64,000 nucleotides of DNA from Candidatus Eiseniibacteriota bacterium (lineage in GTDB: Bacteria > Patescibacteriota > Microgenomatia > Levybacterales > UBA12049), in contig DASQJJ010000006.1 of the NCBI GenBank assembly GCA_035631115.1, positions 11,551 to 75,550 on the forward strand. The letters run 5' to 3'. The notes beneath the pieces are model-generated. The model searched no databases, was not told the DNA's origin, and saw only the letters and a program-made list of their open reading frames with translations. Position numbers and translations under genes: made by a program. Every line of letters starts with the position of its first letter. Position 1 is the stretch's first letter. Shown piece after piece: positions 1 to 64,000 of the stretch.

Positions 1-95
1 TAGTTTGGCGCAGCTCCAAGATTCCAACCTTTTCATCACTGCTATATATTAGTATAGCAAAGAAAAGCAAGATTTGTCAACTTTGAGATCCTTCA

Positions 96-656
96 CTAAC
101 GTTCAGGATAATTGCTTAACGCAATTAATTTTGGCAGCATTGCACGGGTTTTTAGCTTTCTTTCTAAAATGCTTTCAATAACAGAAGACATCTGCAGTTG
201 CGCACTTCTTTCGGACCAATACCCAAGCGTTGTAAGAAGAGCAATTTCAAATTCATGGATTCTTTCGGCTACATTGCAGTCTCCGCACAAATCAAATAAG
301 ACACTACTCAGTAAATCAAAAACGTGCCCATTTTCCTGTCCTTCTGGACATAATCCATCTACCAATTCACACAAATGATACGCAAAACCAATCTTTGTTA
401 AGTCTTGTTTTAACTCGCCAAAACTTTCTTTTGTCATTACTTCTGTCAGAATAGGCATGCCCTTACCTTGATACAAGGACAAAATTGAATAGTTAAGAGG
501 CTCTATGTGAGAAGACCTTTTACTGGTAATTTTTCGAACCCCTGCTGCTTTTATAGACATTTTTCCAAATTTTCGGGTAAAAATGGTAAGAATTCTATCT
601 GCCTCTCCACTATTGCGGCGTTTTAAAACAATTCCTTCAACGACAATTCGATTCAT
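96..656 (-). CDS. recO: DNA repair protein RecO
   Basis: 186 aa; N-terminal OB-fold signature MNRIVVEGIVLKRRNSGEADRILTIFTRKFGKMSIKAAG followed by Cys-rich region (CPEG...CGDC) typical of RecO. Confidence 0.8.
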   Translation of the reverse strand: MNRIVVEGIVLKRRNSGEADRILTIFTRKFGKMSIKAAGVRKITSKRSSHIEPLNYSILSLYQGKGMPILTEVMTKESFGELKQDLTKIGFAYHLCELVDGLCPEGQENGHVFDLLSSVLFDLCGDCNVAERIHEFEIALLTTLGYWSERSAQLQMSSVIESILERKLKTRAMLPKLIALSNYPER

Positions 657-662
657 GGGCAG

Positions 663-2624
663 TTATCTTACGGCAAGATTGAGTGTTTTATCGGTATCGA
701 GAGTAAAGGAATCAACTTGTCTGTTTCCCACGTTTACTGTGTAGACGATTCCATCGGTTCCTGGTTGTTTTTGAATTAAGACAGGTAAGTTACTTGAGCT
801 TACCTTGAATGGCAATTCATAGCTTATCGTATATGTTGCTGCCCCTAGTGGGCGTACTGTTACAAATCCTTCAAAGACTGTTTTACCTAATTCGTCGTAT
901 GAGATAACTTTTACCTCCGAGCCAGTACTGCTTACCAGCTTACTTCCTTTTGGTACGTACACTCGTACAACGTCTCGTTGTATTGCATTTAGACAGAGTC
1001 CTCCATGCTCAAGATTACAATCAGATGGGGCGAATGGATTTTTGTAGCTCAGCGTTACTGTTTTGGTTACACTTCCATCGCCTTTTACTTCGTATTTAGT
1101 GTCTACACTTTCTTTAATAAAAAGGTTAGACTTTGCACCGCCAAAATTTGAATCATTTACATGAAGATAATCTCCTGTAAAAGCAACTATTCTCCCTGCA
1201 GCATTTAAGGATTCAAGGCCAGATTGTGCATCTTTATCTACAAGATTAAACATAATATGTTTTTGATTAATCTCATTAATCATTGTCTGGAATAATGGAC
1301 CCCAGTATAACTTTGGAGAAGAAGCAAATGCTTTTTGCATAATGGCATATAACAAGTCTCCAATAATACCTTTTCTGTTTGATTTAATATATCCAACGGG
1401 CGTATCCGCATATTCTTCCATAGCATAAATAACCTGTGCACACTTGCACTGTGGATCTTCTTTTGTGGTAAAGTGTCCACCATCAACGTCTATATCTCCT
1501 AGAATATTCATTGCGGCAACTAATACGTGCGTATCTAGAGCAATAATACCGCTTACTGGTACATATCCTCCTGCTTTTACGTAAAGCTTATTAAAATCTT
1601 CCATTGATTGCTTAAAGTCAGGAGACATATTCGTATCGCGTAAATTCCATAATGGCTCTTTGGGCAAGTATTTTTGAATAATGCGTGGAGATGCAGGCTT
1701 ATTACCAATGGTTGCGTCTAGATTATATATGTCACTTGACGAATCAACGTGAATAACGCCTTTTTCTAAGCGGAATATAGCGTATGCAGTAATAAATCCA
1801 CCCGTAGGACGCAGTTCTTTATCGTTTTGGAATAACACTAAATATTTTGTCTCTTTTGGCTCGCCAAGAAGTCCTGGCAATACTTTTATAAGAGGCTTTG
1901 CCTCATTAACAAATGTTGTTGCTTCATCAACACCTGTCCGTACTCCTTTTAAGGTATCTTGCACCCTTTGACCTCCTAAAAGTGCTGGGTAGTGACCTGG
2001 ATTAACCTGGTCAATTTCTTTTTGCACAAGATTTAGCTGAGCTCCAATCTCATCTATTTTGGGGGTTACTTTACTCATGGTTGTCACTGCTGTTTGAATT
2101 CTATCTTGTGCCGACCCTCCAACAAAACTATGTGCACCCTTAAGGCCTAATACATCCGCATATGGCTTAATACTATCAACCAAAATCTGTGCCGCCTGGA
2201 GACCATAGACACTTGCATTGGTTAAATGAAGTACATCTGAGTAATAAAAATTCATCAAAGGGACAAAATTGAGATATCCCATATTTTGGACAGATTTTTG
2301 CGTCTTAAGAAGCTCTGGTCTTACCGCTGCCAATTGAGTTGAGGCATCTTCAACATTCTGCTGTTTTAGGGATGCGATAGCAACCTTGGCAACTGCATAA
2401 GTCTTTTTTGCTTGATTGAGCGCTGCAAATCCAGGAATAATAATTCCAAAAAGGACAAATAAAACAACAAATCCGAGTACACCAAGAGCAATATAGGATT
2501 TTCTGCCAAGTTTTAGTCGTTTTTTTGATCTCATGCTAACAAAGTTTGTAGATGTTGTTTTTTTATTCTGAGAAGAAGCTTTCTCCAAATCCATTTTTTC
2601 AAATCCATCCATACGATTAATCAT
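663..2624 (-). CDS. DUF4012-like membrane-anchored protein (N-terminal TM, large extracytoplasmic domain)
   Basis: 653 aa; single N-terminal TM (IALGVLGFVVLFVLFGIIIPGF); motif LVLFQNDKELRPTGGFITAYAIF resembles the conserved 'QN.aElR.tGGfiGsy' core of DUF4012 proteins found beside polysaccharide loci. Confidence 0.55.
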   Translation of the reverse strand: MINRMDGFEKMDLEKASSQNKKTTSTNFVSMRSKKRLKLGRKSYIALGVLGFVVLFVLFGIIIPGFAALNQAKKTYAVAKVAIASLKQQNVEDASTQLAAVRPELLKTQKSVQNMGYLNFVPLMNFYYSDVLHLTNASVYGLQAAQILVDSIKPYADVLGLKGAHSFVGGSAQDRIQTAVTTMSKVTPKIDEIGAQLNLVQKEIDQVNPGHYPALLGGQRVQDTLKGVRTGVDEATTFVNEAKPLIKVLPGLLGEPKETKYLVLFQNDKELRPTGGFITAYAIFRLEKGVIHVDSSSDIYNLDATIGNKPASPRIIQKYLPKEPLWNLRDTNMSPDFKQSMEDFNKLYVKAGGYVPVSGIIALDTHVLVAAMNILGDIDVDGGHFTTKEDPQCKCAQVIYAMEEYADTPVGYIKSNRKGIIGDLLYAIMQKAFASSPKLYWGPLFQTMINEINQKHIMFNLVDKDAQSGLESLNAAGRIVAFTGDYLHVNDSNFGGAKSNLFIKESVDTKYEVKGDGSVTKTVTLSYKNPFAPSDCNLEHGGLCLNAIQRDVVRVYVPKGSKLVSSTGSEVKVISYDELGKTVFEGFVTVRPLGAATYTISYELPFKVSSSNLPVLIQKQPGTDGIVYTVNVGNRQVDSFTLDTDKTLNLAVR

Positions 2625-2652
2625 ACGGAACTTTCACGTTGTTTGTCAAATA

Positions 2653-3318
2653 TTAGAGAGCACCTTTGCCCGAAATCATCGCCCATGGAGTTTGGAGAAT
2701 TATAGCAATATCATACATGATTGATCTTTTATGTACATACTCCGCGTCCATAGCAATCCTTTTATCAAAATTTATTTGCGACCGTCCACTCACTTGCCAG
2801 AATCCTGTAAGGCCAGGCTTTACCGACAACACGACTTTTACTGCATCTTTTGTGCTTGGGTAATTTTTCTGCTGATCTCTGAGCTCGTCTGGGTAATATG
2901 CACGAGGACCAACCAAACTCATATCTCCCATTAAAATATTAACTAGTTGCGGAACCTCGTCTAATGAATATTTTCTAATAATTCTTCCAACAGGGGTAAT
3001 TCGAGGATCGTTTTTTAATTTATAGCTTCCTTTTTTATAATCCTCAAAAAGATTGGCAAATTGAGGATTTTCCCTAAGGATTTCATGTGCATTTCGCACC
3101 ATAGAGCGAAATTTATACATTTTAAAAAGCTTTCCGCTTTTACCCACTCTCTGCGGGGTATCTGCCAAAATAGGTCCAGGAGAGCTTAACCAAATAGCAA
3201 TAATAACAATTATGATAACCGGAGAGAAAATAACAAGCAAGAAAAGGGCAAAAAGAATATCCAATAGTCTTTTTGTTGCTTCGTATAGTTGGCTTTTTTT
3301 CACTTCTTTCACTGGCAT
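2653..3318 (-). CDS. polyprenyl-phosphate sugar phosphotransferase (bacterial sugar transferase, WbaP/WcaJ C-terminal-domain type); initiating enzyme
   Basis: 221 aa; N-terminal TM then KRLLDILFA...PVIIIVIIAIWLSSPGPIL...KLFKMYKFRSM...DEVPQLVNILMGDMSLVGPR, the Bac_transf family signature. Confidence 0.85.
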   Translation of the reverse strand: MPVKEVKKSQLYEATKRLLDILFALFLLVIFSPVIIIVIIAIWLSSPGPILADTPQRVGKSGKLFKMYKFRSMVRNAHEILRENPQFANLFEDYKKGSYKLKNDPRITPVGRIIRKYSLDEVPQLVNILMGDMSLVGPRAYYPDELRDQQKNYPSTKDAVKVVLSVKPGLTGFWQVSGRSQINFDKRIAMDAEYVHKRSIMYDIAIILQTPWAMISGKGAL

Positions 3319-3321
3319 AGA

Positions 3322-4407
3322 TTATGTTAGGTGCTCTAAATCTGTGCCATTTAATTTTTCGACAAATTTCTTAATTTTGGGTACAGAATCCTTTGGACAC
3401 ACGAGGATAACATCTTTTGTATTCACCACAATCATATCTTTTAAATCAATTCCCACCACTAATTGGTGGGTAAAATTGTACATAAGAGTATCTGTACAAT
3501 CTTCGACAGCAACTTCTCCTTTTGTGACATTTTCTGTTTCGGTATCTGACAAGGCTTCTTTAAGCGCTTCCCATGCTCCAATATCACTCCATCCTAAATC
3601 TATAGAAATAACTCTCCCAAAAGAGGGGTCCATCTTTTCCAAAACAGCATTATCGAAGCTTATTTTTTCTATCTTCGGGTACATTTCATGAAGTTTTGCT
3701 TCGTATGCGTCTGTGCCATATGCTAATTGGATTTCTTGAAGATCTTTAAAGAGCTCTGGAGAAAACTGCTTAAAAAGCTTCCACAAAAATCGTGGAGTAG
3801 TAACAAAATATCCTAAATTCCATCCATGCTTTCCATCTTTTACCCATTTTTCTGCCGTTGACAAATGTGGTCTGTACATAAAGCTTTTAAATGCATGTAA
3901 AGGAAAGTCCCCTTCTGCCTCTGTTGCATCTTCGAATTCAATATAGCCAAGATTTTGATTGGGAAAACGAGGCTTTTGGGCAACAAAAACTATTTTTTCG
4001 GGATTTTTTTTCACGTATTTTTCTGCAGCGCGTAAAACGTCTCTAAATAATGCCTCTTCCCGTACCAAATGGTCACTTCCCCATAAGAGTGCAATCGGCT
4101 CGTCTGGATTGGTTTTTTCAAAAAGGGAGGTTACTAGACCTACTGCTGGACCCACATCTCTCATCTCTGGCTCAACAAGTACGTGGTCTTTTGGTAATTC
4201 AGGCAACTGAAGACTTACATGATCTGCGTAATGCGCTCCTGTAGAAATATAAATATCATTCCATCCGTAGGTTGGAAAAAGCTTACCTACAGTAATCTGA
4301 AGCATTGTCTTGTCCCCTATTATTTTTTCAAATTGCTTCGGAGCATTTTTTCTAGAGAGTGGCCATAGCCTACTTCCAACTCCTCCTGCAAACATAACAA
4401 TCTTCAT
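3322..4407 (-). CDS. manC: mannose-1-phosphate guanylyltransferase (GDP-mannose pyrophosphorylase)
   Basis: 361 aa; MKIVMFAGGVGSRLWPLSRKNAPKQF nucleotidyltransferase loop and overall length/organisation of ManC/GMP family. Confidence 0.8.
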   Translation of the reverse strand: MKIVMFAGGVGSRLWPLSRKNAPKQFEKIIGDKTMLQITVGKLFPTYGWNDIYISTGAHYADHVSLQLPELPKDHVLVEPEMRDVGPAVGLVTSLFEKTNPDEPIALLWGSDHLVREEALFRDVLRAAEKYVKKNPEKIVFVAQKPRFPNQNLGYIEFEDATEAEGDFPLHAFKSFMYRPHLSTAEKWVKDGKHGWNLGYFVTTPRFLWKLFKQFSPELFKDLQEIQLAYGTDAYEAKLHEMYPKIEKISFDNAVLEKMDPSFGRVISIDLGWSDIGAWEALKEALSDTETENVTKGEVAVEDCTDTLMYNFTHQLVVGIDLKDMIVVNTKDVILVCPKDSVPKIKKFVEKLNGTDLEHLT

Positions 4408-5543
4408 AAATTTTTTAGCACTTGTTTTACTTGCTTTTGTACATTCTTTCGAAACTCTTTTTCGGTAAATCTTAGGGCTTCTTTTTTACAAGTATGACTA
4501 TTATACCGGCTCGCGCGAAACCTTTTCAATACCCCAACAAGACTGTCCACTGTTTGCCTGTCAAAAAATATTCCTGTTTTACCTTCTCTGATTATTTCTA
4601 CTGCTCCTCCTGCTTTGTAAGCAATAACTGGCTTACCAAAAGAAAGCGCTTCTACCATAGTAAGTCCAAAATCCTCTTTTCCAGGAAAAATAAGCGCTTT
4701 ACAATTGGCATAATATAAAGCAAGCTGTTGGTCGCTTACTTTCCCAGTAAAATGAACAGTCGGACCAGCAAACTCCTTAAGATACCGACTATCTCCATCT
4801 CCTACAATAACTAACGACGCATTTAATTTTGTAGCAGCCTTCACAGCTAAATCAATTCTCTTATAGCTCGTAAAAGGAGAGAGACGCGAGACAACCAAAA
4901 AATATCCCTTTTCAAAAAGTCTCGTCTTTGTAGCTTTTGGAATACGAGGAATTGATGGATATACAACAACAGATTCTTGACCATAGTATTTTTTTATTCT
5001 CCTGCTGACTTCTTTTGAAATCGCAATGTAGCTGTTGGGAAAAGAAGCAATATATCTATCCCATTTTCTTAATATCCAAATAAGCGGATATGTAAGAAAG
5101 CGAAAATCTGTATTGGAAAAGTATTCATTGTATCCACTCCATAAATACCTTGTCGGAGTAAGACAAATACATATATGCACTGTGTCCTTGGGAAGAAGAA
5201 TACCTTTTGCAAATTCACTTGTTACAGAAATAACCAGGTCGTACTTTTTAAAGGAAAATGATGCAAAGGCAAATGGCATAAGGAAGGGAAAAAGCTCGTG
5301 ATGAGATTTTATAAAAGGGATACGTTGCAAAAAAGATGTACGGACACGAAATGTCTTTGCCCACTGTGCTTTTTTCTTGTCATACACCGATGTGTATAAA
5401 GGAGCATTCGGAAAGATTTTGTGAAGGGATAATAATACCCTCTCAGCTCCTCCCCATTTATTAACACGATCATAGACTATTGCAACTTTCATAAAAGTGT
5501 ATATGCGGGCAGTATTACCAACTAGGCAGAGGTAGAAAAACAA
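4404..5543 (-). CDS. glycosyltransferase family 4 (GT-B)
   Basis: C-terminal EGFGLTMVEALSFGKPVIAYKAGGAVEII motif; likely true start at internal Met (MKVAIVYDRV, ~5492) because the annotated N-terminus overlaps the upstream gene. Confidence 0.8.
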   Translation of the reverse strand: MFFYLCLVGNTARIYTFMKVAIVYDRVNKWGGAERVLLSLHKIFPNAPLYTSVYDKKKAQWAKTFRVRTSFLQRIPFIKSHHELFPFLMPFAFASFSFKKYDLVISVTSEFAKGILLPKDTVHICICLTPTRYLWSGYNEYFSNTDFRFLTYPLIWILRKWDRYIASFPNSYIAISKEVSRRIKKYYGQESVVVYPSIPRIPKATKTRLFEKGYFLVVSRLSPFTSYKRIDLAVKAATKLNASLVIVGDGDSRYLKEFAGPTVHFTGKVSDQQLALYYANCKALIFPGKEDFGLTMVEALSFGKPVIAYKAGGAVEIIREGKTGIFFDRQTVDSLVGVLKRFRASRYNSHTCKKEALRFTEKEFRKNVQKQVKQVLKNL

Positions 5544-6658
5544 CTTTCATATAAAGAATATGTTAGTTGTGCCATTTTTTTCCATGAGAATGTCTTTGCT
5601 CTTTTTACTCCTGCCTCTTTTTTCTGATTAATATGCGTAACTTCATGGTTATACGCTATCATAAGTGTTTTGGCAATATTTTCTTTATTGTATGGGTCAA
5701 AATATACTGCCGATTCTCCACACACCTCCAAAAAGGAAGGAATTTCAGAGCAGAGGACAAGACATTTGTGATGCATCGCCTCAAGTGCTGGCAACCCAAA
5801 ACCCTCCATAAGAGATGGTGCAACCAGGGCTATCGCATGATGGTACATATAAGAAAGCTGCGAGTCTGTTGTGTGTTTGTAAAAAAGAATATTGGAAAAT
5901 TGTCGTTGTTGTATTTCTTTTTCTAATTTCTTAGAAAAATAGTCTTCTTTCCCAACCAAAATAAGATGGACTTCTGCGTGTGTTTTTTGCACTGCGGCAA
6001 AGGCTTCTATAAGTCTTAAAACATTCTTGTGCGGATAGACATTCCCAACATACAGAAAATATTTTTCTGGCACATCAATTTTTTCTTGTGTTTCAAATTT
6101 TTGGTCTATTCCTTCTGGTGTTATCGATACCTTTTCAGGTTGTGGGTGATAATGATCTATTATTTCCTGCTTGGTTGCACCACTAACAGCAATTATTTTT
6201 TGAGAATGGGCAATAGCATTTTTTAAGACAAATTTATATCCCACTTGCTTAAGGAAATATAACGGCGCAAATAATGTTGAAGCTTTCCCTGTTGAAAAAT
6301 GATCGATTATTAAATCGTGAATAGTAATAACAAATTTTCCTTTATACGAGATTGGGTATGAAAAATAAGGAAAATGAACAAGGTCTAATTTTTGCTCTTC
6401 AAGTATCTTTTTAAATTCTTTTTGCTCGTCAAATGTATGCCAGCGAATATCTGCCAAAACTTTTCTAAAATTCTCCCCAGGAAGCGGGACAGACTCATAT
6501 TCTTCCTTACGGAAAAATAATATATACTCATTTTTGGTGTCTATTTCTGAAAGTTGAAGTACTAAATTACGAATATATCGTCCGACCCCTGTCTCGTACC
6601 ACAACCGACAATCAATTCCAATTTTCATATTATTTTGTATTTTTTTTGTGTAATGCAT
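5522..6658 (-). CDS. glycosyltransferase family 4 (GT-B)
   Basis: MKIGIDCRLW N-terminus (probable true start ~6628), C-terminal EGFGLPALEAMHHKCLVLCSEIPSFLEV. Confidence 0.8.
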   Translation of the reverse strand: MHYTKKIQNNMKIGIDCRLWYETGVGRYIRNLVLQLSEIDTKNEYILFFRKEEYESVPLPGENFRKVLADIRWHTFDEQKEFKKILEEQKLDLVHFPYFSYPISYKGKFVITIHDLIIDHFSTGKASTLFAPLYFLKQVGYKFVLKNAIAHSQKIIAVSGATKQEIIDHYHPQPEKVSITPEGIDQKFETQEKIDVPEKYFLYVGNVYPHKNVLRLIEAFAAVQKTHAEVHLILVGKEDYFSKKLEKEIQQRQFSNILFYKHTTDSQLSYMYHHAIALVAPSLMEGFGLPALEAMHHKCLVLCSEIPSFLEVCGESAVYFDPYNKENIAKTLMIAYNHEVTHINQKKEAGVKRAKTFSWKKMAQLTYSLYESCFSTSA

Positions 6659-7562
6659 CTATTCCCTTCATCACTAACCAGGAAAGTATTGGGTGATGAG
6701 ATGAATAGTTTTTCTTGTAAAAAATTCTCATTGCGTCAAAGCGCCAGCCTTGTACCTTTTTACGAATGTCATTATTGGCTGTTGTAATATTTTGCGAGTG
6801 TTTTTTTATACCACTAGATACACCACCTAAATGTAAAATTTTTACATCAGGTACATAATATATTTTGTATCCTTCTTGCCACACGTCATAACAAAATTGT
6901 AAATCTTCCCCATAGAAAAAATAATCCTCATCCCACCATCCAATTTTCTCTCCAACATCTCGTCTTGTAAGCAAAAATGCTCCAACACCTGCAGGAATTG
7001 TGTGAATTCTTGCTAGGTCTTCCCATCCTCTGGTGTACCCTGCAAAGACCCGAGAATGAGGGAATAATTTTTCTAGGCCCGAAAAATGAGTAAATGCATT
7101 CCAGGGCGTAGGAAAGCCTCTATGCGACGCCTCATCTATTGCACCACTAGGAATTTCCACTCGACACGTACTTACTCCTGCATCTGGTGTATTGTCCATA
7201 AATTCAATCATTCGAGTGAGGGTTTTGGGATACACAATCGTATCAGGGTTAAGGAATAAAACATACTTTCCTTTTGCATACGGGACACCTTTATTATTTC
7301 CTGCAGCAAATCCAATATTTCCCCCATTATCAACAACATCAAAAAATTTTGTCTTTGTTGTTTTTTGGTATTCTTGAAACATTTGTAGCGATTTATCTGG
7401 AGAAGCATTGTCGGTAAGGATTATTTGGAAGACCCCAGATGCTGTTTCTTTTGGGTAATTAGTTTCAATCGACCTCACCGCCTCAAGAGTAATGAGTTTT
7501 GTATTGTAATTAAGAATAATTATGGACAGATGTGGTGTATTATTTTTTGATTGCTTCATCAT
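6630..7562 (-). CDS. glycosyltransferase family 2 (GT-A)
   Basis: LSIIILNYNTKLITLEAVRSI...ILTDNASPD... DxD-containing GT-A core. Confidence 0.75.
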   Translation of the reverse strand: MMKQSKNNTPHLSIIILNYNTKLITLEAVRSIETNYPKETASGVFQIILTDNASPDKSLQMFQEYQKTTKTKFFDVVDNGGNIGFAAGNNKGVPYAKGKYVLFLNPDTIVYPKTLTRMIEFMDNTPDAGVSTCRVEIPSGAIDEASHRGFPTPWNAFTHFSGLEKLFPHSRVFAGYTRGWEDLARIHTIPAGVGAFLLTRRDVGEKIGWWDEDYFFYGEDLQFCYDVWQEGYKIYYVPDVKILHLGGVSSGIKKHSQNITTANNDIRKKVQGWRFDAMRIFYKKNYSSHHPILSWLVMKGIDALHKKNTK

Positions 7563-8748
7563 ATACCTCCTCTAACTGTTTTGTAATTTTTTCCCATGAA
7601 TATTGCTCTTCAATTAATTGTCTCGCTTGTTTTCTTATTGTATTATATAGTTTTGTATTATCTAAAAGTGCTACAAGAGCACTGCACAGTTCTTGAGAAG
7701 TTTGCCCAATAAGTGCGTGTTTTTTATTTTTCGCGTTAAGTCCCTCTATTCCAAGCTGTGTTGTTACAACAGGAACCCCACTAGACATTGCCTCCAAAAT
7801 TTTATAGCTTGTTCCACCCCCAACTCGAATAGGAGACAACAGAATGTCTGCATGTTTATAAATATCTGATGTTTTGTGAGAAGCGTTTTCATCAAAAATA
7901 ATACTTTGACTCGCGTATTTTTTAATAGTATTTGGTATATGTTTGCCAACAATCAATAATTTTATTCTTCCTCTATTTTTATTTTCTCTTTTTTCTATAA
8001 GTGGCCATATGTCTTTGAGTATCCACAGTGCAGTATTTCTATTTTGAATCCACTTAAAGTCCCCCATAAAAAGAATTGTCTTCTCAACTTTTTTGTTTTT
8101 ACCCTGAGCGAGTGGAGCGAGTCGAACGGGCTTATATGGGAAATCCGAAAGATTAACGCCATTTGGCACGACTTTACTGTCTATCCTCATTTGCTTTGCC
8201 TCAACCTCCGATACACCAACAACCTCTGCTGCATTTTCCCATGCTTTTTTCTCCCAGTATTTTATTTTCTCAACATCAATTTGGAGAAGTGGCTTAAGAA
8301 GAAATGGCGCATTGTCAACAAATCGCTGATACACTGCATACTCTATGTTGTGCTCTACCAAAACAATTGGTACTGTTGTGTCAGGTACATTTTGTGCAAC
8401 ATAAAATGTCTCAATATGAACAACATCAAACACCTCATCTTTTAGAAGCTTTGTGAGTATTGTCTTCATATGTGGCAGTGTATGTCCTGCAAGAAGAAAT
8501 GGCAAAGAAGAAATGGCAGTTTTTACTACCACTTCCGCAGACCATTGTTTTTTTCTATCAACAACAAAAATTTCTTTACAGAATTTTCTTACAGCATCTA
8601 TGTCTTCTTTTGTTTGGTGTGTTCTTTTTTCGCAAACAAGCGTTATTTCGTGTCGCTTGGAAAGCTCTTTAATAAGATTAAATAGCCGAATGTGACCACC
8701 AGAAAAAAGTGGATACGGAAGAAATGACGAGACGATAAGCACTCTCAT
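7540..8748 (-). CDS. glycosyltransferase family 4 (GT-B)
   Basis: MRVLIVSSFLPYPLFSGGHIRLFNL N-domain and C-terminal GGTSYKILEAMSSGVPVVTT motif. Confidence 0.8.
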   Translation of the reverse strand: MRVLIVSSFLPYPLFSGGHIRLFNLIKELSKRHEITLVCEKRTHQTKEDIDAVRKFCKEIFVVDRKKQWSAEVVVKTAISSLPFLLAGHTLPHMKTILTKLLKDEVFDVVHIETFYVAQNVPDTTVPIVLVEHNIEYAVYQRFVDNAPFLLKPLLQIDVEKIKYWEKKAWENAAEVVGVSEVEAKQMRIDSKVVPNGVNLSDFPYKPVRLAPLAQGKNKKVEKTILFMGDFKWIQNRNTALWILKDIWPLIEKRENKNRGRIKLLIVGKHIPNTIKKYASQSIIFDENASHKTSDIYKHADILLSPIRVGGGTSYKILEAMSSGVPVVTTQLGIEGLNAKNKKHALIGQTSQELCSALVALLDNTKLYNTIRKQARQLIEEQYSWEKITKQLEEVYDEAIKK

Positions 8749-10190
8749 TGTTTGTGATGTAAATTTATAATAAGATACTGCGGTGTTACTGCAACAACTT
8801 TATAGTCCTTTCCAAATCCATTCAAATCATTTGGTGTTGGATTTGGAATAACAATATAGTCAGCTCCCATTTTTATCATATCTTCAAGCGGCTTCTCCAA
8901 ACTCGCCCAACCAAAACGATTTGTCTGATAGAGAAGTGTCGAATCACCATTATAAAAAGTGAGGATTTTTGCATTCTTAGGTGTTACTCTATCGACTGCT
9001 TTCCCGGCAACAACAATATTTGGATTATTAATATTAAAGAAATCTCTCACAGAATACCACCCAAAGGCAATAGAAAATAAGCAGCAAACACAGAGAAGTA
9101 CCCATCCAGCATATGTATTGACTACCTCCTTTGAGGACACAAAAAGAAACTCGCTACCAAGCCCCAAAAGTATTACAACACTTGGCATTATGACCAATTG
9201 ATAGTAGTCATGCTGAACATTTCCTCTCGCAATAACGGTAAGGTATACTAAGCTTGATACGAAAAAAGATAAGAAAAATCCAATATGCTTTTTCTTTGCA
9301 ATAATCCCGATAACCAATAATGCTACTCCCCAATACCCTAAGATAAGCCTTCCCATTCTCTCAGCGAATAACCAGTAAAAAAACGATCCTGTAAAACGAA
9401 TGTTACCTCCATTAAAAAGCCAATCATTTGCAGGAATTCCTTCTGGATACTGAAGCATCCACAATCTCCATGCGACAAAAGGCGTTATAGCGAGAATCAA
9501 ATAAGCATATATTTGCCATTTGAGAAAAAATGCAAAGCCAAATTTTTTCCAAAGAAGATACAAAAATGGTAAGGCATAAAAAAGCGCATATGGCATAATA
9601 AGAATAGATGCTGTAATAAGAAAAAGCGAAATACAAAAAAATAGATACTTCTTACCAGTCGATTGCACATCTAGGAAGAGGTCAAAAAAATAGACACTTC
9701 CTAGTAGTGTTGCCAGCATTGAAGATGCTGGGAGTATTGTTCGGGAATAGTAAATAACAAATGGTAAGAAGGCGTAAAAAAAGACTGCAAAGTATCCAGA
9801 TGTTTTGCTTGCATATTTTTTACAAAGAAGGTAGATAAAAATCATTACAAAAAGAGAGGAGAAAATTGTAACAAGTCGTCCCCATTCCTCAAGAGTAAAA
9901 TGACCAAGTAATACATACAATCCTGCCTGAGCAGTATTGTAGAGTGGGAATTCTGCAAAGAAATATCCTTTTGGATTTTCATATTTTCCATCGGTTTGGA
10001 CATTGGAAATATTGTCAATTCGCGGATGCAGCAAATCAAATCCATATTTAACAAAATTTCGCGATACTGAAGACGTATCTGCTTGTCTCCAAGAATGCCA
10101 GTCTGCAATGGGACCAGAAAATCGATAGAGTCGTACCGTAAAAGCCCCAATAAGAAGAAGCGTTAGAAGAATAATTTCCAATTTTTTCAT
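8745..10190 (-). CDS. GT-C fold membrane glycosyltransferase (PMT_2/ArnT-like, family 39-like)
   Basis: 481 aa polytopic; N-terminal loop motif DWHSWRQADTSSVSRNFVKYG typical of lipid-carrier-dependent GT-C enzymes; many TM helices; C-terminal soluble tail. Confidence 0.55.
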   Translation of the reverse strand: MKKLEIILLTLLLIGAFTVRLYRFSGPIADWHSWRQADTSSVSRNFVKYGFDLLHPRIDNISNVQTDGKYENPKGYFFAEFPLYNTAQAGLYVLLGHFTLEEWGRLVTIFSSLFVMIFIYLLCKKYASKTSGYFAVFFYAFLPFVIYYSRTILPASSMLATLLGSVYFFDLFLDVQSTGKKYLFFCISLFLITASILIMPYALFYALPFLYLLWKKFGFAFFLKWQIYAYLILAITPFVAWRLWMLQYPEGIPANDWLFNGGNIRFTGSFFYWLFAERMGRLILGYWGVALLVIGIIAKKKHIGFFLSFFVSSLVYLTVIARGNVQHDYYQLVIMPSVVILLGLGSEFLFVSSKEVVNTYAGWVLLCVCCLFSIAFGWYSVRDFFNINNPNIVVAGKAVDRVTPKNAKILTFYNGDSTLLYQTNRFGWASLEKPLEDMIKMGADYIVIPNPTPNDLNGFGKDYKVVAVTPQYLIINLHHKQ

Positions 10191-10194
10191 TACT

Positions 10195-13100
10195 TTAATA
10201 TTCTAGTAACTGATAATCCTTATCAAAATCAAAAACATATTCATTATTAAGAATAATGCTTGGGTGAGAGTGCTTTATTGCTAAAGATTCGTCAACGTCT
10301 TTGGTCTTTACAACCTTTATCGAATCGTCTCGATATACAAACCATAATCCATCATCAAATCCAACGGGGAAAATCCACGCGTTTCCATATCGCGTTGGCA
10401 TATGAGAAATATACAGCGTTGCATGACTTGGCATATATTCCTTGACTACTCGAAAGTATGCCAACGCACTATATGTTGCAGCACTTGCTTTATTCCACTG
10501 ACTCAATTCACTGGTGATTGCATTTTTTGCATACAGGAAAAATACAATTCCCACCACTGCTATGGCAATTTTTATTGAAAGATTTCTCTGGCCACCGGCA
10601 GGCAGGTTTTTTGCTTTTTGCACTAATGTGCGAAGCAGTGCAATGACAACAAAAACAAATCCCAAAGACCCTAGATAGCTATATCTTTCGCTAAGATTTC
10701 CTAGTCCTAAAAATGGTAAAAGAGCAATAAAGCCAAATAGAAACCCAAACAATACGAATCTCAACAAATCAGTATCTACCTTTTTCCATAATTTATAGCA
10801 GGCAAGTACAACAACCACCAACATACTAACAAGTCCAAGGCCAACCCAAAGTGCATGCATTTTTGCGACCTGCCTTATTGCAAATTGCCATGCAACCACT
10901 TTCTCTCCAATAAAGGATGCAAGGAGATAATTTGTATAATTCGCAATAAAATTTGGAATAAGGTGAGAAAGACTATATGAATAGTCTCCACCAAGTGCCG
11001 CAACATGTGCTGACGAACGAATAAAAAGATATATACCATCAAAAATAATAAATGGTACAAGAGAAATAATTGTATTTTTTGTAAGCTTTTTCTTTAAAAG
11101 GAATACGTCTGTTATAAGAAAAAGTAATGGCAAGACGACTCCCATTTCGTAGGTAAAAAGACCCAACACGCCTAATAAAAGCGACAAAACATATAATGCT
11201 CTTGATTGTTTTTGTCTCCAATATACATACGCAACAAGCGCGTAGACCATAAAAAGCGTTGACCAGCTAATGGACAGGGTGGAAATCCAAAAAAGTACTT
11301 CTGAATGAACTGGCAAAATGAGATAGATTGCTGACAAAGTCCATGCCCAGAGTTTTTTCTTAAAAAGTGCCATTCCCAACAAATAGACTCCAATTCCTAT
11401 AAAGAAATGGACAAAAATTCCAATTGTATGGTACCCAACAGGTTGGAAAGAAAATACTGAGTACATGACAAACATAATAATTTTTGCTAAGGGCCGGTAG
11501 AAAAACCCTTGCGCATCATAAAACCATCGTGCAATATCTCCCGGGTGTGCTGTTGCTCCCCACTTAAGCCAAGTAAAATCATCTGCTACAAAAAAGTTAG
11601 TGAGTCCTCCTCCAAATACAACAAACACAAGAATACAAAGCACTAAGAGAAGGAAAAAATGAGATGACAAAACTTTTCTAAGATTTTGCATATAGACAAC
11701 ACGCTTGGGGAGCGTAAGTGAAAGTCCACCAATAACTACACCCAAAAGTATCCAGAGTGTCTCAGCCACTTTGGACGCCTCAAACACGTCTATAAGTCCG
11801 GCGTTAAGTATAAGGCCCACAACGCCTCCCACTGTTCCCAAGGCAAGATATCTGGTTGTTGGAGAAGTTTCTGGAAGTACTTCTCTGAGAAAAATTGCAA
11901 AAACAATAAATATAAGCGCAAATGTTGCAAAACCTATAAATCCTGATTCGCCAAGAAGACGCAAGTAGTCGTTGTCTGTTGCGAGGGTAATTGTTGAATA
12001 ACCTTTTCCAAAAGGAGGATCTGTCATAAATGCAGCCCAAGCATTAGGCCATTCAGCCTGAAAACGAGTAGTAAATGAAATGTCATAGACCAGTGCTTTT
12101 TGGGTAAGAAAATTCCCCGACACTGTTGAAATCTCGAGTCCTCCATTGGCAAGCTTAAGTCGCTGAGCCTCAGAAGTACGTATGGGACTTCTTATGTATG
12201 CATTTGTTGTTGCAACTGCTGTTTGGGAAAATGTAATAAAACTAGACCCTGTTGGAAGATTTTGTGTGGGAGGAGGTGCCTCAACAACAACTGAATCATT
12301 TTTGGAAATTTTCTTTTTAAGACTATCTGGTAAATTATTCTCTGCAAGACCAACAACTCTTCCCTGATTATCTGTGATAACACTAACAACTCGGAAAGTC
12401 TCCAGGAAACGCTTTGCCGTAGACCCTGAGAAAATAAGAAGAAACGCAATGCTTAAGAGTACCACTGGAAGAAGAAGTTTCTTTTTTTTCATGAGTATAA
12501 GAGAAACAGTCGCACCAACTAAATATGCACTAAAAGATACGCGAGACGCAGTGAAAAGAAGAAGCATAAGTGAGGTAATAAATAAAATTCCAACACCAAT
12601 CTTTGCTGCGACTTTTTTTACTAATACAAAAATACCAAGAAGCACGGGCAACATAACTACCAAAAACGCTGCTAAATCATAATGTCCTCCAAATGTTGAG
12701 GTAATTCGTGCTTCCTGAGGCAGACATAACGCTAAGCCTTTTGCAAATTCCTCGTTACCTGTTTGGAAAGATGGAAAACAATATGAGAAATGCTCAAAAA
12801 ATTTAGGGAATATACCCCACAGCACTAAGTAAAACCGTTGCCCAAATCCGTACAAAACAACGGCAGAAAGCGCAATGCACGTAACAATAATAAAATCCCT
12901 AATGTCCTTTGCACTCCGAATAGTTGAAAAAGCAATAAAGAATAAAATCATATACTCTATTCTTCTTCCATATTCAAGAATTGCTAAATGTGGGAAAAAT
13001 CCAACCAAATGTGGTCCAATAAATACAAGCGAAATAAGAAGAGATATCAATCCAGAAAGCCAGTAGATAGCAACCGGGATACCTACGGGCAGAGGCAATT

Positions 13101-13296
13101 TTACTTTTCTTCGCAGAAGTTGTACTAACCAAATAATAACAAGAGACGCAATAATAAAATCTTCAAGGCGAATGTACACCCATGTTCGGACGATGTGAAT
13201 ACTAGGAAGCTTTGGATAGAGTTGGACAAATGCAAAAGTGAACAAAACACCAATTTTAAGAATAGTATTATCTAACCACGTTAAGAGCTTTTTCAT
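10195..13296 (-). CDS. fusion protein: O-antigen ligase-like (Wzy_C) N-terminal half + PMT_2/ArnT-like GT-C C-terminal half
   Basis: 1033 aa, >20 predicted TM segments. N-half: ...LFTASRVSFSAYLVGATVSLIL... and GKGYSTITLATDNDYLRLLGESGFIGFATFALIF, which resembles the WaaL/Wzy_C terminal motif. C-half: FVADDFTWLKWG...FYRPLAKIIMFVMYSVFSFQPVGYHTIGIFVHF matches the 34674..36362 protein (QDEWLGSG...DARPLTRLIGVLF...YYGIFLH). Confidence 0.5.
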   Translation of the reverse strand: MKKLLTWLDNTILKIGVLFTFAFVQLYPKLPSIHIVRTWVYIRLEDFIIASLVIIWLVQLLRRKVKLPLPVGIPVAIYWLSGLISLLISLVFIGPHLVGFFPHLAILEYGRRIEYMILFFIAFSTIRSAKDIRDFIIVTCIALSAVVLYGFGQRFYLVLWGIFPKFFEHFSYCFPSFQTGNEEFAKGLALCLPQEARITSTFGGHYDLAAFLVVMLPVLLGIFVLVKKVAAKIGVGILFITSLMLLLFTASRVSFSAYLVGATVSLILMKKKKLLLPVVLLSIAFLLIFSGSTAKRFLETFRVVSVITDNQGRVVGLAENNLPDSLKKKISKNDSVVVEAPPPTQNLPTGSSFITFSQTAVATTNAYIRSPIRTSEAQRLKLANGGLEISTVSGNFLTQKALVYDISFTTRFQAEWPNAWAAFMTDPPFGKGYSTITLATDNDYLRLLGESGFIGFATFALIFIVFAIFLREVLPETSPTTRYLALGTVGGVVGLILNAGLIDVFEASKVAETLWILLGVVIGGLSLTLPKRVVYMQNLRKVLSSHFFLLLVLCILVFVVFGGGLTNFFVADDFTWLKWGATAHPGDIARWFYDAQGFFYRPLAKIIMFVMYSVFSFQPVGYHTIGIFVHFFIGIGVYLLGMALFKKKLWAWTLSAIYLILPVHSEVLFWISTLSISWSTLFMVYALVAYVYWRQKQSRALYVLSLLLGVLGLFTYEMGVVLPLLFLITDVFLLKKKLTKNTIISLVPFIIFDGIYLFIRSSAHVAALGGDYSYSLSHLIPNFIANYTNYLLASFIGEKVVAWQFAIRQVAKMHALWVGLGLVSMLVVVVLACYKLWKKVDTDLLRFVLFGFLFGFIALLPFLGLGNLSERYSYLGSLGFVFVVIALLRTLVQKAKNLPAGGQRNLSIKIAIAVVGIVFFLYAKNAITSELSQWNKASAATYSALAYFRVVKEYMPSHATLYISHMPTRYGNAWIFPVGFDDGLWFVYRDDSIKVVKTKDVDESLAIKHSHPSIILNNEYVFDFDKDYQLLEY

Positions 13297-14242
13297 AAGT
13301 TGACGAAAGATATTCGTTTTTTATTAGCTTTCCTAATAATACCAGAATGCGTGCCTTAGTTTGAAGTAGGAGTTTTACAAGTACTTGCTGTGTTCTACTT
13401 TTATGCTTTTGGTAAAAATAGAGGATTCCCTCATAAATATGAACAATCGCAAAGCTTCTACTACTACTTCCTTGGTCTTTGTGAATAATTTCTATTTCGG
13501 GAAAAGTCCAATTTGTTTTGCCCATTAGGTGCACTCGATAACACAACTCCATATCTTCTGTATACATAAAAATCTTTTCATCAAATCCTTTTAATTTTTC
13601 AAAAAGTACTTTCGTCATCATAAAGCATGCGCCTTTTACCCAATCTACTTGTTGAGGCTTTTGCTCTGTTGTTTTTGCAGAATCCAACCTTTCTTTGCCA
13701 AGAAGCAGTAATAATACTTGGGGTAAGGAATAGAATGCACCAAATGAGTGCTGCATTGTCCCATTTGGATTTTTTAAGACTCCACCCAATACACCAATCT
13801 CCTGATGCTCGCGGAGATAACTCACCATACTTTCTAAGCCTTTCCCAACGACTGTATCGTTGTTGAGAAAAAGCAAATAGTCTCCTTTTGCATGAGCAGC
13901 GCCAAAATTATTTCCTCCACCAAATCCATTATTCTCTTTATGAGAAAGGACATGGACATTTTTATATTTTTCTTTCCTTATTTCTTTCTCAAGAATCTCC
14001 ACCGAATCATCTTGAGAAAAATTATCTACAATAATAAGCTCGAATTCGTCTTTCTCGAAATGTCCCTTATACTCTTTATAAAGAGATTGCATACATACTA
14101 TCGTCAGTAAAGGTTTTTTGTAATTAATCGTAATAATGGATAGATGCATAGAATTAGCGAAACAAAGCAGCTCGACCGAGTTTGTAGGTAAAATTATGAA
14201 GATTTCTTTTTCTAATTTCTTTTGCTGGTACTCCGCCGACAA
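13268..14242 (-). CDS. glycosyltransferase family 2 (GT-A)
   Basis: LSIITINYKKPLLTIVCMQSL...IIVDNFSQDDS; alternative start at Met32 (ATG at 14149..14147) gives a 4-bp spacing to the upstream acetyltransferase stop instead of an 89-bp overlap. Confidence 0.75.
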   Translation of the reverse strand: MSAEYQQKKLEKEIFIILPTNSVELLCFANSMHLSIITINYKKPLLTIVCMQSLYKEYKGHFEKDEFELIIVDNFSQDDSVEILEKEIRKEKYKNVHVLSHKENNGFGGGNNFGAAHAKGDYLLFLNNDTVVGKGLESMVSYLREHQEIGVLGGVLKNPNGTMQHSFGAFYSLPQVLLLLLGKERLDSAKTTEQKPQQVDWVKGACFMMTKVLFEKLKGFDEKIFMYTEDMELCYRVHLMGKTNWTFPEIEIIHKDQGSSSRSFAIVHIYEGILYFYQKHKSRTQQVLVKLLLQTKARILVLLGKLIKNEYLSSTYEKALNVVR

Positions 14243-14747
14243 TAGAATTTTCCTCTACGTCTTTTGTTACAACAGCACCTGCTCCAACTACTGCACCCTT
14301 TGCAATATGGACACCTGGTAAAATTATTGCACGAGGACCAATAAATACATAATCGTCAATGATAACTTCGCCTGTTATTGCTCTAAAATCTTCTCTCTCT
14401 ATATCATGCTGGGCGTTATAAATCATTACCTCACTGGCAATATCTACATGATTTCCAATGGATAATTTTGCTCTTCCATCCAGTACCACATTCTCTCCAA
14501 TAATTGTATCTTCCCCAAGGGACACATTTCTTGTGTCATAAAAAACAGCGCCAATATGAATTGCAGACCCTTTGCCTATTTTTACACCACCAAGACGATA
14601 AAAGAATCGTCTTACATGGTGAGATGGTACATATCCTACAAATCTAACAACCATCATTTCAAATTCTAAATCCATTGCGTCCATACGCCTCAGCAATTTA
14701 ACCACTATTTCTTTTAAAGATAATGTTTTACCGTTTCTGTCTTTCAT
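14154..14747 (-). CDS. hexapeptide-repeat (LbH) sugar O-acetyltransferase
   Basis: 197 aa; tandem hexapeptide repeats IGKGSAIHIGAVFYDTRNVSLGEDTIIGENVVLDG...IGNHVDIASEVMIYN, maltose/galactoside/WcaF-type acetyltransferase fold. Confidence 0.75.
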   Translation of the reverse strand: MKDRNGKTLSLKEIVVKLLRRMDAMDLEFEMMVVRFVGYVPSHHVRRFFYRLGGVKIGKGSAIHIGAVFYDTRNVSLGEDTIIGENVVLDGRAKLSIGNHVDIASEVMIYNAQHDIEREDFRAITGEVIIDDYVFIGPRAIILPGVHIAKGAVVGAGAVVTKDVEENSIVGGVPAKEIRKRNLHNFTYKLGRAALFR

Positions 14748-14782
14748 AATTTTGTTCGGGGTCCTGTCGACTCGTCACCCCT

Positions 14783-15907
14783 CTATGCTTTATTATTGCT
14801 TGCCACTTGTTGTAAAACTTCTAGTGTTTCTTTTGCTGTTTTTTCCCAAGAAAATTTCTTCACCTGCTCAAACCCTTTTTTTACCATTTCCTCTCGTAAT
14901 TTTGGATTGTCTAGTAATTTTTGTATTGCTTTCGTAATCTCATTAACATCTTCTGGGTTAACATAGAGAGCGCCGTCTCCTCCAGCTTCTGGTAACGAAG
15001 AGACATTACTGGTAATAACTGGCGTACCATATTTCATTGCCTCAACAACAGGCAGCCCAAATCCTTCATACAGACTTGGCAAAACAAACATCATTGCATG
15101 CTTATAAAGCGAAGGCAAATCGTCATTGCCTACAAATTCCAAGAATTTTACATCCTCTTCAACTCCAAATTTTTGTGGTGCAGCAAGAATCTCTTCATAT
15201 AACCATCCCTTTTTCCCAACAATCACGAGCTCTATCTTCTTTTCTTCATTATTTTTTAACATACTAAATGCCTCTATGAGTCGTGCAATATTTTTCCTTG
15301 GCTGAAGTGTCCCAACGAATAATATGTAGTTTTCGCCAATCCCAAACTTTTTCTGCATGTCTTTTTTATTAACTGCATTATTCATATTGCTTAATTCATT
15401 TTTTATTCCTGGATACGTTACGACCACCTTTTTTGGATTTTTTTGATACATCTGAATTATATCATTTCTTGATGCATTGCTTATGGTAAAGACACGCGAT
15501 GCATTTTTTACTGAGTACTTCGTCCAGGACGTTAACTGGTACAAATCTCTTCTTGCAAAAAGCTCTGGAAAATGAAGATATGACACATCCATTACGGCAA
15601 TTGCTGTTGGTATTGGGCAAAATCGCGGCGCATAATGAGTCGGTGAAAAAAATACATCTGGACGGGGAAAGTGAGTAAATAAGTATAACGGAAGACCTAT
15701 CTGTGTCCATAGTTTTTTTGGACCAACAAGAACATATTTCCATCCAGGTCTTTGTTTGGGCATATCTTCCCGGGGTGGATGTTTTAAATAAATATGGAAT
15801 TCAATTGAGGCTGTTTTGTAAAACTGGAGAAGCAGCTGATATGCATATTCTCCTATTCCTACTCTATTCTGCTGATTTGCCTCATTTCCATCTATACCAA
15901 TAATCAT
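14783..15907 (-). CDS. glycosyltransferase family 4 (GT-B)
   Basis: full N-domain ([21 protein letters not shown]...VVVTYPGI) and C-domain [38 protein letters not shown]. Confidence 0.8.
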
Positions 15908-15910
15908 ATT

Positions 15911-16441
15911 TTATATTCCAGGATAAATTACCGCTAATCGCTTTTCTGGGATACCCAGTATTTCCATAGCATCTTTTTTTGTTGCTTTCGAGATGCAGAT
16001 AATTCTCTCCACTTCTTTTTTAACCCACTCTAATCTTGCTTTCTGAACTTTCACTATCTTCGCGTCTGTTTCTTGTGGGTATGTGTATACAATCATGTCG
16101 TACAAAATGGTAACTTTCTTTGCTTTGGTTGGAGGCTGTGTCCAATCGGATGAAATAAATACATCTACCGGACCAATAAGCCATTCTATCGGTACAAGAT
16201 GTAGTTTGTTCCAAAGAATATTTAAAAAGGTTGGTGGAAATTTAAAAATTTTAAATTGAACTTTTGAATTTGATTGAAAATTAAAAATTGAAAATTGAAA
16301 ATTTTTCCGCATTGAGGAATAGAAAAGAATATACTCGTTTTCTTTATCCTGTTGAACCAAGTTCTGAACAAGATTAGTAAGGTATGTTGCCACCCCTGTC
16401 CCCTGATAGGCTAGTTGAGAAATATCTATTCCAATTTTCAT
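15911..16441 (-). CDS. GT4 N-terminal-domain-only protein (truncated paralog or remnant); contains heptamer repeat tract
   Basis: 176 aa; MKIGIDISQLAYQGTGVATYLTNL...RLAVIYPGI then stop, 3 bp before the next full GT4 start; low-complexity insert RKNFQFSIFNFQSNSKVQFKIFKF encoded by the 16229..16305 repeat. Confidence 0.5.
   Translation of the reverse strand: MKIGIDISQLAYQGTGVATYLTNLVQNLVQQDKENEYILFYSSMRKNFQFSIFNFQSNSKVQFKIFKFPPTFLNILWNKLHLVPIEWLIGPVDVFISSDWTQPPTKAKKVTILYDMIVYTYPQETDAKIVKVQKARLEWVKKEVERIICISKATKKDAMEILGIPEKRLAVIYPGI
16229..16305. repeat. AT-rich imperfect heptamer tract, (TTGAAAA)-type x4 at 16274..16301, in-frame inside CDS 15911..16441
   Basis: tttgattgaaaattaaaaattgaaaattgaaaatttttcc; about 36/38 identity to the core of the 18466..18526 repeat. 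Confidence 0.8.
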
Positions 16442-16659
16442 ATCTTCTTTTTATTGTGAAGCAAAAAAAGAAAAATTGCCAGAAGTAAGCATATACCACC
16501 ATAGTAGGTAAATCTTTCCGCAGTAAAAAATACCCAGGAAGCAAAAAGCGGCATAGAAATAACTATACATCCTAACCCAGCTGCTACTACATAATAAGGA
16601 TTTCTCTTCCAAAGAAGGAAAGCGAGAAAAATAACAAAGATAATATCCTGAATTTTCAT
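16438..16659 (-). CDS. small two-TM membrane protein (DUF2304-like partner of polyprenol-phosphate GT2)
   Basis: 73 aa, two hydrophobic helices; immediately downstream of and 4-bp overlapping a GtrB-like GT2, the usual context of DUF2304. Confidence 0.35.
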   Translation of the reverse strand: MKIQDIIFVIFLAFLLWKRNPYYVVAAGLGCIVISMPLFASWVFFTAERFTYYGGICLLLAIFLFLLHNKKKI

Positions 16660-17627
16660 GTACCAATAACGATTTCTTCTTTACTTCTTGTATCACTCCT
16701 ATACCTCAAGCGGAAATGTGTTGCATGATCTACGGTAGAAAATCGTGTCATGGTATTAAGAAAAAGATCTGCCAAAAATCCTGCAACAAGCACTTGAAGT
16801 CCTGCCAACAACAAAACTATTCCCAAAAAAAGCAAAGGTCTTGTTCCTATAGAATGTCCAGAGAAATGCACAAAAGAAAGGTAAACCAAAACGATAATGC
16901 CAATAAAAGAGAGAATACCTCCTAGCATACCAAAGAAGTGCAAAGGTCTTCTTCCATACTTTGTTAGGAAAAGCATAGTAAGAATATCTGGTAAATCTTT
17001 CCACAATTTCGAAAATCCATACTTTGATTTACCATATGCCCTTTCGCTATGGGCAACAGCAACCTCTGTAACAATAAATCCTTCTCCAAAAACAAGGAGT
17101 GGAATAAAGCGATGCATTCCTCCATATAGACGAAGACTCTTTGCTGCATCACTTGTGTAGAGTTTAAGACCACAATTGTAGTCGTGAAGTTGCAATCCCC
17201 AAAAAATGCTTGCAAAAAAATTAAATAACCTTGATGAAACCACTTTTTGTATTGGATCTTTTCTTTTTTTTCTCCATCCACAGACAAGGTCGTATCCTTC
17301 TCTTGCTTTTTTATAGAGTGTTTGGATTTCCTCTGGTCTATCTTGTAAATCCGCATCGAGAGTAACAATATATTCTCCTTTTGCCATTTGAAATCCAAGC
17401 GTTAATGCTTCTGATTTTCCCTGATTTTTCCTAAAGGAAAAGAGTTTTATTTTTTTATCTCTCTGAGTCATTTTCTTAAGAAAATCAAGACTTCCATCTG
17501 TAGACCCATCATCAATGAAAAGTATTTCGTATTGCTTGTCTAGTTTCTGCAGGGCTTTTTGCAATTCTGGAAGAAAGTGGGGCAGACTCTCGTATTCATT
17601 AAAAACAGGAATAACTGCACTAATCAT
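16656..17627 (-). CDS. polyprenol-phosphate sugar synthase (GtrB/ArnC/DPM1-like GT2 with C-terminal TM pair)
   Basis: MISAVIPVFNEYESLPHFLPEL...YEILFIDDGSTDGS...VTLDADLQDRPEEI...CGWRKKRKD plus two C-terminal TM helices (LHFFGMLGGILSFIGIIVLVYL / LLFLGIVLLLAGLQVLVAGFLADLF). Confidence 0.75.
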   Translation of the reverse strand: MISAVIPVFNEYESLPHFLPELQKALQKLDKQYEILFIDDGSTDGSLDFLKKMTQRDKKIKLFSFRKNQGKSEALTLGFQMAKGEYIVTLDADLQDRPEEIQTLYKKAREGYDLVCGWRKKRKDPIQKVVSSRLFNFFASIFWGLQLHDYNCGLKLYTSDAAKSLRLYGGMHRFIPLLVFGEGFIVTEVAVAHSERAYGKSKYGFSKLWKDLPDILTMLFLTKYGRRPLHFFGMLGGILSFIGIIVLVYLSFVHFSGHSIGTRPLLFLGIVLLLAGLQVLVAGFLADLFLNTMTRFSTVDHATHFRLRYRSDTRSKEEIVIGT

Positions 17628-19684
17628 CCTTGTATTTTACCATTTTTACCCATAAATAAGCCAGCATATCCAAAAAGTACCAGTAATCCTGCCACAATAA
17701 GAGTGGCTATACTTATTTGTACTCCCTGCTCTACCCATTGCTGAGGCTTGTACACAATAGTTATGTCGTAATTTCCATCTTTGGGCAAGATGAAGCTATT
17801 AAATCTTTTGTCAAAGAGTGTGGAGTCAATCGATTTTCCTCCCACTTGTGCCTGCCAGAATGGGTCGTACATATCCGAGAAAATAAGCATTTCCCCTTTT
17901 GTAACATTTTGCACATTAACAGCATATTGAGTTGTTGCATTTTGCATAAAAAAACTTTTTCCTTGCCCTGTCAGCCAAAAATGATTCTTTACTTGACTCA
18001 GGGCGAATACATGTATTTTTCCAAAACCATTAAGTTCAGTAAGATACGACAATCTACGTACTTCTCTTACAGTATCCAAATAAACTTTCTGGTCGTATTT
18101 TCTATCGGTGAGAAAAAACTCACCCTGACTATCATATGGGACCACGACATACCCAATACTTGCTTCTCGCAATTCATTCTCTGTTTTGTTTTCATGTAAT
18201 GCATCTAACACTCCGGATATACTTGCAACGTTAAAAAAGTTATACGCGTCAACAGAAGGATGATTTTCCGAAATGTGTGCACCGAATTTTTGTGGTTGTG
18301 GTACCCAAAGTATGCGGCCAAAACTACTTTGATTATTTAAAAATGTGTCAAGCGTAGTATATTCCTTAGGAAAAGTATGTTGCTGAAATGTCCCCCCAAG
18401 CTGTCCAACAACAGCTGGCCGAACTAGAAAAACCAGACAGCCTACGAAAAGTAAGAAAAACATAATTTGAAAATTGAAAATTTTTGGTTTGATTGAAAAT
18501 TTAAAATTGAAAGTTGAAAATTTTTCTTTTTGAGATAACCAATTAGATGTTTTAAAAATAGTAAATGGAATCAATACCGAATATGATATTGCAATTATCA
18601 TGTACCACTTGGTCGGGTCTCGAAACATAATAAAACCAGGTACATGATCAAAAAGCCAAATGTACGTATTGCCAAATGGATCATTTGCGCCTTTTGCCAG
18701 AAATACTCCAAGCAGTCCAATTAATGAAAAGAATAAAATAGCTAGTTTTTCTTTCTTTTGCTTGATATCTATGAAAAATAATGATCCAAAGGCAAGAATC
18801 GGGAGCAAAAGAAATTCCCACCTCATAAAATGAGTAAAACCAAATATATTTTCAGGCCAATTTGGATGCAAAAGACCTAGCGCATCCTCAAATTTTGCAA
18901 AACTAAAAAATTGAATTGATTTTGAAGATGTGTAAATATCACCAAATTGACGAATTGCCTTCCCATGCGTAAGAAGTGTTGGTAAGAGCCAAAATGCATG
19001 GAGACCAATAATAAGTATTCCGGAAAGAGTAAAAAGAAGGAAATATTTTTTTACTTTTTCTCCAGTGAGGCCTGGTAATTCAAAAACGAATCTCAGCGTG
19101 AGAAGAAAAAGCAGTATATATCCAATACGGATATCTAAAAGAAAAATAAGAGAAAAAACCAAAGAAAAAATAACTGCACTTCTCAGTGTAATTTTTTGAA
19201 GGAGTTCTTCGAATGCGATAAAACCAAATGGAGCAAGACTGTAGGATAAGGCAATACCTGTTTGGCCTCCTCCTACTAAAAGAAGTGCATATGTGTTGGC
19301 GATATAAAGAAACCCCGCCAAAAGAGCAAAAACCTTTGACTTAAAAAAATAAAAATACAGAGACCATGCAGAAAGAAAACCAAAAAGAAGATATGGCCAA
19401 AACCAAAATATTTTTTCATACCAATTCCAACCTAGAAAGAGTGCCGTTTTTATTGTGGCAAGAAAATAAGATTCTAACCATAGCGTTGATAAATTGCTTG
19501 CACCCATTCCCATATGTCTTCCATCCCATGCAGGGAGATTGTTAATGTCAAGAATTGCTCGGTTCCAATAATAAACCCAGTCTCCACTTACGAGTAAATT
19601 CCCGGAAAACCAATTTTTGAAGACAAGCAGCAGGGGTATAAAAATAACAACAAAAAGAATAAATGTACCCAAGAATTTTTTCAT
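17624..19684 (-). CDS. large polytopic membrane protein, YfhO-like/GT-C-like, C-terminal beta domain + TM anchor; contains heptamer repeat tract
   Basis: 686 aa; about 10 N-terminal TM helices, C-terminal ...DPFWQAQVGGKSIDSTLFDKRFNSFILPKDGNYDITIVYKPQQW... then TM anchor, like the YfhO C-terminus; in-frame low-complexity insert KFSTFNFKFSIKPKIFNFQ from repeat 18466..18526. Confidence 0.5.
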   Translation of the reverse strand: MKKFLGTFILFVVIFIPLLLVFKNWFSGNLLVSGDWVYYWNRAILDINNLPAWDGRHMGMGASNLSTLWLESYFLATIKTALFLGWNWYEKIFWFWPYLLFGFLSAWSLYFYFFKSKVFALLAGFLYIANTYALLLVGGGQTGIALSYSLAPFGFIAFEELLQKITLRSAVIFSLVFSLIFLLDIRIGYILLFLLTLRFVFELPGLTGEKVKKYFLLFTLSGILIIGLHAFWLLPTLLTHGKAIRQFGDIYTSSKSIQFFSFAKFEDALGLLHPNWPENIFGFTHFMRWEFLLLPILAFGSLFFIDIKQKKEKLAILFFSLIGLLGVFLAKGANDPFGNTYIWLFDHVPGFIMFRDPTKWYMIIAISYSVLIPFTIFKTSNWLSQKEKFSTFNFKFSIKPKIFNFQIMFFLLFVGCLVFLVRPAVVGQLGGTFQQHTFPKEYTTLDTFLNNQSSFGRILWVPQPQKFGAHISENHPSVDAYNFFNVASISGVLDALHENKTENELREASIGYVVVPYDSQGEFFLTDRKYDQKVYLDTVREVRRLSYLTELNGFGKIHVFALSQVKNHFWLTGQGKSFFMQNATTQYAVNVQNVTKGEMLIFSDMYDPFWQAQVGGKSIDSTLFDKRFNSFILPKDGNYDITIVYKPQQWVEQGVQISIATLIVAGLLVLFGYAGLFMGKNGKIQG
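18466..18526. repeat. AT-rich imperfect heptamer tract, (TTGAAAA)x2 + tttgattgaaaatttaaaattgaaagttgaaaattttt, in-frame inside CDS 17624..19684
   Basis: read directly; shares a ~40-bp near-identical core with 16268..16305. Confidence 0.8.
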
Positions 19685-19690
19685 GTATTT

Positions 19691-20725
19691 TTAGAAACCT
19701 CTTACAGTATATACCTGTTTTAGGGTCTTGGAATATTCCTTTACTCTTCCTCGTCCTTTTACATTTTGAATATATATGTCTCTTACTAATTTTAAAACAA
19801 ATTTCGGAGTGCAATATGCTGCAATAAGAGTTGCCCAATAACGCATAGACCATGTATATGAAGGATTAAGCTCTCTAAGTCTTTTAGCGTACTTAAGAAG
19901 ATTGCTATTGTTTGAGTTGTATTTAATTATTGCTAAAAAATTAACATTTATTGCAACCTGCCTATTCAGTGTTTTTCTATAACATTTTTCTCCTGCCACT
20001 TTTCGGATAACTTCATATACTTTTTCCCATGATAACTTACCATTTACAACAAAATGTGCTGGGTGTTTGTCTTGATGAGACCAGGAAGCAACAATAGAAT
20101 GAGAGTACAAGAAAAAGCCTCCTTGTGCCTCAAGACTTCTAAAACATATTTCAAACCATGGAATAAATTCTGAATCGATTATGGAAATTCTTTTGGGATA
20201 TATATTTTTAAAAACGATTCCTGTTATAAAGTGCAGATCAATTTTATCTATATAATCAACCGCTTCCTCAGGACTTGCATGGGCCTTAAATGCAAGGTCT
20301 TTCGTAATAAATTTGTTTCTTACGTAGTCAAATATATCTTTCTTGTCAAAGGTTTGATAGACATAATTAATTCGAATAAGTCCATAATTATACTTTTTAA
20401 TAAGGTCGTATGTCTTCTGTAGAACATCATCATACAAAAGATAATCATCATCACCGTGAAGAAATACATATTCTCCTCTTACATATTCCAAAACTTTTCC
20501 AATATTTTTGACAGCTCCAAGATTTTTCTTATTACGGTAATAACGAATTCTCTTATCCTTAAGGGACATGATGCGTTTTTGCGTTTCGTCTGTTGACCCA
20601 TCGTCACAGACAATAACTTCAAAATCCTTGAATGACTGCGCAAGGATCCTTTTTACTGCAAACTCTACATCTTCTGCTCTATTGTAGGTTGCGATGGGTA
20701 TTGAAAAAAATGGTCTTTTATTCAT
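19691..20725 (-). CDS. glycosyltransferase family 2 (GT-A)
   Basis: FSIPIATYNRAEDVEFAVKRILAQSFKDFEVIVCDDGSTDET. Confidence 0.75.
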   Translation of the reverse strand: MNKRPFFSIPIATYNRAEDVEFAVKRILAQSFKDFEVIVCDDGSTDETQKRIMSLKDKRIRYYRNKKNLGAVKNIGKVLEYVRGEYVFLHGDDDYLLYDDVLQKTYDLIKKYNYGLIRINYVYQTFDKKDIFDYVRNKFITKDLAFKAHASPEEAVDYIDKIDLHFITGIVFKNIYPKRISIIDSEFIPWFEICFRSLEAQGGFFLYSHSIVASWSHQDKHPAHFVVNGKLSWEKVYEVIRKVAGEKCYRKTLNRQVAINVNFLAIIKYNSNNSNLLKYAKRLRELNPSYTWSMRYWATLIAAYCTPKFVLKLVRDIYIQNVKGRGRVKEYSKTLKQVYTVRGF

Positions 20726-21821
20726 GTAATTTTTCTATCATTCTCAATGCCGTAACAAATCTTTGCCTGTCATTTTCTATACCTTTTGCATTATAGTACC
20801 CAGATACCGACCTTGTCGCAACTTTTACAAGCATAATCCGAAGAAAGTAAAACCAAAAGAGATATGAGGATTGTAATACACTGCTATCCATACCCAAACC
20901 ATTACAAAAGCTTTGAAAATACTTTTGCTGCTTTTTCTCAAAAAGAAATGTATTAACAAAAGCAACTTCCCATAATAGATCCCCTATTATTGTATCTTCC
21001 CAATCAAGAATTGCCTTTATTTTTGTCTTATGGAAAATTACATTTCTCGTAGCAAGATCGTTGTGAATAAGTACCATTGGTCTTTCATTAAGATTCATTG
21101 AATTTTCCGAAAAGATTCTTTCTATGATTTGCTTTGATTTTTTTGTAATTACTTTTAACGAATAGGTTTTGCTAATATGCTTTGATAAGTTTGTATAAAA
21201 AAATTCTTCCCAATTAGATGAGATTCCTGAAAATTCTCCTTTTTTTAAAAGTGCTGTCATACTAAGCAGCCCAACTCCCTTCAATGGAATCGAATGAATT
21301 TTTTTAAGTACTCTTCCTAAATTTGTATATACGTCATTTAACGCAGAGTATCTTTTATCTTCTAGCGTATCTCCTTCTATAAATTCCATAATCATAAAGT
21401 CAAACGGATAGTATTTTCGTGAAACATCAACTAAAAATATTTTCACTGATGGCATATGAAGCTGTTTCAAGGCATTCTGTATTTTTTCTTCTGTAAAAAA
21501 TGTAAAATCTGTATAAAGACTTTGCAAAGCACTCACACGTAACACATATGTATGTTTTTTTGTGACCACCTTATACAAAACGTGGTATGTACTTTTTGTA
21601 GAAATTAAAGAATACTGCATAACAGTTTCATTACATGAGTCACGGAAAATAGTATTAATATATAGTGGAATACTCGCAAAGATTTTTTCTTTCTCTTTTA
21701 TCAACTCTTGCTCCAAAAAAAGAATGTCTGCCTTGGGATAAAATACTTTCTTACGAATAGAAGAAAAGTGTTTTAAAGAATTCTCGGAGAAATTAAAACT
21801 TTTTGTAGTCAAAGTATTCAT
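20718..21821 (-). CDS. APH/choline-kinase-fold phosphotransferase (putative sugar or small-molecule kinase)
   Basis: 367 aa; beta3 Lys (VLYKV...YVLRV), hinge FMIMEFIEGDTLE, catalytic loop LIHNDLATRNVIF, and ILDWEDTIIGDLLWEVA (the D-W-E region). Confidence 0.6.
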   Translation of the reverse strand: MNTLTTKSFNFSENSLKHFSSIRKKVFYPKADILFLEQELIKEKEKIFASIPLYINTIFRDSCNETVMQYSLISTKSTYHVLYKVVTKKHTYVLRVSALQSLYTDFTFFTEEKIQNALKQLHMPSVKIFLVDVSRKYYPFDFMIMEFIEGDTLEDKRYSALNDVYTNLGRVLKKIHSIPLKGVGLLSMTALLKKGEFSGISSNWEEFFYTNLSKHISKTYSLKVITKKSKQIIERIFSENSMNLNERPMVLIHNDLATRNVIFHKTKIKAILDWEDTIIGDLLWEVAFVNTFLFEKKQQKYFQSFCNGLGMDSSVLQSSYLFWFYFLRIMLVKVATRSVSGYYNAKGIENDRQRFVTALRMIEKLHE

Positions 21822-22710
21822 TCATGTATGTTGTCAGTGATTTTATCTCATCATGCTCTTTTTTTGACAACTCTTTTATTTTTTCTATGTTGTATGCAAC
21901 CGTTGGGTATTGAATTGTTCCCCATGGATATTGATTGTCTAATTTTTTACCATTCCAGGAAGGATACAAAAGATTTTCTTCAAAGGGTATTCCTAATGTT
22001 GTAGAAAGGGTTGTAAAAAACTTTTTAGGGTTTGCGATAAGGTCCTCAAATTTTACAGTAATCACATTATTAGGAAAAAGAGTTGCATAATTAATCGCAG
22101 ATAGCTGAGTGACATTCCACGTATGTATATACCGTTGCAAAGATAATGGAGCAGGTCTATGCTTTGTTTCTGCATACGCAGAGTATGGATTTCTTACAAT
22201 GTGAATTATTTTTGCATTTGGAAAATCTGCAATAATTTTCTCTGCATCCAGAATTTGTACAGGATTATATCCAACATATATTTCCTCTTTTCCGCTACCA
22301 TTATAATTTTTCCATGCCAAAAATGTTGATTTGTAAAATGCCTCTATAGCGTTTGCCCTGGTAATATTTTTTCCTAGAAGCTTTACGAAGATTTTCTTTC
22401 TTTCTTTGTCATTTAAAGAAATTTGCACTTCTTTAAATTTACTCATGTGTGGTGCTTTTGTCCTAACTTTTACTTCTTCATCCCAAATATCTTCATACAT
22501 TTGCTCCGGTGTTTCCCCTAACTGAAATTGAGACCATCTATATTTATGGGGAACAAAAGAAGATAAGTAGTCACATATATTTTTTGTCCCTACTTGTGAT
22601 TCAAAAGGGTATACAAAAAGTTTGGAATGTCCATCAAGATGTCTCTGTAGTGTATTTCCACCATTCTCATACATAGCGGAAATCATAAAAAGTTTGAAAG
22701 ATTTTGCCAT
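21793..22710 (-). CDS. sulfotransferase-like protein
   Basis: 305 aa; N-terminal FMISAMYENGGNTLQRHLDGH resembles the PAPS 5-prime phosphate-binding loop of Sulfotransfer_3; KIIHIVRNPYSAYAETK resembles the 3-prime phosphate-binding RNPrD..S motif. Confidence 0.45.
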   Translation of the reverse strand: MAKSFKLFMISAMYENGGNTLQRHLDGHSKLFVYPFESQVGTKNICDYLSSFVPHKYRWSQFQLGETPEQMYEDIWDEEVKVRTKAPHMSKFKEVQISLNDKERKKIFVKLLGKNITRANAIEAFYKSTFLAWKNYNGSGKEEIYVGYNPVQILDAEKIIADFPNAKIIHIVRNPYSAYAETKHRPAPLSLQRYIHTWNVTQLSAINYATLFPNNVITVKFEDLIANPKKFFTTLSTTLGIPFEENLLYPSWNGKKLDNQYPWGTIQYPTVAYNIEKIKELSKKEHDEIKSLTTYMNEYFDYKKF

Positions 22711-22714
22711 ATTT

Positions 22715-23713
22715 TTATTTTATAGAGAGCTTATCATAATGTATTTCTTCCTGCCAAGCAACAGTTAATTCCAAACCTTCTTTAAGAGAATATTCTGGTC
22801 TCCATCCCAAAATTCTTTTAATTTTTGCATTGTTTCCAAACCAATCTATAATATCCCAATTTCTATTTTTCATCGTAGAAAATTGTGGATTTTCAGAAAT
22901 TTCAAACATTTTCTTTACCATAAAGGCAAGTGTTTTTATTTTTGTTTTCTTACCCGTTGCAACATTAAATACCTCACCATACATTCTTTTTTGCATTTTT
23001 GCCGCACTTATCACAAAAGCGGAAACAACATCATCTATGTAGATAAAGTCACGAGATATCTTAGGGTCAACAAAATTTGGCAACGTCTTATGTATTGCCT
23101 TGGAAACCAAAACAGGCATTAGCCTATCAGGCTCTTCCCAAGGTCCATATGCCGAATACAGCCTCAGATGCACCACAGGAAGGTGCTCTACTTTTCCATA
23201 GTACTTGAGCAAATAATAATTCCCAACCTTAGAAACAGCGTAATGGCTATTTGGGATAAGCTCTCCTGTTTCTTTTGGACCCTTTGCATTGAGGCCATAT
23301 TCAGACTGGGACCCCGCATGGATATATGCTTTAAATGGTATCTTTTTTAACTCCTCGAGAATATTTACTGTAGAGAGCGCATTTGTCTTATATATTTCCT
23401 TATAGTCACTTTGCTTTGCATATGCACCGTATGCTGCTAAGTTAAAAACAGTAAGCGGTTTTACTTTCTTAAATATTTTTTCTATGTCTTTTGTATTTGT
23501 AATATCAGAATCAATAATATTTTTTGTAGGTATTTTTGCAAGGCGAAATCTCCAATTCTTTTTTTTATTTCTTGAAACTCCAAAAACATCTTTTCTATAT
23601 GTAAGAAGCGTCTTTAGAAGGTTAACTCCAATAAATCCTCCACTTCCCAGGATAAGAATTGGTCCATGGAGTTTTTTTATGTGGGCACGTAGCGATGCGC
23701 GGCTTTGTCTCAT
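22715..23713 (-). CDS. NAD(P)-dependent sugar epimerase/dehydratase/reductase (extended SDR)
   Basis: ILILGSGGFIGVNLL Rossmann motif; catalytic YAVSKVGNYYL (YxxxK). Confidence 0.75.
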   Translation of the reverse strand: MRQSRASLRAHIKKLHGPILILGSGGFIGVNLLKTLLTYRKDVFGVSRNKKKNWRFRLAKIPTKNIIDSDITNTKDIEKIFKKVKPLTVFNLAAYGAYAKQSDYKEIYKTNALSTVNILEELKKIPFKAYIHAGSQSEYGLNAKGPKETGELIPNSHYAVSKVGNYYLLKYYGKVEHLPVVHLRLYSAYGPWEEPDRLMPVLVSKAIHKTLPNFVDPKISRDFIYIDDVVSAFVISAAKMQKRMYGEVFNVATGKKTKIKTLAFMVKKMFEISENPQFSTMKNRNWDIIDWFGNNAKIKRILGWRPEYSLKEGLELTVAWQEEIHYDKLSIK

Positions 23714-24216
23714 CTAATTAAATTAACATACCAAGGCTTGTTTTCTTTTAGTATTTTTTTAACAACCTGAGGAATCTCATCTATTGTTTTGGGCCACAAA
23801 GGAGTAATGTTGGAAAAAATCTTCATCACTTCTTTATCTTCTTCTACCCAGTGAGTAATGCCATCTTCTTTATAGTTTCTTTCTCTACCCGAACCAATCA
23901 ACCTAACAGGCGCAGATTCGTAGTTGATGTAATTTCTTATTGTTTCAAAGGGTCTATACAAAAGAAATGTTGTTGCTGTATACACAAGGGGTATTTTTCC
24001 CTCTTGTGCCAATCCTACAGCTATTCCTATCATTGCCTGCTCCGATGCACCTACATTAATAAATCTATTTGGAAAATCACGTCTCACATCATCCCACATG
24101 CGATAACCAAAATCACCAACAATAACCCAAATGTCTTTATTTTTTTTCATATGCTTATATACTTCATGGGCAAATGCAGCCCGCATCAATCTTTTATAAA
24201 TTGGTATTATTTTCAT
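23710..24216 (-). CDS. transketolase C-terminal section (pyrimidine-binding domain only, short)
   Basis: 168 aa; ...WVIVGDFGYRMWDD...INVGASEQAMIGIAVGLAQEGKIPLVYTATTFLLYRPFE... matches the Transket_pyr domain; lacks the usual C-terminal TKC domain. Confidence 0.65.
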   Translation of the reverse strand: MKIIPIYKRLMRAAFAHEVYKHMKKNKDIWVIVGDFGYRMWDDVRRDFPNRFINVGASEQAMIGIAVGLAQEGKIPLVYTATTFLLYRPFETIRNYINYESAPVRLIGSGRERNYKEDGITHWVEEDKEVMKIFSNITPLWPKTIDEIPQVVKKILKENKPWYVNLIR

Positions 24217-24983
24217 ATACGTAACATCTTGAGTGCTTTTTCGTAATCATTTTCATTCATTGCATAATAATGTGCATCCTGTCCTTTAAGAAAAGGTAGC
24301 TGGTCACTTGTTGTATGAGCAAATACAAGCATAGACTTTGATGATTTTACTTGTAATGCTCTCATAATTTCCTTCATATCATGGCCTTGTACTTCAATGG
24401 ATTTTATTCCAAATGCTTTTAGTCTTTGATAGAGTTTTTTTGTTTCTATTGCGCTAAATGCACCCCATCCATTTGCATTGACAATAATTTTTAGATTAGG
24501 AATTTCTAAGTCAACAATTATTCTTAATGCCTCCCAAATACTTCCCTCTGCACACTCACCGTCTGAGATAGCGCAGTATATTGTTCTTTTTTTATTAGCA
24601 AGTGCTATACCAATTGCAATAGGTAAGCCTTGACCAAGACTACCTGATGACACGTGAATATCTATTTCTGGATTTCTATCTGGATGAATATGAAGTTCTT
24701 GTATACTGTCTTTGTCTTTTATTTTTTTATACTTTTCTAGAATTGTGTATAGAGCAATTCCAGCATGACCATTGGACAAAATAAATTTGTCATTTCTTTT
24801 TTTTATCTTATAGATGCAATCAATAATATCGACAACACTCAAACATGATCCAATGTGTGACAAATTTTGAGCATAGCTTATTTCAAGAATTCTTTTCCTT
24901 GTTTCTTTCTGCTCTTTTGTAAGAAGACTAAGATTAAATCTTTTCATTGACTCATGAGGACAGGTACATGCAATTATACACAA
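24213..24983 (-). CDS. transketolase N-terminal section (ThDP-binding)
   Basis: SNGHAGIALYTILEKY...HPDRNPEIDIHVSSGSLGQGLPIAIGIALANK...CAISDGECAEGSIWEAL...NANGWGAF, ThDP-binding fold; probable true start at MKRFNLSLL (~24947). Confidence 0.75.
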   Translation of the reverse strand: MCIIACTCPHESMKRFNLSLLTKEQKETRKRILEISYAQNLSHIGSCLSVVDIIDCIYKIKKRNDKFILSNGHAGIALYTILEKYKKIKDKDSIQELHIHPDRNPEIDIHVSSGSLGQGLPIAIGIALANKKRTIYCAISDGECAEGSIWEALRIIVDLEIPNLKIIVNANGWGAFSAIETKKLYQRLKAFGIKSIEVQGHDMKEIMRALQVKSSKSMLVFAHTTSDQLPFLKGQDAHYYAMNENDYEKALKMLRI

Positions 24984-25059
24984 AAACTCTTCCTTGTATA
25001 GAGCATATCTACATTGATGTCTTGCAAAGAGAGTGGTCTCTTGAGAAAATGCAGAGCAT

Positions 25060-25767
25060 ATGACAATAACCTACTCTATTATTCTTCCTATTTATCACCA
25101 ATCAAACCAAATAGAGACACTTGTCTCGTCCTATGGAAATGGTCTTAAAAGACTTAAAGATTCATTTGAAATTATTCTTGTCATTAATGGTGCAGATACA
25201 GAGTCATACGATATTGCCAAAAAACTTACACAAAAAAATTCCTTTTTAAAAGTTGTCTATTTGAAAGATGCCGGCTGGGGAAATTCAATTATTGAAGGAA
25301 TAAAGACTGCACAGGGTAAATTTATTTGTTATACAAATTCAGCCAGAACAAGAATTTCTGATTTAATTACTATTCTTACCTACTCTAAAAACAATCCATC
25401 GGTTGTTATTAAAGCAACAAGAATACTTCACCTCAATCTTTTACGAAAGCTCGGATCCACCCTGTACAACATTGAATGCCGATTGCTTCTCCATACTCCT
25501 GTATGGGATGTTAATGGTACTCCAAAAGTAATGCCATCTCATGTTGCGAAAAAGATAGGCCTTACATCCAAAGGAGATTTGATTGACGCAGAGCTTATCG
25601 CAAAATGTGTATGGAATAATATTCCTATACTCGAGGTTCCTATTCTTTTTCCACCGAGATTTGGAGGAAATAGTACAACGCGGGTATTTTCTGCATTAAA
25701 AATGTATGCAGGCGTTTTGCAAATTAAAGATATGCTAAAAAGACAGACTTCTTTACGAAAAAAGTAA
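25060..25767 (+). CDS. GT2-family glycosyltransferase (short DPM/GtrB-like form)
   Basis: 235 aa; YSIILPIYHQSNQIETLVSSY...EIILVINGADTES...WDVNGTPKVM; only plus-strand gene within the first 31 kb; overlaps the convergent 900-aa gene by 44 bp. Confidence 0.55.
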   Translation: MTITYSIILPIYHQSNQIETLVSSYGNGLKRLKDSFEIILVINGADTESYDIAKKLTQKNSFLKVVYLKDAGWGNSIIEGIKTAQGKFICYTNSARTRISDLITILTYSKNNPSVVIKATRILHLNLLRKLGSTLYNIECRLLLHTPVWDVNGTPKVMPSHVAKKIGLTSKGDLIDAELIAKCVWNNIPILEVPILFPPRFGGNSTTRVFSALKMYAGVLQIKDMLKRQTSLRKK

Positions 25768-28426
25768 CTCCCAACCATAGTAAAAATCCACCCAAGGAAA
25801 ATATTGTTACAAAAAATCCAAGCAGAAATGTCTTTGAAAAAAATGAAAAAACATAGGTGTGTTGTCCCGGCCTTGTCTTAACTTCTAAAAATCTATTGTT
25901 TTCCAAGTGAGCTTTTTTCCCATCAATAGTAACACTCCACCCGGGGTAATAACTTTCCAAAAGTGAAAGAATCGCAGGCTGATCACTCCCTTCTCTAATT
26001 GTTATTGTATTTACTCCAAAAGAGGCTATTGTTTTTTTTATTACCTCTCCTTTATTTGTAATAAGTTGTGAGAATGGGCGCGCATCATGCACTTTGAATA
26101 TTATTGTGTCCTCATTTACATACGCCTTAGTAGAATCCCACGGAAGACTTGTGACAATATTGTGCGGAGAAATTACGTATCCTGGCAATATATCGTGATA
26201 TGTAGATGGTGGAGGATAAGAAACATGAGTATAACTGCTTACCAAACTATTCTTAAGCAGCAATCCATAATTTGTATTGAGAAGGAGTGTATTATACTGA
26301 TATGCCAAGTCATAGGGTACAAGATGAATATTATTTACAACTAGCACGAGAGATTGATTAGCATTATCCTTTTGTATCCATTTAAAAACATCCGAGTAGA
26401 GAGGGTAATTCAATGTGTCAATTTTTTGATCTGTAACCAACTGGGGCTTTATTAAAATAGTCTCAAAGAAAATGATGGCTACCACAAGATTTAATACGAG
26501 AACAACAAGTATCAATATTTTTCTTTTACTTAGAAAGTCACGACAGAATAGTCCAAAGAAAAGAAGAAGAATCACAGAAAGATAAGCAAAGATTCTACTT
26601 GGGACTCGATAGTACTGCAAAAAACTAACTGCACTAACTAACCAATGAAAAGGATTCCATTTCCACGCAGGCATGGAAATAGAAATAAAGAGCAAGAAGA
26701 GAATGGGTAGCAAAATATACTTTCTGCTCAATACGATTTTTCTTTTAAGGAATACCCACACAAAACCTAAAAGGGTAAATGGACCAATAAACGAAATTTT
26801 CTCCAAATCTCCCCATGCTGTAGATATATATTGTTTCAAATTAACAGCGGCAAATGGAGCATCAAACGGAATAAAAATATACCTAAGCATTCCAACGATA
26901 TTCATGCTTCCAGTAAAAGGATCTCTGCTTTTCTCAAGATAGTTTGTCAATTCAAGATAGGGAATAATTTTTACTGATGCAAAAAGAAGAAAAAACAAAA
27001 CAGAAATTCCCAGATAGACTGATGCCCTTTTATCTTTAAAAAGAAAAAAGATAAGGATTACCCCCAATCCATACAGAGTATACGTTGCTGTGTATGTTTC
27101 TCCAGAAAACAAGAATAGTGCGATTTCTAATCCCGCGACTCCTGACCAAAATAGATTTTTTTTATCTATTACTTTTTGCAATGAAAAAATCACAAATGGC
27201 AATAATGGATACGATAGTGTTTTTTCAATTTGCCCAGTATCTAATTTTGCTGCTAGATAAGAACTCGATGCATATGTCAGCGCAATAAACAAAGATAAAT
27301 ATGAAGAGTTAAGATACCTTTTCGTAAGTATATACATAGATTCACAGGCAAAAAATATAACAAGAAGGTACATAATTTTTAATGCAGTATCGTAGGGAAA
27401 TACAAGAAGAGGAATAGCAACCAACGGGTTATATACTCCATAGAGAGGATCTGCAACAGTAGGTATTCCCTGAACAACATATGGGTTCCATAAGGGAAAG
27501 GCATGATGTTGTAAGAGAGAGTTTTTAAAATAAAGATGAGGAACATCATTTCCATTCAAGTCATTCGCCCTTACGACATGCGTTGTTAGGAGAATGGGGC
27601 TTAGAATGATAATACTAAAAAGGAAAAATAATACGTGTAAACCAAATGCGCGTACATATTTATTTTTTATCTCGAAAAATATGGGTATTTTTTCATCCTC
27701 TTTGGTTATGGAGATTCTTTTTTTGGAACTTTTTCTTCGTGAATACACTATTAGCGCGATTGTCCTAACAATTTTTTGTATTGTATCTTGTATTGTTGTA
27801 TCTAGTTTTTGACCATTTCTTTTATTGAGCACGTAAAGAAAGTAAACAAACAAAGGAATAAGATAGATACTCGACAATACGAGCGAATCTGGATTAGAAA
27901 AAAGCATGCGCGTTCTCTTAAAAAATAAGAATAAAAAGTCTTTTGGAGAATATAAGAATTGCTTGGAGTATACATATTTACTTGTAAAGAAATCTCCCAC
28001 ATTCAGAGTATTCGGAGAAGCATTTGGTATTGTTGTAACAAACTCATATTGTCTTCCCTTTGAATTTGTAATTGAAGGAAATCCAAATACAAGAAAACCC
28101 TTTTCATTTACCTGATTTACCTCTGTTTGGGTAGAGTAAAACGAATGTGAATTATTTTTTTCTCTTAGTGCAAATGTAATCAGACCGCGGCCAGTACTAT
28201 TTGGCTTTATCTCCCCTACAACTCTTATAGCAATAATACCTAAGTTATTTTCCTCTGCAATAAATGATCCAGTTGTTCTATTGGCCTTATCATTTTGTTG
28301 AGATAAAGAATGCTTATACACAATTATGGTAAAAGGACTATAGGGATTAATAAAAATAGCGGCAAAAAACCAAAAAATGATGTAAATAAATATTGCGAGA
28401 AATTGTAATCTATATTTTGTGATCAT
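25724..28426 (-). CDS. YfhO-like polytopic membrane glycosyltransferase candidate with extra N-terminal TM + beta-rich domain
   Basis: 900 aa. The N-terminal ~230 aa (…ENNLGIIAIRV…FGFPSITNSKGRQYEFVT…) is paralogous to the standalone 28442..29554 protein. This is followed by a multi-TM core and a C-terminal SYYPGWSVTIDGKKAHLENNRFLEVKTRPGQHTYVFSF plus TM anchor, the YfhO hallmark. Confidence 0.55.
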   Translation of the reverse strand: MITKYRLQFLAIFIYIIFWFFAAIFINPYSPFTIIVYKHSLSQQNDKANRTTGSFIAEENNLGIIAIRVVGEIKPNSTGRGLITFALREKNNSHSFYSTQTEVNQVNEKGFLVFGFPSITNSKGRQYEFVTTIPNASPNTLNVGDFFTSKYVYSKQFLYSPKDFLFLFFKRTRMLFSNPDSLVLSSIYLIPLFVYFLYVLNKRNGQKLDTTIQDTIQKIVRTIALIVYSRRKSSKKRISITKEDEKIPIFFEIKNKYVRAFGLHVLFFLFSIIILSPILLTTHVVRANDLNGNDVPHLYFKNSLLQHHAFPLWNPYVVQGIPTVADPLYGVYNPLVAIPLLVFPYDTALKIMYLLVIFFACESMYILTKRYLNSSYLSLFIALTYASSSYLAAKLDTGQIEKTLSYPLLPFVIFSLQKVIDKKNLFWSGVAGLEIALFLFSGETYTATYTLYGLGVILIFFLFKDKRASVYLGISVLFFLLFASVKIIPYLELTNYLEKSRDPFTGSMNIVGMLRYIFIPFDAPFAAVNLKQYISTAWGDLEKISFIGPFTLLGFVWVFLKRKIVLSRKYILLPILFLLFISISMPAWKWNPFHWLVSAVSFLQYYRVPSRIFAYLSVILLLFFGLFCRDFLSKRKILILVVLVLNLVVAIIFFETILIKPQLVTDQKIDTLNYPLYSDVFKWIQKDNANQSLVLVVNNIHLVPYDLAYQYNTLLLNTNYGLLLKNSLVSSYTHVSYPPPSTYHDILPGYVISPHNIVTSLPWDSTKAYVNEDTIIFKVHDARPFSQLITNKGEVIKKTIASFGVNTITIREGSDQPAILSLLESYYPGWSVTIDGKKAHLENNRFLEVKTRPGQHTYVFSFFSKTFLLGFFVTIFSLGGFLLWLGVTFFVKKSVFLAYL

Positions 28427-28441
28427 ATTTCTCTGGAGATT

Positions 28442-29554
28442 TTATTTCCTATTTCGCCAGATAATTTGTGCTACAGCAATGACAAGGAAAAAGTATGCCC
28501 ACATTGAGGTTTTATTTTCTTGAGCAATATTACCCAGTACAATGTCTAATTCAGAGAGTAGTAGGAAAAGAAGGGCAAATAATAAAGAAATTTTTAATGA
28601 AATCTTATCTTTTACAATTGCAATTATCCAAAACCCAAGAAGTCCTAGCGCAATTCCGTAGTAGATTGATTGGAGAAGAAAAATGTCTGCAGTAATAAGT
28701 GTAATTGTAAAAGATCCCAAGAAACTTCTTTTCAAGTAATTTTGAAGAAGAAAATTTGTGTTTTTTGAACCAACACCAACACCTTTAAGGGTTTTGCCGG
28801 ACAATTGTGAAAGAAAAAAAGCAATATGACGCGATGTATAAAGTAACATAAAAAGTATGTAGTACACCAATGGAAGTATAAAAATTGACGTCGATAGTAA
28901 AACTTGTGGATACATAAAAACAGATACAATCTTTTTATATGGCATGACCATATACAACTTTTTCCCGGATATTTCTTTTTTTGAAAAGATATATCTCGTA
29001 ACAAAAGAATCATGCCCATTAATAATCGCTATAGCATTTGTCTTATCTCCATTAAGAGAGAGTAACTCGAATTCGTATATTTTCCCTTTAGAGCTACCTA
29101 TTTTAGGAAATCCAAACACAATAGATTCATCTTCTCTCAGGGAGCCTACATTATAAATATTCTCGTAATACCAATTTTGTGTGCCCACTTCTTTAATATG
29201 AAATTTTAAGTACAATGGCTCATCAGGCTGTGCAACCAGACTTCGACTAACATGAATTGTTACAATACCAAGATTATCTTCTTGTGACACAAATTCTCCA
29301 ATTACCTTTGTCCCTTTAAGAAGGATGTTATCTTTCGGTAAATGAGTATACTCCTTATTGCTGTGTGGATATATTAAGGTTGTAAATCCTCCCTGCGGAT
29401 TTGCAAATAATGCTCCTGCAAACCATATAAAAAATAATAAAACAGGCACCACAAGCCACAAAAAGATTGTTAATAACAATGATCTATGAGTGATATTATT
29501 TTTTCTTGGCATATTTTTTCGACTGAAATAACATATATGCAATAATTCCCCCAA
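28442..29554 (-). CDS. membrane protein paralogous to the N-terminal module of the 900-aa YfhO-like protein (unknown function)
   Basis: 370 aa; N-terminal TM, domain ...QEDNLGIVTIHVSRS...FGFPKIGSSKGKIYEFELLSL..., then 4-5 C-terminal TM helices; probable true start MPRKNNITH (~29512). Confidence 0.5.
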   Translation of the reverse strand: MGELLHICYFSRKNMPRKNNITHRSLLLTIFLWLVVPVLLFFIWFAGALFANPQGGFTTLIYPHSNKEYTHLPKDNILLKGTKVIGEFVSQEDNLGIVTIHVSRSLVAQPDEPLYLKFHIKEVGTQNWYYENIYNVGSLREDESIVFGFPKIGSSKGKIYEFELLSLNGDKTNAIAIINGHDSFVTRYIFSKKEISGKKLYMVMPYKKIVSVFMYPQVLLSTSIFILPLVYYILFMLLYTSRHIAFFLSQLSGKTLKGVGVGSKNTNFLLQNYLKRSFLGSFTITLITADIFLLQSIYYGIALGLLGFWIIAIVKDKISLKISLLFALLFLLLSELDIVLGNIAQENKTSMWAYFFLVIAVAQIIWRNRK

Positions 29555-31922
29555 CTATTAATAAGGTAGTAATGATTCCAACATAAAATCCTTCCTGTGG
29601 AAGAAAATAAACAGCAACTTTTATGTCTATTGACCCGTCTCTATTTTTCTTATAAAAAGTTGTGTTGTAGTCCCTTTGAATATCTTTTGGATCAATTTTC
29701 CACATATTGTTATATTTTGGGGAAAATATATGTGTTTTTTCAGCTAATCGCGGCTTGAAAAGATAAGATAATTCACTCAGTTGAAACAATCCATCTGCAG
29801 AACTGCATTCAGAAACTCCTTGCATTACTTTAATAATAGAGTTTTTGCATTGAGTGGGCTCCTCATATCTTTCTAGGTATAATTTCCACCCATCATGATA
29901 TGAGTCTAAGAATTGTAATTCATCCACAGACGTAAGGTGCATGTAAACAATATATTTTATGGGACTTATTTTTTGAAAATACCCTTGAGAAAAATGAAAA
30001 AGTATATTTGGCTTTTTTACCGAGTATAATTCGTAGTTACCCGACGAGCTGACAAAAAGCCTTTTGTCTGTAATTTCATCGAGAAAAGTCTTGTCTTGAT
30101 TTTTTAATGAATTTCCACCAGAAAAAAGGTAAGACTTTTTAACTTCCTGGGGAATATTTTTTGTTACCAATACAACATCTATATTATATTTGTAGTAAAA
30201 ATTTCGAAGGCCTTCATAGTCTCTGTTGGCAATAAGATTCCACATCTTCCCAGATTCTTCATGAGAAAAAGACAAGTCTCCGGAAAAATCATTAATTCCT
30301 GTAAAAAATTTTGTTGGTGATGTTCCGGCAAAAACGTTATTTGTTGTGTCATCCTTAACAACTGCATACCCGGCAATATTGAGCGGGAAATTAAGAATAT
30401 TAGCTGTTGGGTCTGTACTTTTCTTAACTTGCATGAGAAATTGTGAATATTCTTGAGGAAAAGAAATAGTCCTGTATATATTGCTTGTTGTCCAAAGAGG
30501 ACTATTTATGGTTCTTTTTAGAGGAATTGCATTAATGACTATTATCAGAAGAGTACACAAAATAATTAAAAAGCTGTATTTCGAAAATTTTCTCAATACA
30601 ATAAAAAGAGAAAATGCAATCAAAAGAGAATATATAAGAATGAATCCTAAAGCAAATTTGTCAAATGCATTTCGAAACATCATAAAGCCGGGAATGTAAC
30701 CCATAAGAAGAAATACTTCCTTTAAAGGCCCTATATTAACCGTATAAAAAAATAATGATAGGAGAAAACCTATTAGTATAAGAAAATACATCTTTTTCTC
30801 TGATGTATTAAGTGCCTTTTTCCAAAGAAAAATTCCTGCAAATACAATACTTACGTAGATTGTATTAAGAAAAAACATTTTGTCGTAAAACGCAATAAAA
30901 ATAGTACGCAAATCCCAATCATGGGTAAATGTTAAGTCTCTATGGAATAAATTAAGAAATGGAAAAGTAATATTACCTGTTGAGGTTTGTACAACTGTAT
31001 CTCTAAATGTGCTTGCCCTATCACTAATTAAGCTTCCAATACTATTCCCTTTTATGAGAAATTGCATAATAAATGGAATAGTCCAATAGGACTGAGATAG
31101 AAAAATACATCCAAAAAAAATAATACTTCGTATAATAAATGTTTTTATTAGTTGTCTATTGAAAAATAGGAGCCCAAAGGGAAGGGTGAGAAAAAGAGGA
31201 AGTAACAACCCCGCAATCCATGGAATACTATAAAATCCTAGAGAAAGAAATATACAAACAACAACTGTTACTACTACATAGGAAAATGTGCCCGTTTTTA
31301 CGTATTTGATAAAATTCCAGGCAATAAATGGAAATAATCCTACAAGCCATGCCGACATAAGAAAAACAGAAAGTTGATTTATAATAAGAATTGGAGAAAG
31401 GATATAGAAAAATGTACTAGTATATTGCTCCACATATGTGGACCTTGGCAATAACTCTTTTATTAATTTTTGGAAATATATAAAGCCTAAAATAATTGGC
31501 AAAGAAAACGACAGGTAATCAATGACAGCCCTAGATTTTATAACTACAAATAGCCCTGACCAAACAAGAGCAAATGGAAAGGAAAAATGATTTGGCGTAT
31601 AGCTTGCAACTGAAGAAAGATTTATCCAAGAAAAAAAAGACATCGCTTTAAGATACTCCCAAGGATATGCATAAATTAACCTTGTATCATCTCCTCCAAC
31701 GAATAATTTTCCTTGAAAAAGATAATACGGTAATGCGAGAAGAATACATATTGTTATACTATTAACAAGAATATTTTTGTATTTTCCAAAAAAGGTAAAA
31801 GTAGTATTCATTCTGAGAACTTTCATATTGTAGCAAAAAAAGGAATATGATACAGTAGTGATCTCACAGACTTTATGAAACATGTTTTGGTAACCGGTGG
31901 AGCAGGATTTATTGGAAGTCAC
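29496..31922 (-). CDS. large polytopic membrane protein, probable GT-C/YfhO-like glycosyltransferase
   Basis: 808 aa; N-terminal loop LFVGGDDTRLIYAYPWEYL; more than 12 TM helices; C-terminal soluble region LDSYHDGWKLYLERYEEP... and terminal TM anchor; true start probably MKVLRMNTT (ATG 31826) or MNTTFTFF (31810) because the annotated N-terminus overlaps the divergent epimerase gene. Confidence 0.5.
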   Translation of the reverse strand: MTSNKSCSTGYQNMFHKVCEITTVSYSFFCYNMKVLRMNTTFTFFGKYKNILVNSITICILLALPYYLFQGKLFVGGDDTRLIYAYPWEYLKAMSFFSWINLSSVASYTPNHFSFPFALVWSGLFVVIKSRAVIDYLSFSLPIILGFIYFQKLIKELLPRSTYVEQYTSTFFYILSPILIINQLSVFLMSAWLVGLFPFIAWNFIKYVKTGTFSYVVVTVVVCIFLSLGFYSIPWIAGLLLPLFLTLPFGLLFFNRQLIKTFIIRSIIFFGCIFLSQSYWTIPFIMQFLIKGNSIGSLISDRASTFRDTVVQTSTGNITFPFLNLFHRDLTFTHDWDLRTIFIAFYDKMFFLNTIYVSIVFAGIFLWKKALNTSEKKMYFLILIGFLLSLFFYTVNIGPLKEVFLLMGYIPGFMMFRNAFDKFALGFILIYSLLIAFSLFIVLRKFSKYSFLIILCTLLIIVINAIPLKRTINSPLWTTSNIYRTISFPQEYSQFLMQVKKSTDPTANILNFPLNIAGYAVVKDDTTNNVFAGTSPTKFFTGINDFSGDLSFSHEESGKMWNLIANRDYEGLRNFYYKYNIDVVLVTKNIPQEVKKSYLFSGGNSLKNQDKTFLDEITDKRLFVSSSGNYELYSVKKPNILFHFSQGYFQKISPIKYIVYMHLTSVDELQFLDSYHDGWKLYLERYEEPTQCKNSIIKVMQGVSECSSADGLFQLSELSYLFKPRLAEKTHIFSPKYNNMWKIDPKDIQRDYNTTFYKKNRDGSIDIKVAVYFLPQEGFYVGIITTLLIVGGIIAYMLFQSKKYAKKK
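31827..31874. promoter_or_regulatory. short divergent intergenic region, expected to carry promoters for the minus-strand 31826..96 operon and the plus-strand 31875..34062 genes
   Basis: 48-bp AT-rich gap between divergent starts (assuming the 808-aa gene starts at 31826); contains tatgat -10-like hexamer; no experimental support. Confidence 0.3.
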
Positions 31923-32831
31923 GTTGTTGATGAATTGTTAGAAAGAAAATATTCCGTTACAGTTTTTGATAATTTAGCTTCTGGAAAAAAAGAATACATT
32001 AATAAGAAGGCAACATTTATCAAAGGTGATGTTTCTCAGAAGAGTCAGGTGGAAAAGTTGTTATCAGGTAGTTCTTTTGATGTAATTCTTCACATAGCGG
32101 GTCAACCATCCATTGTTAATTCATTTACTAATCCAGAGTTGGATTTTGGTACAAACTTTATTGGCAGTGTCAACATGATAATGGGAGCTGTAAAACACAA
32201 CATAGATAGATTTCTCTATGCATCATCAATGACTGTTTATGGAAATCCAATACGACTTCCCATTAGAGAAGAAGATGCGTGTGTTCCTATTAATTATTAC
32301 GGCATTGCAAAGTACGCAGCAGAAAGATTTATTCATACAACCGCTAGTAGAGTGGATTTGGAAAGTCCATTGAATGTAACTTCATTCCGTATGTTTAATG
32401 TATATGGCCCACGACAATCTCTTACTAACCCGTATCAGGGAGTACTTGCTATTTTTATGGGAAACGTCTTAAGAAACGAGCCAATAACCATTTATGGAGA
32501 TGGGAAGCAGGCAAGGGATTTTGTATATGTTAAAGATGTGGCTCGCATGTGGGTTGATGCAATCGAAAACAAGAAAAGTTTTGGGAAGGTATTTAACATT
32601 GGATTTGGACGCCAAACGGGAATGTTAGATCTCGCGAAAACTGTCATACACGCATGTGGAAAAAATTCCAAAACATATCCTATTCTTTTTAAATCAACAC
32701 GGTCTGGTGATCAACGATTTGTTGAAGCAGATATAACAGAGGCAAAGAAATATTTACGTTTTTCACCAACAACTTCTCTAGAGAATGGTATTAAAAAAAC
32801 ACTTGATTGGGCACAAAAGTATGCCAAATAA
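31875..32831 (+). CDS. NAD-dependent sugar-nucleotide epimerase/dehydratase (extended SDR)
   Basis: MKHVLVTGGAGFIGSHVVDEL; catalytic YGIAKYAAERF; SSMTVYGNP. Confidence 0.8.
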   Translation: MKHVLVTGGAGFIGSHVVDELLERKYSVTVFDNLASGKKEYINKKATFIKGDVSQKSQVEKLLSGSSFDVILHIAGQPSIVNSFTNPELDFGTNFIGSVNMIMGAVKHNIDRFLYASSMTVYGNPIRLPIREEDACVPINYYGIAKYAAERFIHTTASRVDLESPLNVTSFRMFNVYGPRQSLTNPYQGVLAIFMGNVLRNEPITIYGDGKQARDFVYVKDVARMWVDAIENKKSFGKVFNIGFGRQTGMLDLAKTVIHACGKNSKTYPILFKSTRSGDQRFVEADITEAKKYLRFSPTTSLENGIKKTLDWAQKYAK

Positions 32832-34062
32832 AAATTTATACAATAATTCATCTATTCTTATTGCAACATTTTCTCCGTGGAAAAATAACATCCGAGCTGC
32901 AACAAATGGCATGATTGAACCAATGCTCTCCTACATGTTGCCCAATTTTAAAGAAACATGGCTTATAGACCAGCCCTATCCGGGAAGTGACAAAATTTTT
33001 CCAACAATAGAGGAATATATTGGCAAAAAGCTGAAAAGAATTGAAAAAACCACTTTTTTTATATTACCTCTTCTCCCTTTTCTTTATTTTACAAATAAAC
33101 CTGGTACACAGATTGCCCACAAAATAAGGGACTTCTTAAGTGTTATTGAAACAGGCTTAAAACGAAAGAAAAAATTTGACATTTTTGTTGGACTGGAAAG
33201 TATAAACGCCCTTGCAGGGATAGTCTTGAAAAAAATGGGACGAGTTTCAACGGTTATCTATTATGTGTCAGACTACTCTCCAAAAAGATTTAATAATACT
33301 TTTATTAACAACTTTTATTTATGGCTCGATAGAATGGCAGCAATGCACTGTGATTACATTTGGGATGTTTCCCCGGCAATGCAACCTGCTAGGATTAGCG
33401 TTGGACTCAATCCTCAAAAGAGCGCACCAATTATTCTTGTACCGAATGCTCTATTTGAGAATCAGCTTATATATGTACCATTTGAAAAAAGAGAAAAAAA
33501 ATCCGTTGTATTTGTAGGTACACTAGGTCTTGAAAATGGGCCTGATATTGCTATAGAAGCATTTAGAGAGGTTGTTAAAAGTATTAAGGATGCCACATTG
33601 CACATTATTGGCGGTGGTGGTCAAGGATTTGAAGCAGAATATTTACAAAAACTAATTAAAAAATATAGTCTTGAAAAAAATGTTATCTTTCATGGCCCTA
33701 TATGGGATTTGCCTAAACTCTCCTCAATGATATCTCACTATCAAATAGGTCTTGCTCCTTACAAAAGATTTGAAGGATCTATACGACTTTATGGTGATGC
33801 AACAAAATTACGCATTTATGCAGCATCGGGTCTGGCAATCATTGCAACAGACGTCCCCCCATTAGGAAAAGAGTTATCTGAAAGGAAAGCAGCTGTAATT
33901 GTAAAAAGTAATAAAGATGCGCTTGCAAAAGCAATTATCCAATTACTAGAAGCGCCACAAAAAATTAAAAAAATGACTGAATATAGTAAAAAATATGCTA
34001 AAAATAATATCTGGGACAATACATACAGAAATGCTTTGTTAGGGATTGAGAAAACTAACTAA
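32785..34062 (+). CDS. glycosyltransferase (GT4-like GT-B, atypical N-domain)
   Basis: C-terminal domain VVFVGTLGLENGPDIAIEAFREV...LHIIGGGG...VIFHGPIWD...IGLAPYK...YGDATKLRIYAASGLAIIATDV. Confidence 0.6.
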   Translation: MVLKKHLIGHKSMPNKNLYNNSSILIATFSPWKNNIRAATNGMIEPMLSYMLPNFKETWLIDQPYPGSDKIFPTIEEYIGKKLKRIEKTTFFILPLLPFLYFTNKPGTQIAHKIRDFLSVIETGLKRKKKFDIFVGLESINALAGIVLKKMGRVSTVIYYVSDYSPKRFNNTFINNFYLWLDRMAAMHCDYIWDVSPAMQPARISVGLNPQKSAPIILVPNALFENQLIYVPFEKREKKSVVFVGTLGLENGPDIAIEAFREVVKSIKDATLHIIGGGGQGFEAEYLQKLIKKYSLEKNVIFHGPIWDLPKLSSMISHYQIGLAPYKRFEGSIRLYGDATKLRIYAASGLAIIATDVPPLGKELSERKAAVIVKSNKDALAKAIIQLLEAPQKIKKMTEYSKKYAKNNIWDNTYRNALLGIEKTN

Positions 34063-34699
34063 TCTCTTTTACAGCAAATATGTGGTACGCATATTTTGGA
34101 AAAAAATATAATATTGGCTCGGAAATAAAAGCAATAATTGCCCATAAAACCCAAGGCTTGTATTGAATCATTGCATGAATACCACGTATATACTTTAGAC
34201 CCCTAAGCCCATATACCCTATATCCTAATGCCTTCAAATCATGTATGTGCCACCCTGACTTATGCTTTTGATGCGGATTTCCAAACAATATCTCCTGAGG
34301 ATAAAATCCGTTGGGAGTCATAATGATAACTCTTTTTTTGGCAATTTTCTCCATTTGCCCTATCATTTTCTGTGCCTCAGTCTTTGTTAGGTGCTCTATA
34401 ACATCTAGAGCAATAACATCGTCAAAACTTTTTTTAGGAAAAAAATTTTGCAAATTTCTAATATCTCCAACTATATATTTATTATGATTTTTTGCCTTCT
34501 TACTTACTTGTATGCAGTCTCTAAAAACATCAATCCCTGTTGACGTAAATGTACCTCTAATTTTCCCCAAAATTGAATTGTATCCACATCCTACATCAAG
34601 CACAGAAGAAGAACCAGCAATGGAGTTTTTGACCGCTTGCTTATAGAACTCATTATTGAAAAATTCAATTACGTTATTTATCTTCATTAGACAGCTCAT
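34055..34699 (-). CDS. class I SAM-dependent methyltransferase
   Basis: VLDVGCGYNSILGKI (motif I) and DVIALDVIEHL (motif II/III). Confidence 0.7.
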   Translation of the reverse strand: MSCLMKINNVIEFFNNEFYKQAVKNSIAGSSSVLDVGCGYNSILGKIRGTFTSTGIDVFRDCIQVSKKAKNHNKYIVGDIRNLQNFFPKKSFDDVIALDVIEHLTKTEAQKMIGQMEKIAKKRVIIMTPNGFYPQEILFGNPHQKHKSGWHIHDLKALGYRVYGLRGLKYIRGIHAMIQYKPWVLWAIIAFISEPILYFFPKYAYHIFAVKEIS

Positions 34700-36362
34700 C
34701 TCGCGTCTGCTCTGTTATATTCTGTAATTTCATTTTTTTAGAATCGTAATAGAATGCATGAATATCATCCCAGCTAAAATGGTAGGTGCTTTTTGCCTCC
34801 TTAAGATGGTCGAAAGATGTGTAGTATCCATATGATACATCATTAACCTTTGTATACCCTTCACTCCCAAGAGTCCATAAATATCCATTAATTAATAATT
34901 GCTTGGGCATTCTGCCCGTATTGTAATACAAGACAGGAACAGAATAACCAAAGCCATGCTGAAATGGAACGGTATTCGTATCCTTCCACCATTTTCTATC
35001 GCTAGTAAAGTAAAACACATTTACATTTTCTTTAAGCGTGGGTAATTCATTAATCAACTGCGCTATAAACCCTTTTCTTTCTGAGGCTATGACAACTTGT
35101 GTTTGTATGTCTTGCTTAATTTCATTGACATGAAGAAACATAAGGTAGACAAATACCAAAGCAAAAGCGAGTTTTAGCGTAAAAAACTTTTTGTTTATTA
35201 AAAAAATGTTCTTTGCAATATATCCGACAAGGATTCCTCCTGCAGCCAAAGGAATGTAATAATATCGAGGCTCCATGTATGCAAAGGTTTTTCCAATAAT
35301 AATATAGGGAATGATGGATAAGAAGAATAAGGAAATAATAAAAAGAACAATATGTCTTGATTTTTTATCAAATTTTATTTCTATTCCAATATATATGAGA
35401 AGTAAAAAAGATCCAATAGTAGAAAGCATGTCCAAAACAACTGTCTCTCCAATAAGGTCAAAATGATCTGTTATGTATGGATAGTAAACTTTCATAAAAT
35501 CATATGCAATAGAAAGTGCGCTGTATTGAGGAATAAACATAAGAGAAAGACTTGTCATCGGATACATAATAAAACGAGCTATCATTGACTGTACAAAAAA
35601 CAATTTCCCCTGATTAATACTTGCATACACAGGGGAATTAAAGAGGTCTCTAGGCGTTAGGGCTGGAATAATAATTTCAACAATACGATACAAAACGAAA
35701 AGGATTATAAAAATTATAAAAGGAGAGAAAATTTTTATATATTTTTTAGTTTCAATCTTTTTTCTAAAAATAAATGGCATAATTGGAAGAAAAGCAAAAA
35801 GAAATATTCCACTTTCTTTGAAATAAAGAGATAAAAGTGCAAAGAAGAGAGATATAAAGGCAAACCTTACTTTATTATTCTCAATAAATAGTAAGAAAAG
35901 ATATATCGATAAAAAAATACAAACTGATGCAGGCTGTAACCCAAAAGACGCTGCAAACCATGTAATTGACTGGTGTGAAACACTATTGAGGGCAAAAAAA
36001 ACTGTTCCTACAAATGCTGCCAATGTATTCTTAAGGAGTTTTTTAATAATCAAATAAACAAGCAGTGAGTTAACAATGTGTAAGAAAATTCCATAGTATG
36101 CATAGGGAGCAGGATTAAAAGAAAACTTTACTGTAAATAGAACCCCAATAAGCCTTGTGAGGGGTCTTGCATCTGCAAACAATATCTGTAAAGGAGACAA
36201 TCCATGAGTAATTGCACCATATCCTAATGCCAGTACTTGTCCAGAACCCAACCATTCATCCTGTTGAAAAAAAGTCTTAGGTAAATCCCAAAAAGTATAT
36301 AAAATTGCTATGCAAATTAAAAGGAAAAGTATCGCGCTTAAAGAAAAAAAATATTTCTTCAT
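34674..36362 (-). CDS. GT-C fold membrane glycosyltransferase (PMT_2/ArnT-like)
   Basis: 562 aa; first loop FFQQDEWLGSGQ...DARPLTRLIGVLFTVKF...YYGIFLHIVNSLLVYLI; about 13 TM helices; C-terminal periplasmic domain. Confidence 0.55.
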   Translation of the reverse strand: MKKYFFSLSAILFLLICIAILYTFWDLPKTFFQQDEWLGSGQVLALGYGAITHGLSPLQILFADARPLTRLIGVLFTVKFSFNPAPYAYYGIFLHIVNSLLVYLIIKKLLKNTLAAFVGTVFFALNSVSHQSITWFAASFGLQPASVCIFLSIYLFLLFIENNKVRFAFISLFFALLSLYFKESGIFLFAFLPIMPFIFRKKIETKKYIKIFSPFIIFIILFVLYRIVEIIIPALTPRDLFNSPVYASINQGKLFFVQSMIARFIMYPMTSLSLMFIPQYSALSIAYDFMKVYYPYITDHFDLIGETVVLDMLSTIGSFLLLIYIGIEIKFDKKSRHIVLFIISLFFLSIIPYIIIGKTFAYMEPRYYYIPLAAGGILVGYIAKNIFLINKKFFTLKLAFALVFVYLMFLHVNEIKQDIQTQVVIASERKGFIAQLINELPTLKENVNVFYFTSDRKWWKDTNTVPFQHGFGYSVPVLYYNTGRMPKQLLINGYLWTLGSEGYTKVNDVSYGYYTSFDHLKEAKSTYHFSWDDIHAFYYDSKKMKLQNITEQTRDELSNEDK

Positions 36363-36364
36363 TA

Positions 36365-37417
36365 TTAAAAATGTCCTGAGGTAGCAATTTCTTTAATGAT
36401 TGCATCGTTATTATACGTATACCTCCACAAAGGGTAATGTGATTCGAATTTTGATACATCAGAGATGTACCAAATATGATCCCCAACTCTATTTTTTTGT
36501 ATATATTTCACTTTTGCTTTCTTTCCTAAGATTTCTTCTGCTTTTTCTATGGCCTCAAGCATAGATGTATTTGAGTGTCTCGACCCACCTATATTATACA
36601 CTTCACCAGATCGTGGCTTTTTATAGACATGGTAGAAAGCATTCACCAAATCATACGAATGAATATTGTCTCGCACTTGCTTTCCTTTATACCCAAAAAT
36701 GGTGTAGGGTGTACCTGTGGCAACGCATTTAATAAGGTATGCGAGAAACCCATGTAATTGTGTCCCACTGTGTGCGGGGCCGGTAAGACACCCTCCGCGA
36801 AACACAGCGGTATGGAGACCAAAATATTTTCCATACTCCTGCACCATAATATCCGCTGCCACCTTGGATGCACCAAAAATACTATGCTTAGAATTATCAA
36901 TACTCATATTTTCATCAATCCCTTTGTAATACTCATGACCTTTTGGAAGCTCAAATCTTTTTTCCAACTCTATAAGAGGAAGGGTATTTGGTCTATCCCC
37001 GTAGACTTTATTTGTTGAAGTAAAAATAAATACTGCATCAGGCGAGTAATTGCGATAATGCTCAAGCATATGAAGAGTCCCGAGAGCATTTACCCCAAAA
37101 TCTGTTAATGGCTCTTTGGCAGCCCAATCGTGAGAAGGTTGCGCAGCTGCGTGAATAATCAAGTCAAACTTTGTTTTCTTAAATATTTTTCTTAGCCCTT
37201 CATTGTCCCTTATGTCAACAGCATAATGATTATATTGGTCTTTAAGAGACTTTTTGAGATTTTTTCTTGACCAATCAGTGCTTGCTTCTTCTCCAAAATA
37301 ATATGCCCTCATATTATTATCTATCCCATGAATTTCAAAACCTTTTTTAGCAAAAAACTTTGTTGCCTCAGATCCAATAAGCCCAGCCGAACCAGTAATT
37401 AATACTTTTTTCGTCAT
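36365..37417 (-). CDS. CDP-tyvelose-2-epimerase-like extended SDR (sugar-nucleotide epimerase)
   Basis: Recalled similarity to Salmonella Tyv: [73 protein letters not shown]. Confidence 0.6.
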
Positions 37418-37806
37418 ATAAGTGTATATCGCTTCATTACTCCAGGAGGCTCATTTGCAAACTTAACCATTATTCCAACATGATTTGCTAAATTTTTCAC
37501 TGCATGAGGTACGTTTGAGGGTAAAATTATAAAAAAATGTTTTCCCTCTACAAACATATTCATTGAATGTACCTTTTTTTTCTTATCCATCCAATATAAA
37601 ACAAGACCAGGGGTCATTGCAAGGAAAGCCTCTGAATGCTTATGGCTATGATTGCCCGCAATAACTCCAGAAGGTAAGCTCATAGAAATTTTCTCAATCC
37701 ATGTATAAGGAGATTTGAATGGTACATCTGTTATATCCATAACATACATACCATTGTTTTTCTCGTATAACGGTTTGATAGTTATTTTATATGGTGTTTT
37801 TCTCAT
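37414..37806 (-). CDS. cupin-fold sugar-nucleotide isomerase/epimerase (FdtA/WxcM-like)
   Basis: 130 aa; His-rich cupin motif [20 protein letters not shown]; size and context (directly downstream of an SDR, 4-bp overlap). Confidence 0.45.
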
Positions 37807-38639
37807 ATTGCATTTTTAGGATAAAATTTATAGAAAAGCATACCGGTAATCACAGCAATCGTCTTGAGAACATACAAGAGTATTCCTCCAAAAAAGACGT
37901 CTGGTCTTTTTATCACTTCCCATCGAAAGTAACTTCTTCGTGGTAAGCTGTGTAAAATGGTTGTTTGTGTTGATACCTTAAGAGTTCCTCCATACAACTT
38001 ACCGTATCTCATAAATTTTTTAAAAAATACCCAAAAATCATCAACTTCTTTGTGTTTTATCCCTTCCCCTTCGAGTCGCCCAATAAATTTTAACTTTGAA
38101 TGATTTTTTCCATACAATACCGCGTCATCTAAAATAGAAAGGGTCTTAGGCCATTTGAAGCGTAATAAATCTTCTCTTTTGTACATTCTGGGAATTTCTG
38201 CACCAAGGAACGGATTATTATCATGGCCTGAGACAACAACCCATCTGTCGTTAGCAAGAAGTCTTTTAATAAGTGTATTTTTCCCCGAGACAGATTCCTC
38301 ATGAAAGATAAGTCCATCGTATTTTTCTTTTTCCATTTTTTTAACCGCTCTTTCAATAACCGTTTTTCCAATCCATTGATCTGAATCAAGTGTCATAACA
38401 TATTTCCCTTTTGCTTTTTTAACCACCACATAACGTGCTCTACCTAGTTCTTTTCCATAACAAATTATTGCATTATATTTTTTGGCAATTTTTATTGTAT
38501 CATCTGTACTTCCCCCATCCCCAACAAGAACCTCAATTCTTTTGTATGTTTGCTTTTCTAAAGATTCAAAAGTTTTTGTAATTGTTTTTGCAGAATTAAG
38601 GGTAGAAATAGAAATGGATACAATTGGCATTTTATTCAT
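37803..38639 (-). CDS. glycosyltransferase family 2 (GT-A)
   Basis: MPIVSISISTLNSAKTITKTFESLEKQTYKRIEVLVGDGGSTDDT...TLDSDQW. Confidence 0.75.
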   Translation of the reverse strand: MNKMPIVSISISTLNSAKTITKTFESLEKQTYKRIEVLVGDGGSTDDTIKIAKKYNAIICYGKELGRARYVVVKKAKGKYVMTLDSDQWIGKTVIERAVKKMEKEKYDGLIFHEESVSGKNTLIKRLLANDRWVVVSGHDNNPFLGAEIPRMYKREDLLRFKWPKTLSILDDAVLYGKNHSKLKFIGRLEGEGIKHKEVDDFWVFFKKFMRYGKLYGGTLKVSTQTTILHSLPRRSYFRWEVIKRPDVFFGGILLYVLKTIAVITGMLFYKFYPKNAI

Positions 38640-38659
38640 AGGTTGAATACTATCACACT

Positions 38660-39772
38660 TTATGATGAAAGAAAATTATTTTTAATTATACTTAGGCTAT
38701 TTTTTGCAGCTTTATCCCAGGTCAGAGAATCTGCCCATAGTAGGCTTTCTTTTTCCATTTTTTTCCTTAGTTTTTGGTTTTTGAGTATTTGTTCTATTTT
38801 GTCGATGAAGTCTTCGTTGCTTGCAGCAAGAAAACCAGTTTTGTTATTTTTAATTGCATCCGAAAGTCCTGGAACTTTAAATGCAACCGCAGGTGTTCCA
38901 TATGAGTTGGCTTCTATTATTGAAATTCCCCACCCTTCATTAAGAGACGGATTGACAATCATCCATGACTTTCTAAGAAATATCCTTTTTTCTTTCTCGG
39001 AAATTGGCCCTAAAATATGAATGTTTCTTTTAAATCCATTTTTCATAATTAAGTCGCTAATAAATGGCGCCTCTGTTCCCCATCCAGCCAATAAAATTCT
39101 AATTTTTGGAATACGCTTTATAATTTCTGGGAATGCATTCACTAGAATATCCAGTCTTTTATATTTTTTTATTCTTCCTAAATAAATTATTGTAGGGTGG
39201 CTATATTTTGCAGTTTTCTTAAGAAAAGCTGGTGATGCTTTCATGACTCCTGGCTCAACAATCGAAATTTTATTTTTAGAAAAACCAATTTCTATTAATT
39301 TACCTTTTGTGCTTTGAGAGATTGCCATAACTTCAGTGTTAAAATAAAGAACGGGAAAGATAAATTTCTCAATCAAGAATCCTATTATATTTAGTGGAAA
39401 TGGAAGCTCATAAAAAAATTGTTTACCGTGTACATGGTACACAAGTACAATTTTCTTCTTTAACGAAAAAAGAGGAGTAAAAAAAGGTACGCCATTTTCG
39501 ATATCTACTACAAAATCCGTATTTTTATTGAGCTTAGTTAGATACATAAATGGTGCCCAAAAATAGACTGAAAATCTTCCGCCTTTTCTTACAATCCTGA
39601 CTCCATCAATTACCTCTTCTTTGGGAAGTTTTTTTTCAGGATCATTGGCACAAAAAAGTGTGACTGTATTACCTTTTTTTAACCATCTTTTTGCCAGCTC
39701 GTGGACGTATATCTCTCCTCCTCCTGCCCAACTACTTTTTATATCTCTCCAGTTGAAAATAAGAATATTCAT
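38660..39772 (-). CDS. glycosyltransferase family 4 (GT-B)
   Basis: MNILIFNWRDIKSSWAGGGEIYVHEL...EGWGISIIEANSYGTPAVAFKVPGLSDAI. Confidence 0.8.
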   Translation of the reverse strand: MNILIFNWRDIKSSWAGGGEIYVHELAKRWLKKGNTVTLFCANDPEKKLPKEEVIDGVRIVRKGGRFSVYFWAPFMYLTKLNKNTDFVVDIENGVPFFTPLFSLKKKIVLVYHVHGKQFFYELPFPLNIIGFLIEKFIFPVLYFNTEVMAISQSTKGKLIEIGFSKNKISIVEPGVMKASPAFLKKTAKYSHPTIIYLGRIKKYKRLDILVNAFPEIIKRIPKIRILLAGWGTEAPFISDLIMKNGFKRNIHILGPISEKEKRIFLRKSWMIVNPSLNEGWGISIIEANSYGTPAVAFKVPGLSDAIKNNKTGFLAASNEDFIDKIEQILKNQKLRKKMEKESLLWADSLTWDKAAKNSLSIIKNNFLSS

Positions 39773-39781
39773 GCAGTTAGA

Positions 39782-40657
39782 TCATTTGATATTTGTGGAA
39801 AGCGTGATACTTTTCCATGCTGTCATTGGAATACCCTTGAGTAAATCAAGCTCCCACAACGTCATTCTCCTCGTGTTATTAATAATAAACCACCAGAAGT
39901 TTCTAAATTGCATCAATATGTCAAAATCTTTTTTCCCTTGTAAATTTGCTTTTACAACCTCTCTGTCAGAATACTTATTTGCTTTTTTTCCTAAGAAAAA
40001 TTCCATAACTTCCATAGGAAAAAAATATGTGAAAAGAGTAATTAACTGAAAAAGTGCATGCTCGGAATACGCTCTTTTGGAAATTTTAAAATTGTATTTT
40101 TTAAGTAATTCTGCTATATACTCATGGGTAAATTCAGGATGAATATGTCCATAACGTCTAAAAGTCATTGTTTTTCCAATACCAATTTTTTGCCAAAACC
40201 ATGTATGTGTAAATTGTTGACCTTCTGTAGGAACCAATAGAAAAAATTTCCCATTCTTTTTAAGAATCCTCTTTACTTCTTTCATAAAAAAATCAACATC
40301 GGGAATATGTTCTAAAACATCCATGCACGTTATTGCATCGAATGTATTATTTTTATAAGGTAACTTTTTGTTGCGAATAACTGCATACGTCACTTTTCCA
40401 CTGCCTAATTTTTTTGCGTAAGTAATAGCTTGCTTACTCACATCACACCCATATATTTTTATTCCAGGGTAGTAATAAGAAAAACTTTCTGTTGTTATGC
40501 CCCCACCACTACCAATATCAAGAAGTTTGCCTTTTCGCATTTTAAGAAAGTCCGTAAGTCTTTTTAATCGATAGTCATCAACAAAGCTTCTTTTGAAACC
40601 TTTTTTTAAATCCGGAACTCCCATAAAGACATCTTCGTAATTAAATTTCTTTTTCAT
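39782..40657 (-). CDS. class I SAM-dependent methyltransferase
   Basis: LLDIGSGGGITTESF and DAITCMDVLEHIPD. Confidence 0.7.
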   Translation of the reverse strand: MKKKFNYEDVFMGVPDLKKGFKRSFVDDYRLKRLTDFLKMRKGKLLDIGSGGGITTESFSYYYPGIKIYGCDVSKQAITYAKKLGSGKVTYAVIRNKKLPYKNNTFDAITCMDVLEHIPDVDFFMKEVKRILKKNGKFFLLVPTEGQQFTHTWFWQKIGIGKTMTFRRYGHIHPEFTHEYIAELLKKYNFKISKRAYSEHALFQLITLFTYFFPMEVMEFFLGKKANKYSDREVVKANLQGKKDFDILMQFRNFWWFIINNTRRMTLWELDLLKGIPMTAWKSITLSTNIK

Positions 40658-40661
40658 ACTA

Positions 40662-41513
40662 TTATTTATGTTTTCTCAGGAATCTGTTGATCTTACCAGA
40701 AATAATACCCGATGCAAAAGGAATTTCCTTCAAAGATAACAAAACCATTGATCCAATGCTTTGTTTTATTAAGTCCTTCCTAAATAAACCTCTTCGAAAC
40801 CGCATTGTCCTTTTTCTAAAAAATTCATCATAACCAGTACTATCTACGTTAACGCTAAGGTATCCCCAGCGGTAGAATTTTCTCCAAAGCTCACTCCATG
40901 TTCCTGGTTCCATATGTTTTACTGCGTTTTTAATATACCCGACACGTTTACTTATTTTCCATGCTTCAAGGTATAAAATCGCATGATCTTGCAGACTTGC
41001 TTTATCTATGGACCTGGACGGAACTCGTTGGTATGCCTTCAAGATAAGGGACTTTTTAAAAAATCTGGGAAGTATCACGCTTGTATAAGGATCTAAATCA
41101 TTTGCTTTATCAACCAACTGCCTGTCCAAATAAAAAAGTTTTTCAAGAAGTGTTTTTTTACTGTAGACATCTTCCCCTAATGCTACCATGTCTTTTTTTT
41201 GTGCAATTTCATTAATACACTTTTTTATTGTTTCTTTTCCTAAAATTTGATCACTGTCTAGAATGAGTACGAAAGTTCCATGAGATTTTTTAGCACCTTC
41301 AAATCTTGCTCTCATGAGTGAGCCCTTACTAACCAGTATATTTTTAACGCCAAATTTTTGGGCAACAGCAATAGTTTTGTCTGACGAACCTCCATCAATA
41401 ATGTTTATTTCTACATGTTTATATGATTGGTCTTTAATTGCCTGGAGACATTTGGGCAAGAATGCTTCACTGTTGTAAGTGGGAATAGATATTGTAACAA
41501 GAGGATTTTTCAT
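40662..41513 (-). CDS. glycosyltransferase family 2 (GT-A)
   Basis: VTISIPTYNSEAFLPKCLQAIKDQSYKHVEINIIDGGSSDKT...ILDSDQ. Confidence 0.75.
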   Translation of the reverse strand: MKNPLVTISIPTYNSEAFLPKCLQAIKDQSYKHVEINIIDGGSSDKTIAVAQKFGVKNILVSKGSLMRARFEGAKKSHGTFVLILDSDQILGKETIKKCINEIAQKKDMVALGEDVYSKKTLLEKLFYLDRQLVDKANDLDPYTSVILPRFFKKSLILKAYQRVPSRSIDKASLQDHAILYLEAWKISKRVGYIKNAVKHMEPGTWSELWRKFYRWGYLSVNVDSTGYDEFFRKRTMRFRRGLFRKDLIKQSIGSMVLLSLKEIPFASGIISGKINRFLRKHK

Positions 41514-41593
41514 ATATGCATCTTAGTGTGTCGAATTGAACTATCCTATCATAGGATTAGTAGACTTACAATAAGCTTTCTGCTCTTATACAT

Positions 41594-42913
41594 TTATTGC
41601 TCGTTGTAAAGCAGTGTTGACCATAAAGTAAGAAGAAGAATCCATCCAAAATTTATATACGAAAAAACGAAAGCAAGCTTTTGTGTTTTGGAAAAAAATA
41701 GTGGAAAAAGCGTTATTCCAGAGAGTACAAGAAAAAAACGGAAAACGAAAAAGGAAAATCCCAAAACTTGCGCCCAAGATGTGTTGAGCATAGAAAGTCC
41801 TGTAAAAAGAAGGAAGAAAAATGTTAGTAGATAATTCTTATTAAAGTATTCCTTTATAAAAAGAGCCAGGGAAACAACAAGGAATGGATAAAAAGGATAT
41901 CGATACCATCCATGACCTGGCTCATTTGGTATTGCATAAACAAAAATTGCAAAGTACGCAAGAAGCGGAAATAATACAAAGATATGTTTTCGAAAGTCCT
42001 TAACTGCTACAATAAAAAACGATATCCATCCAAAGTATATCCATCCATCCGTAAAAAGTCTGTCTGTTAAGACTGGATAAGTAAATAAAGCAAACATGCT
42101 GTTAAAGGAAATATCATATCTATTTAGCTGTAATTTCCATAGATTAAAAAATAATTCTTTGTCAAAATATATTCCATACATAAAAAATATTGAAAAAATT
42201 GTTAGTACAATTGCAAGAAAAACCCAGATATCTCTATATTTTCGAAAGAAAAGAAAAAGTAAAACAATAGCAAGCGTTGCCGCCCCCCAAGGCACTTTTG
42301 CTAGAAGTAGTAATCCACACAAAATTGCAGCCCAATTGCGAAACCAAACATTCTTATTTTTTATATATTTTGCAACAAGAAATAAAGTAAAAAGAAAAAA
42401 AGGTATAAAAAAATTCTCATTTTCAACTAACCGAGATCCAACAACAACGGATGGAATAATTGCATACAAAAATGATGAGAGTAATGCAGTCCTTTCTCCA
42501 TACATATCTTTTACAAAAAGGAAAAGGATTCCTATGCTCAACACACCCAGTAGTAAAGATAATCCTCGAATATGAACAAGGTCTACATGAAACATATCTT
42601 TCACCCCACTCAAAATCGCATACCCGCCAACCACCAAGCCAAACAAAGGTGGATGCTCTAGGTACGGCGTGACAAGGCGGAAATGTGTATGTTGATAGGT
42701 AATATCTTTTGCATGAGTGTATTGCGGGTGTGGAGACCACGAAGTAGGCACATGATGCTGAATAAGACTCACTCCCTGCCATGCCCATGCATATTCATCA
42801 AATGTTGCTCCAAGCCGAGGCCATTCATATAAATTGTTACTTCGTAGCAAAAATCCAAGAAGCAAAATACCTAATAAAACGACATACTGCCATTTTTTAA
42901 AAAATTTATCCAC
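41594..42913 (-). CDS. GT-C fold membrane glycosyltransferase (PMT_2/ArnT-like)
   Basis: 439 aa; first loop WPRLGATFDEYAWAWQG (DE motif), >10 TM helices. Confidence 0.55.
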   Translation of the reverse strand: MDKFFKKWQYVVLLGILLLGFLLRSNNLYEWPRLGATFDEYAWAWQGVSLIQHHVPTSWSPHPQYTHAKDITYQHTHFRLVTPYLEHPPLFGLVVGGYAILSGVKDMFHVDLVHIRGLSLLLGVLSIGILFLFVKDMYGERTALLSSFLYAIIPSVVVGSRLVENENFFIPFFLFTLFLVAKYIKNKNVWFRNWAAILCGLLLLAKVPWGAATLAIVLLFLFFRKYRDIWVFLAIVLTIFSIFFMYGIYFDKELFFNLWKLQLNRYDISFNSMFALFTYPVLTDRLFTDGWIYFGWISFFIVAVKDFRKHIFVLFPLLAYFAIFVYAIPNEPGHGWYRYPFYPFLVVSLALFIKEYFNKNYLLTFFFLLFTGLSMLNTSWAQVLGFSFFVFRFFLVLSGITLFPLFFSKTQKLAFVFSYINFGWILLLTLWSTLLYNEQ

Positions 42914-44012
42914 GGCTTGTTACCTCCTTAATTAATTGAATGCTTTTCATCGTTGCATTCTTCCATGTTAAGCTTGTTGCCCATTGGAATGCATTCTGTT
43001 GAAAAGTTTTATACTTTTTTTTATCTTCTACAAGAAGAAGCGACTCTCTAGCCATTTCATACGGAGAATTCGTCGACAAAACAATACCTGTTATATTATT
43101 TTTGACACTATCTCGAAGTCCCGCAACATTATAGACAACTGATGGGGTGTTTTGACTTGCTGCTTCTATAACAACGAGGCCCCATCCTTCTTTTACCGAA
43201 GCGTGAAGTAAAATATGTGCTCTGCCAAGAAGTGAAAATTTTTCATTCTCTGAAACAGCTCCAAAAAATGTTGTACATTTTTCTATTCCATATTCTCTTG
43301 TCATTTGCTGTAACTTTTTTATGTAGTCTTTTTCACCCTTTCCAACAATCCAAAGTTTTGCATCTATATCTTCTCTGTGAATAAACCCAAATGCCTTAAT
43401 AACTTCCTCTACGCCTTTCATTCTGACAACACGACTCACAAAAATGAAAGTTTTGTTTTTTTCTTTTTGTAATTCTTTTTTTTGATGAGTAGGTATCATA
43501 GGACAAGGTATTGCAAGACAATTTTTAATTTTAAATCCATATTTTATTAATTCATTAACTGTCGAAGGTGCATCTGTCCATAACGGTATATTTTTATAAA
43601 AAGGAATGTAAAATGTTTCAAGAAATCTCCCAATAACGTTTATGGGAAAAGGATACATATAGTCCCAAATTTCGCTCGCTATCTCATGTATAAAAAATAT
43701 TTTTGGCCTTCTTACAAATAATGGAGTAAAGAATGGGATACCATGTGCCTCATCAATAACCAGGTTGAATGTGATTCCAGAAAAAAAATAGAAAAATACT
43801 GCCCAAAAGAAAATAGTCACACTATTCCCTCTTCTCACGACAGTAATTCCGTCAATTTTTTCTTCTCTTAAAGCTTTTTTAAAAGAAGATGCAAGCCACC
43901 AAACGTGATATCCTGCCTGTACCCACGCTTTTGCATGCTGAAGAGTCACTATTTCTGCACCGCCTGCCTTTGGATTCTTGGGATCTCTCCAGTTGAGAAG
44001 AAGAATATTCAT
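42906..44012 (-). CDS. glycosyltransferase family 4 (GT-B)
   Basis: MNILLLNWRDPKNPKAGGAEI...EGWGLVVIEAASQNTPSVVYNVAGLRDSV. Confidence 0.8.
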   Translation of the reverse strand: MNILLLNWRDPKNPKAGGAEIVTLQHAKAWVQAGYHVWWLASSFKKALREEKIDGITVVRRGNSVTIFFWAVFFYFFSGITFNLVIDEAHGIPFFTPLFVRRPKIFFIHEIASEIWDYMYPFPINVIGRFLETFYIPFYKNIPLWTDAPSTVNELIKYGFKIKNCLAIPCPMIPTHQKKELQKEKNKTFIFVSRVVRMKGVEEVIKAFGFIHREDIDAKLWIVGKGEKDYIKKLQQMTREYGIEKCTTFFGAVSENEKFSLLGRAHILLHASVKEGWGLVVIEAASQNTPSVVYNVAGLRDSVKNNITGIVLSTNSPYEMARESLLLVEDKKKYKTFQQNAFQWATSLTWKNATMKSIQLIKEVTSRG

Positions 44013-44015
44013 ATG

Positions 44016-44834
44016 CTAAACAACATTTACTCTGAAGTTAAGCTCAGGATCGTATCGCCATTTTCGCTGAGCGGAGTCGTCATAATACCTGAGAATTCTT
44101 AATCGATAAAAAACCGCCATTGTGTCCCATAACATCTTCCCAATTGTATCTAAGAAGTTTTTTGATGTTATTGAAGACCACTGTCCAAATGTTAACTCAA
44201 TTGGTGCTTCATAAATTTTTTTGTATCCTAAATGATATGCAACAGAGAGAATTTCTATATCAAATGCGTATCTTTTAACTAATAGTCTCGGTAGTACATC
44301 TTCCAAAACATCCCTTTTAAAAAGTTTTAGTCCCACTTGCGTATCGGAAAGGGAAAGACCAAACAACAACTTTACAAGACTTCTATATCCCCAAGACAAA
44401 ACTTTTCTTTGCCAAGGATATTTAACCTTAGATAAAGGATGCAATTTAGACCCAATAACAATGTCTGCGTTATTTTTTATCATTATATCTGAGAGAAGCT
44501 TCAGTCCTTTTGGGTTTAAATCCATTCCAGCATCTAAAAATGCGATCATGCTTCCTTTAGAATTTGCCATTCCATACCGCACAGCATATCCTTTCCCATA
44601 ATTGTGCTTGTATCCAACAACCTTTACATGAGGAATTTTTTTCTGCTTAAGAATAGTTTCTGTATTATCCAGATGACCATCTATAACAACAATTATCTCG
44701 TATGGATTATTAAAGGAGTCTATAACTTTTTTTATCGATTCAATGTCTCTAATTATTGTTTTTTCTTGCTTGTATGATGGAATAATGAGAGAAAGAAATG
44801 AATTAATTTTTTTGTTTTTGCGGTCCATACTCAT
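44016..44834 (-). CDS. GT2 glycosyltransferase, polyprenol-phosphate glucosyl/mannosyl-transferase-like (Alg5/DPM1-like soluble form)
   Basis: FLSLIIPSYKQEKTI...YEIIVVIDGHLDNT...FLDAGMDL...SDTQVGLKLFKRDVLEDVLP (resembles the D.QcGFK.f motif of DPG/DPM synthases). Confidence 0.6.
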   Translation of the reverse strand: MSMDRKNKKINSFLSLIIPSYKQEKTIIRDIESIKKVIDSFNNPYEIIVVIDGHLDNTETILKQKKIPHVKVVGYKHNYGKGYAVRYGMANSKGSMIAFLDAGMDLNPKGLKLLSDIMIKNNADIVIGSKLHPLSKVKYPWQRKVLSWGYRSLVKLLFGLSLSDTQVGLKLFKRDVLEDVLPRLLVKRYAFDIEILSVAYHLGYKKIYEAPIELTFGQWSSITSKNFLDTIGKMLWDTMAVFYRLRILRYYDDSAQRKWRYDPELNFRVNVV

Positions 44835-46080
44835 TCATGTAATATAGCAAAAGCACTACAAAGAGCACAAGGCTGAGAATAAGAGAAAAGGTAACAACCT
44901 GTCTTATGGTTGCGTGGAAAAGCGTAATACCTATTGCCTGGATACAAGCCCCTCCTAGTGCAATATAGGAGACAGCAGTCTTTTTTATGGAAAGGAGAAA
45001 ATTGATAAGTATATTGAGAAGACTGAAAATGCAAAGATAGAGACCAAACCAACCAAGAAGAGGTGCTCCTGATATGTACTGTTTCCCAAGCACAAAACCA
45101 ATAATTGCTTCAGGAAATAGAAAATATACTAATGAAAGAAGGAGTGAAGGAACTAAAACAAGTAAAAATGATGCATATAAGAGTCCCTGAGCATTTCTTT
45201 TTTCATGAATACGTTTAATAACAAGTGGAAACATAACGCTTCCAATGGGAGCTGAAAAGTAAAAAATAATTCTTCCAAGTACCGATAATCCACTATAGAG
45301 CGCTGCATCTGCTGAAGGAAGAAAATGCTTTACTAAAAGAGCGTCTGTTGAGGTAAATGAAAAAAGAGAAAATACGGCAACTGCCGTTGGGAAACCGTAT
45401 GTGAGAATTTCTTTCGTATGAATTGTTGTTTTTGCTTGCCTAATAAATAGATGTCTTAATGGAATAAATGTTAAAAGAAATGGAATAAGAAAACTGAGAA
45501 AATATCCAAATAAAATACCGTCCAATCCAAAACCTAAAAGTATAACGACAACTCCTATGAATAATTTTGTAATACCACCCAAGCTTGTTGTGAGGGAAAG
45601 AAATTTAAACTCCAGTAAACTCTGTAAAAAGGCAATATTTGTATTACTCATATATACTCCTGCAATAACTGCTCCGGCAAGAATGATTTCAAACATATTT
45701 TTTATGTGAAGGAAACTTCCAATAAACGGAGAGAAAATAACAAAACCTGCAAAAAGAGTAATAGCAATTATCCCTATCTTTAGGTTAGACTGCCAAAAAA
45801 GTTCTGCAGCATATTCTTTTTGCTTTTTGGAAAAATATCTTGTGGCAAATTGCACAATCGTAGGAATAAAAGCTTGTGCTGGCATACTTACCCATGTAAT
45901 GAGAGTAAGAAGCACTGCAATATCTGCATAACTACCACGTGACAGATGTCTTGGTAAAAAAACACTTAAAGCAAATGCGCAAATATTTGCTGCTGTTGTG
46001 CCAAGAAAAAGAAAAGAACTTTCAGAAACAAGTTCATGCCTTACTACTTTGGTTGTTAGCTGAAGCAATTTATCTTTCAT
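44803..46080 (-). CDS. Wzx-like oligosaccharide flippase (MOP superfamily polysaccharide biosynthesis protein)
   Basis: 425 aa, about 12 TM helices, N-terminal LLQLTTKVVRHELVSESSFLFLGTTAANICAFALSVFLPRHLSRGSYADIAVLLTL typical of PST-family flippases. Confidence 0.65.
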   Translation of the reverse strand: MKDKLLQLTTKVVRHELVSESSFLFLGTTAANICAFALSVFLPRHLSRGSYADIAVLLTLITWVSMPAQAFIPTIVQFATRYFSKKQKEYAAELFWQSNLKIGIIAITLFAGFVIFSPFIGSFLHIKNMFEIILAGAVIAGVYMSNTNIAFLQSLLEFKFLSLTTSLGGITKLFIGVVVILLGFGLDGILFGYFLSFLIPFLLTFIPLRHLFIRQAKTTIHTKEILTYGFPTAVAVFSLFSFTSTDALLVKHFLPSADAALYSGLSVLGRIIFYFSAPIGSVMFPLVIKRIHEKRNAQGLLYASFLLVLVPSLLLSLVYFLFPEAIIGFVLGKQYISGAPLLGWFGLYLCIFSLLNILINFLLSIKKTAVSYIALGGACIQAIGITLFHATIRQVVTFSLILSLVLFVVLLLYYMNEYGPQKQKN

Positions 46081-47128
46081 TTTGGGTAACTTTTTTATAT
46101 ACGTCTACTGTCTGATTTGCTGTTTTTTCCCATGAGAATTTTTTTGCTTGCAACAATCCCTTCTGGGACAATTTTTTTGCAAGCTGCCTATCACCAATCA
46201 CTTTCTGAATTGCTTGGGCCATAGCAGACACATCATAAGAGTCTACGATATATGCGCTGTCTCCCGCAACCTCTCTTAGAGATCCTTTACTACTGGTAAT
46301 AACCGGACATCCACTCTGCATAGCCTCTAGAATAGGCAACCCAAATCCTTCATACAACGAAGGCATAACAAATACACTTGCCAAATTGTATAATGCAATT
46401 AAATCCTCATCATCAACAAACCCCAAAAATCGGATTTGTTGACTATTTGCTTTTTGCAACGCTCTAACTTCCTTAATATCCTTCGCCCATTTATTTGAAA
46501 CATCTACAGATTCATCTACAAGAGATTTACCTACCATAACAAGGGGAATAGTTGTCCGCAAAACTGCCTTAACGAGAGTAGGCAAATTCTTATTCGGAGT
46601 TGCGTCTCCCACATACAACACAAATGAATCTGGCAATTTATATTTATTTTTAACTTGTGTCTTGTACTCTGTATCCTGCATCTTGTAAAAATGTTCATCT
46701 GCTGCAAGGTAAATACTGTCTATTCTTTCTGGCTTGATGTGCAAGAGTGTTTCTATATCTTTTTTGGAAGATTTTGAGTCGGTAATAATATTTCCAATCT
46801 TTCGTAAAGATCTTTTTTGCAAAAACCATATAAATTTTCCTTTTGGACCAATTGGGAAAAGGTTGGGAAAAAGTAAAGGTGTAACATCGTGCACTGTAAC
46901 AACTGTTTTTCTTTTTTCATTTAGTGGAAGCGTTAGGGAGAAAGGATCGAAGTATGGATAGTGGATAATATCTACGTCCCGAGGAATTGTCTTTTGATTG
47001 ATAAATTCAAAATAATCGTTTTCAGGATGATATTTTTTAAGCGAATTTAAGAGATTTTTTACATAAAATCCAACGCCTCGAATTGCATGCCCCGAGGAAA
47101 GTGGAGAAACATCTATTGCAACCTTCAT
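46070..47128 (-). CDS. glycosyltransferase family 4 (GT-B)
   Basis: MKVAIDVSPLSSGHAIRGVGFYVKNL...EGFGLPILEAMQSGCPVITSSKGSLREVAGDSAYIVD. Confidence 0.8.
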   Translation of the reverse strand: MKVAIDVSPLSSGHAIRGVGFYVKNLLNSLKKYHPENDYFEFINQKTIPRDVDIIHYPYFDPFSLTLPLNEKRKTVVTVHDVTPLLFPNLFPIGPKGKFIWFLQKRSLRKIGNIITDSKSSKKDIETLLHIKPERIDSIYLAADEHFYKMQDTEYKTQVKNKYKLPDSFVLYVGDATPNKNLPTLVKAVLRTTIPLVMVGKSLVDESVDVSNKWAKDIKEVRALQKANSQQIRFLGFVDDEDLIALYNLASVFVMPSLYEGFGLPILEAMQSGCPVITSSKGSLREVAGDSAYIVDSYDVSAMAQAIQKVIGDRQLAKKLSQKGLLQAKKFSWEKTANQTVDVYKKVTQNER

Positions 47129-48093
47129 AGGTTTTCTTTGCTATAAAACTCCCACGCAGTCTTAACAATTGTCTCCAAATCTGAATGTTGGGGATTCCAT
47201 CCCATTACTTCTTTTGCCTTACTATTATCTGCAAGAAGCACTGCAGGATCCCCTGGTCTTCTGTGCTCTTGTATCATGTCTATATTGAGACCGGTTATTT
47301 TTTTTACCATTTCTACTACCTCTTTGTTGGAATATCCTTTATTCGTACCGAGATTAAATGCATTTGATGCATTAGATTTCTCAAGGTACTCAATTGCCAG
47401 GATATGAGCAGTTGCTAAATCTTCTACATGGATATAATCTCGTACACACGTCCCATCTTTTGTTGGATAGTCTGTGCCAAAGAGAGAAAATGGCTTTCCT
47501 TCCTGTGCTTTTTTTATTGCAACAGGAATAATATGCGTCTCTGGCATATGATTTTCCCCAATACTACCATCCAGGGATGCTCCTGCTGCATTGAAATAGC
47601 GAAGAGCAATGAATTTTATGTCTAATATTCTGTCGTACCATTCTAAGATTGTCTCAAACATTAACTTTGACTCTCCATACACATTTACAGGATTTTTTTT
47701 GTCGTCTTCTTTAATAGGCGTACTCTCTGGCATTCCAAAAATTGCAGCTGTGGAGGAGAAAACAATGTGTTTGATATTTCTTTTCTTCATATATTCAAGG
47801 AGATTAAGTCCGCCTTGCAAGTTGTTTTGGAAGTACTTGGCAGGGTCTTTCATGGACTCTGCCACGCTTAGGTGAGCTGCAAAATGAATAACACCATCAA
47901 AATCGTACGAATCCAGCTGAGACAAATCCTCAGGATGCAAGAGATCTCCTACAATTAGAGGACAGGAAACGACTTCTTTATGTCCTTGGATAAGATTGTC
48001 AAAAACAACTACCTCCATCCCCTTTTCAAGAAGTCTTTTTACCGTAACGCTTCCTATATATCCTGCACCGCCTGTTACTAGTATCTTTTTCAT
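47125..48093 (-). CDS. galE: UDP-glucose 4-epimerase
   Basis: MKKILVTGGAGYIGSVTVKRLLEKGMEVVVFDNL...YGESKLMFETIL (YxxxK) and C-terminal GalE-like region DYPTKDGTCVRDYIHVEDLA. Confidence 0.8.
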   Translation of the reverse strand: MKKILVTGGAGYIGSVTVKRLLEKGMEVVVFDNLIQGHKEVVSCPLIVGDLLHPEDLSQLDSYDFDGVIHFAAHLSVAESMKDPAKYFQNNLQGGLNLLEYMKKRNIKHIVFSSTAAIFGMPESTPIKEDDKKNPVNVYGESKLMFETILEWYDRILDIKFIALRYFNAAGASLDGSIGENHMPETHIIPVAIKKAQEGKPFSLFGTDYPTKDGTCVRDYIHVEDLATAHILAIEYLEKSNASNAFNLGTNKGYSNKEVVEMVKKITGLNIDMIQEHRRPGDPAVLLADNSKAKEVMGWNPQHSDLETIVKTAWEFYSKENL

Positions 48094-48851
48094 GATTTTT
48101 TTAGGTATTTTTTATAACTAACAGCAAATCGAATAGACGAAAAGAAGGAAAAAATAACTCCCTGCCATCCATCAAGTATTGCTTTGTGTCGTATTGTTGT
48201 CCAGAAAAACCAAAAAATAGGTTTTCCTACCATATATTCTAGCATAGTAACAGGATCTTTGGATAAATTTTTGTCCTTGTACTGATTTGCGATAAAATCA
48301 GTATATCGATTAAATCGAAGCAAATACCTTTTAAATGACGGGTCTGCAATATGAATAAGTGGCTCGCGCAGATATCCTGTTTTGCCATTAACAACAGCTT
48401 GCTCATGCACGTCCTTTTGCGGCAGTTTTCCCAACCCATTCTTATACAGGCGTAGCGTGTAATCTGGATACACTCCACCTTTCATAAGAAATCTTCCCAA
48501 AAACCAATTCTTTCGAGGAATCCAATACCCTACCATGTCTGAATTCTCAATTTTTTCTCCAATTTCTTTTGCAAGCTGAGGTGTTACGCGTTCGTCTGCA
48601 TCAAGTTGCAAAATCCAATCTTTTGTTGCCATATCTATTGCCTTTTGCTTATTAACATGAAACATTGGATTATTCTCGGTAATTGTTACTTTTGCCCCGA
48701 ATTTTTTTGCAATTTCAACGGTATTATCCGTAGATGATCCGTCAACGATAATTATTTCGTCTGCAAAATTTTGTACTGATTCAAGACAATCAGACAAATT
48801 CTTTTCTTCGTTAAATGTGGCAAGTACTACAGAGACTGTTTGTTTTTTCAT
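48090..48851 (-). CDS. GT2 glycosyltransferase (WaaE/KdtX-like)
   Basis: MKKQTVSVVLATFNEEKNLSDCLESV...DEIIIVDGSSTDNTVEIAKKFGAKV...WILQLDADERV...GVYPDYTLRLYKN...VHE; the ORF-track start at 49064 overlaps the upstream gene, and Met72 (ATG 48851..48849) follows that gene's stop directly. Confidence 0.7.
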   Translation of the reverse strand: MKKQTVSVVLATFNEEKNLSDCLESVQNFADEIIIVDGSSTDNTVEIAKKFGAKVTITENNPMFHVNKQKAIDMATKDWILQLDADERVTPQLAKEIGEKIENSDMVGYWIPRKNWFLGRFLMKGGVYPDYTLRLYKNGLGKLPQKDVHEQAVVNGKTGYLREPLIHIADPSFKRYLLRFNRYTDFIANQYKDKNLSKDPVTMLEYMVGKPIFWFFWTTIRHKAILDGWQGVIFSFFSSIRFAVSYKKYLKKS

Positions 48852-48853
48852 AT

Positions 48854-50494
48854 TTACTTGGAAAATCTTTTTAATAGAAACAAAAACAATAATCCACCAA
48901 TACCAATAAGAGAAAGAATATCTCCAAACAACCGAAATTTGGACTCCTGATAAGCTACAGATACCGTGTGTGTCCCATCTGGAACAAGAAATGTCATTAG
49001 TCCTCGATACATTGGGTCCTGAAACTCTACGCCAACTTGTTTTCCATCCACTGTTACCCTCCACCCAGGAAAATACAATGTATTTTCTAAAAGTCTACTT
49101 TCTCCCTGAGAGGAAACAATGTAGGAATGCATTGTGACAAAACGTTTCTCTTGTGTGACGAGTGCATTCCCTGATATTGGCTCTAAGGGCTTGTCAAATC
49201 TTCCTAGCATAAATCGCACAGACCATACTGGAGCACTTTCTCCTGTATCTGTTGTGCTATTGTATATACCTGTAAAAAATGATTCAGGCTTTTCTGCATA
49301 AGATTTTGCATGAAAATACTCTCTACTTAAGAAGAGCAGAATACAACAGAGAGATACTACAACAACATATTTTTTTACTCCGGATATTTGTGCTACACAA
49401 AATCCTCCAAGAAGAGAAATAGTAACAACTGGAACCGCCAAAAATCTCCATGGAAATTGAAAGTTTTGCAGGAGCATTACTTTTTGCCAAATAAATTGAG
49501 CATATGGAAGCATAAGAAAAATTGCTGCAGCAGTATATAGAATAAGCCCTCCGAGAAAAACTCTTTTTACTTTTTCTTTTTTCCAAAACCTGAGTAGCAA
49601 TACTATACTTGCAACAAGTACAATCCAGTACACAATGCCAAGTTGCATGCTTGGCGTACCATAGCTCCATTTCCCATAGAAAAGCTGCGAAAAATCAACA
49701 AATCTACTTGCGTATTCTCCTTTTGTTACAATATTCCGAAGTGTATATTGACCTTCTAGAAGAGCCGGAACCCAGAAGAAACTGCTCAAAAGAAATCCAA
49801 AAAAAATACTACCAAATAACCATATCATTGTTTTTCTTTTCCACGTATCAAGCCAGATGAGATAAAGCATATATATAATTAGTAAGGGCGTTACCATAAG
49901 GGCAATTGCATTATGAGACAAAATAAGTAGCGCTACGGAAATCGATGCAAAGATGAATCTAGATAGCGTCTTCTTTTCAAAAACAAGATACATTCCCAGT
50001 AGAGCAAGTGGAATAAAGACAAAAGCAACATGCTCACCAATATCTCCGCGTACGTATAAATCAACAAAACGATAGGGTGCGTACATATATAATATTCCCG
50101 AAACAATACCAGATGTGTATCCCCATTGTTTTTGGGCAAACAGATACATTCCTACGCCAGATGCAATCATTGCGATTGCAAAGACAAGCTTTGTGCTTTC
50201 CACAAATGAAAACCCAAAGAAATGGAGGAGGGACGCAACATATGAAGGGAATGGATACAAGAATTCAAGAATGGGATGCCCATATCCCCAATTTAAATTT
50301 TCTGCCCATCTGGGGATAAGTATTCCTTCAGATAAATTCTGATAAAAATTTGCTATTCTGGCAATGTGATCCTGCCCATCATGGGTAACAGCAAATCCTG
50401 GATGCAATAAGTCCACAATAGCAAGTAGTCCAAAAAGCAAAACTATTAGTACAGATATTCTTGAAATCATATGTATTACTCCCTTATTGTCCAT
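48854..50494 (-). CDS. YfhO-like polytopic membrane glycosyltransferase candidate
   Basis: 546 aa; N-terminal DGQDHIARIANFYQNLSEGILIPRWAENLNWGYGHPILEFLYPFPSY; C-terminal LYFPGWRVTVDGKQVGVEFQDPMYRGLMTFLVPDGTHTVSVAYQ then TM anchor. Confidence 0.55.
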   Translation of the reverse strand: MDNKGVIHMISRISVLIVLLFGLLAIVDLLHPGFAVTHDGQDHIARIANFYQNLSEGILIPRWAENLNWGYGHPILEFLYPFPSYVASLLHFFGFSFVESTKLVFAIAMIASGVGMYLFAQKQWGYTSGIVSGILYMYAPYRFVDLYVRGDIGEHVAFVFIPLALLGMYLVFEKKTLSRFIFASISVALLILSHNAIALMVTPLLIIYMLYLIWLDTWKRKTMIWLFGSIFFGFLLSSFFWVPALLEGQYTLRNIVTKGEYASRFVDFSQLFYGKWSYGTPSMQLGIVYWIVLVASIVLLLRFWKKEKVKRVFLGGLILYTAAAIFLMLPYAQFIWQKVMLLQNFQFPWRFLAVPVVTISLLGGFCVAQISGVKKYVVVVSLCCILLFLSREYFHAKSYAEKPESFFTGIYNSTTDTGESAPVWSVRFMLGRFDKPLEPISGNALVTQEKRFVTMHSYIVSSQGESRLLENTLYFPGWRVTVDGKQVGVEFQDPMYRGLMTFLVPDGTHTVSVAYQESKFRLFGDILSLIGIGGLLFLFLLKRFSK

Positions 50495-52119
50495 GCATAC
50501 AGTGATGGTTGTCCATCAAGACTATAAAAGACTTCCTTAATTATAGTATTTTTCCTTTTTGTATTGGTAACATACAATGTGTCTTTTTTTGTTGGATTGG
50601 GACCAATCATATGAAAGTATATGGTATCAATAACATGCGTTTCTTGAAATCCACCTGATTTTGTACCACCATTTTTTATGTACCTTGCTGGATCATACAT
50701 ACTATTAAAGAGGTAGAGCATATATGACTGATATCCATTATTTCTATTTGTTATGTCTACATATTGGTATGCGTTTTTTTCTTTTACAACATACGTCATT
50801 GCCTTACTTAACGCATACTGAAATGACTCTGATTGTCTTATGGGGAATACTACAAAATAGTTTACGATGAATTGATATAACCCACTCAGTACGACAACTG
50901 AGAAAAGCAGTACAAAACCAAAATATACTGGCCTGCTATGTTTTTGTAAAAATGACAAACTCATATTAATACCTAATGCAGTAATAATTTGAGGCACAGG
51001 AAGAAGCGTGTATGCTCTCATTGCGTGCGGAGCTTGTGTCGTAAGACCAGGTGCCAAAAAGTCTATCCCTGTCCATGCAAGAAGAAGTACGGTAACTTTC
51101 TTATTAATGCTTTTCGAAAGAAAAAGCAGGAAGATTCCTATGAAAAGAAATGGCGCCTCCCATACGTAAAGAAGTCCAGTATTAGGCGCTTTAAACTGCT
51201 CATCTCCAGAATTACCAAAAAGCCAAGGAAGACTAAAGTGAGAAAGATAGTTTTGAATGAAAATTTCCCCAGTGATAACTCTTCTATTATTAAGTATTTC
51301 ACCTATGTAGTTATTATGTTGCTTTGCATATAAGATATCTTTTGCTGATTGTGCGTACCGTGGATTATCGGTAAAAACTGATGTTCCTTTTAGACGGATA
51401 AGTCCACCTGGAGACAATGAAACAACAACCATTGGAATACTAATAAGTATGAATAATGCAAATCCTACAAGTGCATGTTTTTTTACTTCCAGAATATTTT
51501 TCCAAAAAAGAATAATAAGCACAAAAAGAATGCATGGAGTGAATACCTTTTCACTTTGATATCCGTAAAAGGTTAACCCAAAAAAAAGAAAAGATCCCAT
51601 GAGAGTCCATGGATTTTTACTCCTTAAAAAAGAGGTGAAAAGAAGGAGTGCTACTACAACTAAGGTTAATCCCAAATTTACTTCGTGACCAAGTCTTGAT
51701 AGATATATATGCCATGGGGAAATTGCTAAAAGAAACATAGCAAGCAGTGCAATGTATTCCTTTTTTTTGTGAGTTACTAAAAGATTCTTAGTAAGAAAAT
51801 ATGTCATAATAACTGTTGCAATAGACATAATTACAGAAGGAAGTCTTACAGACAGAACCTGAAGACCAAATATTTTTACGAAAGGAATTACCGTGTACAC
51901 ATACAATGCAGGTCTATAATCATCATATGCACGAAGAAGTATGGGCAGGAAGTATCCATACTCATCTCTTCCAGTATGGAGAATTGAGTATGCATTCCAA
52001 CCAATAGTCGCTTCATCTAGAGATGCGCTCGGCGGAATTAATGACAGAAATGAAAATCGAAGAGCAATTGCCAAAAGTATAATAAAAACAAAAAGTATTT
52101 TTCTTACCATATTACTCAC
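50476..52119 (-). CDS. GT-C fold membrane glycosyltransferase (PMT_2/ArnT-like), tandem paralog 1 of 3
   Basis: 547 aa; SLDEATIGWNAYSILHTGRDEYGYFLPILLRAYDDYRPALYVY first-loop motif. Confidence 0.6.
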   Translation of the reverse strand: MSNMVRKILFVFIILLAIALRFSFLSLIPPSASLDEATIGWNAYSILHTGRDEYGYFLPILLRAYDDYRPALYVYTVIPFVKIFGLQVLSVRLPSVIMSIATVIMTYFLTKNLLVTHKKKEYIALLAMFLLAISPWHIYLSRLGHEVNLGLTLVVVALLLFTSFLRSKNPWTLMGSFLFFGLTFYGYQSEKVFTPCILFVLIILFWKNILEVKKHALVGFALFILISIPMVVVSLSPGGLIRLKGTSVFTDNPRYAQSAKDILYAKQHNNYIGEILNNRRVITGEIFIQNYLSHFSLPWLFGNSGDEQFKAPNTGLLYVWEAPFLFIGIFLLFLSKSINKKVTVLLLAWTGIDFLAPGLTTQAPHAMRAYTLLPVPQIITALGINMSLSFLQKHSRPVYFGFVLLFSVVVLSGLYQFIVNYFVVFPIRQSESFQYALSKAMTYVVKEKNAYQYVDITNRNNGYQSYMLYLFNSMYDPARYIKNGGTKSGGFQETHVIDTIYFHMIGPNPTKKDTLYVTNTKRKNTIIKEVFYSLDGQPSLYAWTIRE

Positions 52120-53788
52120 CTCTTACAATTTCTATAGCTCCCTCATTGTTAAGGTACTCTATCCTCTTAAGTGCTGTAGTACTCTCCGAAAAATCACTTG
52201 GTCTACCAACATAAAGAATATTTGAATCTTTCTTTTCGTCTTTCCAGTTGATTGGGCGGAATTCATATTTTCCGAAAGAGTGATTTTCTCGAAATCCGCC
52301 AGATGCAAAGCGTGTTTCTTTTTGATATAAGTTTGGGTCATAACGCAAGTAAAATAAGAAAAACATGTACGACTGATCTAGTGGTGGCTGATTGGAAACA
52401 ATAACGTGCTTAGCAGGTAATTTCGAAATAGTTGCTATTGCTTCCTGATACCCATACTGCCAATCTAGCGAATTATAGTAATTTTGTTGAACAAAATATT
52501 GGTCCAGGAAATATATAAAATTAAAAAGAAAAATGCAAAATGAAAAAAGAATGACTAAATATTTAATTTGTATTTTTGCTATGTGGTATGTACTTCTTAG
52601 TAACTTTTCAAAAACAGTAAAGACTCCAAATGCGATAAATATTTGGAAAGTGGGAAGAAAATTAAGAGTTCGTACCGCATGAGGAACTCCTGTTGTAACT
52701 GATGCAGGAAGTGGAGCAAGTAAAAACCACCCAAATATAAAAATCTTTGTGTTAAGGGAATATTTTGAAAAAAGAAAACAATATATACCAATAAGCAGAA
52801 ATGGTAATTCCCAAAGATACAACAATCCCATAAATGGTGCGTGGTGTCTACTCACATCCCCATTAAGAAAAAGCCACCGCAGGTCAAAATGCGTTAGGTA
52901 ATTTGCAATAATCTCCTTTCCATATATAACGCGCCTATTATCAATGAGTAGGCCTACATAATCATGATTCTCTTTGTCTTGTCTGACTCTCAGGCTTGTT
53001 TGTGTCGAATTGCTCGTATCGGAAAATACAGAAACACCTTTTGCACGGGCCAGCGCATTGGTATTAGTTGCTAAATAAAATCCTAATGGCATAACAAGAA
53101 TAAGTCCAACAAGAATAGAAGAGAAAAGATACTTTTTTGAAACCTTCTTTATATTGTTAAAAGAAATAAAAATAAGAAGGCAGACGAAAAGTGGAACAAA
53201 AACTTTTTCACTTTGATATACATATAACGACGCGACAAAAGCAATTACGGACAAAGGCAATAGGTAGTACTTCTGCATTCCTTTGAGAAAAAAATATGCT
53301 CCAATAATATTAAGAGATAAACCAACATTAGATTCAAATCCAATTCTTGAAAATTGTATATGCCAGGGTGAAAGCGCTAAGAGAAGCGCAATAAGGAAAG
53401 ATAATTTATTATTATGGAATAGGTCCCTGCATAAAAAATAAACAACAACCACAGTTGTTATACCAAAAAGAATTGACGGCATTCTCACCGCCTCTATACT
53501 GAGTCCAAAAATAAAAAGGGATGGAATAATAAGATAGCTATAGAGCGCGGGTTTGTAATCATCAAATGATCGAAGCACTATTGGCATAAATTGACCATAT
53601 TCGTCTCTTCCCGTGTGCAAAATAGAGTAAGCATTGTATCCCAGGGCTGCTTCATCCCAATCTGGCGAAGGAGGCACATGCCCAACCAGAAATAGACGCA
53701 GAGCAGAAGTTACAATAATTAAAAGTATTACGAGAAAATATGTTTTTGTTATTTGAAATTTGAAATTTGAAATTTGAAATTTTTTCAT
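52112..53788 (-). CDS. GT-C fold membrane glycosyltransferase (PMT_2/ArnT-like), tandem paralog 2 of 3; 5-prime heptamer repeat tract
   Basis: 558 aa; DWDEAALGYNAYSILHTGRDEYGQFMPIVLRSFDDYKPALYSY; N-terminal extension MKKFQISNFKFQITK encoded by (ATTTGAA)x4 at 53751..53778. Confidence 0.6.
   Translation of the reverse strand: MKKFQISNFKFQITKTYFLVILLIIVTSALRLFLVGHVPPSPDWDEAALGYNAYSILHTGRDEYGQFMPIVLRSFDDYKPALYSYLIIPSLFIFGLSIEAVRMPSILFGITTVVVVYFLCRDLFHNNKLSFLIALLLALSPWHIQFSRIGFESNVGLSLNIIGAYFFLKGMQKYYLLPLSVIAFVASLYVYQSEKVFVPLFVCLLIFISFNNIKKVSKKYLFSSILVGLILVMPLGFYLATNTNALARAKGVSVFSDTSNSTQTSLRVRQDKENHDYVGLLIDNRRVIYGKEIIANYLTHFDLRWLFLNGDVSRHHAPFMGLLYLWELPFLLIGIYCFLFSKYSLNTKIFIFGWFLLAPLPASVTTGVPHAVRTLNFLPTFQIFIAFGVFTVFEKLLRSTYHIAKIQIKYLVILFSFCIFLFNFIYFLDQYFVQQNYYNSLDWQYGYQEAIATISKLPAKHVIVSNQPPLDQSYMFFLFYLRYDPNLYQKETRFASGGFRENHSFGKYEFRPINWKDEKKDSNILYVGRPSDFSESTTALKRIEYLNNEGAIEIVRGE
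53751..53778. repeat. perfect heptanucleotide tract (ATTTGAA)x4 followed by ATTTTTT, inside codons 4-13 of CDS 52112..53788
   Basis: read directly: atttgaa atttgaa atttgaa atttgaa attttttcat(ATG on minus strand at 53788..53786). Confidence 0.9.
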
Positions 53789-55392
53789 AGTGTATATGCA
53801 ACCAGCGATGGTTGACCATTTTGTAAAAGAAATTTCTTAAGGACAATTGCATGCTCTGGTAATTCAGATGGGCTAACAATGTACAGCGTATTCTTCATTG
53901 CAACAATCTCTTTAGGAAAATTGTATTTCCCTACTTTCTCAACATTCACAAATCCAAATGCATCTCTTGTTATTGTACTTGTCGCTCTAAATGTAGTGGG
54001 ATTAATTTTTTCATAGAAAAGAGTATACATGTATGGTCTGCCAAGTGCAGAAGTAAAAACCACGTGTGCATACTCGTTGTCGTGTGTTTTTGCATAGAGT
54101 AGTGCATCTTTATATCCATCTTGCCATTCTCCAGAAAATTCTCTCGAATAATGAGCATAATATCCATGAAGGAAGTAAAAAACAGACAGGGTAAATAATC
54201 CTAAAAATACAGATAACACAATCTTTCTCTGTTTTTTAAAGAAAAAGGATATTTCGACAAGCCCAACTGCACTTAGTATTTGCCAAGTAGGCAAAGCTCC
54301 TTCTGTACGCAAGGCATGTGGCGTCTCCCTAGCAACACCTGCGGGAATAATTGCCAAGAGTAACCAAACAGGAACAATCCACCAGTAATCAATTCTTTTT
54401 CGAAAAAGAAATAAAATACTCACAATAAGTAGTGGTATATCAAGAAGATACAACTGCCCAACATCTCGTGTTGAAAATTTTGGATTTCCATCTCCTGAGA
54501 TAAAGAGAAATGAAGGGTTAAGATTGTCTAAATAGTGTTGTATGTATGCAATACTATAAATAAGCCTTCTATTGTGAATTACTTTTGACCACACTGCATT
54601 TTTATCATTGGCAATTTCCTGATTGGACTGTTTTACAAGTCCAACATCAGAAAAAATATTTACCTCGTTATATCGAAGCTTTGACTGGGGAGAAAGAAAA
54701 AAATGTATGGCAGGTATAAGGAGGATTACACCAATAAGGCTAGCAATACCAACGAGTTTTTTATAATGCAAGATTTGCTTCCAAAATGAAAAGGCAAGAA
54801 GCATTACTAAAAGTGGCGCAACAATACGGGCACTATTGAATGTATACATTGAGAGTATAAAAGATGTTAAAGAAAGAAAAAGAAAAATTGATTTTTTATC
54901 TTGTATCCAAGACACATAAAGCCAGACGCCTACTGCAATAAAAAATGTTGCTATATTTGCCTCAAAGGCGGCCCGAGAAAGCATAATATGCCAAGGAGAT
55001 ACAGCAAGAAATAAGCTTGCCGCAAGACCATACCACTCCTTCTTACTAGATGAAAAGAAAATACGTTTTGTAAGGAAATATGTTACCAATACCATGAGAG
55101 TCCCAAAAAAAGCAGAGGAAAAGCGTGTAGCAAATTCAGTTAATCCAAATACTTTTATTGGAAGTACTTCTAGATATGCATAGATTGGAGGCTTATAGTC
55201 ACCATATGATTCAAGATAATCTAAAGGAAGAAATCGTCCAAACTCATCTTTTCCATCAATTCCTAACGAATATGCATTGTACCCCCAAGCAACCTCGTCC
55301 CATGTGAGTGATGGCGGGAGAGTGCTAAGCTGCCAAAATCTTAAAAAACCCGCTAGAAGCACTATCCCAATAAGTAAGATTGTAGTCTTCAC
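53785..55392 (-). CDS. GT-C fold membrane glycosyltransferase (PMT_2/ArnT-like), tandem paralog 3 of 3
   Basis: 535 aa; LTWDEVAWGYNAYSLGIDGKDEFGRFLPLDYLESYGDYKPPIYAY. Confidence 0.6.
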   Translation of the reverse strand: MKTTILLIGIVLLAGFLRFWQLSTLPPSLTWDEVAWGYNAYSLGIDGKDEFGRFLPLDYLESYGDYKPPIYAYLEVLPIKVFGLTEFATRFSSAFFGTLMVLVTYFLTKRIFFSSSKKEWYGLAASLFLAVSPWHIMLSRAAFEANIATFFIAVGVWLYVSWIQDKKSIFLFLSLTSFILSMYTFNSARIVAPLLVMLLAFSFWKQILHYKKLVGIASLIGVILLIPAIHFFLSPQSKLRYNEVNIFSDVGLVKQSNQEIANDKNAVWSKVIHNRRLIYSIAYIQHYLDNLNPSFLFISGDGNPKFSTRDVGQLYLLDIPLLIVSILFLFRKRIDYWWIVPVWLLLAIIPAGVARETPHALRTEGALPTWQILSAVGLVEISFFFKKQRKIVLSVFLGLFTLSVFYFLHGYYAHYSREFSGEWQDGYKDALLYAKTHDNEYAHVVFTSALGRPYMYTLFYEKINPTTFRATSTITRDAFGFVNVEKVGKYNFPKEIVAMKNTLYIVSPSELPEHAIVLKKFLLQNGQPSLVAYTL

Positions 55393-55471
55393 TATCCTTT
55401 TATTATAGCGTAAGATATACTATTGGAAAGTGTTTCTTTTTAAGAAAAACTATATGCTCTGAGAGGAGTCC
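55393..55471. promoter_or_regulatory. divergent intergenic region between the GT-C triplet operon (minus) and the 55472..57406 GT-C gene (plus)
   Basis: 79-bp AT-rich gap between divergent starts with tatact/tatagc -10-like hexamers. Confidence 0.3.
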
Positions 55472-57406
55472 ATGAATTTATCTATATTACCGACAAATCG
55501 TTGGTTTTTGCTTGCAATTATTCTTATTTCTGCAGGTGTTTTTCGCCTCTTTTACATACAGTATATAGAATTCAAATCAGATGAGGCATTAAATATTCTT
55601 CTTGCTACCCGTCCGCTTTTTCACCACCCATTTGCACCTGCATCATTGGCCTCTAGCGCAGGTATTCTCAACTTTCCCCTTCTTAATTACCTTCTCTTTC
55701 CCATTGTTATTTTTTCAACCTATCCCCCAACAATTTCTTTTGTTATTGCAGTGATTAACGTTGCAGCAATTGGAGGCTATTTCTTACTTTTTTCAAAATA
55801 TCATGGGAAATTGATTGCATTCCTTGCGTCTACAATGATAGCCCTTTCTCCATGGGCAATTCTTTATTCAAGAAAAATTTGGGCTCAAGATTTTTTACTA
55901 CCAATGAGTTTTCCCTTCTTTTTTAGTGTGTACAAAATTTTAGAAGGAAAAAAGCGATATTGGCTATTATTTGGCATAAGCAGTCTTCTGTTGTTGCAAA
56001 TTCATCAGCTTGCTGTCCTACTACCTGCAAGTGTTTTTGTAACACTGCTTATAAAAAGAAAACGTCCATTTTGGAGAATCTTAATTCTTGGCATCCTTAT
56101 TGGAATTATTCCAGCAATTCCCTACTTTCTTTACCAAGTAACAACATATTGTGCGTCATGTCAAAATAGCGTTAGTTTTTTTGCGAGATTTTCATTTCAT
56201 GACCTTGCAATTTTTTTACGTCCTTTGCAGATTCTTTCCATAGGAAATTTTCATACCGAGCTAGGTAATGATTTTGCAATTTTTGCATCTGAGTATCATA
56301 TGCCATACCTTATTAGTAAAATTACCTATCTCGCTTATATTCTCATCCCTATTGGGGCTTTTCTTTTTTGGAAAAAAGAAAAGCTATATGGATTTTTTGC
56401 CAGTATCTGCATAAGCATGCTATTTCTTTACTACATACTTGGCATAGAGCCCCTTATGCATTACTACATTTTTTTCATTCCTTTTCTAGCGCTCTTTTTA
56501 GTGTATCCTCTTTATTACCTTCTAAAGAATTTTCGTCTTCGTATAGTAGGCATCCTTGTCTGCCTTGCTTTTTTTACCGGACTTATTCTATTTGATTACA
56601 GCTTTTTTTCACTTCTTTCCAGAAGAGGAGGACTATCCGGAGAATATGGATCTGGATTTATTTCTGGCGAGCGAGAAAGAGAAAATCAGGTTGTCCAATA
56701 TAAAAATCTGGGAAACTATAATGAGATTCTTATTGCCAGCTATACATCAGGTGGTTGGCTAAAAGGATATATGCCTGTTGGAAAAATGCTTTTTCCGCAT
56801 AATGAATTAGAAAAAAATAGCATTTCCTTGGAAAAAAGCTTTGAAAAAGATCCTCAAAATCCCCTTCTTGACCTACAAGTTACCGCACTGCTTACGAATA
56901 ATTTACCGCCAACCTGGCAGGATGTCCTCAATCTCAGGACAAAAGCAGATGCAAAACCTGTATATGTGAATATATATAAAAGTGTTTTGGATGAGTATTT
57001 GTCTTCGTATTACAAAGGTCTCTATGAATCTCCACAACTTTTACTTTTATACCCTAAGCATTGGATAAAAACAGTTTCTAATAACACCACATTATTAGCA
57101 AGTGAAGAAACAATACTATCTATAGAATCATCAAAGCAACCTCCTATCCAACCTATTCTAGAGGGTACAACACAAGAAATAAGCACAATTTCCATTAAAA
57201 ATGAGCATATGACAAAAATTGATTATAGGGACATCACTGGAGTATGGTATGAAACGTTTTACGGACCTATCGATATTGGAGGACGATATTTTGCTTTTTA
57301 CCTAAAACCAACATCTCTAAAAACAGCAAATGAGGAGTCTCGAATTGCAGGAGACAAAATTACACAGGAAATACTTATATCAGCTACAAACCTTTCCCAA
57401 CAGTAA
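55472..57406 (+). CDS. GT-C fold membrane glycosyltransferase (PMT_2/ArnT-like) with C-terminal soluble domain
   Basis: 644 aa; EFKSDEALNILLATRPLF...LSPWAILYSRKIWAQDFLLP; about 12 TM helices then ~260-aa non-membrane C-terminus. Confidence 0.55.
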   Translation: MNLSILPTNRWFLLAIILISAGVFRLFYIQYIEFKSDEALNILLATRPLFHHPFAPASLASSAGILNFPLLNYLLFPIVIFSTYPPTISFVIAVINVAAIGGYFLLFSKYHGKLIAFLASTMIALSPWAILYSRKIWAQDFLLPMSFPFFFSVYKILEGKKRYWLLFGISSLLLLQIHQLAVLLPASVFVTLLIKRKRPFWRILILGILIGIIPAIPYFLYQVTTYCASCQNSVSFFARFSFHDLAIFLRPLQILSIGNFHTELGNDFAIFASEYHMPYLISKITYLAYILIPIGAFLFWKKEKLYGFFASICISMLFLYYILGIEPLMHYYIFFIPFLALFLVYPLYYLLKNFRLRIVGILVCLAFFTGLILFDYSFFSLLSRRGGLSGEYGSGFISGERERENQVVQYKNLGNYNEILIASYTSGGWLKGYMPVGKMLFPHNELEKNSISLEKSFEKDPQNPLLDLQVTALLTNNLPPTWQDVLNLRTKADAKPVYVNIYKSVLDEYLSSYYKGLYESPQLLLLYPKHWIKTVSNNTTLLASEETILSIESSKQPPIQPILEGTTQEISTISIKNEHMTKIDYRDITGVWYETFYGPIDIGGRYFAFYLKPTSLKTANEESRIAGDKITQEILISATNLSQQ

Positions 57407-58658
57407 TTTTCTTTTCTTCATCTGGCCATAAATAGGCTGTGATAAATACAAGGGACAAATATCCAACATGACTATTGTTAAAATACCGAGCAAAATACCA
57501 AAAAACAAATAAGAAAAGACCATAACACACAATAAGCTTACTTACAGTGGGCTTCTTCCAAAAGTACCAACTGAGAAGAAGTAAAACAGGCAGTCCAATA
57601 CCCAATTGCCACAATTGGAATGGATAGTACATATGGACATCTTTAATAAATCCGAGCTGGTTAAGCACCATTCCAAATCCATACCCAGAGATAGGATAGC
57701 TATGCTCGACGTTTCCCGATAGATAATACACAGTGCTCGCGAGAAACGACTTTGAATCCCAAAGATAAAATGGAACAATGCATATTGCTGCAACCAGTAA
57801 AAAACTACTTATATTTTTGATAAATACCATACCCCTTTCCCACATAGTTTTCTTTTCCCTCAACGCATACTGAAAGATAAACAAAAAATATAACGGGACA
57901 AAAAGCCATGTTGACTGCTTTGTGGCAAAAGATAGAGCAATCGGAATTCCTGACCAAAATAATTTTTTCTTCTGGAGTAAGAAAAATCCTACAAAAAGAA
58001 AGGCGTAGGCGAATATGTCAGACCTTCCTTCTAGGGTATACCCCAACATGGCAGGATTAAAAGCAAGAAGTGTTATAAGAAGACGCTTATTTTCTCCTTC
58101 CTTTGGTACAAAATATGCTGTAACCAAAAGAATGCCAAAAAGTAACCAAAGCACTTCCCTGCTATCGAAATATCCCAATGTATGATTTGAAATAATGTAA
58201 AAAGGTAATGGAAATACCAGGTAAACTGGCTCCATAACAAAATGGTATAAAGCTGGATTTACTTCTGTATCCGAGTAATGCCATGCCTGCATTGGCGTAC
58301 CAAAATATGTTTCTTTATAAGGATTTTTGCCATGAATAAAATACCGTATTGCTGCCTCCTGCTGTAGGATTATGTCATGAACGCCATATACTGGAGCTGT
58401 CTGATGTCTTACCACCATACTTGAGTAAAATCCACTTCCCAAAACAACTACAACAACAAAAAAAAGAAGAGTTGTTTTGATAAAAGAATATGCCTTTTGC
58501 GAAATTGCTAAAAGGTCTGCAACAATATATCCAAGAAGCAGTAAGAAAATAATTCCGAAAAGTATGTATGGAGTATCTCCTGACGAAAGTCGATACTGCA
58601 TAACAAAAAATATTACCAAAGGGAAAAGAATAACAGAGGATAAGGCAATGCGATTCAT
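57384..58658 (-). CDS. polytopic membrane protein, DUF2029/GT87-like mannosyltransferase candidate
   Basis: 424 aa, more than 10 TM helices; LEGRSDIFAYAFLFVGFFLLQKKKLFWSGIPIALSFATKQSTWLFVPLYFL resembles GT87/DUF2029 central region. Confidence 0.4.
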   Translation of the reverse strand: MNRIALSSVILFPLVIFFVMQYRLSSGDTPYILFGIIFLLLLGYIVADLLAISQKAYSFIKTTLLFFVVVVVLGSGFYSSMVVRHQTAPVYGVHDIILQQEAAIRYFIHGKNPYKETYFGTPMQAWHYSDTEVNPALYHFVMEPVYLVFPLPFYIISNHTLGYFDSREVLWLLFGILLVTAYFVPKEGENKRLLITLLAFNPAMLGYTLEGRSDIFAYAFLFVGFFLLQKKKLFWSGIPIALSFATKQSTWLFVPLYFLFIFQYALREKKTMWERGMVFIKNISSFLLVAAICIVPFYLWDSKSFLASTVYYLSGNVEHSYPISGYGFGMVLNQLGFIKDVHMYYPFQLWQLGIGLPVLLLLSWYFWKKPTVSKLIVCYGLFLFVFWYFARYFNNSHVGYLSLVFITAYLWPDEEKKITVGKGL

Positions 58659-61123
58659 ATATTTTTACTTCTCTTAGTAATCGTAAAACCTATAAATAGG
58701 AAAAGCAAGCTACCAATCCCGCATAAAACAAATCCTAGCGCAACGGACTCAGGCTGATAGACAAAAACAACAGTATGTTTTCCCTTTGGTACAGCAACAC
58801 TTCGAAAGGTATAGTCTGTTCTTATGAGTATTGTTGGCTTATTATCTACCATTGCTTTCCACCCTGGATAGTCATTATCTGAAAGAAAAAGAAGTGTATC
58901 TTTATTTGTTGTTACGTCTACAACAACTTTTTCAGGTGAGTATGTTGTAATTTTTGCCTTTCCCTCGATTGGAATAGAAGAAGGAGAAATTTTTGGATTT
59001 CGTACAACAACAACCTGTTTTCTCATATTTGTACTATCACTAAAAAGATAGGAAAATGTTTTTTGAGGGTCAGAAGAAATAATATAATTATCAACTAAAA
59101 ACGCTCTTGGAAATGCTGTCGTATTTTCATAGAGGGAATATATTCCATCTGTCCACACTTTTTGAAATTGTTTTTGTGTATCAAGCGCTATAAATGCTTC
59201 GTCTTCATCTAGATTTCTTGCAGCTATATACTTTACTCCCAATAGATTAAGTGCTTTTGTTAGGTATATATTTCTTTGTATTTCTGAAAGTTTGCCAACT
59301 GTGACAAATTGTGCATCTGCGCGAATTACATTAGGTGTATATGTACCTTTATTTTTGGTTGCCTCAACAAATTCTCCATATCGTTTTATGTAAAATGAAT
59401 CGTACCCTTCTGGGGATTGAAGCGAATAATTTGTAGCAAAATTTCTATCTATATATCCTTGTCCTATACTCCAAAATCTATTTACCCCAATTCGCTTAGA
59501 CAGCTCTGAAATAACTGGAGTGGAAGGATATACAAACCGTCTTTCAGAAAAGTATATATACTTTGTTGCAAAAAGAAAAATACTTACAACAAGAAGAACT
59601 ATATAACCAATACTTTGTATCTTTTTTACACTGACATTTTTTATGAATACAAGGGCTGCAAGCAAAATTACCCCTATAACAAAAACTGTTGGAATAAATA
59701 AGTTGTGATACGTAATTATCGAAAACTCTCCTAGTGGATTTGCTTTTTTTTGAAAAATAACAAAAATCCATCCTGCAGTAAGGCTAAGTATAAGAATAAG
59801 AGAAGAAAAAAATAAAGAAATCTTTGCCTTATTTTCCCTAAACAAATCCCAGCCAAATCCTGCCAAAACGGCAAGAGAAAAAGATGAAAGAATAAATATT
59901 CTCGATGGGAGTATTGTTGAAATGATTGGCAGATGCAAATTGTATAAAAGAAATCTGCTTGTTGGTAAAGACATTCCCAGAGAAAGTGTTATTATCCATG
60001 CAAGAGTAAAAAAAAGACTCACTGGAGATTTTCTCCAGTGCAGTAGCGCAACAAGACCAAAGAAAAGACCGACAACTCCTACAAAAAGCACTTGTTCGTA
60101 ATAGAATCCTTTCCCAAAATAATTATATGTTGCAGGATTTCCAAGAAAGTCAGGAACAATATAGGTAATAAGATGCCAAGGGGCAATAAGGTACGTGTCA
60201 AAAAGGAATTTGGCATCCGTTGTCCCCCTTGCTGAATATTTAAATGATTCTAGGTTAGGGAGAATGTGAGGTGCACTAAGAAGAAACGATATTCCAAATC
60301 CTACAATTACCCATAAAAAGGTTTTTATCTTCTTTGTTTGAAACAGAAGAAAAACAGCCCAAAGAAATGACAAAAGCAGTGCGTAGAGACTACTCTGAAA
60401 CCACCCTGAGAGAATAGAAAGCGTACATCCTCCAACAATACAACCAAACCATATAATTCTTTTCTCCTGGAAAAATCTCTGAATACCCAAAAGAATAAGA
60501 GGTAAGAAAAGGATTGAATACACGGCCATGAAAGACTCTTCTGTTAAAACAAGTAATGTTCCAGAAAATCCAAAGGTTACCGCTCCAATAACTGATGCCA
60601 GTACTGACAATTTTAGTGACCTTAAAAAATAATACGTAAAAATACATGCAAGTAACGGTCCTACGATAACAACCAAAGACCATGCATCAATAAAAGGCAG
60701 AAGAAGAAAAAGTAAGGTAAGTGGAAAAAATACCGCAGATTGATACGTTGCCAAATGGGTATTACCAGCAAAGTCATAGGGATTCCACATAGGTAACTGG
60801 AGTTGCTTTAATGAATCTATAGTTAGGTGACGCAGGGGATAGAAAATGCGAAGACTATCAAAGCCTATTGGCTTATTCGCTGGACCATTTGGATATTCAG
60901 GTAGTGGATACGACTTCCATGGTTGGTAAAATGACACGAGTAAATTTCCTGCAAAAGGGACTTTCCCGGTGGTAAAATACGGATAAAAAACGACACATGT
61001 TACAAAAATAAATAAAAGTATTGGAAATAGGTATATATATTTCTTAAACATTTCTATATTCTTTCTTTCGCAAACCACTCCTGTGTTGCATGATACATTT
61101 CTTTTGAAGAGACTCCAAACCAT
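58655..61123 (-). CDS. YfhO-like polytopic membrane glycosyltransferase candidate
   Basis: 822 aa; C-terminal DNDYPGWKAMVDNKPTILIRTDYTFRSVAVPKGKHTVVFVYQP + TM anchor (close to the YfhO consensus); probable true start MFKKYIYLF (~61051), just after the upstream gene's stop. Confidence 0.6.
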   Translation of the reverse strand: MVWSLFKRNVSCNTGVVCERKNIEMFKKYIYLFPILLFIFVTCVVFYPYFTTGKVPFAGNLLVSFYQPWKSYPLPEYPNGPANKPIGFDSLRIFYPLRHLTIDSLKQLQLPMWNPYDFAGNTHLATYQSAVFFPLTLLFLLLPFIDAWSLVVIVGPLLACIFTYYFLRSLKLSVLASVIGAVTFGFSGTLLVLTEESFMAVYSILFLPLILLGIQRFFQEKRIIWFGCIVGGCTLSILSGWFQSSLYALLLSFLWAVFLLFQTKKIKTFLWVIVGFGISFLLSAPHILPNLESFKYSARGTTDAKFLFDTYLIAPWHLITYIVPDFLGNPATYNYFGKGFYYEQVLFVGVVGLFFGLVALLHWRKSPVSLFFTLAWIITLSLGMSLPTSRFLLYNLHLPIISTILPSRIFILSSFSLAVLAGFGWDLFRENKAKISLFFSSLILILSLTAGWIFVIFQKKANPLGEFSIITYHNLFIPTVFVIGVILLAALVFIKNVSVKKIQSIGYIVLLVVSIFLFATKYIYFSERRFVYPSTPVISELSKRIGVNRFWSIGQGYIDRNFATNYSLQSPEGYDSFYIKRYGEFVEATKNKGTYTPNVIRADAQFVTVGKLSEIQRNIYLTKALNLLGVKYIAARNLDEDEAFIALDTQKQFQKVWTDGIYSLYENTTAFPRAFLVDNYIISSDPQKTFSYLFSDSTNMRKQVVVVRNPKISPSSIPIEGKAKITTYSPEKVVVDVTTNKDTLLFLSDNDYPGWKAMVDNKPTILIRTDYTFRSVAVPKGKHTVVFVYQPESVALGFVLCGIGSLLFLFIGFTITKRSKNI

Positions 61124-62562
61124 AACTGTTTTGTAAATTCTTCTTTAGAAAGACTATCTAGTGTGTACAATGCAACACCATTAATATACATAACAGGCAA
61201 GGAAATTTCCTTCTGTGCTTTCTGGGACGCGGCAATACCAATTCGCATTCCATGCTCTTCATCAACAAGGCCATCCATGTCTGCCGTAAGACTTACCCCA
61301 GAGCTGAGCGTTGCGCTTTGATTATGATAGTCATAAAACGAAAATTTTTTATGTGGGTATTTTCTTGTCAAAGTCCGTACTACTTTTTGTCCAAATGCAT
61401 AGGTAGTATTGGTGCTAAAATTAATTTCTTCAAATACCTTTAAAACACTCCCTGTGATGAGTACGACAAGAATACATACCGTGATAATGGCATACTTTTT
61501 ATATACTTTTGTCAAAATGTATCCTACGAGGATAAATACCCAAGGATGCAGATACATAAGATAGCTCTCGTATAATGGTGTTCGGGAATACCTCATAAAA
61601 AATACGGCAATAACTAGTGCAAAAATAATTCCTCCTATTGTCTTACTTGATCTATCTTTTATGAGAAAAAATACTATTGAAGCAATAAGCAAAATTGCTG
61701 TACCATATCCTACAATTGTGTATCCTCCAATTATTCCTGCAAGGGATTTGGGCCAAAAAAGAAAAATGTATGTTTTCCAATTTCTTCCCAATACATCGAG
61801 AGACACGTTGTATTGGTCATGTAGATAATACTGCAGCATGTTGTGTGTATTAAAAAAATGATGTTGCACATCAAATGTTATTAGAGGAGTAAATGGAATA
61901 AGCAGTCCAACTGTCATGAAAAAAATATATTTAAAAGAAATTCTACCTACCATACCTATTCCAATCAGCAGTGGTATGAGAAGAACTCCTTCTAAGTGAG
62001 TATTAACTGCGATTCCCACACTTAGTCCTGTGAGAAAAAGATAGAAAGATTTTTTTGTCGCAAAAAATCTTTCAAGACAAAAAAGAGAAATCGCTGAGTA
62101 GACAGCTATGGGAGATTGATTTGTTAAGTTAACAGACTGTGAAATATTTGCAGCCGATGTTGCAACAAAAAGTCCAACAATAATTCCCATTGTTTTTCCT
62201 CCTATTTTTTGACCAATATATATAAGCAAATATACGCTCGCGCAATACATGAGAGTAATAAAAATCCATGGGGATAGTATCCACCATGGATTCCATACCA
62301 TCCCAAGGATAATAAGCCAGTACCACTCTGGACCCGTAACAAATGGTCCTGCAGAAGAGAATGGACCAAGGATAGGAAGTGTAAAGTGCAACAATGCATA
62401 TCGTGCAACAAGCGCATCATGAATTTGATCGTATGCAAAACCCCAACGCATGTCGTAATGATAAAAACGCAGGAAAATAGTGAAAAGAAGGATGAAGAGC
62501 GTCGCGATTGTATACCAATTTTTTCTAGAAAAGCGAAAAAGCTGTATTATTTTCTTATTCAT
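61054..62562 (-). CDS. GT-C fold membrane glycosyltransferase candidate
   Basis: 502 aa, about 12 TM helices, N-terminal loop LRFYHYDMRWGFAYDQIHDALVARYALLHFTLPILGPFSSAGPFVTGPEWYW. Confidence 0.45.
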   Translation of the reverse strand: MNKKIIQLFRFSRKNWYTIATLFILLFTIFLRFYHYDMRWGFAYDQIHDALVARYALLHFTLPILGPFSSAGPFVTGPEWYWLIILGMVWNPWWILSPWIFITLMYCASVYLLIYIGQKIGGKTMGIIVGLFVATSAANISQSVNLTNQSPIAVYSAISLFCLERFFATKKSFYLFLTGLSVGIAVNTHLEGVLLIPLLIGIGMVGRISFKYIFFMTVGLLIPFTPLITFDVQHHFFNTHNMLQYYLHDQYNVSLDVLGRNWKTYIFLFWPKSLAGIIGGYTIVGYGTAILLIASIVFFLIKDRSSKTIGGIIFALVIAVFFMRYSRTPLYESYLMYLHPWVFILVGYILTKVYKKYAIITVCILVVLITGSVLKVFEEINFSTNTTYAFGQKVVRTLTRKYPHKKFSFYDYHNQSATLSSGVSLTADMDGLVDEEHGMRIGIAASQKAQKEISLPVMYINGVALYTLDSLSKEEFTKQLWFGVSSKEMYHATQEWFAKERI

Positions 62563-63307
62563 GAAATCGGTAGTAAAACAAAGCTTTCAATGCCTTAACT
62601 CCATCACGAATTGTATGAAGCTTTTTTCCTTCATCATAAGACCTTGGAGTTGTTGTTATTGGTACTTCTTGAATTATTAGTCCGTTTTTGATTAATTTTG
62701 CAGTAAGCTCTGGCTCCAGCTCAAACCCTTTTGCATCTAAGTGTAACTTTTTACCTATTTCTGTTGGGAATAATTTATAGCATGTTTCCATATCGGTAAT
62801 CCATTGTCCATACAAAGCGCTTGTTAATAAGCTTAACATTCTATTACCAACATAATGCAATAAAAATCTTCCTGTCCGTTCTTCTTTTTCTAGATGGGGC
62901 AACCTTTTTAATCTTGTTCCATACACTACGGATGTATTTCCTTTTATTAAAGATGCTAGTATTGCAATTTGCGTTGGATTATATTCTAAGTCTGCATCTT
63001 GAATTATGGAGTAATCACCTGTTGCATGAGAAATTGCAGTAACAATAGCAGCGCCTTTCCCTTTATTGTTTTTATGCTGATAGAAGAAAATATTCTTCTT
63101 TTTCTGGGCGATTTTTTTTAGAATATCTGCTGTTTTATCGCTTGATCCATCGTCAACAATAATTATTTCTTTTTCCATATTTGGAATTGACACATCGGTT
63201 ACTCTTTCAATAACTTGCTGCACTGTCTTTTCCTCATTAAATACGGGAATAAGTATAGATAATTTCATCTTAAGAACTCCTCTTAATAACTTCCCTATCT
63301 GACTCAA
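62555..63307 (-). CDS. polyprenol-phosphate mannosyl/glycosyl-transferase (DPM1/Ppm1-like GT2, soluble)
   Basis: KLSILIPVFNEEKTVQQVIERV...KEIIIVDDGSSDKTADIL...QHKNNKGKGAAIVTAISHATGDYSIIQDADLEYNP. Confidence 0.7.
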   Translation of the reverse strand: MSQIGKLLRGVLKMKLSILIPVFNEEKTVQQVIERVTDVSIPNMEKEIIIVDDGSSDKTADILKKIAQKKKNIFFYQHKNNKGKGAAIVTAISHATGDYSIIQDADLEYNPTQIAILASLIKGNTSVVYGTRLKRLPHLEKEERTGRFLLHYVGNRMLSLLTSALYGQWITDMETCYKLFPTEIGKKLHLDAKGFELEPELTAKLIKNGLIIQEVPITTTPRSYDEGKKLHTIRDGVKALKALFYYRFHE

Positions 63308-64000
63308 CTACCATTCTCTGAATTCTTTGTCTTTCTTGCAAGACTTTTCCCAAATGCCCTACTGCGAGAAAAAATCCATATATCATTCCCATATTCCCTT
63401 TGAATAATGCTTTTAAAAGAAAATAAGGAACAAAAATATAATGACTAAGAAGAATCATTTTATCAGTTGCGTTAAGCCACGTAAAGTAGAATTGATTTCT
63501 ATATGCTATTTTTGTAACGCTAAAAGGGGTGTAATTCTTCTTTATAGATCCTCTGTCGTGTTCGTGACGAACAACACTCTCTTTCTCAAATACAACAGTA
63601 TACCCTGCTTTTTGAGCCCTGTAAGAAAGATCTATATCTTCCCAATAAAATGGGTTATATAATTCATTTAGTCCTCCAATTTTGTCCCAGATTTCTTTTT
63701 TAAATGCACCGCTTCCACATGATACCCAAAGGGTTGTTTTTTTATCTAATTCTCCTGGACCATGAATAAGAAATCCTTTGCGCCATTTTCCAACACCTCT
63801 TCCGCGTAATACAACTTTTTCATTTTCTATACTTTCATCCATACAGCCAACGGCAAAAACCTTTTTGTCGGAAAAATGCTGAAGAAGGGGGAAAAGAAAG
63901 TCTTTACGTGGGACAACATCTGTATTAAGAAGAATAAGTATATCTCCACTTGCTTTCGCAACACCCTTATTGACATTTCCCGAAAACCCCTTATTCTTCC
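63270..64000 (-). CDS. glycosyltransferase family 2, 5-prime partial (runs off window end)
   Basis: Reading frame stays open upstream of the first Met (63842) to the window edge. The upstream part translates to ...GFSGNVNKGVAKASGDILILLNTDVVPRKDFL..., a GT-A N-domain, and continues into SCGSGAFKKEIWDKIGGLNELYNPFYWEDIDLSYRAQKAGY. Confidence 0.65.
   Translation of the reverse strand, partial: KNKGFSGNVNKGVAKASGDILILLNTDVVPRKDFLFPLLQHFSDKKVFAVGCMDESIENEKVVLRGRGVGKWRKGFLIHGPGELDKKTTLWVSCGSGAFKKEIWDKIGGLNELYNPFYWEDIDLSYRAQKAGYTVVFEKESVVRHEHDRGSIKKNYTPFSVTKIAYRNQFYFTWLNATDKMILLSHYIFVPYFLLKALFKGNMGMIYGFFLAVGHLGKVLQERQRIQRMVVESDREVIKRSS

What the first reader, a model, noticed from the sequence alone, without database searches (positions are those of the whole stretch)
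53751..53788. Perfect (ATTTGAA)x4 heptanucleotide tract in codons 4-13 of a GT-C gene: candidate slipped-strand phase-variation switch
Read directly from the sequence: atttgaa x4 then attttttCAT, lying immediately 3-prime of the start codon of CDS 52112..53788 on the coding strand. Compared with its two tandem paralogs, this encodes the N-terminal extension MKKFQISNFKFQITK. A 7-bp unit is not a multiple of three, so gain or loss of one unit would frameshift the gene at its extreme 5-prime end. This is the classic architecture of contingency loci controlling surface glycan variation in pathogens. The start also overlaps the stop of the upstream paralog (ATGA), so a shift could also alter translational coupling.
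Basis: seen in the sequence. Interest (0 to 1): 0.7.

Follow-up and report, generated by a model that had tools for sequence, protein, structure and literature searches.

The report
Heptamer repeat switch in glycosyltransferase gene
A perfect four-copy 7-base repeat sits right after the start codon of a membrane glycosyltransferase gene of an uncultured Levybacteria-type (CPR) bacterium; equivalent repeats in near-identical relatives gain and lose units and break the reading frame, so it is most likely a slippage-driven on/off switch for a cell-surface glycosylation enzyme.

Summary
Window 53751..53782 is a perfect 7-nt repeat of 4.6 copies, (TTTCAAA)x4 on the coding strand. It occupies codons 4-13 of a 558-aa GT39/GT-C gene whose ATG overlaps the TGA of the upstream paralog.

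It is not a one-off. In 576 kb of related Levybacteria GT-C loci, 38 perfect tandem tracts have period 7 and 0-2 have any other period. Of the 38, 33-34 lie in GT39 genes, at three recurrent positions.

Orthologs at 48-68% identity carry a perfect 28-nt tract at the same site, with unit TTTCAAA, TCTCAAA or TTTTCAA. This is whole-tract (concerted) unit change.

Near-clonal relatives (1 SNP in about 6 kb) differ by whole units:
- A tract placed like this one, directly after an ATGA start, occurs as n=5, 4 and 3.
- Two internal tracts lose 7 or 14 nt and split the gene.

For the window's own tract only n=4 is known; no second strain or reads were available. Every perfect orthologous 5' tract is also n=4 and in frame.

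Verdict: a real slippage-prone repeat and a well-supported candidate contingency locus. It is a new member of a known kind, in a lineage where I found none reported. Switching and adaptive value at this locus are inferred.

The parts
53751..53782 (-). Perfect heptanucleotide tract, (TTTCAAA)x4 plus partial units (4.6 copies), codons 3/4-13 of the GT39 gene
   Evidence: Chance expectation 3.6e-10.
53785..53788 (-). ATGA overlap: the ATG start of the tract-bearing gene (53788..53786) overlaps the TGA stop of the upstream paralog (53787..53785)
   Evidence: The same junction (GCATATACACTATGAA) is present in orthologs L002, L004, L039 and L045.
52112..53788 (-). Tract-bearing gene: 558-aa GT39-family (PMT_2) GT-C glycosyltransferase
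   Evidence: Pfam PF13231, E 2.3e-11. AlphaFold pLDDT 81.8, pTM 0.84. Foldseek top hits are all GT-C enzymes. The ENA gene call is identical.
53785..55392 (-). Upstream tandem paralog (535 aa, PMT/PMT_2), whose stop overlaps the start of the tract-bearing gene
50476..52074 (-). Downstream tandem paralog (PMT_2). The ENA gene call is 532 aa and starts 38 nt after the stop of the tract-bearing gene. The longest ORF runs to 52119.
52517..52551 (-). Second, degenerate heptamer tract in the same gene (TRF: period 7, 5.1 copies, 79% matches). It encodes ..ILFSFCIFLFNF.. and lies at 'hot spot 3', where relatives carry perfect (GCTATTT)n or (AAATTTC)n tracts.
53817..53819 (-). Out-of-frame ATG, 31 nt upstream of the annotated start and inside the 3' end of the upstream paralog. 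It becomes in frame with the body of the gene if the tract has 3 or 6 units. A possible weak alternative start; inferred only.
   Evidence: Analogous to allele L093 in a relative, where the n=4 allele is read from an upstream TTG.

Best explanation
The tract is a slippage-prone heptanucleotide simple-sequence repeat embedded directly after the start codon of a GT39-type GT-C glycosyltransferase gene in a Levybacteria-like (Patescibacteria/CPR) bacterium.

Proposed mechanism:
- Replication slippage adds or removes whole 7-nt units.
- Because 7 is not a multiple of 3, only n = 1, 4 or 7 keeps the annotated ATG in frame. That ATG is translationally coupled to the upstream paralog through ATGA.
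- n = 5 or 2 gives a short out-of-frame peptide and no usable downstream start (OFF).
- n = 3 or 6 terminates after 10 or 17 codons, but brings an upstream ATG into frame (OFF, or possibly low expression).

The locus therefore works as a stochastic, heritable and in principle reversible on/off switch, that is, a contingency locus. It controls one of several paralogous membrane glycosyltransferases that presumably glycosylate envelope proteins or glycans.

It belongs to a lineage-wide set of heptamer tracts at three recurrent positions in these paralogs.

Shown: the tract, the frame consequences, conservation with unit turnover in orthologs, and unit-number polymorphism with ORF disruption at equivalent tracts in near-clonal relatives.

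Inferred: slippage at this particular tract, reversibility, and any adaptive benefit.
For: 1. Statistical reality. The tract is perfect at 4.6 copies and far beyond chance.

2. Frame arithmetic was computed for n=1..7.

3. Orthologs. Loci at 48-68% protein identity have a perfect 28-nt tract at the same place but with different units: TTTCAAA (window, L007), TCTCAAA (L002), TTTTCAA (L039, L045; L004 has one mismatch). Tract identity between species is 0.86-1.00. By contrast the adjacent TM1-coding DNA is 0.53-0.68 identical and third codon positions 0.30-0.62. A change shared by all four units implies repeated unit turnover.

4. Period specificity. In 576 kb of related loci, 38 perfect tandem match-runs of >=12 nt have period 7. 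Every other period from 2 to 30 has 0-2, apart from 14 and 21.

5. Location. 33-34 of the 38 tracts lie in GT39 ORFs, which make up 60% of the bases (P about 6e-5 to 3e-4). 26 of 80 species-level loci have at least one tract.

6. Direct polymorphism, species 1. L029, L093 and L088 have one mismatch and only heptamer-unit gaps over 5.5-6.3 kb. A 5'-end (AAAACAG)n tract directly after an ATGA start occurs as n=5 (512 aa, seen on 15 contigs), n=4 (read from an upstream TTG) and n=3 (gene called from a downstream ATG, 456 aa). A hot-spot-2 (GAAATTG) tract loses one unit in L088 and splits the GT39 gene into 129 + 435 aa.

7. Direct polymorphism, species 2. L080 has (AAATTTC)x5. L089 has x3 and the gene is split into 406 + 111 aa, with one SNP in 5.8 kb. 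L090 has a 47-nt deletion at the tract. Two Logan contigs begin inside the tract.

8. The peptide is dispensable. The closest homologs P0003, P0005, P0007 and P0010 (66-69% identity) lack the extension.
Against: - No variation has been observed at this tract or at its strict orthologs. All six perfect 5' tracts have exactly 4 units and are in frame.
- Three strains of the L045 species (6-7 SNPs apart), and 10 contigs encoding the identical protein, all keep n=4.
- A search with an artificially lengthened repeat peptide found no GT39 protein with a longer 5' tract.
- In the 80 species-representative genomes, all 26 tracts of >=3 copies that lie inside an ORF are in frame. OFF alleles are therefore a minority, roughly 5-10% of contigs in the two species where they were seen.
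- Four units is short compared with classic phase-variable tracts.
- The 5'-end tract shown to vary has 5 units and lies in a 512-aa neighbour gene that has no Pfam hit. Its similarity to GT39 is weak (hhalign prob 42%).
- Reversibility and fitness benefit are untested.
Confidence: 0.6

Rival explanations
1. Non-adaptive by-product. These genomes have a heptamer-biased slippage process. The tract is a tolerated in-frame +21-nt expansion (1 to 4 units) in a permissive N-terminal tail. Unit-number variants in relatives are ordinary loss-of-function mutations in partly redundant paralogs, not a maintained switch.
For: - An excess of heptamer repeats has been noted in many bacteria and tentatively attributed to the polymerase (PMC4692102).
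- Heptamer tracts also occur between genes. Two lie in the 2% of bases that are non-ORF, including (AGATTTA)x8.9 in L037.
- All tracts in species representatives are in frame.
- n=4 tracts were not seen to vary.
- The three hot spots coincide with short helix-connecting or terminal segments in the model.
- In-ORF units are simply those free of stop codons in all three frames.
Against: - Tract density is about 10-fold lower in other ORFs than in GT39 ORFs.
- 6- and 9-nt repeats, which would be better tolerated in coding DNA, are absent.
- Perfect tracts persist at the same sites across species whose synonymous sites are saturated. This needs continuing turnover through out-of-frame intermediates.
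- OFF alleles are the consensus of whole assemblies and so reach high frequency in some samples. In L088 two tracts are OFF together.
Confidence: 0.3
2. The repeat is kept for what it encodes or for its mRNA. It could be a functional N-terminal cytoplasmic peptide (K/F/Q/I/S/N-rich, extending TM1). Or it could be an unstructured A/U-rich stretch downstream of the start codon that helps re-initiation after the overlapping stop.
For: - The 28-nt length is fixed in six species.
- The tract is unpaired in the predicted mRNA fold.
- AlphaFold extends the TM1 helix back to residue 6.
- The tail is lysine-rich, which fits a cytoplasmic location.
Against: - Perfect 7-nt periodicity is not needed for either role, and synonymous drift would erase it.
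- The closest homologs lack the extension.
- The same kinds of tract, even the same units, occur at internal positions, including inside a TM-helix-coding segment.
- The encoded peptide differs between orthologs: KFQISNF, KSQISNL and KFSIFNF.
- pLDDT for residues 1-10 is about 52.
- The mRNA fold is no different from shuffled controls (z -0.36).
Confidence: 0.07
3. Assembly or sequencing artefact, or a programmed ribosomal frameshift site. The unit A_AAT_TTC fits the X_XXY_YYZ slippery pattern.
For: The unit formally fits a slippery heptamer. The source is a metagenome assembly.
Against: - The 32-nt tract is shorter than a sequencing read.
- The identical protein is recorded from NCBI and ENA, and two contigs carry it.
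- Orthologs from other assemblers carry equivalent tracts.
- There is no downstream stimulatory structure.
- There is no alternative ORF to shift into. The other frames stop after 10-47 codons.
Confidence: 0.03

Closest known systems
Neisseria pglE (protein O-glycosylation glycosyltransferase), phase-varied by an intragenic heptanucleotide repeat
   Same: A 7-nt coding repeat in a glycosyltransferase of a protein/glycan glycosylation pathway. Unit gain or loss frameshifts the gene. It is one of several switchable transferases in the same pathway (PMC7157529).
   Different: pglE is a soluble GT-B type enzyme in a host-adapted pathogen, and from my own knowledge its tracts are usually much longer and vary widely between isolates. 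Here the enzyme is a GT-C/GT39 membrane protein and the host is an environmental CPR bacterium. The tract has only 4 units and has not been seen to vary at this locus.
Haemophilus influenzae LOS contingency genes (lic1A, lic2A, lgtC, lex2A) with 5'-end tetranucleotide repeats
   Same: The repeat lies just after the start codon. Frame determines ON or OFF. Alternative start codons in other frames can give intermediate expression (from my own knowledge). Compare the upstream ATG in the window and the TTG-read n=4 allele L093. A survey of H. influenzae repeats is in PMC2651432.
   Different: The unit there is 4 nt and tracts are typically much longer (my own knowledge). Mutation rates and reversibility have been measured experimentally. 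None of that is available here.
Heptanucleotide repeats of H. influenzae (hmw1A/hmw2A promoters; AACAACC in a TonB-dependent receptor; AATTTTG inside hmw1A)
   Same: 7-nt units whose copy number differs between strains, in some cases frameshifting an ORF (PMC2651432).
   Different: They are mostly promoter-located, with 13-38 copies, and regulate adhesins or receptors rather than GT-C enzymes.
Heptamer tandem repeats of cyanobacteria (STRR), Xanthomonas (GGGAATC) and Beggiatoaceae (TAACTGA)
   Same: A striking genome-level preference for exactly 7-nt tandem units, with length variation between close relatives (PMC4692102, PMC4679880).
   Different: Those use one or a few fixed units, are intergenic, and have been discussed as regulatory or structural elements. 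Here there are at least 14 different units, almost all inside coding sequence and in frame.

Membership tests
SSR-mediated phase-variable (contingency) locus | Perfect tandem repeat, with unit length not divisible by 3, inside the ORF or promoter | tested here: met
   (TTTCAAA)x4.6, 100% matches, codons 4-13.
SSR-mediated phase-variable (contingency) locus | Gain or loss of one unit abolishes or restores the full-length product | tested here: met
   In-silico alleles n=1..7. n=1, 4 and 7 are ON. n=2 and 5 give 40- and 47-aa peptides. n=3 and 6 give 10- and 17-aa peptides.
SSR-mediated phase-variable (contingency) locus | Copy number differs between closely related strains or within a population at this locus | not testable with these tools
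   No reads were available. No second strain was found: 0 hits for the flank pattern in the metagenome scan, and the nearest protein homolog is 69% identical.
SSR-mediated phase-variable (contingency) locus | Copy-number polymorphism at equivalent tracts in relatives | tested here: met
   L029/L093/L088 carry n=5/4/3 at a 5'-end tract and differ by one unit at an internal tract. L080 vs L089 is n=5 vs 3. Each pair has one mismatch in 5.5-6.3 kb.
SSR-mediated phase-variable (contingency) locus | Copy-number polymorphism at the strictly orthologous 5' tract | tested here: not met
   Six species all have 4 units. L045, L086 and L087, and 10 contigs of that species, all have n=4. The sample is small and only n = 1, 4 or 7 is in frame.
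SSR-mediated phase-variable (contingency) locus | High-frequency, reversible switching | not testable with these tools
   Needs cultures, time series or deep read data.
SSR-mediated phase-variable (contingency) locus | Gene product acts on the cell surface | tested here: inconclusive
   The GT39/PMT_2 family and GT-C fold imply lipid-linked sugar transfer on the outer face of the membrane. The substrate is unknown.
GT-C glycosyltransferase, GT39/PMT_2 family | Family profile match above the curated threshold | tested here: met
   PF13231 scores 44.6 bits against a cut-off of 26.1, E 2.3e-11. NCBI names the identical protein 'glycosyltransferase family 39 protein'.
GT-C glycosyltransferase, GT39/PMT_2 family | Multi-pass GT-C fold with an acidic motif in the first extracytoplasmic loop | tested here: met
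   AlphaFold model pTM 0.84. Foldseek hits are STT3, PglB, ALG12, ArnT, EmbC and Pmt4 at prob 1.0. D43-W-D-E46 is invariant in 27 homologs. There is no sequence-level PDB hit.
Programmed -1 ribosomal frameshift site | Slippery heptamer plus a downstream stimulatory structure and an ORF in the shifted frame | tested here: not met
   A_AAT_TTC fits the pattern. However, the region is unstructured (z -0.36) and the shifted frames end within 10-47 codons.

The most novel reading that the evidence does not exclude
Levybacteria, and possibly other Microgenomates (CPR) bacteria, maintain a 'phasome' made exclusively of heptanucleotide repeats. The repeats are embedded at three conserved positions: the 5' end, about codon 120, and about codon 400, the last including a TM-helix-coding segment. 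They occur in several paralogous GT-C glycosyltransferases. This would allow combinatorial, heritable on/off (and possibly low-level) expression of envelope glycosylation enzymes, and so surface variation against phages or host cells. It would be the first contingency-locus system described in the candidate phyla radiation, and the window's tract would be one of its switches.
Probability: 0.35. Interest if true: 0.8.

Novelty: new member of a known kind. Interest (0 to 1): 0.62.

Why it matters
CPR/Patescibacteria are ultra-small, mostly episymbiotic bacteria. Their biology depends on their cell surface, and almost nothing is known about how they vary it. My literature searches found no paper linking CPR or Patescibacteria with SSR-based phase variation.

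If the tracts act as switches, a large share of these genomes' unusually numerous GT-C paralogs would be stochastically expressed. That would affect how metagenome-assembled 'pseudogenes' and split genes in these lineages are interpreted. It would also give a concrete, read-countable marker of surface variation in natural populations.

The near-exclusive 7-nt periodicity is a sharp instance of the long-noted but unexplained heptamer bias of bacterial tandem repeats.

Tried and rejected
- **Same-species alleles of the window tract.** An exact flank pattern in JGI metagenomes gave 0 hits. The exact-protein look-up found only 2 contigs, both n=4.
- **Degenerate junction-plus-tract pattern in JGI metagenomes.** It found only two loci, both the L045 species with n=4.
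- **Alternative downstream start that would put the tract in a 5' UTR.** There is none before codon 38.
- **RNA families and tRNAs in the window.** None were found.
- **RNA structure or PRF stimulator.** None was found.
- **Sequence search against PDB.** No hit. The fold search was needed instead.
- **Idea that TTGAAA/TTTCAA clusters are a promoter-like or protein-binding motif.** Four same-strand clusters exist in the window. I rejected the idea because the units differ widely across loci.
- **Idea that unit conservation reflects a specific DNA motif.** It is better explained by AT bias plus the need to be stop-free in all three frames.
- **Search with an artificially lengthened repeat peptide for n>=7 alleles.** It found no GT39 protein with a longer 5' tract. 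It found only spurious small ORFs over heptamer arrays in unrelated bacteria.
- **Other split or short members of the looked-up protein clusters.** L086 is split by a 1-nt deletion in a T run, not by a heptamer. For the P0138/P0141 split, the 1069-aa fusion P0142 and P0158, the protein sequences show a change away from the known heptamer hot spots, but their DNA was not examined.
Full report
**1. The observation**

The + strand at 53751..53788 reads (ATTTGAA)x4 ATTTTTTCAT. On the coding (-) strand this is ATG AAA AAA (TTTCAAA)x4 TAACAAAAACA, which gives MKKFQISNFKFQITK.

Tandem Repeats Finder reports 53751..53782, period 7, 4.6 copies, 100% matches. It is the only perfect repeat of >=3 copies with period 5-12 in the window. 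Its 25-nt match-run compares with a maximum of 11 in 200 shuffles and an expectation of 3.6e-10.

The ORF 52112..53788(-) encodes 558 aa. Its ATG overlaps the TGA of the upstream ORF 53785..55392(-), forming ATGA. No in-frame start codon follows the tract until GTG at codon 38, which lies beyond the first transmembrane helix. The tract is therefore coding, not leader.

Two contigs that carry the exact protein were read, the window's being the 73-kb ENA one, and the identical protein is also recorded from NCBI (longest contig 88 kb), so an assembly artefact is unlikely.

**2. The gene and its setting**

- The product hits Pfam PMT_2 at E 2e-11. Its two neighbours are paralogs, and a fourth GT-C (PTPS_related/PMT_2) follows.
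- An AlphaFold model (pLDDT 81.8, pTM 0.84) matches only GT-C enzymes in the PDB: STT3, PglB, ALG12, ArnT, EmbC and Pmt4, all at probability 1.0.
- The window is ENA contig ERZ27257288:k141_221736. It is an almost unidirectional cluster of more than 60 kb of glycosylation and envelope genes.
- The nearest homologs are only 66-69% identical. They come from Patescibacteria, Microgenomates and Levybacteria MAGs.

**3. Orthologs**

Many orthologs have N-terminal peptides with a 7-residue period. Their DNA shows why:

| Locus | Protein identity | Sequence after the start |
|---|---|---|
| L002 | 67% | ATGAA(ATCTCAA)x4 |
| L007 | 68% | (TTTCAAA)x4; the contig starts 9 nt upstream |
| L039, L045 | 48-51% | (TTTTCAA)x4 |
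| L004 | 59% | (TTTTCAA)x4 with one mismatch |
| L003, L010 | | degenerate tracts |

All except L007, whose contig starts 9 nt upstream of the tract and is unresolved there, lie directly after the same VAYTL*/ATGA junction.

In all six perfect or near-perfect cases the tract is exactly 28 nt. Tract identity between species is 0.86-1.00. The adjacent TM1-coding DNA is 0.53-0.68 identical, and third codon positions of the conserved catalytic loop are 0.30-0.62 identical.

A substitution shared by all four units (TTTCAAA vs TCTCAAA vs TTTTCAA) cannot arise from four independent hits. It implies repeated unit turnover, that is, concerted evolution by slippage. Because steps of one unit are out of frame, the lineage must have passed through OFF intermediates or made multi-unit jumps.

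Equally close homologs lack the extension altogether (MKTWMIVV...). The peptide is therefore dispensable.

**4. A lineage-wide heptamer phenomenon**

The survey covered 576 kb: 80 species-representative loci from GTDB genomes plus the window.

- Perfect tandem match-runs of >=12 nt number 38 at period 7. Every other period from 2 to 30 has 0-2, except 14 and 21, which are imperfect heptamer tracts.
- At least 14 different units occur. All in-ORF units of >=3 copies but one are free of stop codons in all three frames. The exception, the 3.1-copy AAAACTT tract of L029, ends where a further copy would create TAA. The intergenic units are not stop-free.
- 33-34 of the 38 tracts lie in GT39-like ORFs, which make up 60% of the bases (P about 6e-5 to 3e-4). 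Two lie in the 2% of bases that are intergenic. Only 2-3 lie in the 38% made up of other ORFs.
- They cluster at three positions in GT39 paralogs: codons 2-13, about 113-128 and about 385-425. The last includes a stretch that encodes part of a TM helix (LFAICYLLFAIFNF).
- The window gene carries a degenerate tract at the third position, 52517..52551.
- In the species representatives, every one of the 26 in-ORF tracts of >=3 copies is in frame.

**5. Direct evidence that such tracts change**

Cluster look-ups found truncated or split variants of tract-bearing proteins. Their contigs were then compared.

*Crystal Geyser-type Levybacteria (L029, L093, L088).* L093 and L088 each differ from L029 by one mismatch over 5.5-6.3 kb, plus gaps that are whole heptamer units.

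- The first tract is a 5'-end (AAAACAG)n tract directly after an ATGA start. It lies in a 512-aa membrane protein next to the GT39 ortholog.
  - n=5: the 512-aa product, seen on 15 contigs.
  - n=4: read by the gene caller from an upstream TTG.
  - n=3: called from a downstream ATG, 456 aa.
- The second is the hot-spot-2 (GAAATTG) tract of the GT39 ortholog. It loses one unit in L088, and the gene splits into 129 + 435 aa.

*Rifle-type Levybacteria (L080).*

- L080 has (AAATTTC)x5 at hot spot 3, and the intact protein is seen on 38 contigs.
- L089 has x3 and the gene is split into 406 + 111 aa, with one SNP in 5.8 kb.
- L090 has a 47-nt deletion at the tract.
- Two Logan contigs begin inside the tract.

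In the L029/L088 pair, two of three tracts changed while 1 of about 6300 sites did. Per tract, that is roughly three orders of magnitude more change than per nucleotide site. The OFF alleles are the consensus of whole assemblies.

**6. What is not shown**

- The 5'-end tract seen to vary has 5 units. Its gene has no Pfam hit and only weak GT39-like profile similarity (hhalign probability 42%).
- The strictly orthologous 4-unit tracts did not vary among three strains 6-7 SNPs apart, or among 10 contigs of that species.
- No GT39 protein with a longer 5' tract was found.
- For the window's own species there is no second strain and no reads.
- Reversibility and benefit are untested.

**7. Mechanism proposed for the window locus**

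- n=4, 1 or 7: the annotated ATG, coupled to the upstream stop, gives the full-length enzyme.
- n=5 or 2: a 47- or 40-aa out-of-frame peptide, and no start before codon 38. This is OFF.
- n=3 or 6: termination after 10 or 17 codons. However, the body of the gene becomes continuous with an upstream open frame that contains ATG codons at -31 (53819..53817) and -64. A weak third state is possible, as in allele L093.
- The upstream paralog is unaffected, because its stop precedes the tract.
- The mRNA around the start is unstructured and no different from shuffled controls. This gives no support to a frameshift-stimulating or regulatory RNA structure.

**8. Rival explanations**

The main rival uses the same mutational mechanism without adaptive maintenance: a heptamer-biased slippage process whose products survive only where they are tolerated.

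- It fits the known heptamer bias of bacterial repeats (PMC4692102), the intergenic tracts, and the in-frame state of all representatives.
- It fits less well with several findings: the roughly 10-fold depletion in other ORFs, the absence of frame-neutral 6- and 9-nt repeats, the persistence of perfect tracts at fixed sites over deep divergence, and OFF alleles reaching consensus frequency.

A functional-peptide or translation-enhancer role is unlikely. It would not need perfect 7-nt periodicity, homologs without the extension exist, and identical tract types occur at internal positions.

**9. Comparison with known systems**

- The closest analogue is Neisseria pglE, a glycosylation transferase switched by an intragenic heptanucleotide repeat (PMC7157529).
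- Also close are the 5'-end tetranucleotide switches of H. influenzae LOS genes and its heptanucleotide repeats (PMC2651432).
- Heptamer-specific tandem repeats are known in cyanobacteria, Xanthomonas and Beggiatoaceae, but those are intergenic and have fixed units.
- Searches found no report of SSR phase variation in CPR or Patescibacteria.

**10. Verdict**

The tract is a real slippage-type heptamer repeat. It belongs to a family whose members demonstrably change unit number and knock out GT-C-region genes in near-clonal populations. Switching at this particular 4-unit tract, and any adaptive role, remain inferred.

It is a new member of a known kind. Interest is moderate to high because of the lineage and the heptamer-only, multi-site pattern.

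Noticed in passing
window 16273..16303 and 18467..18522: There are two further imperfect TTTTCAA-type heptamer clusters on the same strand, both inside other glycosylation-type genes. One lies in a GT4 N-domain ORF 15911..16441(-), encoding KNFQFSIFNFQ. The other lies in a 686-aa multi-pass membrane protein 17624..19684(-), encoding FSTFNFKFSIKPKIFNFQI just before a TM helix. Pairs of TTGAAA spaced 7 nt apart occur at only four loci in the window, all in the same orientation.
   Followed up: partly
window 15911..16441 (-) and 14783..15907 (-): The 176-aa ORF contains only the N-terminal Glyco_transf_4 domain. It ends 4 nt inside the start of a complete GT4 gene. It looks like a truncated duplicate or gene remnant.
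   Followed up: no
whole window; P0001 record: NCBI labels the MAG that carries this exact protein 'Candidatus Eisenbacteria bacterium'. Every close homolog and syntenic locus is Patescibacteria, Microgenomates or Levybacteria. The label is probably a binning or taxonomy error.
   Followed up: no
L037 698..759: An intergenic (AGATTTA)x8.9 tract, the longest heptamer array seen, lies next to a masked N run. It is followed by degenerate TTGAAAA/TTTCAAA heptamers, about 85 nt upstream of the first GT39 gene of the operon. It may be a promoter-region repeat.
   Followed up: partly
L061 2862..2905: Directly after an (AACTCAA)x4.4 tract there is a tandem 21-nt duplication (AAAACCGCGTCAGACGCGGTC x2, encoding KTASDAV twice). 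It contains a GC-rich inverted repeat, which is unusual in this AT-rich gene.
   Followed up: no
L080 3606..3650 vs L016 3642..3663: Orthologous hot-spot-3 tracts have 5 and 3 units in two species. Frame is restored in L080 by one extra C at the 3' edge of the tract (14+1 nt). This looks like a footprint of a slippage frameshift fixed by a compensating indel.
   Followed up: partly
L007 1..40 (CAYOZJ010000018.1); L091 and L092 starts: Three contigs from SPAdes or Logan assemblies begin within or 9 nt upstream of a heptamer tract. This is what population length heterogeneity would do to a de Bruijn graph, but it is anecdotal.
   Followed up: no
P0142 (KKQ96288, 1069 aa); P0171 vs P0172: A 1069-aa fusion of two adjacent GT39 paralogs is recorded in one Levybacteria MAG. 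Separately, two proteins placed in the same 90%-identity cluster have completely different first ~25 residues, one with the (TTTTCAA)x4 tract and one without.
   Followed up: no
proteins P0186-P0249: Peptides such as FKFQISN and KSQISNL, which are translations of (TTTCAAA)n or (TCTCAAA)n arrays, appear in small hypothetical ORFs of unrelated bacteria and many metagenome contigs. Examples are Flavobacterium fontis and Desulfonema magnum. Heptamer arrays of this unit family are therefore widespread outside CPR.
   Followed up: no
L086 about 575 (vs L045 2908): A 1-nt deletion in a TTTT run splits the GT39 ortholog in one JGI contig. This shows that not all split GT39 genes in these data are due to heptamer tracts.
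   Followed up: partly
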